A DNA stretch of 63,377 nucleotides, the filler included, from Octopus bimaculoides (taxonomy: Eukaryota): the NCBI RefSeq assembly GCF_001194135.2. It is 6 parts of 5 records of this genome, joined end to end, with 100 filler letters (N's around TTAATTAATTAA, not from the genome) between each part and the next. Parts side by side here need not be neighbours in the genome. Positions count along the whole stretch, not along the records: positions 9,289 to 22,114 come from NC_069005.1; 5 more parts are not named here. One strand, 5' to 3'. Shown in pieces: positions 1 through 63,377 of this stretch (position 1 is its first letter; each line of letters opens with the position of its first letter). The translations under genes and the position numbers were made by a program. Below the pieces are notes generated by a model. The model was not told the origin of the DNA. It was given only the letters and a program-made list of their open reading frames with translations, and ran no database searches.

Positions 1-125
1 TATATAATATATATATATAATTTATGTGTATATAATATATATATATAATTTATGTGTATATAATATATATATATAATTTATGTGTATATAATATATATAT
101 ATAATTTATGTGTATATAATATACA
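1..125. repeat. AT-rich ~31-bp minisatellite
   Basis: Repeated TATATAATTTATGTG-containing units. Confidence 0.85.
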
Positions 126-816
126 TATATATCAGCGAATGAAGGAAAAGTTCCATAAGTGGCTCGTCTGTTTTCCTATGTGTTCATTCTGTTGTCCTTA
201 AAAAAAGCCCTTTTCTCGACATCGATCCTGTTTCACGCCAAGAATAATGGCCGAGGTTTGAAAGCCACCAGAAAAATCACACCTCACCTCTTGCCCAGTT
301 TTCCCTGCCGAATCCAACTAGAAATGAAAATAATTCCTTTCCATAATCAGAAACCAATTTTTCCCCACTTCTATAGCCTTACTAACTCTTTGCTATGTAT
401 ATTTGTTACGTTGAAGCTAGATTCTATCTTCTACTTTCTCTACCAGCAGTTATTAGAACTTTATAATCGATTGTGATCTTGCTCAATAAATTGTACAGTA
501 GCAGGAGCCATGGAAATTCTACGGAACGAAAACAATTAAGAGGAGCTATTTAAGGAAGAAAGGATAATTTGTATACTTATTGCATGTAAATCTTATTGGT
601 GCCTGTGCAATAAATGATTCAAAATATACAATAACAATCTATACATTACTTAATATACATATCATTCGTTAAGATTTAATTATATCCAAACTGCAACATC
701 AATATATAATTGCATATTCCTTATTACGCACTACTCCATCATGCTTACTTTGCATTATATACAATTAATGTTAACAAAACGATACAGAGAATATACACAA
801 AGTTTTTTATTTACAC

Positions 817-959
817 CAGTGGTTCTCAACTGGGGTCCACATGAACTTTGGGGGTCCATATAAGATTTTGTGGTTAAAGTTTATATGCAATAAATTGGTT
901 GTACTTCTTCAATACTTTAACAAAGGGGTCCAGAGGCAAAAAATGGCCGAGAACCACTG
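817..959. mobile_element. hAT (Charlie-like) MITE
   Basis: TIRs CAGTGGTTCTC / GAGAACCACTG. Right flank CTCTAGAT resembles a Charlie target site. The 8-bp TSD is decayed. Confidence 0.7.
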
Positions 960-1081
960 CTCTAGATGGTTTGAATTCCATTGCAAATTAAACAAACAAA
1001 CAAACAAGCATCCACAGCTATTTTGATAAGTTATTTCACTTCCGCTCGCAATAATATATTATATGATATTAACATTTCCCT

Positions 1082-1460
1082 TTGCTGTTGTTGTTGGCAC
1101 TCCATCGCTTACGACGTCGAGGGTTCCAGTCGATCCGATCAACGGAACAGCCTGCTCGTGAAATTAACGTGCAAGTGGCTGAGCACTCCACACACACGTG
1201 TGCCCTTAACATAGTTCTCGAGGATATTCAGCGTGACACAGTGTGACAAGGCTGACCCTTTGAATTACAGGCACAACAGAAACAGGAAGTAAGAGTGAGA
1301 GAAAGCTGTGGTGAAAGAGTACAGCAGGGTTCACCACCATCCCCTGCCGGAGCCTCGTGGAGCTTTAGGTGTTATCGCTCAATAAACACTCACAACGCCC
1401 GGTCTGGGAATCGAAACCGCGATCTTATGACCGCGAGTCCGCTGCCCTAACCACTGGGCC
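1082..1460 (-). mobile_element. tRNA-derived SINE (here family G), near full length
   Basis: Minus-strand head GGCCCAGTGGTTAGG (A box)...GGTTTCGATTCC (B box), (CAA)n tail. Body matches 36531-36787 and the 3' end at 49669-49712. Confidence 0.85.
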
Positions 1461-4044
1461 NNNNNNNNNNNNNNNNNNNNNNNNNNNNNNNNNNNNNNNN
1501 NNNNNNNNNNNNNNNNNNNNNNNNNNNNNNNNNNNNNNNNNNNNNNNNNNNNNNNNNNNNNNNNNNNNNNNNNNNNNNNNNNNNNNNNNNNNNNNNNNNN
1601 NNNNNNNNNNNNNNNNNNNNNNNNNNNNNNNNNNNNNNNNNNNNNNNNNNNNNNNNNNNNNNNNNNNNNNNNNNNNNNNNNNNNNNNNNNNNNNNNNNNN
1701 NNNNNNNNNNNNNNNNNNNNNNNNNNCTCACTCAATCTACCTCTCGATCACTCCCCTCCTCCCCTCTCACTCAATCTACCTCTCGTTCACTCCCCTACTC
1801 CCTTTCTCTAACAAACTAAAGCGTAACGTGTGAACGAACGAACACACGTTCATTATGCTGTAACATGCAACCGAAACAGTAACTAATAACAAAACACCAG
1901 TGAGCCTCCGGAATATACCCCTCAACTCACCTCCCTTTTAAACAACGTGACAAAAAGAAATGTGCTGTTATTGGTGTTCAGTGAACTACGGTGCACAAGT
2001 TTTTATGCTGCCGGAAAGTAACGCATGCCAGCTTTGATGTCAGTTGCATTAGCCTAAGACGATGATATCACCACTAATTATACAACACTTAAAATGTATC
2101 AATAGAGTGTGTTATAATAAAACAAAATATTGCTAATCAATACATGATATATCAATGACAAAATGGCATTACCAAAAAGAAAAGAAACGAAAAGAAAAAC
2201 ATCGATTTCATCAACAACAACAATACGGGTTTCCGTCTTAAACATACGATCAACAAATTTTGAAGGGAGATCAGCCGATACCATCGGCTCCAGTTTTTGA
2301 CTGGCATTTTATTTCATCGCTCCCGAAAAGTTGACCTCAGCGAGTTTTTTTAACATAGAATGTAAAGAGCCGGAGGAAATAATGCAAATAATTTTTTCCG
2401 AATCTCTAACTAGTAGTAGACAGCGGTATATACATTATCCCAGATATTGAATACCATCACCGAATGTAAATATCTCAATGTTCAAAGATCAGAATGTATA
2501 AGTTCCAAGCTTCGGGATACGTAATCTCAAGATGTTCATTACAAAATCAATCACAAAAAAGCAAATACTTTGATTTTTGTTGTCCATTCTCTTTGATTTC
2601 TGTTGATTCTACAATTAATTTTTTCTCTCTCTTATTCTTTCATTTTTTTCTCTCCGCTTTCTTACTCTTTCTCTCTTTTCTCGTTGCATATCTCAGATGT
2701 TTTTATTTCTTACCTCTCTGTTGTGAATATTAATAATTCATTGATTCAGTTTCCTTTTCCCGCGTCTTCGCGTTTTCCTCTAAATCCTTTTACCATTATC
2801 ACTACAAACATCGCCGCCGCTGCCCCCACCACTGTCATGATTACAATAGCTCATACTTTAAAGTTACATCCCTTAACATGACTTAAACGAAGAAAAAATA
2901 TGTACGTAGTTCCAACAGCATTAAACAAAGATGCTCAATAGTGTGTTACGCAGTTTTCCTTCATTCTAGTTATGTATTGATATGTGTGTCACGAGGTGTA
3001 ATTAACAGTTGTCATGGTGGTCATAATATGAAAGATGTGAGATACTGGTGTTTGAGTTGTGTTCGGGTTGCATATAATGAACGTACAGCAATTAACAGAA
3101 TTTCATTTCAACGCACAAATATTTTCCATGTTGGTTTTGAATTAAAAATGCAACAGCAAAATTTACGCACTGGAAGGACAATTCCGTAGTTATTACAAAT
3201 AGCAGAGTAAGCAATTTGCCGATTCGGTTTCGAATCTGTTACATGTCTATGTGTGTGGTCGAATGGTTAAGAACATAGCATCGCAATCACAAGGTTCCGT
3301 ATTGGATCTGTAGAAACGACCGTGCGAACAAAGGAGATGGTGACGAATGGAACAGGCTCCTTTTAACGCGCCGCACGGTCGACACAAAATATAATATGAC
3401 ATAAGAGAACTCACATGTGAAATGCGAGGAAATGCCAGCAAGGAAAGAGAGAGACACAACCGTTAAAGATATATAAAAATAATGGTTTATTGGTATAAAG
3501 TAAAATGTCTGTGTAAGTGTGAGCGAATGCGACGTAATAACACAATATATGACAGGCCGTCATGTAAACAAGAGTATGTATACATAAATATGTGTGTGAG
3601 TGAATGAGAAATACAGAGCATGGAAAAGAGTCTGTAACATGGACGATAAGCGTCCTGAGCACAAAGATAAGAAAATACCAGTTCATAGTTGAGGTACACA
3701 GTAGATAGGAAGTCTGTACATAAGAGGTTGTGGCCGAATAGCAGAGCTGGAGTGTCACATGTCGTGAGAAGAAATTGAGGCTTCGATGCTGCGACTTGGT
3801 ACAGAGAGATTCACGCAGGTTGTTCTGGCTGTTACTTCGTGGTAGAAAGAATCCATACAAACAGTGTCAAGAGAGGCTGCGGTTGCTGTTGGTAGTGTGT
3901 ACGTAGTGACGTCGTGTTGACGTTGGCGACGAGGCTGTAGTAAACAGTAGAACGGTGGTGTTGATGTCGTCGCTGGAAACTGGGTGATTGGTGTTCTGTG
4001 TGGTCAACGACCAGACTTCAGAGAGGTCTGAAGCGGAGACAAAC

Positions 4045-4141
4045 TGGCGTGGATAAAGCAGGCTATTTATATAGAAAAAGGGGCTCCAGAAACATCAGAA
4101 AAACACTCTCTTACGTGACCTTATTAGAAGGCCACGATTGG
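4045..4141 (-). promoter_or_regulatory. Putative Pol II core promoter (TATA, Inr, CCAAT, bZIP-like site)
   Basis: Minus strand: CCAAT 4141-4137, CArG-like CCTTATTAGA 4119-4128, TCACGTAA 4118-4111, TATATAAA 4073-4066, Inr-like CCAGTT with A at 4045. Locally CpG-rich. Confidence 0.5.
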
Positions 4142-4713
4142 TCGGTATGCACCCTGGCGCGAAACAGAACTGGAGACAAATGCCGCGCAAATAAGAGCCA
4201 ACCAGGGTGGTGGACACAGCAGGGTTCAAGGCGGGCCGAGGCTAGATGTTACCCGCTACGTTCGCATTTGTAAATGAATAACCGAGAGAGGAGGTTTCAC
4301 TACAGATCCTTCTGCAAACGCGCCCGTCCTTTGGGCGGTTTAAGTTGCTTTGGTGGTATTTTTTCCACCAAATAATTGAACTATCGAGAAAGTTTATGAG
4401 TCGCACGGCCATCTATGTTTCCGATTAACCTAGAAACAGAAAACCAAATTGAAGGCTGGTTATTGTGGAGGTCGTTGCACTTTAATGATCATAGAACATA
4501 TAAGTTTGCAAGCGATGCAAAGTAGAGCTACTGAAGTGTTTTGGGAGTAGATTACGTATAAGGACTACAAAATATAGTTGTTTTACATGAAAGCGAAATT
4601 TCTTGTCAGAAACAGCCACAAAAATGGTGTAAGGAAACTGAAGGAAGCCGTTGAAACTTCCCTTCTGCGAATTATTTTATTCAACAGCAAAGGGAGCTAT
4701 TTTTGGGGAGAGA

Positions 4714-5073
4714 AGTTTGCAGTGAAAAGATGTTGCATTCGAAATATAATGGATGGGTAAATAAGCATCCTTAAAGTGAAACAACGCATTGGTAGGTAAA
4801 CAAAGATATCAACAATGGCAATATAATACCTACTTGAAAAAGTAGAGTTAAAGGAATGTATTTGCTACGTGCTTACAGTGCACGACCACTCTGAATTTGA
4901 GTTCAGGTAACAAAAAATTAAGACATGAAGAGTTTGACTTCATTTCACGAATACTAGTTTGAAACTTTAGCAGTTTGCAGTGAAAAGATGTTGCATTCGA
5001 AATATAATGGATGGGTAAATAAGCATCCTTAAAGTGAAACAACGCATTGGTAGGTAAACAAAGATATCAACAA
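4714..5073. repeat. Exact 102-bp direct repeat, period 258
   Basis: 4714-4815 identical to 4972-5073. Confidence 0.92.
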
Positions 5074-5229
5074 ATAGAATAGAGGGAAGGGAACATCACC
5101 TGTCAAGTAACTCAGAAAGGGTAAAGGTAAGCTTGCCAAAGTTTAATGCGGTTTAAATATGGTGATTAAGATTGTTTGGTATTGGATATTTATCGCGTAC
5201 ATTGTTCCTAGTCAATTTAATCACTGTCG

Positions 5230-5420
5230 CAGGTAGACAGTCAAAGTAAATAAATAGACAAAGTCTTTTCACTTTTATGATATTCTCTAACCAAGTAATA
5301 ATACACAATTACAACATATATATAAATAACAGGTGGACAGTCGAAATAAATAGACAAAATCCTTCCACTTTTATATTCTCTAACCAAATAATAATACACA
5401 ATTTCAACATATAAATAAAT
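5230..5420. repeat. Imperfect ~100-bp tandem duplication
   Basis: CAGGT(A/G)GACAGTC units start at 5230 and 5330. Confidence 0.85.
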
Positions 5421-5544
5421 AATAAAAAAAAATGTGAAAACCACAAAAAAATATCCTCTAATACCAATAGACGATCATATAGATTTAAAAAGTATGGAAG
5501 ACCCAACATACAAAAAAACTACGTACATACAACGAATTAGAAAA

Positions 5545-5730
5545 AAACCCGTGTAAACCACCATTTTTCCCGGTTTGTCCATTTACGCGGGAGCTCTGGT
5601 ATTATAGTGCATGACCATCCTTGGGACATACGTAATGTGTGCGTAGAGTTTGGTGAAAGTCGGTTGAGAATTGTGGAAATGTATGCGTTAGTCAATATAC
5701 ACACACATACTGTAATTTATATAAACTAGA
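5545..5730 (+). mobile_element. Possible Helentron/DINE-like non-autonomous element end
   Basis: TTTGGTGAAAGTCGGTTGAGAATT...(CA)n...CTAGAT layout. A similar layout occurs at 9289-9552 (GAAATTGGTTGCGTAGTT..(GACA)n..TATAGAT). Confidence 0.35.
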
Positions 5731-8090
5731 TTAGCCGTCAATGAAAGTTTATCGTTCCCTCACCCTTTGTTGAATGTTCCTTCTCTCCACTCTGAAAGGA
5801 TTTTCATTTTGGTTTAGTTTGGAGGAAGGAGCTGCAACTATGCTCTTTGAAGTTCCTTCTAGACCTGTGAATTAGATGCAGTTAACTGTCGTAACCTGAA
5901 AACTGCAAGAATGAGGAGAATTCTAAAAGGAATTCTAGAGAAGACTGGGAATAGTGCTGCGTTTAGATGTGGTTTGCAGTAGACAATTTATAGATCACGA
6001 GTGAAAAGATGAGCAAGTTGGGGACTGTGGAATGGAGATGTGTATATCAGACACGCACAAACACAAGGCATAGGAAGGTAAAGCTGTATAGTTAAGAAGT
6101 TCGTTTCTGCTATAATTCGTGTCATCTGACGAGATAACATTTCTCATTACAAACTCTCGGGAAAAGATGGTGAAGAATTGCGTAAGGTTAACTGTTTGAC
6201 ATTTTCATTGAAACCCGTGTAAAAATTGTTCTCTTGTTTTTTCTTTTTTTTTTATGTTATGTTTTTTTTGTATGTCAACGAAATTTGTAACATGAAATAT
6301 CGATATTACACAAATTCCCTTTCCAAGCTTCTTTTTTGAAAGATAATGGAACATATGGTGTTCTAACTCAATAGTTTTATGTCGTGTACTTTATCAGGCA
6401 CTTTATAAACATTATATACAAACATACCTACACATACGGAAAGAGAAAGAGAGGGGGGAGAGAAAGGGAGGCAGAGAGGGAGGGAGAGAGAGAGGGAGAG
6501 AGAGAGAGAGGGAGAGAGAGAGATTCACATTCACGCGCGCACGCACACACACACATTAGAAACACACATACGCACACAAGCATACGCGCGCGCACATATA
6601 CGCATATTTACACGCACACCACACACATACAAACACACACTGGTACTTATTTTATCGACCTCGAAATGATGAAAGACAAAGTCGACCTCGGTGGAATTTG
6701 AACTCAGAACATAAAGATGGACGAAATGCCACTAAGCATTTCGCCCGGCGTGCTAAGGATTTTGCCAGCTCACCGCTCTCTTATTACTGATAATATGTTG
6801 GTATATCACAGTAACGTACCTATTCATTCTTAATATGTTCTGGTAGATTCGAACGTGAATATCTTATTGCTGCTCGTACTCTTGTTAGTTTCATCAGTCT
6901 GGCGAGGTAGCTTTAACTGACAAGACAAACAATGAGTTCAAAACACCGCATATCTCAACATCCCAACACACCGGCGAATCACGTATGTTATGACCACACA
7001 TCATCAAACAGGTGAAGATGTTTTCCAATGATCAGATATTCACCTTCAAATCTTCCTGAACATATTTAGAGTGAGCTGACACGTTATTGTTTCGATTCTT
7101 GTTGTTCGGCGAGCACCTCATGAATTATCATTGATGTATTGATTATATTATTGTAATATATCGTTCGTTAAATGAATTTGGTCAATTGCATAGTAATTTC
7201 GAATATTCGAGACTGCAAGTTAGCGAATTAGACTACACACGCTCGCGCGCGCGCTTTATAGACTGCATGCTGGGAGAGATGAAAATGGCATGTGAAAACT
7301 ATTGAAATGATAAATTGAAACTCAGAGTGAAATATTTGAATCACGAAGGATGAGAGGTTAATAATTAAAACAGTTTTACAATTTTAACCCAATTTCTAAT
7401 CTGTTTATACTGAGCACAGTATTTTAAACCATTAATTAGTGCTATCAACTCCACTTGGAAATCCTTGGATCTTTGCCAAATTACTGTGAGTCACAGACGT
7501 AACAATAAATTAATCAATAGATTCGATACACCTAAATCTGAAATCGTTTTCAGAATTGTGATTTTTTTTTCTTTGAAAAACACCCTCGCATTCTTTCACT
7601 TCTTTCTTATAGTAATAATGAGTGAGTCACTTGTAATATGCTTTGACTTTCATGCTCCAATATTAACTTCAAAAGCTTCGCTATAGGCAATAGGCGTCAT
7701 GGTGCTATAGGCAATAGGCGTCATGGCTACTCTAATGAATATCTTATATCTTGGGTCTATAGAAGAAAGCGGGAATCTAAATATAGGTTAAATACTTGCC
7801 ATGATGATACAATTTATTGTATTCGATAGCCACGTATCAACTGCTCTCACAGACATTAAAACGTCGTTGAAGCAAAACAAACTGATCAAAGAGTCCCTTT
7901 CTATTTGATTGAAAGGTTCCACGATAATAATCAATAAACGTACACTAATTCTGATAACCTTCAAACCTTGGTCAGTATTTTCTTTCTTTTTTTTCCCCCT
8001 TATCAAAGAAAATCGGTAAAATCAAAAAACGGTGTTAAGGAGATTGCAGAGAAGGGAAAGAGGGAGGGGAAGAGGAAAAGAGAGGGTGGT

Positions 8091-8125
<35 letters not shown>

Positions 8126-9041
8126 AAAGGAAGGAGAGACAGAAGGAGAGGTGGGGGAATGAGAGACAGAGGGAGAGAGAAGAGAGAATTCTGCTTGAAA
8201 ATCAATGATACTTTGACGTGAACAGTTCTTGTTATAAGAGTACAATTTATATTAGTGCACTAGAATCATCAAAGAGTGGGCCATTAGACTCACTTGCGCC
8301 ACACTCTGGGTAACAACGTCACTAATTTTTCTTTCGGGCTTGCTGTAACAGGGGTGGTCTAATTGAGTAAATATAGAGTCACCTTACCGAACACTTGTAC
8401 TTTAGATTTGGTTATATTTTATTCCTAGCAGCAGCATCTGTCATCAGTTCCATTAATGGGTACTTCTCGAAGGTGGGGGTGAGGATGGATTTAATAACAG
8501 CTTTTTCAATCCACGCCTATATGTGCGCGCGCGCGTGTGTAATTAATTCAAATACAGTCAGAAGAAGAATATGTGAACGTAATCTACGTACGTTTTTTCC
8601 GCCCTTCTGGCTTTCTTCTCCCTTCACTCATCTTTTCTCTCTTCCCAGTTTCTCCTGGACTTTTCTCTGGTATCTGACAAAGGACTATATCTCAAACGTT
8701 ATACATTTACTCAATAACTTTTTCCTCTTCTCTGAGAGTCAACCAGATATAGTAGAGCCTCGCAGTACGAGTGCACCATTGTATAAGTACCGACGCTCGT
8801 GTGAATTTTTGTCTTGAAATACGAGTGGAAATCTGCACTACGAGCGAGTTTCACACAAACGACAGCTAGTCGGTAGCCATGATAAAACTCCGAGTTTCGG
8901 ATGTCGGGGCGTAAACCCACGCCGGCATCTCTTCAGTTATCGGGCCATCGAAAAAATTGTCACATTATATTTACAGATATATGTATATATATAGAACAGT
9001 ATTCTATAAGCTTAAAACTTATAGCGATCACCGCGCAATGA

Positions 9042-9188
9042 CTAAGGAAAATAGTCTAATAATGGGGCATATAAGCCCTCGACAGTAAAAGGTAGGTTTT
9101 CCCGTACGCGTGGGACGAGAAACCACATCTCACGCATACGGGAATACCTACCTTTTACTGTCGACTATTATTAGACTATTTCCCTTAG
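9042..9188. repeat. Near-perfect fold-back (MITE-like)
   Basis: Left CTAAGGAAAATAGTCTAATAAT...TCGACAGTAAAAGGTAGG pairs with right CCTACCTTTTACTGTCGA...ATTATTAGACTATTTCCCTTAG. Confidence 0.9.
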
Positions 9189-10524
9189 NNNNNNNNNNNN
9201 NNNNNNNNNNNNNNNNNNNNNNNNNNNNNNNNTTAATTAATTAANNNNNNNNNNNNNNNNNNNNNNNNNNNNNNNNNNNNNNNNNNNNTTCATTTTTAAA
9301 GTGAAAGTATTTGACATGAGTGTTTTTGTTTCACTTTTGACACTTAATACTTAAATAGTGGAGGAGATATTATGTTGCCGTGTGCTCGAACTCTGCAAGA
9401 AGTTAATAATTTTTTTTGACTAAAACACAACTGGAACCCTAAGTAAGGCATGTGTAAAATTTGAATGAAATTGGTTGCGTAGTTCTCGAGTTTTAGGGAT
9501 TCACACAGACAGACAGACAGTCAGACACACATTCTCATTTTTATATATATAGATAATCGTTCTTATTAAATGTCTAAATACCTTTAATGTTTTAGACATT
9601 TCCCTACCAAGAGCACTTACTAGAAATTCAGTATATTGTATTCTCATTGAATATATTTGATTAACGATATCTATATATTTCGTTTTGGGATTTGGTTTGC
9701 AAGATTCTTTATGCGAGTTTGTGTGTTGAAGCATATTCTGTTGTGCCTGGGGAGAGTCATTTTCTTTTTGTGCCTTATAATTTAACACACACACCGGTAA
9801 CATTTCTACTTATTCCTTATTTTTATTTTCCTTGCGTCTTGCAACCTTTTCAATAGTCCTGACTCCGTCCGTTATTTACACTGCGTTCCTTTTTGTTTGT
9901 TTGTGCGCGTGTATGTGTGTGTGTGCCTATTCATGCATGTATGTATGTATGCATGTGTGTGCATGCATATGTATGTGTGTGCATCTATATGTATGTTTTC
10001 TGCATATTCATGTGCTTACGTGTCCGTGTTTGTGTTTTTTATGTATGTGTGTGTGGACACATGTCTCCATATGTATCCTTGTGTGAAATAAAGTGCGTGT
10101 GTATATATGGTCATGTGTTTCAGTTTCCATTTGCGTATGTGTGCTTGTCTGTTCATATAACCTATGTACCTATCCGTCTGTATGTCTCCCCTATGTATGG
10201 CATACATAGGGGAGACATATAGACGGATAGGTACAAACAGCACCATACACAGGTTGATATTTTAATATCAAAGATCCCTATGGATCACACAGGTTGTAAT
10301 CCTTTGAAACATATGTAGAAATAAAGTATGCAATTATAACATGCGTTTTCTCCAATCCTTAAATTCTTGAATATACTCAAATACCCAAAATTTCAAGGAG
10401 TTCCTGCCTTAAAAACAGGAGCTAACCACAGTTATTTTGTGTTCTTTGCTACATTGGTTTCTATTAACCCATTTATTCTATCAGAAGAATTTTTATTCAT
10501 TAAGATAGAAGAAATACACATAAT

Positions 10525-10561
<37 letters not shown>

Positions 10562-10679
10562 ATCTATCAGTGTTTGTCCTTCCCTACTACCAGTGTTGGT
10601 GTATACGTTCCCGTAACTTAGCAGTTTGGCAACAGAGGCGACAAAGTAAGTAACAGGCGTAAAGAAATAAGTAAGGAGG

Positions 10680-11624
10680 TTGATTTGTTCCCCAAATTCT
10701 TCAAGATAGTCATCAACAGCAGATATGATATCATCACTGCAAATCCGGTTCCTTGCCAAGTGTGTTTTCATGCTGGGGAACAGATGATAGTCAAATTTGG
10801 CCAAATCACAAGAATAGGGAAGCTACAGTCACACATAGCAGTCACTGAAAGCAAGGACTTGTGTGCTGGAACATTATCCTCGTGAAACAAGACCCCTTTC
10901 ATCAGTTTCCTGGGCATTTGGTCTTGATAGCCTTTCATGACTGCCCCCAGTAAGTTGGTATAGTACTCTTAATCGATAGTGTGGCCCTTTTGAAGGAAAT
11001 CAATAAGCACAATGCTTTTTGTATCTCCAAAACTGGAGCCATCACCTTCCTGGCAAATGAAACGACCTTGGCCTCCTTTGGAACAGGTGAGGGGTGTTTC
11101 CACTGCATGGATTGTCTCTCTGTCTTTGACTCAAGGTGATGAATCCAACAATCATCCTAGCTTAGGAAAGGTTCAAGGAAACCAGCTGGATCTGCATCAA
11201 ACACTGTCAGATTTTCCCATGATGTGATCAGCCTGCTGTGCTTTTAATCAGGTGTCAAACGACGTCGCAGCCACCAAATAGAAACCTTCGTCACGCCAAG
11301 TTCATTGTGCAGAATATTCTTTACTGTATCACGGGATAGCATTGACTATTTGATTTATAATCAATCCCCTGTCATCCATCACCATGTGGTGAACACGATC
11401 AATGTTTTCCCTGGTGGTAACAGTTGTAGGACGTCTAGACTTTGGGTCATTTTTAAGACTCTCCTTTCCCCTCCTAAATTCACCCCCCCCCACTTTTGCA
11501 CTGTTGATAAAGCTGAAGCGTCAACCCCTTATGTAACAATCATGTCAGCATAAATGTCTTTGGGGGCTAAAAACCCAATTTTCTGCAAGTACTTGATAAC
11601 ATCACGATGCCAAATTTTGTCCAT
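10680..11624 (-). pseudogene. Decayed mariner (DD34D) transposase
   Basis: MDKIWHRDVIKYLQK...TVQKW..EFRRGKESLKNDPKSRRP...DYHLFPSMK, with stops and frameshifts. Confidence 0.88.
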
Positions 11625-12890
11625 TTTCAAGAGAAGTCCCTATTAGTTACTTTTGAAGTCTTCTTTGAAAAGTGAAATGTCAGTTTACCTGGAAAGAAAC
11701 AACGCAGTTATTAAAAAAAAACAAAAACGAAAACAAACAGCTGAAGTGAATGCTTGAAAGATTTCACGGCACTAAGCATCACTCCTTCACAGTCAACATA
11801 TAAACTTTTCCGCTCACCCTCGTAGAGTAGCAGTTAAATATTGGTTTGATGTAGTCGCCTTATCCTTTTCTCCCCAAATTGCTGGCCTTGTGCCATAATA
11901 TAAAACTAATTATAAATGGAATGTTAATGTCTCGATATTTCTGGCTGTCATGAGACTGTTAATTAAAATATGTATACAGTTAAACTACTAAACTATAGTC
12001 ACAAGGCATGAAATTTTGGGGGAGGGAATAGTCAATTACATCGACTGCAGTGCTTAACTGATACTTATTTCATCGACCCCGAAAAGATGAAAGACAAAAT
12101 CGACCTCGGTGGAATTTGAACTCAGAACGAAAAGACGGATGAAATGACACGGCATTTTGTCCAATGTGTTAAGCATCTAAATATAATGGAAATAGCATAT
12201 CTATAGGTAAAGATATGAAATTAAATAATTAGTCTCATTGTAAGTTATCAATTTTTATCATCAACTAAGAGAAAAACAAAGTCACGGAGGAATTTGAACT
12301 CTGTACTGATTGACCGCACTATTAAAATAATATATTCTGTAGGTGTGTGTGCCTTGTGCTTTTTTCACTAAATAAAATATTTCTCTAATTAGCAGCACAT
12401 GCGCAATCAAATTAACCTAACTAAAAAGTTACCTGAACTTTTCGCGCTGTTTTCCTTCTTAAAAGTCATGTGAAAAACAATAGGGAGGTGTACAGTCGAC
12501 CGAATCAACTTTACTCTTTCGGTATAATTTTTGATACTTATTTTATCGATCACAGGTGGAGAAAAAACGAAGTTAATCTCGATAGAATTTGAACTGAAGA
12601 CGTTGAAGGGACGTAATCTCATATGGCAATGCCTTAAGTCCAGCATTTCTTTGCTGTCGTCCGTCATTCTGTTGCTCGTCGTCACCATAATTATCACTGT
12701 TGTAAACAACATCGAACTCATATACTGTTTATGGAGCGATGGTGAAACATATTTCCCTTACTTTCTAACCTTGTTATAAATGTTGTAAAATTTAGGTTCA
12801 CACTGTTCACACGAACTAAAGTTACCAACTTTTTTCTCCATCAAGCAAACGATAGGATACATCTACAAATCCCAACAATACTAACAATAT

Positions 12891-13305
12891 ATGGTCACCA
12901 TGGTTAATTACCGGTTGAGTTTACTGATAGTCGCATCTGCTATTGCTCTTCCCTGGTTACTAACCACATTAGGATGTTGTCCAGACTTCCTTGTTGATAT
13001 TGCTAACTGGTTAAAAGTCACCGATCTTCTCAGCCAGGTGAAAAATGTGTGGAGTTTTCCATATTCATTTGGTTCCAAAAAGTCGGATAACGATCATTCA
13101 ACCCCAGTGTCCGCATCGCCTCACACTTTAGATCCAGACAAGCTAGAAGAAACAGCTTCGGGCGTTTTCACAAAGTCCGAACTGTCTAAATACACAGGTG
13201 AACGAGAGTCAGCTCCTATTTATCTAGCTGTCTTAGGCCAGGTTTTTGATGTCAGTTCAGGCAGGAAATTTTATGGTCCAGGAAATCCCTACAGTTTCTT
13301 CTCAG
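12891..13305 (+). CDS. CYB5D2: Neuferricin (cytochrome b5 domain-containing 2, MAPR family) exon 1 of 4
   Basis: Hydrophobic N-terminus, then FTKSELSKYTG...[30 protein letters not shown] (cyt-b5-like heme/steroid-binding domain). Donor G|GTGAG at 13306, phase 1. Start could be 12891 or 12900. Confidence 0.93.
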
Positions 13306-13591
13306 GTGAGACAGATATCAAGGTATTTTAGGGGATTTGTTTTATATTTTGTATACTGTTTGTGTTTGTTTATTTGCATTGCTATGGTTGTGAAGCACAT
13401 TTCATTCGATGTGATCACAGCGAATCACCGTCAAGTATCGTGGATGTAAGAGTAATAGTGAGAGAGACACTATTACTGCTAAGCATTTCGCCCTGTATGC
13501 TAATGTTTCTGCCAGCTCGCCGCCTTAAGAGAGCATTCCACTCTATGGAGCCCAACCCAGAACTATGTAGAAAGGAGCTTCCAAATTTGCC

Positions 13592-13988
13592 TTCATAATA
13601 TTTTTTATCTTTCACCTGTTTCAGTCATCAGACCGTATCCATGCTGGGCCACCTTGAAGAAGTTTAGTCAAACAAATCAACCCCAGTACTTATTTTTTTC
13701 GTTAAGCCCGGTACTTATTCTATCAGTCACTTTTGCCAAACTGCTAAGTTATGGGGATGTAAACATACGAATACTGGTTGTCAAGTGGTGGTGGGGGACA
13801 AGCACACACACACACACACACATTTATATACATAACAGGCTTTTTTCAGTTTCTGTCTACCAAATCCACTCACAAGGCTTTGGTTGGTCCAAAGCTATAG
13901 TAGAAGACACTTGGGCAATGTGCTGTGCAGTTGGACTGAACCCAGAGCCATGTGTTTGAGAAGCAAACTTCTTACCACACAGCCATGC
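13592..13988 (-). mobile_element. SINE family B (tRNA head, CORE-like segment, internal (TA/TG)n) in neuferricin intron 1
   Basis: Same family at 29690-30030(+), 30780-31100(+), 31222-31410(-), 37535-37910(+), 45830-46680(-, interrupted), 54283-54715(-), 58705-59135(+). The motif CACCTTGGGCAAGTG resembles the CORE domain. Confidence 0.85.
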
Positions 13989-14421
13989 ACCAAACTTCTC
14001 ATGAGGCCTCAAGATACTTCCTGATGTAAGCACAAGACCAAAGAAGAAATTTATGAACTCATTTTCTGATTTCTGCTATTATCACTCAATGCAGGGTAAG
14101 CTTTTATTGGCCACTGTTATTGTAATGAATTCCAAGCCATATCAGATGCTATATTTTGGGGACACAACATGAAATTGAGGTCCTAGCACTGTGGTGAAAC
14201 ACATCTCTTGATTATGAGTTCAAATCCACTTCCAGTCCATAGTCTACTGCACATCTTGCCAACCTTGGATAATTTCTGTAGCGTGCGCGTGCACACACAC
14301 ACACACACACACACACACGATAATGCAAACGGAAAATAGAACTCAAAATATGAGTATATATATTTGTTAAAATGAAATTAATTCAGTTTAATACCATTTG
14401 AACATTTGGATATCATTTCAG

Positions 14422-14562
14422 GTCGAGATGCTTCTGGTGCTTTTGTGACTGGAGATTTCACAGAGAAGGGCTTGACTGATGACATTGAGGGCTTTACAGG
14501 AAACCAGTTAATAGGTATTGGAGAATGGGTTGACTTTTATAAAGAAAACTACAAACATATCG
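14422..14562 (+). CDS. CYB5D2: Neuferricin exon 2 (141 nt, phase 1-1)
   Basis: Acceptor tcatttcag|, GRDASGAFVTGDFTEKGLTDDIEG...EWVDFYKENYKHIG, donor G|GTAAGT at 14563. Continues the exon 1 frame. Confidence 0.95.
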
Positions 14563-14577
14563 GTAAGTACCAGGCAT

Positions 14578-15091
14578 ACAAGGCACATTCCAAAATTTTT
14601 CAGACTTTTTCAAGAGAGATATTTTATAATTTTAAAGAAGTACAAAACCCTAATTTCCTTCCAAGGAGGACCTTCTGACTTCTATGCACTTACTGTAGTG
14701 CTCCAGCCACATTGTGAAGGCCCCATGGAAGTCCTCTAAAGTGAAGGTGTCCAGGACGCTTGTTACAGCCTCCTTCATTTTCAAAATGAAGGCAAAGTTG
14801 AGGTTCTCCTTCAGCTTGGGGAACAACCAAAAGTCACAGGGAGAAAGGTCTGGACTGTAGGGTGGGTGTGGTACAGTTTTGACGCCCATCTCTGTCAAGT
14901 TATTGATACCAGTATGGTATTGAGGTGCACTGTCCTGGAGCAGATGCCACAGACCTGAGTAAAAGAGCTCTGGCTCTTGTGATGAAACTTCTTCCTGAAC
15001 TCTCCCAAAGTACTCTTTGTTAACTGTTTGGTCAGAAGAAACCCAGTGGATGTAGATGATGCCCTTGTTGTTGAAAAAGGGAATTCATTTT
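14578..15091 (-). mobile_element. 5'-truncated mariner remnant
   Basis: HPPYSPDLSPCDFWLFPKLK motif. TIR-like TACAAGGCACATTCCAAAATTTTTCAGACT at 14578. Confidence 0.88.
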
Positions 15092-15580
15092 AATGGCATT
15101 AAACTGAATTAATTTGTTCAGTTTAACAAATATAGATACACATTTTGAGTTCTATTTTTCCAGTTTGCATCACCATATGTGTGCGTGCATGTATGTGCGT
15201 GTGTGTGCATGAGTGCTACAGAAATTATCCAAGGTTGGCAAGATGTGCAGTAGACTATGGACTGGGAGTGAATTTGAACTCACAATCAAGAGATGTGTTT
15301 CACCACTGTGCTAGGACCTCAATCTTTTGGTAGACTTTCTTTGCCTAGCTTCTTGAGTCAGCAAAAAACAGATACTTGGCTCAGACTGCTTAATCCGTAA
15401 GCTGTCTGGAGTAATTCATAAGTCTTACCCAGTTTAACTCAAACCTTTATTGCATAGTGAGCTTTCAAATTGTCTTCATATCTGTTTCCTTCAAGCTAGA
15501 ATAAAATGTTGGCAGGTGAGCTTATTAGATGTATAGTAATGAGACACTAGAATCACAATGATGTAGGACGTGTATGTATG

Positions 15581-15611
<31 letters not shown>

Positions 15612-16399
15612 NNNNNNNNNNNNNNNNNNNNNNNNNNNNNNNNNNNNNNNNNNNNNNNNNNNNNNNNNNNNNNNNNNNNNNNNNNNNNNNNNNNNNNNNN
15701 NNNNNNNNNNNNNNNNNNNNNNNNNNNNNNNNNNNNNNNNNNNNNNNNNNNNNNNNNNNNNNNNNNNNNNNNNNNNNNNNNNNNNNNNNNNNNNNNNNNN
15801 NNNNNNNNNNNNNNNNNNNNNNNNNNNNNNNNNNNNNNNNNNNNNNNNNNNNNNNNNNNNNNNNNNNNNNNNNNNNNNNNNNNNNNNNNNNNNNNNNNNN
15901 NNNNNNNNNNNNNNNNNNNNNNNNNNNNNNNNNNNNNNNNNNNNNNNNNNNNNNNNNNNNNNNNNNNNNNNNNNNNNNNNNNNNNNNNNNNNNNNNNNNN
16001 NNNNNNNNNNNNNNNNNNNNNNNNNNNNNNNNNNNNNNNNNNNNNNNNNNNNNNNNNNNNNNNNNNNNNNNNNNNNNNNNNNNNNNNNNNNNNNNNNNNN
16101 NNNNNNNNNNNNNNNNNNNNNNNNNNNNNNNNNNNNNNNNNNNNNNNNNNNNNNNNNNNNNNNNNNNNNNNNNNNNNNNNNNNNNNNNNNNNNNNNNNNN
16201 NNNNNNNNNNNNNNNNNNNNNNNNNNNNNNNNNNNNNNNNNNNNNNNNNNNNNNNNNNNNNNNNNNNNNNNNNNNNNNNNNNNNNNNNNNNNNNNNNNNN
16301 NNNNNNNNNNNNNNNNNNNNNNNNNNNNNNNNNNNNNNNNNNNNNNNNNNNNNNNNNNNNNNNNNNNNNNNNNNNNNNNNNNNNNNNNNNNNNNNNNGG

Positions 16400-16772
16400 T
16401 AAAAACTTGTTTCAGAATTATATTTGACAAGTCCGAAAGACGAACGAACGTGACATGTGTAAGGATTTTCGACCGAGATCGTTGCCAGTGCCCCTGGAAT
16501 GGCTCTTGTGTGGGTGGCACATAAAATACACCATTTTGAGCGTGGCCGTTGCCAGTACCGCCTGACCAGCCTTCATACTGGTGGCAAATAAAAGCACCCA
16601 CTACACACTCTGAGTGGTTGGCGTTAGGAAGGGCATGCAGCTGTAGAAACTCTGCTAAATCAGATTGGAGCCTGGTGTAGCCATCTGGTTTCACCAGTCC
16701 TCAGTCAAATCATCCAACCCATGCTAGCATGGAAAGCGGACGTTAAATGATGATGATGATGATGATGATGAT
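16400..16772 (+). mobile_element. SINE-like family C with (TGA)n tail
   Basis: TTAGGAAGGGCAT..AGCTGTAG core, 3' CCCATGCTAGCATGGAAAG..GTTAAATGATGATG. Antisense copies at 20333-20530 and 20836-21002, fragment at 48520-48620. Confidence 0.8.
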
Positions 16773-17018
16773 CCCAATTGAAGGTTGCAGGCTGATGTTT
16801 GTTAATTAATTATCTTCTCTATTTTCTTCTTTGCCTTATAAATTCTGGGTAAATTTCTATTTACCCCCATTCATACCTATTATTCAATTGCGCTATTGCT
16901 TTGCAACAGTAAGCATTTGGATATAAATACATAGGTATACTTCCAGTAGTATATTGGATATTTATTATCCCTTAGATGGTTGTTTAATCTCCAAACATTC
17001 TAATATGATGAAATGATA

Positions 17019-17188
17019 GAACATTAAATGTCCATTCTGATTGAACTAGTACTTTCATGCATTAAACTATGCAATCTTCAGGTTCATGTAGTAGTGGTGA
17101 CAGTTATGCTTTACAATTTACAACTGTCAGTTGTAAATTTACATCTGTCAGAAAGTACTAGTTCAATCAGGATGGACATTTAATATTC
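17019..17188. repeat. 38-bp inverted repeat with an internal 25-bp palindrome
   Basis: Arms 17019-17056 and 17151-17188 (36/38). AATTTACAACTG-T-CAGTTGTAAATT at 17115-17139. Confidence 0.9.
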
Positions 17189-17192
17189 ATTT

Positions 17193-17342
17193 ATGGCAGG
17201 TGCTAGCGTAACGAAAACAGCCAAAATGTTTGGTGTATCAAGAAGTACTGTCTCAAAAGTAATGACAACCTTTGAGAAAGAGGGAAAAACTTCCTCGTCA
17301 AAACGAAACTCTGGAAGAAAACCAAAACTTTCAGATAGGGAC
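17193..17342 (+). pseudogene. Tc1-like transposase N-terminal HTH fragment
   Basis: MAGASVTKTAKMFGVSRSTVSKVMTTFEKEGKTSSSKRNSGRKPKLSDRD (HTH + GRKPK linker), cut off by a family D repeat. Confidence 0.85.
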
Positions 17343-17349
17343 AGTTAGA

Positions 17350-17705
17350 ATTTTCTTCAGGTTGAGTAGCCAATCCTGCTCAAAAGGTCCCTGAATAAGG
17401 GTTGTTTAAGGATGTTGAACAAAACACCCATGTTTCCAGAGGTGAATTATCCAAATCCCAAAGAATTCCTCTCAACACATGGTTATGATGCTCCCCCACT
17501 ACTTCTGCTCATGATCAGAGATGCACATATCGTCAGCCACCAAGGGATATGCTCAACTGATTAAGGTCAAACAACTGACAAGCAAATCTGTGGTACTGAG
17601 CAGAATATTTGCTGTAACCCATTTTTTATACGAAGACAAAACAATGTACATGATAACACTTCCAATCAGTTAAGATCAGAAGCCATGAGAGCCACTGCCT
17701 GGTAC
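17350..17705 (-). mobile_element. Interspersed repeat family D
   Basis: Reverse complement matches 39150-39590 (+, (AAT)n tail) and 19051-19150 (+). Confidence 0.85.
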
Positions 17706-17963
17706 TTCATCAGAGCATTTATTATTATTTATTATTATTATTATTATTATTTTATGTTTGACTTTTGTTTTGCATTTGTACAAGTTGGATCCAAGTCTCA
17801 CCCAGAGACCTCAAGAGACAACAAGTTAGAAGTTCATGTAGGTGTTACGCCTAGGGTACCATATATTTGGATTTGTACAGTTTTGTTCAAGTGAATGTTT
17901 AAGAAACCATAAGAAAATTATGTGTTTGCTTTAAAATTTGAGATCACATAGACAGTATTTTAC

Positions 17964-17997
<34 letters not shown>

Positions 17998-18010
17998 GTT
18001 TTACTTCTAG

Positions 18011-18194
18011 GCTACGTTTCTGGTAAGTTCTATACCAATGATGGTAAGCCTACAAAAGTCTTGGAAAGAATCAATGCAAAGGTTGCAAAATTTAACAAAC
18101 AGCAAGAAATGGATAAATTAAGAGCCAGCAGACCACCTTGCAACATAGAAACAGACCATAAAACAGGCACCAAAGTGTGGTGCACACAAAAGAG
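18011..18194 (+). CDS. CYB5D2: Neuferricin exon 3 (184 nt, phase 1-2)
   Basis: Acceptor ttacttctag|, GYVSGKFYTNDGKPT...RPPCNIETDHKTGTKVWCTQK, donor AG|GTATGT. PPCN...WC is typical of neuferricin. Confidence 0.93.
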
Positions 18195-19790
18195 GTATGT
18201 GGTTATAATTTGGGCTGTCTATTCAAATAGTGTTAAGTTTAACTTCACCTTTTTTCCTTTTAGGGCCCATAATAATTAAGTACCAGTGGGATACAAGGGA
18301 TACACATAACCTGTTATAACTATACCCTGCCAAATTTTTAATCTTGTTTCTATACCACAAAAATAATTATTTTAAGGTAATTTTCCCTGCTAAAGTAGTT
18401 GTTAGCCTGATGGACTCCCATTTTGCACTATCCCCAACATTCTTTCTCATCAACCTTCTTACTCTTATTTGCTCCCCATCATCTTTAATCATGTCTCTCT
18501 TGGTTTTCCCATTTCTCTTCTTTCACAGTCATTCCCATCTTTCTTCTCAGTTGCTTACTATCTTCCTTCCTCATCACAGGACTCATCCATTTCATCCCAT
18601 TTCTCTTTACAGCATGCCCCCACTGGTTCAATTTCTATCATTCTCTGAAATTCTTTGCTTCTCTTTCTCTCTCTCCCCTACATTATATAGGGGAGGGTGG
18701 AAATACTCTTGTCCACATTCATAGGTTTTTTTTTTTATCTTTCTCTACTGCTCTTCATTCATGACCTATGTCTTGCATCCAGAAATCCAAGCAATTTTTA
18801 TTGTTTGGAAGTAGCTTTAGAGCAACCAAGAACGAACCACCTGGCATAATTGTCTTGGCTCTTTACATTCTGAGTTAAAATTCTGTCTAGGCCCACTTGC
18901 TTGTCATCCTTCTAAGGTCAATGAAATAAACTACCAGTTTATCTAAAGTACACTGGGGAGTTGATTTAATGAAGTAACTTCTCTCAAATTTATGACCTTG
19001 TGCCTAAATTGGAAATCATGCTGTGTAGCAAAATTTTAACTTTAAACCACCTGAGCATGTCCCTTAGTGGTTGACAATTTGTGCATCTCTGATGATGAGC
19101 AGGAGTAGTGGGGGAGCATGTAAGCCATGTGTTGAGAGGGATTCTTTGGATTATGAATAAATGTAAGAAAAGCAAATTTTGAAAGAAATGTTAGCCGTTT
19201 TTTAATACTTTCTGGGGGTAAGCAAATAAGAAATAACAGCTGCTAACCCAAGGACAAAAATCATGTTACACAGTGTTATTGGTTTCAAATTTTGGCTCGT
19301 AGTCAGTAATTTCAAAGAAGAAGGTAAGTTGATTACATTGACTGCAATGCTCAACTGGTACTTATTGTATTGACCTTAAAAGGATGAAAGGCAAAGTTGA
19401 CCTCAGCAACATTTGAACTCAGAGCCATGTGGTTGAGAAGCAAGCTTTTTACCACACAACCACATTTTCTCCTAAAAGCAGCATTATTAGTTAAATGAAG
19501 TCCTCAAAAGATGCTTAACCAGCCTCCTAGTACTATATTCTCAATATACAAAGCTACTGTTTGGCTCACCATTTGGTGCTCCAGAGACTTCTTTTTCCTT
19601 CTGTCACTACTCCTTCAATATGATCTTAGAAGTCTGTATATGTTTGTGTGTGTATTTTTTGAGTTTGTATGTTTCAATGCATGTATTTATCAGTCATTTT
19701 GTTTATGTTGAACTATGCAATGTTTTAAAAAGCAAACAAAATCACAACTTAGCCTTAACTAACTATTCTTCTATATAACACAACCCTACT

Positions 19791-20018
19791 TTAACTCTTT
19801 AGCATTCAAGCTAGCCATGTCAGCCCCAAATATTCTACATGTTTTATGTTTAAACTGGCCAGATTTGGCCTCTTACACCTACCCTACAATATCATTCTAA
19901 AAACAAACAATCACATCATTGAAATCTCAGAGCTACAAGATAATCCATGATTTATACAAAGCAGTGTGAATAAATAAGCATTATATTTGACAGTATAATG
20001 TAAATGTTAAAGGGTTAA
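19791..20018. mobile_element. piggyBac-like MITE
   Basis: TTAA at both ends. TIRs CTCTTTAGCATT / AATGTTAAAGGG. Confidence 0.7.
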
Positions 20019-20267
20019 ATTATTTGACAGTCAGAGCTTCAAATTAGTCAATAATTTTCTTCACTTATTGATCACTTATTTATGTTAAATGAAACTGTTG
20101 GTGCATATGTATGTTTGTTGATGTGTCTGTACAGTTGGATTTTTTATGTATTGTTGCACTTGTACACATTTTACTGTGTTTGTTGCATATAAACTCTCAT
20201 GTATAAATACACTGTAATCCCATACGAGCATATGATCGATTATTTATTGTAAGAAAGATTAAGGCAA

Positions 20268-21335
20268 CAAGCTGGCAGAACTGTCAGCAGGCTGGACAAA
20301 ATGTTTAGTGGTATTTCTTCCAGTTTTACATTCATCATCATCATCATCATTTAACATCCATTTTCCATGCTGGCATGGGTTGCATGGTTTGACAGGAGCT
20401 GGCAGGCCAGAAGACCACACTAGGCTTCACTGTCTGTTTGGCATGGTTTTTATGGCTGGATGCCCTTCCTAACACCAACCACCTTATAGAGTGGACTGAG
20501 TGCTTTTTACATGGTATCAGCACCAGCAAGGTCTGTTTTGGGCATGGTTCTGAGTTCAAATTCCATCAAGGTTGGCTTTGCCTTTCATCCTTTTGGGGGT
20601 CAATAAAGTAGGTACTAGTTGAGAACTGGGATCAATGTAATCAACTTACTCCTCCCCCAAAATTTTAAACCTTGAAAAATTAAAACAGAGGAATGACAGA
20701 ATCATTGAGTCATTGATAAATGGCTTATTGTATTTAGTTGTGGTTCTTTATGCTTTGAGTTCAAATCCCACTGATGCTGAGTTAGCCTTTCCCCACACCT
20801 AGGATTGATAAATAAAATACCAGTGAAATCAATCCCATCATCAATATTTAACATCTATTTTCCGTGCTGGCATGGGTCGGATGGTTTGACAGGAACTGGC
20901 AAGGCCAGGGACCACACCATTTCCATCGTCTGATTTGGTTTGGTTTCTACAGCTGAATGTTCTTCCTAGTACCAACCACTTCACAGTGTACTGGGTGCAC
21001 TGAGCTGGCAGAATTGTTAGCATTTGTCTTTATGTTCTGAGTTCAAATTCCACTGAGGTCAACTTTGCTTTTCATTCTTTCAGGGTCGATAAATTAAGTA
21101 CCAGTGAAACACTGGGTTCAATGTAATCAACTGGTCCCTTTCCCCAGAATTTCAGGCCTTGTGCCATTAGTAGAAAGGATCATTATTATTATTGTTGTTA
21201 TTAAAACACTGGGTTGGTAGAATTGTTAGTTTAAATCTGCCAAGGGCAACTTTACTTTTATCCTTTCAAGGTAGATAAAATAAAATACCAGTCAAGTACC
21301 AGCTAAAATTGCTGGCCTTGTGCCAAAATTTGAAA
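20268..21335 (+). mobile_element. Nest of family A SINEs interrupted by antisense family C copies
   Basis: A family A copy is split between TTTACATT and TTCTGAGTTC by family C (20333-20530). Further A copies at 21003-21175 and 21190-21335. Confidence 0.75.
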
Positions 21336-21406
21336 CAGTTGTTGTTGCTGCTGCTGTTGTTGTTGTTATTGTTATTGCTGTTATTATTTGTTTGTTTATT
21401 TGGCAG

Positions 21407-21611
21407 TGGTGGTGTGCTGCGGAATTGGGTTGGTGTGCCACGTCTGATGTACAGACCAGGGGACAGCACGCTGTCATGTGTGTGTGTACAGCTGTCATCC
21501 TTGACTGAACATGAAAAACGCTCATCTGCAATTCGAAGCTACCCAGGGTGTGAACCAACATCCACGTCTTGTAAAGTCCCCAACAACTTCAACATGGACA
21601 CCCTTTTATAG
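21407..21611 (+). CDS. CYB5D2: Neuferricin exon 4 (terminal)
   Basis: Acceptor tttggcag|, SGGVLRNWVGVPRLMYRPG...CVCV...YPGCEPTSTSC, stop TAG. Joined CDS 415+141+184+205=945 nt = 314 aa + stop. Confidence 0.94.
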
Positions 21612-22026
21612 GCCAGCTAACTCTGATGGTAGGTGGTTAGTGGCAGTGCAGAGATAGGAGAAGTGCTATGGAGACTGGAGTAAAGTCAAATGGATTAACA
21701 AAGTGATAAAAGAAGGAAATGAAGCTGATCTCTGGCCATATGATCAAAGACATTCCAGCCATGACCATCTCATATTTTATTCAAACATGGTATATCAAGG
21801 TGCTGATGGTTAAAGCTGATCACCCAGCTCTGTCCAGTAATGTATTTATGTAAACAGAATTCTATCTCTTTATCTTTCTGTTTATATCTACATTTATATA
21901 TCTCCCAAACTACATCTTTCTGTGAATCTATCTTTTATTTATTTGTTTATTTCTATTTATACTTAACTATTTATATTACTATATATATATATCTATTATC
22001 TCTCCCTCCAACCATCTCTCTTTCTC

Positions 22027-22114
<88 letters not shown>

Positions 22115-23847
22115 NNNNNNNNNNNNNNNNNNNNNNNNNNNNNNNNNNNNNNNNNNNNTTAATTAATTAANNNNNNNNNNNNNNNNNNNNNNNNNNNNNN
22201 NNNNNNNNNNNNNNATATATATTATTTATATAGATAGGGTGATAAATTGAATATTAATTCAATTTAAAACCAAATGGCCTAGCATATAAAAAAAATCTGA
22301 AAATTCAGAAAAAATTGTACTACACGTGTATAAGGTATGACCACTAGGTGGACATCCAATATGCTAGAAAGAGGTCATCAACGACCCAACCACAAAGAAA
22401 AATAATTATCAAAAATAGTATAAAATAATGGAGAGCAAACTGGAACGGAAGTAATATGCTCATGATTACAGAAAAATAAATGAGTGCTACAAAAATGCGT
22501 AGACGGTAGCCCCGAGACATCTAACGACTAATGTACACAACTTATTGCTTGCGGTTGCGAAACATCATATTTGTAATGAATGTATCTAGCAGAAAATTTG
22601 TTAATTGTGTCACAACGTTGGTGTCATATGGTTATAGATTTACTTGTTAAAGCGAATATTTGATTTGAACTATTGCCGTTTAAAATACGAAATTTTCGTT
22701 CTTGAGCTATGCTAGTATTGGAATAAAATATTCAGTCTAAACCCTAAATACTAAAAGTACGGAGACATATTGATTATAGTGCAAAATATAAAGTCATAAA
22801 ATAAAAGGACATTATTGATTTTTAGTAAGAAAACGTCGTGGTTACGATATATTCCAGAACGCACTGTCCTCGATTAATTATAGAGTATATAACTTTTACA
22901 TACATCTATGCATACACACATACATACATATATATGTATATATGTATATNNNNNNNNNNNNNNNNNNNNNNNNNNNNNNNNNNNNNNNNNNNNNNNNNNN
23001 NNNNNNNNNNNNNNNNNNNNNNNNNNNNNNNNNNNNNNNNNNNNNNNNNNNNNNNNNNNNNNNNNNNNNNNNNNNNNNNNNNNNNNNNNNNNNNNNNNNN
23101 NNNNNNNNNNNNNNNNNNNNNNNNNNNNNNNNNNNNNNNNNNNNNNNNNNNNNNNNNNNNNNNNNNNNNNNNNNNNNNNNNNNNNNNNNNNNNNNNNNNN
23201 NNNNNNNNNNNNNNNNNNNNNNNNNNNNNNNNNNNNNNNNNNNNNNNNNNNNNNNNNNNNNNNNNNNNNNNNNNNNNNNNNNNNNNNNNNNNNNNNNNNN
23301 NNNNNNNNNNNNNNNNNNNNNNNNNNNNNNNNNNNNNNNNNNNNNNNNNNNNNNNNNNNNNNNNNNNNNNNNNNNNNNNNNNNNNNNNNNNNNNNNNNNN
23401 NNNNNNNNNNNNNNNNNNNNNNNNNNNNNNNNNNNNNNNNNNNNNNNNNNNNNNNNNNNNNNNNNNNNNNNNNNNNNNNNNNNNNNNNNNNNNNNNNNNN
23501 NNNNNNNNNNNNNNNNNNNNNNNNNNNNNNNNNNNNNNNNNNNNNNNNNNNNNNNNNNNNNNNNNNNNNNNNNNNNNNNNNNNNNNNNNNNNNNNNNNNN
23601 NNNNNNNNNNNNNNNNNNNNNNNNNNNNNNNNNNNNNNNNNNNNNNNNNNNNNNNNNNNNNNNNNNNNNNNNNNNNNNNNNNNNNNNNNNNNNNNNNNNN
23701 NNNNNNNNNNNNNNNNNNNNNNNNNNNNNNNNNNNNNNNNNNNNNNNNNNNNNNNNNNNNNNNNNNNNNNNNNNNNNNNNNNNNNNNNNNNNNNNNNNNN
23801 NNNNNNNNNNNNNNNNNNNNNNNNNNNNNNNNNNNNNNNNNNNNNNN

Positions 23848-23887
<40 letters not shown>

Positions 23888-24930
23888 GCACATTTATATA
23901 TGCAGATGCGCAGGTATTTTTTTATATAAAACAAAATACATAAAACACCAAAATTACCATCAATATTATGTCATACTACAGATGTTTTATCACTAAATCG
24001 TGCATTAGAATACACACATAACTGTATACAGATAAACGTATACACTTGTAGAGTGTTGTCATACATATATATAGATACACTCAGAGAGAAAGGTTCAGAT
24101 ACATACATTGCTATTATTTACAGTTTTATCTACCTCGAGATTCACCGAATCACCATTTTTACATGTACTTTTTTCTCGTCCTCGAAGTTTATAAATCCTG
24201 ACGTCAGCAATATACATTAAGTTGCATGTGTGTATGTCTGTGTGTACGTATGTATGTATGCATGTGTGTATGTCTGTGTGTACGTATGTATGTATGCATG
24301 TGTGCATGTGTATACACACACACACATATATGTATGTATATATATATATGTATTGTGAGTGTATATCTATATCTATACATGTGTGTGTATGCATATAACA
24401 GACACACAGAGAGACTGACAGACAGTGTGAGATTTGAAATGCAATTTTATATTTACATTTTTAAAAACTAGTTTGAGAAAGCATGCTCCTTTTATATGTA
24501 AAAAAAAATCATTCTGCTAATTAACATAATTTCCTTAATTTAATTATTTTACTAATCAGTATCTTTTCCTAATGTCTGATGCAGTGCCTTGGGGCTATGC
24601 AATATTCGTAGGTTTTCTGTTTAGGGGTTTAAAAGAATAAATTGCATGCACGTATATTCACTCGCTCTTTGTGCGTTCGTTACACATGTTTGGAAGTACA
24701 CATGAACATAAATAGATCCATGTACATAATTTATAGACACAAGGACGCACATATATAAAGACGTATAAATATACCTTTCACTCAAAGACTCTTATATATT
24801 TAAAACACATACAAGCACGGGTTTGTACATCCACACACCCACCCAGCCAGCCATCCAGACATACATGCATACATACATACATACATACATACATACATAC
24901 ATACATAAGTCAATACATACACACATAGAA

Positions 24931-25252
24931 GGCGGCGAGATGGCAGAAAGGTCAGCACGCCGGGCGAAATGCTTAGCGGTATTTCGTCTGTCTTTACGTT
25001 CTGAGTTCAAACTCTGCCGAGGTAGACTTTGCCTTTCAGCCTTTCAGGGTCGATAAATTAAGTACCAGTTACGCACTGGGGTCGATGTAATCGACTTAAT
25101 CTCTTTGCCTGTCTTTGTTTGTCCCCTCTATGTTTAGCCCCTTGTGAGCAGTAAAGAAATAAGAAACGTTAGCACGCCGGACGAAATGCATAGCGGTATT
25201 CCGTCTGTCTTTACGTTCTGAGTTCAAATTCCGCCGAGGTCGACTTTGCCCT
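24931..25252 (+). mobile_element. SINE family A, tandem unit of 217 bp
   Basis: GGCGGCGAG(C/A)TGGCAGAA head, GAGTTCAAAT B-box-like motif, then a restart of the unit at 25162. Other A copies: 6642-6776(-), 12030-12170(-), 29312-29488(-), 42285-42452(-), 48643-48732(+). Confidence 0.85.
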
Positions 25253-51830: not shown

Positions 51831-53775
51831 TGTTGCTTTTGTTGCTGTTGCATTTTGTCTCAAATCAGTGATGCTTAAACAACCATTTGATCGATCACTT
51901 CGTTGCGTTTGATTTATTCTGGTCTTTCATAAATGATATCAAAGCTATTTCTAATATTTTCTGTGTGTCTCTTATGCCTTTCACTTTTTCTTTACAAGGG
52001 ATAACTGGCACACTTGTTTATCTTGTAACTTAAGTAAAATACTGAAACAAACTCATTACAACGATTACCTAGAATTATGCGATATAGTCATTCTTGAAAT
52101 CAATTATTTATAAACGTATTCAACTTGATACTATCTATGCTTGACTGTTACGCTTAACTGATAGACTAAATAGATGAAACAGCTGAAGATTTTCAAGATA
52201 ATGATACAAATTCGAGTGTTACACTACTAATAGCCTCAAATATGAAATGAAATTGAAGACAAAATTGAAATATTTCTCAATAATATTATAGTTTCTCATT
52301 TAGGCATAAGAGCAGCAATTTTGGTGAGAGACATATACTTGAAGCCATTAACCTTATACTTTATTATATAAACCCTTGACAATAAAGGTTAAGGTTAATC
52401 AAGGCCGGTTTTGAGCTCAGAATGTATGGATTTCAGCATATGTCGGAGATTTTCCGACACTAATGATTCAGCCAGCTCATAATAAAATAATGTTACGAAG
52501 TAATACTTATCGTCACTTTAAGTTGGATGTTCTGTTAGAACAAACATTGCATCCACGTTTAAGTGGGGATAAAGTTTATCTCTCGATATTGATACTGCCT
52601 CTGTCGCTAATATATGATGTTATGAAGTCTATAAATTTATGAATCAAAATAGAAATAAGAATGTTAATAAAATGTGGAAATTCCAAGAATTCAACCAGCT
52701 TTTTAAAACTGAAATATATTGTCTTGTTCAAACACTGAACCTGCTTGTAATATAAAAAAGCTGGTGCTACCATTCATGTAGTAAACAAAGCGTATAACTA
52801 ATCTATAAATATAATTAACGATAATTATAATTAGTTAAAATGACTAAAAGTCTAGTCAGTATGGCTCGGACGACAACCATTAAAAATGAGACACTCTTCA
52901 CATGCATTTGCTATTTATGTTTAATTCATTAACATTTCGGTGTTTAATTAGAATTATTTTTTAGATAAATTCTCACCAATAATTGTTAAAAATTTCTTGG
53001 GTTACAACATTAAATAGGTTAGCATCCCTTTTATTGTAAAGTTTCCACCAAGCAGGCGTCTCCAGGCCTTTTTTTTCAGTCAATCGTTTACGAATTCACT
53101 TGCAAAATGTTTTAAATACGTTCCGTGTCATTCTAACACCAGCATAGACTGTTAGACTACTTTTTTTTTTATAAGTTGCATTAATACCGAAATACATCCG
53201 GAGTTATGCTAACTATCCGACTCATAAACTGATTAATTAAAATTTCTGTCCTTTTTTTTTCAGAAATAATTTTTTGAAAATAATTGTTTTCATCATTTAG
53301 GGCATAATTCAATGGAATAAACTGTTAATAAACCAAGTCAAGCATACCAGTAACACATGTACAATTCAAATTCCATGTAGCAGATTAATCAAGAACGAAG
53401 AATTAGAATATGTATTCTTGTGTCTGGCACGTCCAAACAGCAACCCCCACAAAAAATACATATTGCCTACAGCAGATCCAAAAGTAGTGCTCCTTTAAAA
53501 TGCCGCCCGGGGCGGACAGTCCCTACGCGGCGCCAGATACACTAGTGGGTGAAATCCAGAACCGATAAAACGTCGACCAAAATATCTTGTACATATGTAT
53601 AAATGTGCATGGCCGAGTGGTTAGGGTGGCACATTCACAATCGCAAGGCTTTGTTTTAATTCCTAGACTGGCGGTGTGATGTGTTCTTGAGCAAAACACT
53701 TCATTTAACATTATCCCAGTCACTTGTTTGTAAATGGGCTACCGTGCGACTGTGGTTCCATTCAGAGGAAATGTT

Positions 53776-53830
<55 letters not shown>

Positions 53831-54253
53831 NNNNNNNNNNNNNNNNNNNNNNNNNNNNNNNNNNNNNNNNNNNNNNNNNNNNNNNNNNNNNNNNNNNNNN
53901 NNNNNNNNNNNNNNNNNNNNNNNNNNNNNNNNNNNNNNNNNNNNNNNNNNNNNNNNNNNNNNNNNNNNNNNNNNNNNNNNNNNNNNNNNNNNNNNNNNNN
54001 NNNNNNNNNNNNNNNNNNNNNNNNNNNNNNNNNNNNNNNNNNNNNNNNNNNNNNNNNNNNNNNNNNNNNNNNNNNNNNNNNNNNNNNNNNNNNNNNNNNN
54101 NNNNNNNNNNNNNNNNNNNNNNNNNNNNNNNNNNNNNNNNNNNNNNNNNNNNNNNNNNNNNNNNNNNNNNNNNNNNNNNNNNNNNNNNNNNNNNNNNNNN
54201 NNNNNNNNNNNNNNNNNNNNNNNNNNNNNNNNNNNNNNNNNNNNNNNNNNNNN

Positions 54254-54285
<32 letters not shown>

Positions 54286-55339
54286 TTCTTTCGCGTGTTT
54301 CAGTCATTTGGCTGTGGCCGTGTTGGGGTACTGCCTTTAAGGTTTCTAGTCGCAGAAATTGACCTAGGACTTATTCTATCGGTGCCTTTTGCCAAACCAG
54401 TGAATTACGGGGATATAAACAGTGGTTATCAAGCGATTACGGGGGAGGGGGACAACCGGCCCCCACAAATACACACACACATACGCACACACGCACACAC
54501 ACACTTACACACAAACACACTTACACACACACACTTACACACACACACACACACACATATATACAAGAGCCTTCTTTCAGTTTCCGTCTTTAAATCCACT
54601 TGTGGGCTTTAGTTAGCCCGGGGCTATATTAGAAGACACTTGCCAAAGGTGCCTCGCTGTGGGACTGAACTCGGAACCATGCGGTTGGGAAGCAAGCTTC
54701 TTACACAACAGCCACGCTGTACATAAACGCATGTATAAATTCATTCTAGTTGGTAAGCTTATATATATACCAGCAAATGTTCTCTTTGCGGTTTCTTTAA
54801 ACAAATAGAAGTACTTTCTGTCGCCAGAATTCTTAGATGAGTTTCATTCTCTAGAAAGTACAACACCATTGTCTGAGAATCCTCTGACTTCGATTGGAAT
54901 GTGTGATATTTAAGTTAAAGTCAGCAGTGGAAATGTCTGTTTTCAGACAAAGTCTCTCGTTCGGGTGTGCAGAAACGTGTTCAAATAGATATACATAAAA
55001 CTAATTTGATCTTCGCTACTTCGGGTCGACCTATTCAATATATATGTTCTTGATTGTACAATAAAGATACTCTAGTGTGCATTTTGCACATTGAAAATAT
55101 TCTTATCTTCGCCTCTATATTAACTTATACGTATCCACATGTAATTTGTACCAAAGGCAGGAGATTGACGTTTTTGAGCAGTAGATCACCATCTATTCAA
55201 GAATAAGGCCACACTCCAAAGACTGAGTATTCTATCGGGTAACCTATCTAGAGGAAAATTTACCATTTCTGACAGTCTATGCTATAAAATAAATAGCCAT
55301 GCATGATAATAACGACTAATTTTGAATTGTGGACATTTG

Positions 55340-55426
<87 letters not shown>

Positions 55427-57346
55427 CGCACACACACACACACACACACATATGAAATTCTGATTTATGTATGAAATTAATGTGAAAGTGATTTAATACT
55501 TTTCTTCTTGGTAATATCTACATGGTTTTATTTTCCCTTTGTGTTTACCTCTGTACTGAATAACATCCATAGTTGAATCTTTTATGATAAACACGTGTAT
55601 ATATATATATGTATATATAATATATCAACATACGTAGCATTTTTATTATGTGCTCTATGTGAGCAATAATTGAAAGTATTATCTATATACGAATTCAGCT
55701 GAAGACGACCTCAAACTTAACTTGTCTAGAGGGTGCAGCTTAAAATGATCTTAAAACATATTCATCTGAAAAGAACTTAGACCGTTCCAATGTGTCTGCA
55801 GGTGGCGTTATCATGAATAAGATGGAATTTATTTAATTTAAGCTGAGAAGAGTATTGACAGAAGTTATCCTCTGTGATCTGCAGTAACTACTTCTAGTTT
55901 ACGGTGTAGCTTACAACAATAATTATTTGTCCCATTATACACTTTAATTAACATTTATTACTTAAGCATACTATTAGAAATAGGCTTATAAATTGCATTT
56001 CTCTTTCTTTCATTCATTCAGCTGTTCTTTCTTTGTTTGCACTAGCACATTTGGGAACAAATTAAAATCGATATCCGTCTTCGTATATAACAAAACCCCT
56101 TTTAGAATTTTCTTGTCGCCTTCAAATAATTTCAATGATATTACTTTCATCATCTCTAGGAAGCTTCTTATGTGATATTGATTAGTTTTTCAATCTTTAT
56201 CTGAGGCTGGCTGTTCGTTCTTGACTGCTTTTAGTTTACGGCATTCAAATATGGTGAATGTGTATAAGAATACTTCTTTCTACTAGCGAAGAATGAGGAT
56301 TATACATACTTAACTTACATACAGGAGGAATACAGTTAGATACAAAATATATTCAAGTGCAGTTAATAATTTTGATTCATTTTGTAAAGCTAAGTACTCG
56401 ACGACATTGTAGTCAACTTCCCCTAATATTTCAGGATTCAAACAATATCATAGACAACTGTTAGATGTCTTCTAACCGGAAGCTTTTTACATACATTAGT
56501 AATTGATCAAAAGATACAAAGGCTAACAATGAACTTTCATTTACACACTTCAGTTTCTTTGTTTAGATGATTATTCACTTCTGCTATCTCCGAATGAAAT
56601 AATAGACAACATCAAGAAACCATACAAATACAGGAAAAGTGATATGTTAATTATTGTTCTATGCTAATGTAAATATATATGAAGATAAATGCGAAGCGAT
56701 GTAAGGATAAATAATTTGAAATAACGAGTTCCTTTGACTGTACATATTTGTGTGAAAAGAGAATAATCGATTGATATGAACTTAATATATTTATTCATTC
56801 CTCGTTATTTAATCCAGATATAGCTATTGTTTCTTTAGTATGATGGTCCTCTAGAATTAAGAAAAGTCTAGATTGAGCATAAACAAATTGATAGGATAAA
56901 AGCAACTGGAATGAAGGACCAAACTTTAAACCTATATTATTGACAGTAGGCGAATAGGAACATCACTCATTCTGAAATGATTATATAACTCATTGAAGTA
57001 GTTATTTCAAGAAGGGGACTCGATTAACTTGAACGGGCCTGATTAAAAGTGCCACACGACCAAAACATCATTGACTAGCAGAAACTCCATAAATTCTCCA
57101 ATAAGAGAGCAAGAATGAGGAGACTAAACTCGCGTAGGTAAGTAAGAATATAGTATCCATGTCATGCAGTCGTTGTCTCTCCATGAAATCGGAATTGTCT
57201 GTACAAGTACAAAAGTGTTGCAGACGTCAGATGTCCAAAAGATCGCAGGGTATTGTGAAGTGTAGTGTTTCGCTCAAAACCACAACGAGCATCTCGGTCC
57301 AGGTATCAATACCACAGTCGCTAGAGTACCAATCTAAACAGGCGTC

Positions 57347-57417
<71 letters not shown>

Positions 57418-58284
57418 NNNNNNNNNNNNNNNNNNNNNNNNNNNNNNNNNNNNNNNNNNNNNNNNNNNNNNNNNNNNNNNNNNNNNNNNNNNNNNNNNNN
57501 NNNNNNNNNNNNNNNNNNNNNNNNNNNNNNNNNNNNNNNNNNNNNNNNNNNNNNNNNNNNNNNNNNNNNNNNNNNNNNNNNNNNNNNNNNNNNNNNNNNN
57601 NNNNNNNNNNNNNNNNNNNNNNNNNNNNNNNNNNNNNNNNNNNNNNNNNNNNNNNNNNNNNNNNNNNNNNNNNNNNNNNNNNNNNNNNNNNNNNNNNNNN
57701 NNNNNNNNNNNNNNNNNNNNNNNNNNNNNNNNNNNNNNNNNNNNNNNNNNNNNNNNNNNNNNNNNNNNNNNNNNNNNNNNNNNNNNNNNNNNNNNNNNNN
57801 NNNNNNNNNNNNNNNNNNNNNNNNNNNNNNNNNNNNNNNNNNNNNNNNNNNNNNNNNNNNNNNNNNNNNNNNNNNNNNNNNNNNNNNNNNNNNNNNNNNN
57901 NNNNNNNNNNNNNNNNNNNNNNNNNNNNNNNNNNNNNNNNNNNNNNNNNNNNNNNNNNNNNNNNNNNNNNNNNNNNNNNNNNNNNNNNNNNNNNNNNNNN
58001 NNNNNNNNNNNNNNNNNNNNNNNNNNNNNNNNNNNNNNNNNNNNNNNNNNNNNNNNNNNNNNNNNNNNNNNNNNNNNNNNNNNNNNNNNNNNNNNNNNNN
58101 NNNNNNNNNNNNNNNNNNNNNNNNNNNNNNNNNNNNNNNNNNNNNNNNNNNNNNNNNNNNNNNNNNNNNNNNNNNNNNNNNNNNNNNNNNNNNNNNNNNN
58201 NNNNNNNNNNNNNNNNNNNNNNNNNNNNNNNNNNNNNNNNNNNNNNNAAATCATTAAAGGCATTCTTTGTCATATTATTTGGAT

Positions 58285-58347
<63 letters not shown>

Positions 58348-59615
58348 TTAAAATATGTATATGTATATACGTATGTATGTGTATGCACACATTCACCTAC
58401 CCACACGCATAATATAACCAATTATACTTAATTGTATGCCAGTTAATTAAGTAACTTGGTTAACTGCAACGCTCAATTTTGTATCATAATACCTTCTGTA
58501 AAATTTAGTTGTAAATTCCATGTCCAAATAATTTCAGTTTATTAGCTCTGTTCTTTGCACCTCAGCGGTGACTGGTTTCGTGCTATCCCATCAAATCCTT
58601 ACAGTTCACACTTCTTTCCTCATAAAATAAGTTATCTTCTACCGTTGAAATAAGTTATGTGGTACCATTCTTGAGACGAATTTAGATATGCGAAATGTTA
58701 CAAAGTCGGACTTTGTAGTAAGAAGCTTTTTTCCCAGCCCCATGGTTTCGAGTTCAGCCCCATTACGTGGCGCCTTGGGTAACTGTTTTCTTCTACAGAT
58801 TCAGCCCAATAAAGCCTTGTGAGTGGATTTGGTAGACGGAAATTGAAAGAAGCCCATCGTATATTTGTGTGTGTATGTGTGTGATTGTGTGTATGTATAT
58901 TTAGTGTCTGTGTGTGTGCCTTTACGTCAGCATTTGTCCCTCACTATCGCTTGACAACCGTTGTTGGTGTGTTTATGTCTTGGTAATCTAGCACTTCGGC
59001 AAAAGAGACCAGTAGAATTAGAACTAAGCTTTAAAAAATACTGTGGACGATATATTCGACAAAATTTTCGTCAAAGCAGTGCTCCAGCATGGCCGCAGTT
59101 AAATGACTGAAACAAGTAAAAGATAAATAATAAAGGATAAAAAGTCAGAAAGATGGTATTTGTAAATATCTTTCTTCCTTTCGTCACTATTCTTTTCCCT
59201 CCGCCTCTTATATATCTCTTCCTGTCCATCAAAATGGCAAATTTTCAATGTATATGTTCGTTCACCCACAAAAGATTATTTTGTTGCCTGATTGAACTGC
59301 TAGAGTTGGAAAACAGTGAATTGACACAGAAATATTTATGCACATATATATATATATGAATATGTAGAGGTATATACATGTAAATATAGCTTAGCCGTCA
59401 CTTGAAAACCTGTATGAATTTTTGTCTTGTACTATGCATTCCCAAACTGTTTTAGGTACAATGTACTCACGCGATGTAGACAACAGAATATTTCATATTC
59501 AACTCATATTCAACTAAGTTGACTAGCGTAATGTGAAATGGTATGCACAGACCAGGAATTGAGCTAACAATCTTGTTATGAGACGAACACCTTATCAACC
59601 GGTCCTTCCGTCTTC

Positions 59616-59651
<36 letters not shown>

Positions 59652-59652
59652 C

Positions 59653-59717
<65 letters not shown>

Positions 59718-60192
59718 ATACACACATAAAAAAACACATATATGCCACGCTAGCATATTATATAAAAATACAGAACCAGCACAAGCGCTGATGTCACTAA
59801 AGGCCAGTAGGCCTATTAAGTAACAAAGAGATAAAGGCAGTATTAATACGCAAAGGCAAAATTGGCAAAATATTCACCACTTCAAGGTTGTTGTTGCGTT
59901 AGAACACATAAATACTACGATATTTACCAAGAGAGAAAACTCTCACATAATTATATAGTGCATAAAAGCACATCATATCCATCGTTTGCGGCAGACAATC
60001 ACCGCTACGTCCGCCACTCGTGATTTCGGCTTGATACAAACCAAGCGGTTAGTGAATATTTTAGGTAGTGAATAATTTACATTTGGTTATTAATATTGAC
60101 TCGATCGCTCCTTATTTTAATAATCCCACTGGCTTTTAGCGGCATCAGCGCCTTTTTGGTTATGAATTTTGTATATCGATAAACACATAAAC

Positions 60193-60256
<64 letters not shown>

Positions 60257-60298
60257 NNNNNNNNNNNNNNNNNNNNNNNNNNNNNNNNNNNNNNNNNN

Positions 60299-60337
<39 letters not shown>

Positions 60338-60345
60338 TACAATAA

Positions 60346-60403
<58 letters not shown>

Positions 60404-60665
60404 CCTATCTATCTATATGTTGATTAATTCACAAACTTTCATGCAAGTATATGTACTAAAATTTTAACAAAATACGACCCGACAATAATTTGAATGTCAT
60501 AATTAGCAATAGCGAAACCGGTCGTCAGCTACAGTACTCTTCCATTTAATATATATTAGGACTATGTAAATTGTATGCATTTTCCTTCTATTTATATATA
60601 AATCTTGCATTACAACTCACTACGTGGGGATAATCGAAATTCTCTCCCTCCACTTTCTTACTAAT

Positions 60666-60723
<58 letters not shown>

Positions 60724-60738
60724 CATATATATACATAC

Positions 60739-60772
<34 letters not shown>

Positions 60773-60906
60773 TGGATGTGTATAAGTTCTACACCTATAT
60801 TTTTATATCTACATACTTCTAATTCCTTGATATTTCTTCTTCTTAGTTCGGGTATAAAATGTAAACAGCCGGAATAGTCATTAAACTCCTTTCTATTTGT
60901 AGAAAG

Positions 60907-60967
<61 letters not shown>

Positions 60968-61127
60968 AGTGTGTGTATGTGTGTGTGTGTGTGTATGTAT
61001 GTGTGTGTGCACGTGTGCATGCAAGTACGCATGTGTGTGTATGTGTGTGTGTGTGTGTGTGTGTGTATACATGTGCGCATCTTCCAATGTATCTCTGCTT
61101 TCTCTGCGTGACTACATCTCTTTTCTG

Positions 61128-61474
61128 CTCTAGGTGATGGAGGACAAGCACATACAATGACACACAGTTGGAAGGCCACTCTTGCGCTTCAAAGACACAC
61201 TAAAAGACTATCTGAAGCCATGCAACAATCCCGTTTCTTCCTGGGAAATCAAAGCATCAGAACGCAGAACCTGGCGACAATCGTGCTTCTCCAAAGATTT
61301 GAGCAAATTCAGCTCCAACACCAGGACCAACTTCGTGCAAGCATGAAGGCACGCTGTCAAAACGCTGCTCTTCCAAATAGAATCCTCATCTGTCATTGTG
61401 GTTGTACCATTTGCCAAAAGGTTTGCGAAGTACCAGTAGGTCTCATGACACACATTCGTGTCCATAGAATATGA
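61128..61474 (+). mobile_element. RTE-clade LINE 3' ORF remnant
   Basis: VGRPLLRFKDTLKDYLKPC...WEIKASERRTWR, then a frameshift to C-x2-C...GLMTHIRVH, the C-terminal zinc finger typical of RTE. Confidence 0.82.
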
Positions 61475-61504
61475 TTAACACTTTAATTTACTGGACTCTC
61501 ATTT

Positions 61505-62010
61505 GTCATTCACGACTGTATTGTAACTTGCGATGAAAAGTGGAGATCATACAATAATAAAAAAATGTTCTTCGCAGTGGTCGGACCAAAATGAAGCACT
61601 GAAAACCTTCCCTAAACCCGAGTTTCAAAATGAAGGCTATGGTGACTGTTTGGTGGTGTACTGCTGGAGTCATCCACTGTAACTTTTTCAAACCCGAACG
61701 AACGAAAAACTACTACACCTCCGTCTCAGACTGGTCAATAGAAAAGGGCCAGTCGTTCTTAATGAGAATGCTTGACCACACGTTTCATGAATGATGCTCC
61801 ATAAGTTGAGGGAACTTGGCTTCGAAGTTCTCCCCCGTCCAGCTTATTTCCCAGACCTTTCTCCTACTGGCTATCACTTTTTCAAGCACCTTGATGGTTT
61901 CCTGCGAGAGCAGACGTTCAGAAATCAAACCGATGCTGAAAGTGCGTTCAAAACCAACTTGTAACTCCTTGGCAAAACTGTGCTAATTGTAATCGTACTT
62001 ATTTAATGAA
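61505..62010 (+). pseudogene. Decayed mariner transposase (catalytic half)
   Basis: IVTCDEKW...VTVWWCTAGVIH...PAYFPDLSPTGYHFFKHL. Confidence 0.88.
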
Positions 62011-63198
62011 TAAATTTTCCACCTTGTTGAAATATATTGTGATGAATTTCATGTTTCAAAATNNNNNNNNNNNNNNNNNNNNNNNNNNNNNNNNNNNNNN
62101 NNNNNNTTAATTAATTAANNNNNNNNNNNNNNNNNNNNNNNNNNNNNNNNNNNNNNNNNNNNAATCCTTCGTCGTCTGTCTAGGCAGATATCGGACATCT
62201 GGAACTCTGACAGAGTGAGTTGATATCCCCTTCGATAAAACCAGGAACATTTACAGAACGAATATCGACGCTTAAAATGGATTTATCTTTAATAAGATAC
62301 ATAAATATTATTAGAATGAGCATTCAACTACTCCAAAGGACTCGAATATTCCGGCTCAAAAGCTGGAGCCTTATGCACTAAGGACCCCACATTTTAGCTT
62401 AAAAGACTATAAACCAGACTTTCTAACTAACACCTCCATCAAGTTAATATGTCCTTCCATGTCGGATCTGGGTAGGATTAGTATGAGAACAGAGTAAGCT
62501 AACCCTTTGGCGTAGATCGAAAGATATCCAAATAGTGATGGTATTTGGTCGGAAATTGATGAATTCAGCATGTCCACGTTCAATCTCTGTATGTTTTCTC
62601 TATTTTTCTGTGTGTTCCTTTGTCGTACTCTTGGGCCACATGTTTATTAGAATGTCCATATGTATGTATATGTTGGTATATATGCATGTATCTATACACG
62701 TTGACGTGATTATGTGTGAGTTTGAGCGCATCTGCTCCACACAATATAGATCCCTTCACTATATTTTATCTGTTGGTAAACTCTTGCATCAACAAATATA
62801 GAGTGTGAATATCGAAGTAAACTTTGGTAATAATAATATTAACTTAGTTTAAACAAGTAATTTTTACTCTGTTAATCCCTTATTTTCCCCCCTCTGATTT
62901 CCATTTCACTTAACAACACTATCTCTCACTTTAGATTAATAGACCATCCATCACCATTATATATTGTCATACACTTAATATCTTACTAGTTCATACAAGC
63001 ATCATTTTCCTATATATATAACATTGCCTTAATCTTTATTACCACACGTCTATCGTGTGTATGTGCGTACACATATATGGATGTGTACGTATGTATGTAT
63101 GTATGTATGTATGTATGTATGTATGTATGTATGTATGTGTATGTATGTGTGTATATATATATATATGTATGTGTACATATGTATGTATGTATATGAAC

Positions 63199-63257
<59 letters not shown>

Positions 63258-63377
63258 TTTATGTCAACACTACATTATAAATACAAGATTAATTCTCCTT
63301 TGCGGTCCCATTATACATAAAACACCATTCTCCCATTTTTAATCGGGTTTTAAATCATTTTATTGACTTCCCATTCT

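What the first reader, a model, noticed from the sequence alone, without database searches (positions are those of the whole stretch)
14174..15323. A ~225-bp inverted duplication brackets the in-frame exon 2 of neuferricin
Arms 14174-14398 and 15092-15323 are near-perfect reverse complements (4 mismatches in the outer 109 bp, including A.C and G.U on the sense RNA). They include non-SINE AT-rich sequence, so this looks like a local duplication rather than two chance SINEs. The left arm ends 23 nt before the 3' splice site and covers candidate branch-point TTAAT motifs. Exon 2 is 141 nt and phase 1-1, so skipping is in frame and deletes GRDAS...ENYKHI, the second half of the heme-binding domain. 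Back-splicing would give a stop-free 47-codon circle with no in-frame AUG. Established: exon-flanking inverted repeats promote circRNA and skipping, long dsRNA is an ADAR substrate, and coleoids edit extensively. Inference: a structure- or editing-controlled switch of heme binding in neuferricin. Caveat: 141 nt is short for a single-exon circle.
Basis: partly seen in the sequence, partly recalled or inferred. Interest (0 to 1): 0.82.

Follow-up and report, generated by a model that had tools for sequence, protein, structure and literature searches.

The report
Transposon-derived inverted repeat around neuferricin exon 2
Exon 2 of the octopus neuferricin gene really is bracketed by a roughly 225-base inverted repeat that should fold into a long RNA duplex, but the repeat is old transposon debris drifting neutrally in a genome full of such repeats, so the proposed haem-binding switch is an untested idea.

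Summary
Arms 14174-14398 and 15092-15323 are reverse complements: 86% over 236 columns and 105/109 in the outer part. They flank the 141-nt, phase 1-1 exon 2 of Octopus bimaculoides neuferricin, and both arms sit at orthologous positions in O. sinensis and O. vulgaris. The repeat is therefore not an assembly artefact and is at least about 34 My old.

The right arm lies inside a decayed mariner transposase gene. In the two other species the left arm also carries 31 nt of that mariner coding sequence. The unit therefore spans a mariner/filler junction, which supports a segmental inverted duplication rather than two clean SINE insertions.

The arms diverge between species at the local intronic rate (about 5%). 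Almost all changes are uncompensated. Later SINE insertions split both arms in O. sinensis and O. vulgaris. Comparable inverted-repeat pairs occur about once per 3 kb in these loci, and exon 3 is bracketed too.

The predicted duplex is strong (-311 kcal/mol, longest helix 56 bp) and covers the candidate branch points. ADAR hyper-editing and some exon-2 skipping or back-splicing are therefore plausible. The only transcript-level hint is an O. vulgaris gene model that joins exon 1 to exon 3. A regulated switch is unsupported. Interest is low to moderate.

The parts
12891..13305 (+). Neuferricin exon 1. It encodes the signal/TM-like N-terminus and the first half of the cytochrome b5-like domain, including FYGPGNPYSFFSG. 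It ends in phase 1.
   Evidence: Translation and GT donor; 100% match to XP_014778686; domain limits
14174..14398 (+). Left arm of the inverted repeat, sense to the gene. It has three parts: a 109-nt head (14174-14282) with tRNA-promoter-like A box TAGCACTGTGG and B-box-like GAGTTCAAATCC, a (GY)/(CA)n tract (14283-14318), and an AT-rich tail (14319-14398).
   Evidence: the box motifs were read by eye only
14378..14392 (+). Candidate branch-point motifs UUAAU. The branch A would be at 14381 or 14391, which is 40 or 30 nt upstream of the acceptor. They lie inside the last 20 nt of the left arm, so they fall within the predicted duplex.
   Evidence: Sequence; paired in the MFE and cofold structures; branch-point use is inferred
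14422..14562 (+). Neuferricin exon 2, 141 nt, phase 1-1. It encodes RDASGAFV...ENYKHIG, the second half of the haem-binding domain.
14650..15084 (-). Remnant of the C-terminal (catalytic) half of a mariner transposase gene, containing ...PHPPYSPDLSPCDFWLFPKLK... It directly abuts the inner end of the right arm.
   Evidence: Translation; phmmer hit to SETMAR 3f2k E=2.8e-8 and to Mos1
15092..15323 (-). Right arm of the inverted repeat, antisense to the gene. The head is about 15215-15323 and the tail about 15092-15171. It sits as filler between the N-terminal and C-terminal pieces of the mariner remnant. About 125 codons of the transposase are missing at this point.
15324..15495 (-). Remnant of the mariner N-terminal (HTH) region, ..VKLGKTYELLQTAYGLSSLSQVSVFC*LKKLGKESLPK. 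Its last 31 nt or so are also found outside the left arm in O. sinensis and O. vulgaris.
   Evidence: Translation. The assignment was made by eye against the other mariner copy in the window (RRGKESLKNDPKSRRP); no database hit supports it.
15612..16397 (.). Assembly gap (786 N) in intron 2, 290 nt beyond the right arm.
18011..18194 (+). Neuferricin exon 3 (184 nt). This is the acceptor used when exon 2 is skipped.
21407..21611 (+). Neuferricin last coding exon.

Best explanation
Origin. The feature is an old inverted segmental duplication of transposon-derived sequence. One copy (right arm) lies in intron 2, embedded in an internally deleted mariner element. It consists of a filler of about 225 nt: a tRNA-promoter-like head, a CA microsatellite and an AT-rich tail. 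The other copy (left arm) lies in intron 1 and ends 23 nt before the exon-2 acceptor. Ancestrally it carried the same filler plus 31 nt of the adjoining mariner coding sequence. [quoted passage not shown]

Evolution since then. Both arms have drifted at the neutral intronic rate.

Mechanism (inferred). In the pre-mRNA the two arms, which have no competing partner inside either intron, pair into an imperfect duplex of about 210 bp. This loops out exon 2 and buries the likely branch points. The most probable consequences, in order:
1. Clustered A-to-I hyper-editing of both arms by ADAR, as for other nearby inverted repeats in metazoan introns.
2. A minor fraction of transcripts that skip exon 2. 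Skipping is in frame and gives a 267-aa protein that keeps the first half of the b5 fold but lacks the second.
3. At most a rare 141-nt circular RNA.

I regard these as by-products of transposon insertion history, not an evolved switch.

What is shown and what is inferred. Shown: the anatomy, the age, the neutral divergence and the folding potential. Inferred: pairing in vivo, editing, and any effect on splicing.
For: - Repeat and geometry.
- Right arm inside a mariner remnant.
- The 31 extra nt of mariner-derived homology outside the left arm in O. sinensis and O. vulgaris differ from the right-arm copies at 4-5 of 31 positions. The homology is therefore old, not a recent conversion.
- Both arms are orthologous in three species. 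The divergence time comes from PMC10700109.
- Neutral drift. Between O. bimaculoides and O. vulgaris the head differs at 5/109 in each arm, and the arm blocks at 5.2-5.3%, against 5.2-8.0% in the flanking intron and exons. Head differences between the arms are all lineage-specific and uncompensated, except position 63 in O. sinensis.
- Later SINE insertions split both arms in O. sinensis and O. vulgaris.
- Folding. The arms pair in the MFE of the 1.2-kb pre-mRNA segment. Cofold gives -311 kcal/mol against -102 +/- 4 for shuffled controls, 209/225 nt paired, longest helix 56 bp. The outer parts still pair at -287 and -308 kcal/mol in O. sinensis and O. vulgaris.
- No competing copy in the gene.
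- Background frequency: 24 inverted-repeat pairs per 73 kb and 10 per 28.6 kb (>=100 nt, >=80%, spacer <=3 kb). Exon 3 is also bracketed (pair I3).
- Literature. Nearby inverted repeats are the conventional ADAR substrate in metazoans, with O. bimaculoides among the species profiled (PMC9989829). Editing in O. vulgaris is mostly in introns and 3'UTR hairpins, and circRNAs are low (PMC9699675). Inverted repeats of 30-40 nt suffice for back-splicing in minigenes (PMC4201285).
- Hint of skipping: O. vulgaris model CAI9740663 (...FFSG|YVSGKF...).
Against: - No RNA data could be examined, so pairing, editing, skipping and circularisation are all unverified.
- At the time of speciation the 109-nt heads of the two arms had no fixed differences, while the tail had 4 in about 80 nt (Fisher p = 0.03). 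This could mean gene conversion or some constraint on the head rather than pure drift.
- One site (head position 63) changed in parallel in both arms of O. sinensis and preserves the pair.
- The O. vulgaris annotation contains a skipped model and a model with an upstream exon joined to exon 2, but no canonical exon 1-2-3 model. If that reflects real transcripts, exon 2 usage may be less constitutive than I assume.
- The inner end of the left/right homology falls within about 10 nt of the filler/mariner junction. That placement is a mild coincidence under a random segmental duplication.
Confidence: 0.6

Rival explanations
1. The inverted repeat is a functional, structure- or ADAR-editing-controlled switch. 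It tunes inclusion of exon 2 (or production of a circular exon-2 RNA) and so toggles haem binding by neuferricin.
For: - The duplex is strong, has no competitor and covers the candidate branch points.
- Skipping is in frame and removes half of the domain.
- The architecture is retained in three species over about 34 My.
- An exon-2-less CDS is annotated in O. vulgaris.
- The heads of the two arms were identical at speciation, and one paired site co-varied in O. sinensis.
Against: - The divergence rate equals that of the neighbouring intron.
- 4 mismatches in O. bimaculoides and 7 in O. sinensis in the 109-nt head are uncompensated.
- SINE insertions of about 400 and 280 nt (plus about 350 nt more in O. 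vulgaris) interrupt both arms. They move the main duplex about 470 nt from the acceptor and widen the spacer from 0.7 to 1.9-3.1 kb without loss of the gene.
- Such repeat pairs occur about once per 3 kb, so retention for 34 My at 5% divergence needs no selection.
- There is no skipped isoform in the O. bimaculoides or O. sinensis annotations.
- circRNAs are low in octopus, and 141 nt is short for a single-exon circle.
Confidence: 0.1
2. The two arms are independent insertions of the same dispersed repeat, in opposite orientation by chance. The repeat would be either a tRNA-derived SINE or a mobilised mariner deletion derivative that carries the filler. The functional consequences would be the same as in the best explanation; only the origin differs.
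For: - The head has A-box and B-box-like motifs with a simple-repeat plus AT-rich tail, as SINEs do (by eye).
- The inner end of the homology coincides with the end of the filler.
- The O. bimaculoides left arm is flanked by TGAA...TGAA.
- Octopus introns are packed with SINEs and mariner remnants.
- A genome-wide copy count was impossible with these tools.
Against: - The left arm in O. sinensis and O. vulgaris carries 31 nt of mariner coding sequence outside the filler, which a SINE retrotransposition would not bring.
- The left copy has no other mariner sequence and no terminal inverted repeats.
- No further copy exists in about 120 kb of Octopus DNA, although other SINE families recur many times there.
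- There are no arm-derived peptides among 5.8 billion clustered proteins or 1.84 billion representatives.
Confidence: 0.25
3. One arm is an assembly artefact of the draft O. bimaculoides genome.
For: The assembly is short-read based, and a 786-N gap lies 290 nt from the right arm. The chromosome-scale version is the same sequence re-scaffolded.
Against: Both arms, exon 2 and the mariner remnant are collinear in the independent O. sinensis (GCA_006345805.1) and O. vulgaris (GCA_951406725.2) assemblies. Each carries species-specific substitutions and insertions.
Confidence: 0.01

Closest known systems
Exon-flanking inverted repeats (inverted Alu pairs and other reverse-complementary matches) that promote back-splicing and exon skipping in animals
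   Same: Reverse-complementary transposon-derived sequences lie in the two introns flanking an internal exon, with no within-intron competitor. They are far longer than the 30-40 nt shown to suffice in minigenes (PMC4201285). ADAR is reported to antagonise such circularisation (cited in PMC9699675).
   Different: No back-splice or skip junction has been observed here. The exon is only 141 nt. The two copies appear to come from one local duplication of a mariner/filler junction, not from two members of an abundant SINE family.
[quoted passage not shown]
   Same: It meets the operational criterion used in PMC9989829: a reverse-complement alignment of >=80% identity and >=50 nt within +/-2 kb. 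Here the values are 86% over 236 nt with a 694-nt spacer. It is intronic and repeat-derived, and the organism has very active ADARs.
   Different: Editing at this locus was not examined. The repeat is not evolutionarily young (at least 34 My), whereas young repeats are the main targets described.
Internally deleted mariner/Tc1 elements carrying foreign filler DNA
   Same: The N-terminal HTH piece and the C-terminal catalytic half of one transposase reading frame are separated by an unrelated 225-nt insert. About 125 codons are missing.
   Different: No terminal inverted repeats or TA target duplication could be found. The filler looks like a SINE but was not shown to be one. Part of the element was copied in inverted orientation to the other side of a host exon.
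Neuferricin (CYB5D2), MAPR family of cytochrome b5-like haem/steroid-binding proteins
   Same: 100% identical to the annotated O. bimaculoides neuferricin. The domain matches MAPR structures 1j03/1t0g (E about 4e-19) and PGRMC1 4x8y (E 2.8e-15), and Pfam Cyt-b5.
   Different: Nothing unusual in the protein itself. A 267-aa exon-2-less form is annotated only in O. vulgaris.

Membership tests
Intramolecular dsRNA-forming inverted repeat (criterion of PMC9989829) | Reverse-complement alignment of >=80% identity and >=50 nt within a few kb on the same transcript | tested here: met
   86% over 236 columns, spacer 694 nt, both arms within one pre-mRNA. Cofold -311 kcal/mol against -102 for shuffled controls.
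Intramolecular dsRNA-forming inverted repeat (ADAR substrate) | Clustered A-to-G differences between RNA and DNA in the arms | not testable with these tools
   No RNA reads were available. The supplements of PMC9699675 do not mention the gene.
circRNA / skipping-promoting exon-flanking complementary repeats | Complementary sequences in the two introns immediately flanking the exon, without stronger within-intron partners | tested here: met
   The left arm is in intron 1 and the right arm in intron 2. No other copy exists in the 12.8-kb piece.
circRNA / skipping-promoting exon-flanking complementary repeats | Observed back-splice (14562>14422) or skip (13305^18011) junctions | tested here: inconclusive
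   An exon 1-exon 3 CDS is annotated in O. vulgaris (CAI9740663; pipeline), but the reads were not seen. There is none in O. bimaculoides or O. sinensis. No circRNA data exist for the locus.
tRNA-derived SINE | tRNA-related head with internal pol III A and B boxes | tested here: inconclusive
   A box TAGCAC(T/A)GTGG and B-box-like GAGTTCAAATCC are seen by eye, 33 nt apart. ARAGORN and the Rfam tRNA model find nothing. However, the same Rfam search also missed an obvious tRNA-like SINE head in L003, so the negative result is uninformative.
tRNA-derived SINE | Many dispersed copies with defined ends and target-site duplications | tested here: not met
   There are only the two copies in about 120 kb of Octopus DNA and no peptide matches. 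The flanks share mariner sequence instead of unrelated targets. A genome-wide count was not possible.
mariner/Tc1 transposon remnant | DDE/D transposase catalytic domain | tested here: met
   The C-terminal half matches SETMAR 3f2k (E 2.8e-8) and Mos1 (E 1e-4). Pfam gave no hit.
mariner/Tc1 transposon remnant | Terminal inverted repeats flanked by a TA duplication | tested here: not met
   No candidate terminal repeats were found in the window or in O. sinensis. The element is decayed.
Neuferricin / MAPR | Cytochrome b5-like haem/steroid-binding domain after an N-terminal hydrophobic segment | tested here: met
   Pfam PF00173 E 1.1e-9; PDB MAPR hits covering residues 93-188; identity to XP_014778686.

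The most novel reading that the evidence does not exclude
The inverted repeat is kept pairable. The evidence would be the head homogenised by gene conversion or held by selection (0 fixed differences in 109 nt at speciation against 4 in about 80 nt of the tail, and one co-varying pair in O. sinensis). Its ADAR- or temperature-sensitive duplex would then set the ratio of full-length neuferricin to an in-frame form that lacks half of the haem pocket. That would be a conserved, RNA-structure-gated toggle of a haem-binding protein in octopuses.
Probability: 0.06. Interest if true: 0.7.

Novelty: new member of a known kind. Interest (0 to 1): 0.25.

Why it matters
If exon 2 skipping were frequent and regulated, this would be a concrete case in a cephalopod where a transposon-derived intronic duplex gates a protein's cofactor binding. 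ADAR activity is exceptionally high in cephalopods, and the case would be easy to test with a minigene.

As the evidence stands, the locus mainly illustrates how densely octopus introns are seeded with inverted repeats that can form dsRNA. It also shows that such pairs can persist for tens of millions of years without selection.

It has practical value as a caution for annotation. The O. vulgaris gene set lacks the canonical neuferricin model and instead has a skipped form and a form with a SINE-derived upstream exon.

Tried and rejected
1. Rfam gave a sub-threshold SCARNA7 match on both arms (43.6 and 25.3 bits; gathering score 65). The alignment shows it rests on the (UG)n tract and AU-rich sequence, with 171 model positions skipped. 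Rejected as spurious.
2. ARAGORN and the Rfam tRNA model found nothing in the arms. The Rfam control region with a clear tRNA-like SINE head in L003 was also missed, so this says nothing either way.
3. A protein search with the open antisense frame of the head (41 aa) found no candidate among 5.8 billion proteins.
4. The exhaustive search of 1.84 billion representatives gave two hits. Both are repeat-protein artefacts: a bacterial adhesin-like repeat protein and an ankyrin protein.
5. An exact-pattern scan of metagenome contigs for the head gave 0 hits.
6. I searched with the exon-2 read-through ORF to fish genomic contigs from other octopods. Only a fish protein came back.
7. Logan contigs carrying exon 1 of another octopod (L004-L006, about 1.2 kb) end about 200 nt into intron 1 and do not reach the left arm.
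8. The search for mariner terminal inverted repeats found none. The two mariner remnants in the window are unrelated at the DNA level.
9. Pfam did not recognise the mariner fragments. The PDB sequence search did.
10. The literature has no paper that mentions both neuferricin and octopus. The supplements of PMC9699675 have no entry for the gene.
Full report
**1. Observation**

The repeat is real and placed correctly. The repeat finder reports arms 14174-14318 / 15179-15323 (145 nt, 89% complementary) and 14292-14376 / 15117-15201. Gapped blastn joins them into 14174-14398 against 15323-15092, 86% over 236 columns, E about 1e-74. There is no third copy in the 12.8-kb piece (alignment).

Each arm has three parts:
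- a 109-nt head that differs between the arms at 4 sites;
- a diverged (CA)n/(GY)n tract;
- an AT-rich tail of about 80 nt.

Exon 2 is 14422-14562 (141 nt, phase 1-1). The left arm ends 23 nt before its acceptor. Joining exon 1 to exon 3 keeps the frame. The 141-nt circle is stop-free and has no AUG in the coding frame.

**2. The gene**

The spliced product is 100% identical to O. bimaculoides neuferricin XP_014778686. The coding exons are 12891-13305, 14422-14562, 18011-18194 and 21407-21611. Residues 93-188 match MAPR/cytochrome b5-like structures: 1j03 and 1t0g at E about 4e-19, PGRMC1 4x8y at E 2.8e-15, and Pfam PF00173. Exon 2 encodes residues 139-185, the second half of that domain.

**3. 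What the arms are**

The right arm lies inside a decayed mariner element on the minus strand.
- Directly inside it (15084 down to 14650) runs the C-terminal catalytic half of a transposase...PHPPYSPDLSPCDFWLFPKLK.... This matches SETMAR (E 2.8e-8) and Mos1.
- Directly outside it (15324-15495) runs an N-terminal HTH-like stretch ending ..VFC*LKKLGKESLPK. I assigned this by eye against the other mariner remnant in the window, which reads RRGKESLKNDPKSRRP.
- About 125 codons are missing between the two pieces, so the arm is a 225-nt filler inside an internally deleted mariner.

The head has an A box (TAGCACAGTGG) and a B-box-like motif (GAGTTCAAATCC). It may therefore derive from a tRNA-type SINE, but I could not confirm this. 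ARAGORN and Rfam find no tRNA. A control SINE head in O. sinensis was also missed by the same Rfam search, so that negative result carries no weight. A sub-threshold SCARNA7 hit is an artefact of the UG repeat.

**4. Related species**

I fetched the orthologous loci of O. sinensis (L003) and O. vulgaris (L002) through the neuferricin proteins. Exons, both arms, the mariner remnant and the right flank are collinear in all three species. The repeat is therefore not an assembly artefact. It predates the O. bimaculoides / O. vulgaris-sinensis split, given as about 34 Mya in PMC10700109.

Two findings matter here.

First, in O. sinensis and O. vulgaris the left/right homology continues 31 nt further outward: GA(A/G)GCTAGGCAAAG(G/A)AAGTCTACCAAGAA. 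In the right copy this stretch is the mariner coding sequence ..(K/R)LGKESLPRN.
- These 31 nt differ between left and right at 4-5 positions, more than the head does. The shared flank is therefore old, not a recent conversion.
- In O. bimaculoides, 22 of these nt have been replaced by unrelated sequence.
- The ancestral unit thus spanned a mariner/filler junction. This argues for a segmental inverted duplication, or less likely two copies of one composite element, and against two independent SINE retrotranspositions.
- No further copy occurs in about 120 kb of Octopus DNA. Arm-derived peptides are absent from two very large protein collections. A true genome-wide count was not possible.

Second, both arms were later hit by other SINEs at the same TA-rich spot in the O. 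sinensis/vulgaris lineage.
- The left arm has a 396-nt insertion with a 10-nt target duplication, ATGAGTATAT.
- The right arm has an insertion of about 280 nt, plus a palindromic insertion of about 350 nt in O. vulgaris.
- These move the main paired block about 470 nt away from the acceptor and widen the spacer to 1.9 and 3.1 kb. The outer 200 nt or so can still pair, at -287 and -308 kcal/mol.

**5. Mode of evolution**

In the 109-nt head there is no difference that separates all left arms from all right arms. Every difference is specific to one lineage. Between O. bimaculoides and O. vulgaris each head differs at 5/109 (4.6%). The arm blocks differ at 5.2-5.3%, against 5.2-8.0% for neighbouring intron and exon blocks. 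The arms therefore drift like their surroundings.

The 4 mismatches in O. bimaculoides and the 7 in O. sinensis are uncompensated. The one exception is head position 63, which is G in both arms of O. sinensis.

The tail has 4 fixed left/right differences in about 80 nt, against 0 in 109 for the head (Fisher p = 0.03). This may reflect an episode of gene conversion before speciation, or a higher mutation rate in the AT-rich tail. It is weak evidence either way.

**6. Background frequency**

Self-comparison of the loci finds many inverted-repeat pairs of >=100 nt, >=80% identity and spacer <=3 kb: 24 in 73 kb of O. vulgaris and 10 in 28.6 kb of O. sinensis. That is about one per 3 kb. In this same gene, exon 3 is also bracketed, by 17447-17562 / 19045-19160 (116 nt, 84%). 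An exon flanked by an inverted repeat is therefore ordinary in this genome, although this pair is the longest and best matched in the piece.

**7. Likely mechanism**

The arms pair in the minimum-free-energy fold of the 1.2-kb pre-mRNA segment. As a bimolecular fold they give -311 kcal/mol against -102 +/- 4 for shuffled partners, with 209 of 225 left-arm nucleotides paired and a longest uninterrupted helix of 56 bp. The only yUnAy-type branch-point candidates near the acceptor (UUAAU at 14378-14382 and 14388-14392) lie inside the duplex.

From established knowledge:
- Nearby inverted repeats are the conventional ADAR substrate in metazoan introns (PMC9989829; PMC9699675).
- Exon-flanking complementary repeats can promote back-splicing, and 30-40 nt suffice in minigenes (PMC4201285).
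- That such repeats can shift an exon towards skipping is a further point I hold from my own knowledge of the inverted-Alu literature; I did not retrieve a paper for it.

I therefore expect hyper-editing of both arms, a minor exon-2-skipped fraction and at most a rare 141-nt circle. circRNAs are reported to be low overall in O. vulgaris.

**8. Transcript evidence**

None could be examined directly.

The O. vulgaris annotation was built with EVM/PASA from Iso-Seq and RNA-seq. It contains two models:
- CAI9740663 (267 aa) joins exon 1 to exon 3 exactly as predicted.
- CAI9740662 (188 aa) starts in a SINE-like exon 43 kb upstream and splices to exon 2.

It has no canonical 314-aa model. The NCBI annotations of O. 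bimaculoides and O. sinensis have the canonical form. O. bimaculoides also has an isoform with an alternative acceptor in the last exon. Neither has a skipped form. This is a hint that exon 2 can be skipped, not a measurement.

**9. Verdict**

The origin as a local inverted duplication is favoured, on new evidence. The functional switch remains speculation: I found neutral drift, disruption of the arms by later insertions in sister species, and a high background of similar repeats. The feature is a new instance of a well-known kind, a transposon-derived inverted repeat flanking an exon. The decisive data are junction counts, A-to-G clusters and a genome-wide copy count. All of these need read-level or whole-genome access that I did not have.

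Noticed in passing
window 17447-17562 and 19045-19160: A second inverted repeat (116 nt, 84% complementary) brackets exon 3 (18011-18194) of the same gene. Skipping exon 3 would shift the frame (184 nt).
   Followed up: partly
L003 11324-11719 and about 12918-13165; L002 54810-55203 and about 57320-57865: In O. sinensis and O. vulgaris both arms were hit at the same TA-rich position by later SINE insertions. The two inserts share a core of about 140 nt and have the same orientation relative to the arm, so they form a further inverted pair (L003 11535-11677 / 12916-13053, 87%). The left insert has a 10-nt target duplication, ATGAGTATAT. O. vulgaris has an extra palindromic insert of about 350 nt in the right arm.
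   Followed up: partly
window 14152-14173: In O. bimaculoides, 22 nt just outside the left arm replace the mariner-derived sequence present in O. sinensis and O. vulgaris. The replacement is exactly the same length and is flanked by conserved GA(T/A)GCTA and ATTGAGG. Its origin is unexplained.
   Followed up: partly
L002 10001-10027 (O. vulgaris): The annotated O. vulgaris protein CAI9740662 starts with MGMAQEWLC, encoded in a SINE-like sequence 43 kb upstream of exon 1, and splices to exon 2. The O. vulgaris gene set has no canonical exon 1-2-3-4 neuferricin model.
   Followed up: partly
window 10493-11553, minus strand: A second, unrelated mariner remnant lies upstream of the gene. Its ORFs read ...GKESLKNDPKSRRPTT......LFHEDNVPAHKS... 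and ...AKFDYHLFPSMKTHL... It shows no DNA similarity to the intron-2 remnant.
   Followed up: partly
window 17193-17348 (+), with the palindrome arms 17019-17056 / 17151-17188: A 51-aa ORF with a transposase-type helix-turn-helix lies in intron 2 (Pfam HTH_23 E 3e-6, weak HTH_SB). It sits next to a 38-nt, 95% inverted repeat and is probably a Tc1-like remnant.
   Followed up: no
window 15612-16397: A 786-N assembly gap in intron 2 lies 290 nt beyond the right arm. [quoted passage not shown]
   Followed up: partly
window 21407-21454: O. bimaculoides isoform X2 (XP_052832707, 298 aa) lacks SGGVLRNWVGVPRLMY. This corresponds to an alternative acceptor 48 nt into the last exon and is unrelated to the inverted repeat.
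   Followed up: no
window 10165-10235: A near-perfect 35-nt palindrome (97%, 1-nt loop) lies upstream of the gene, within simple-repeat-rich sequence.
   Followed up: no
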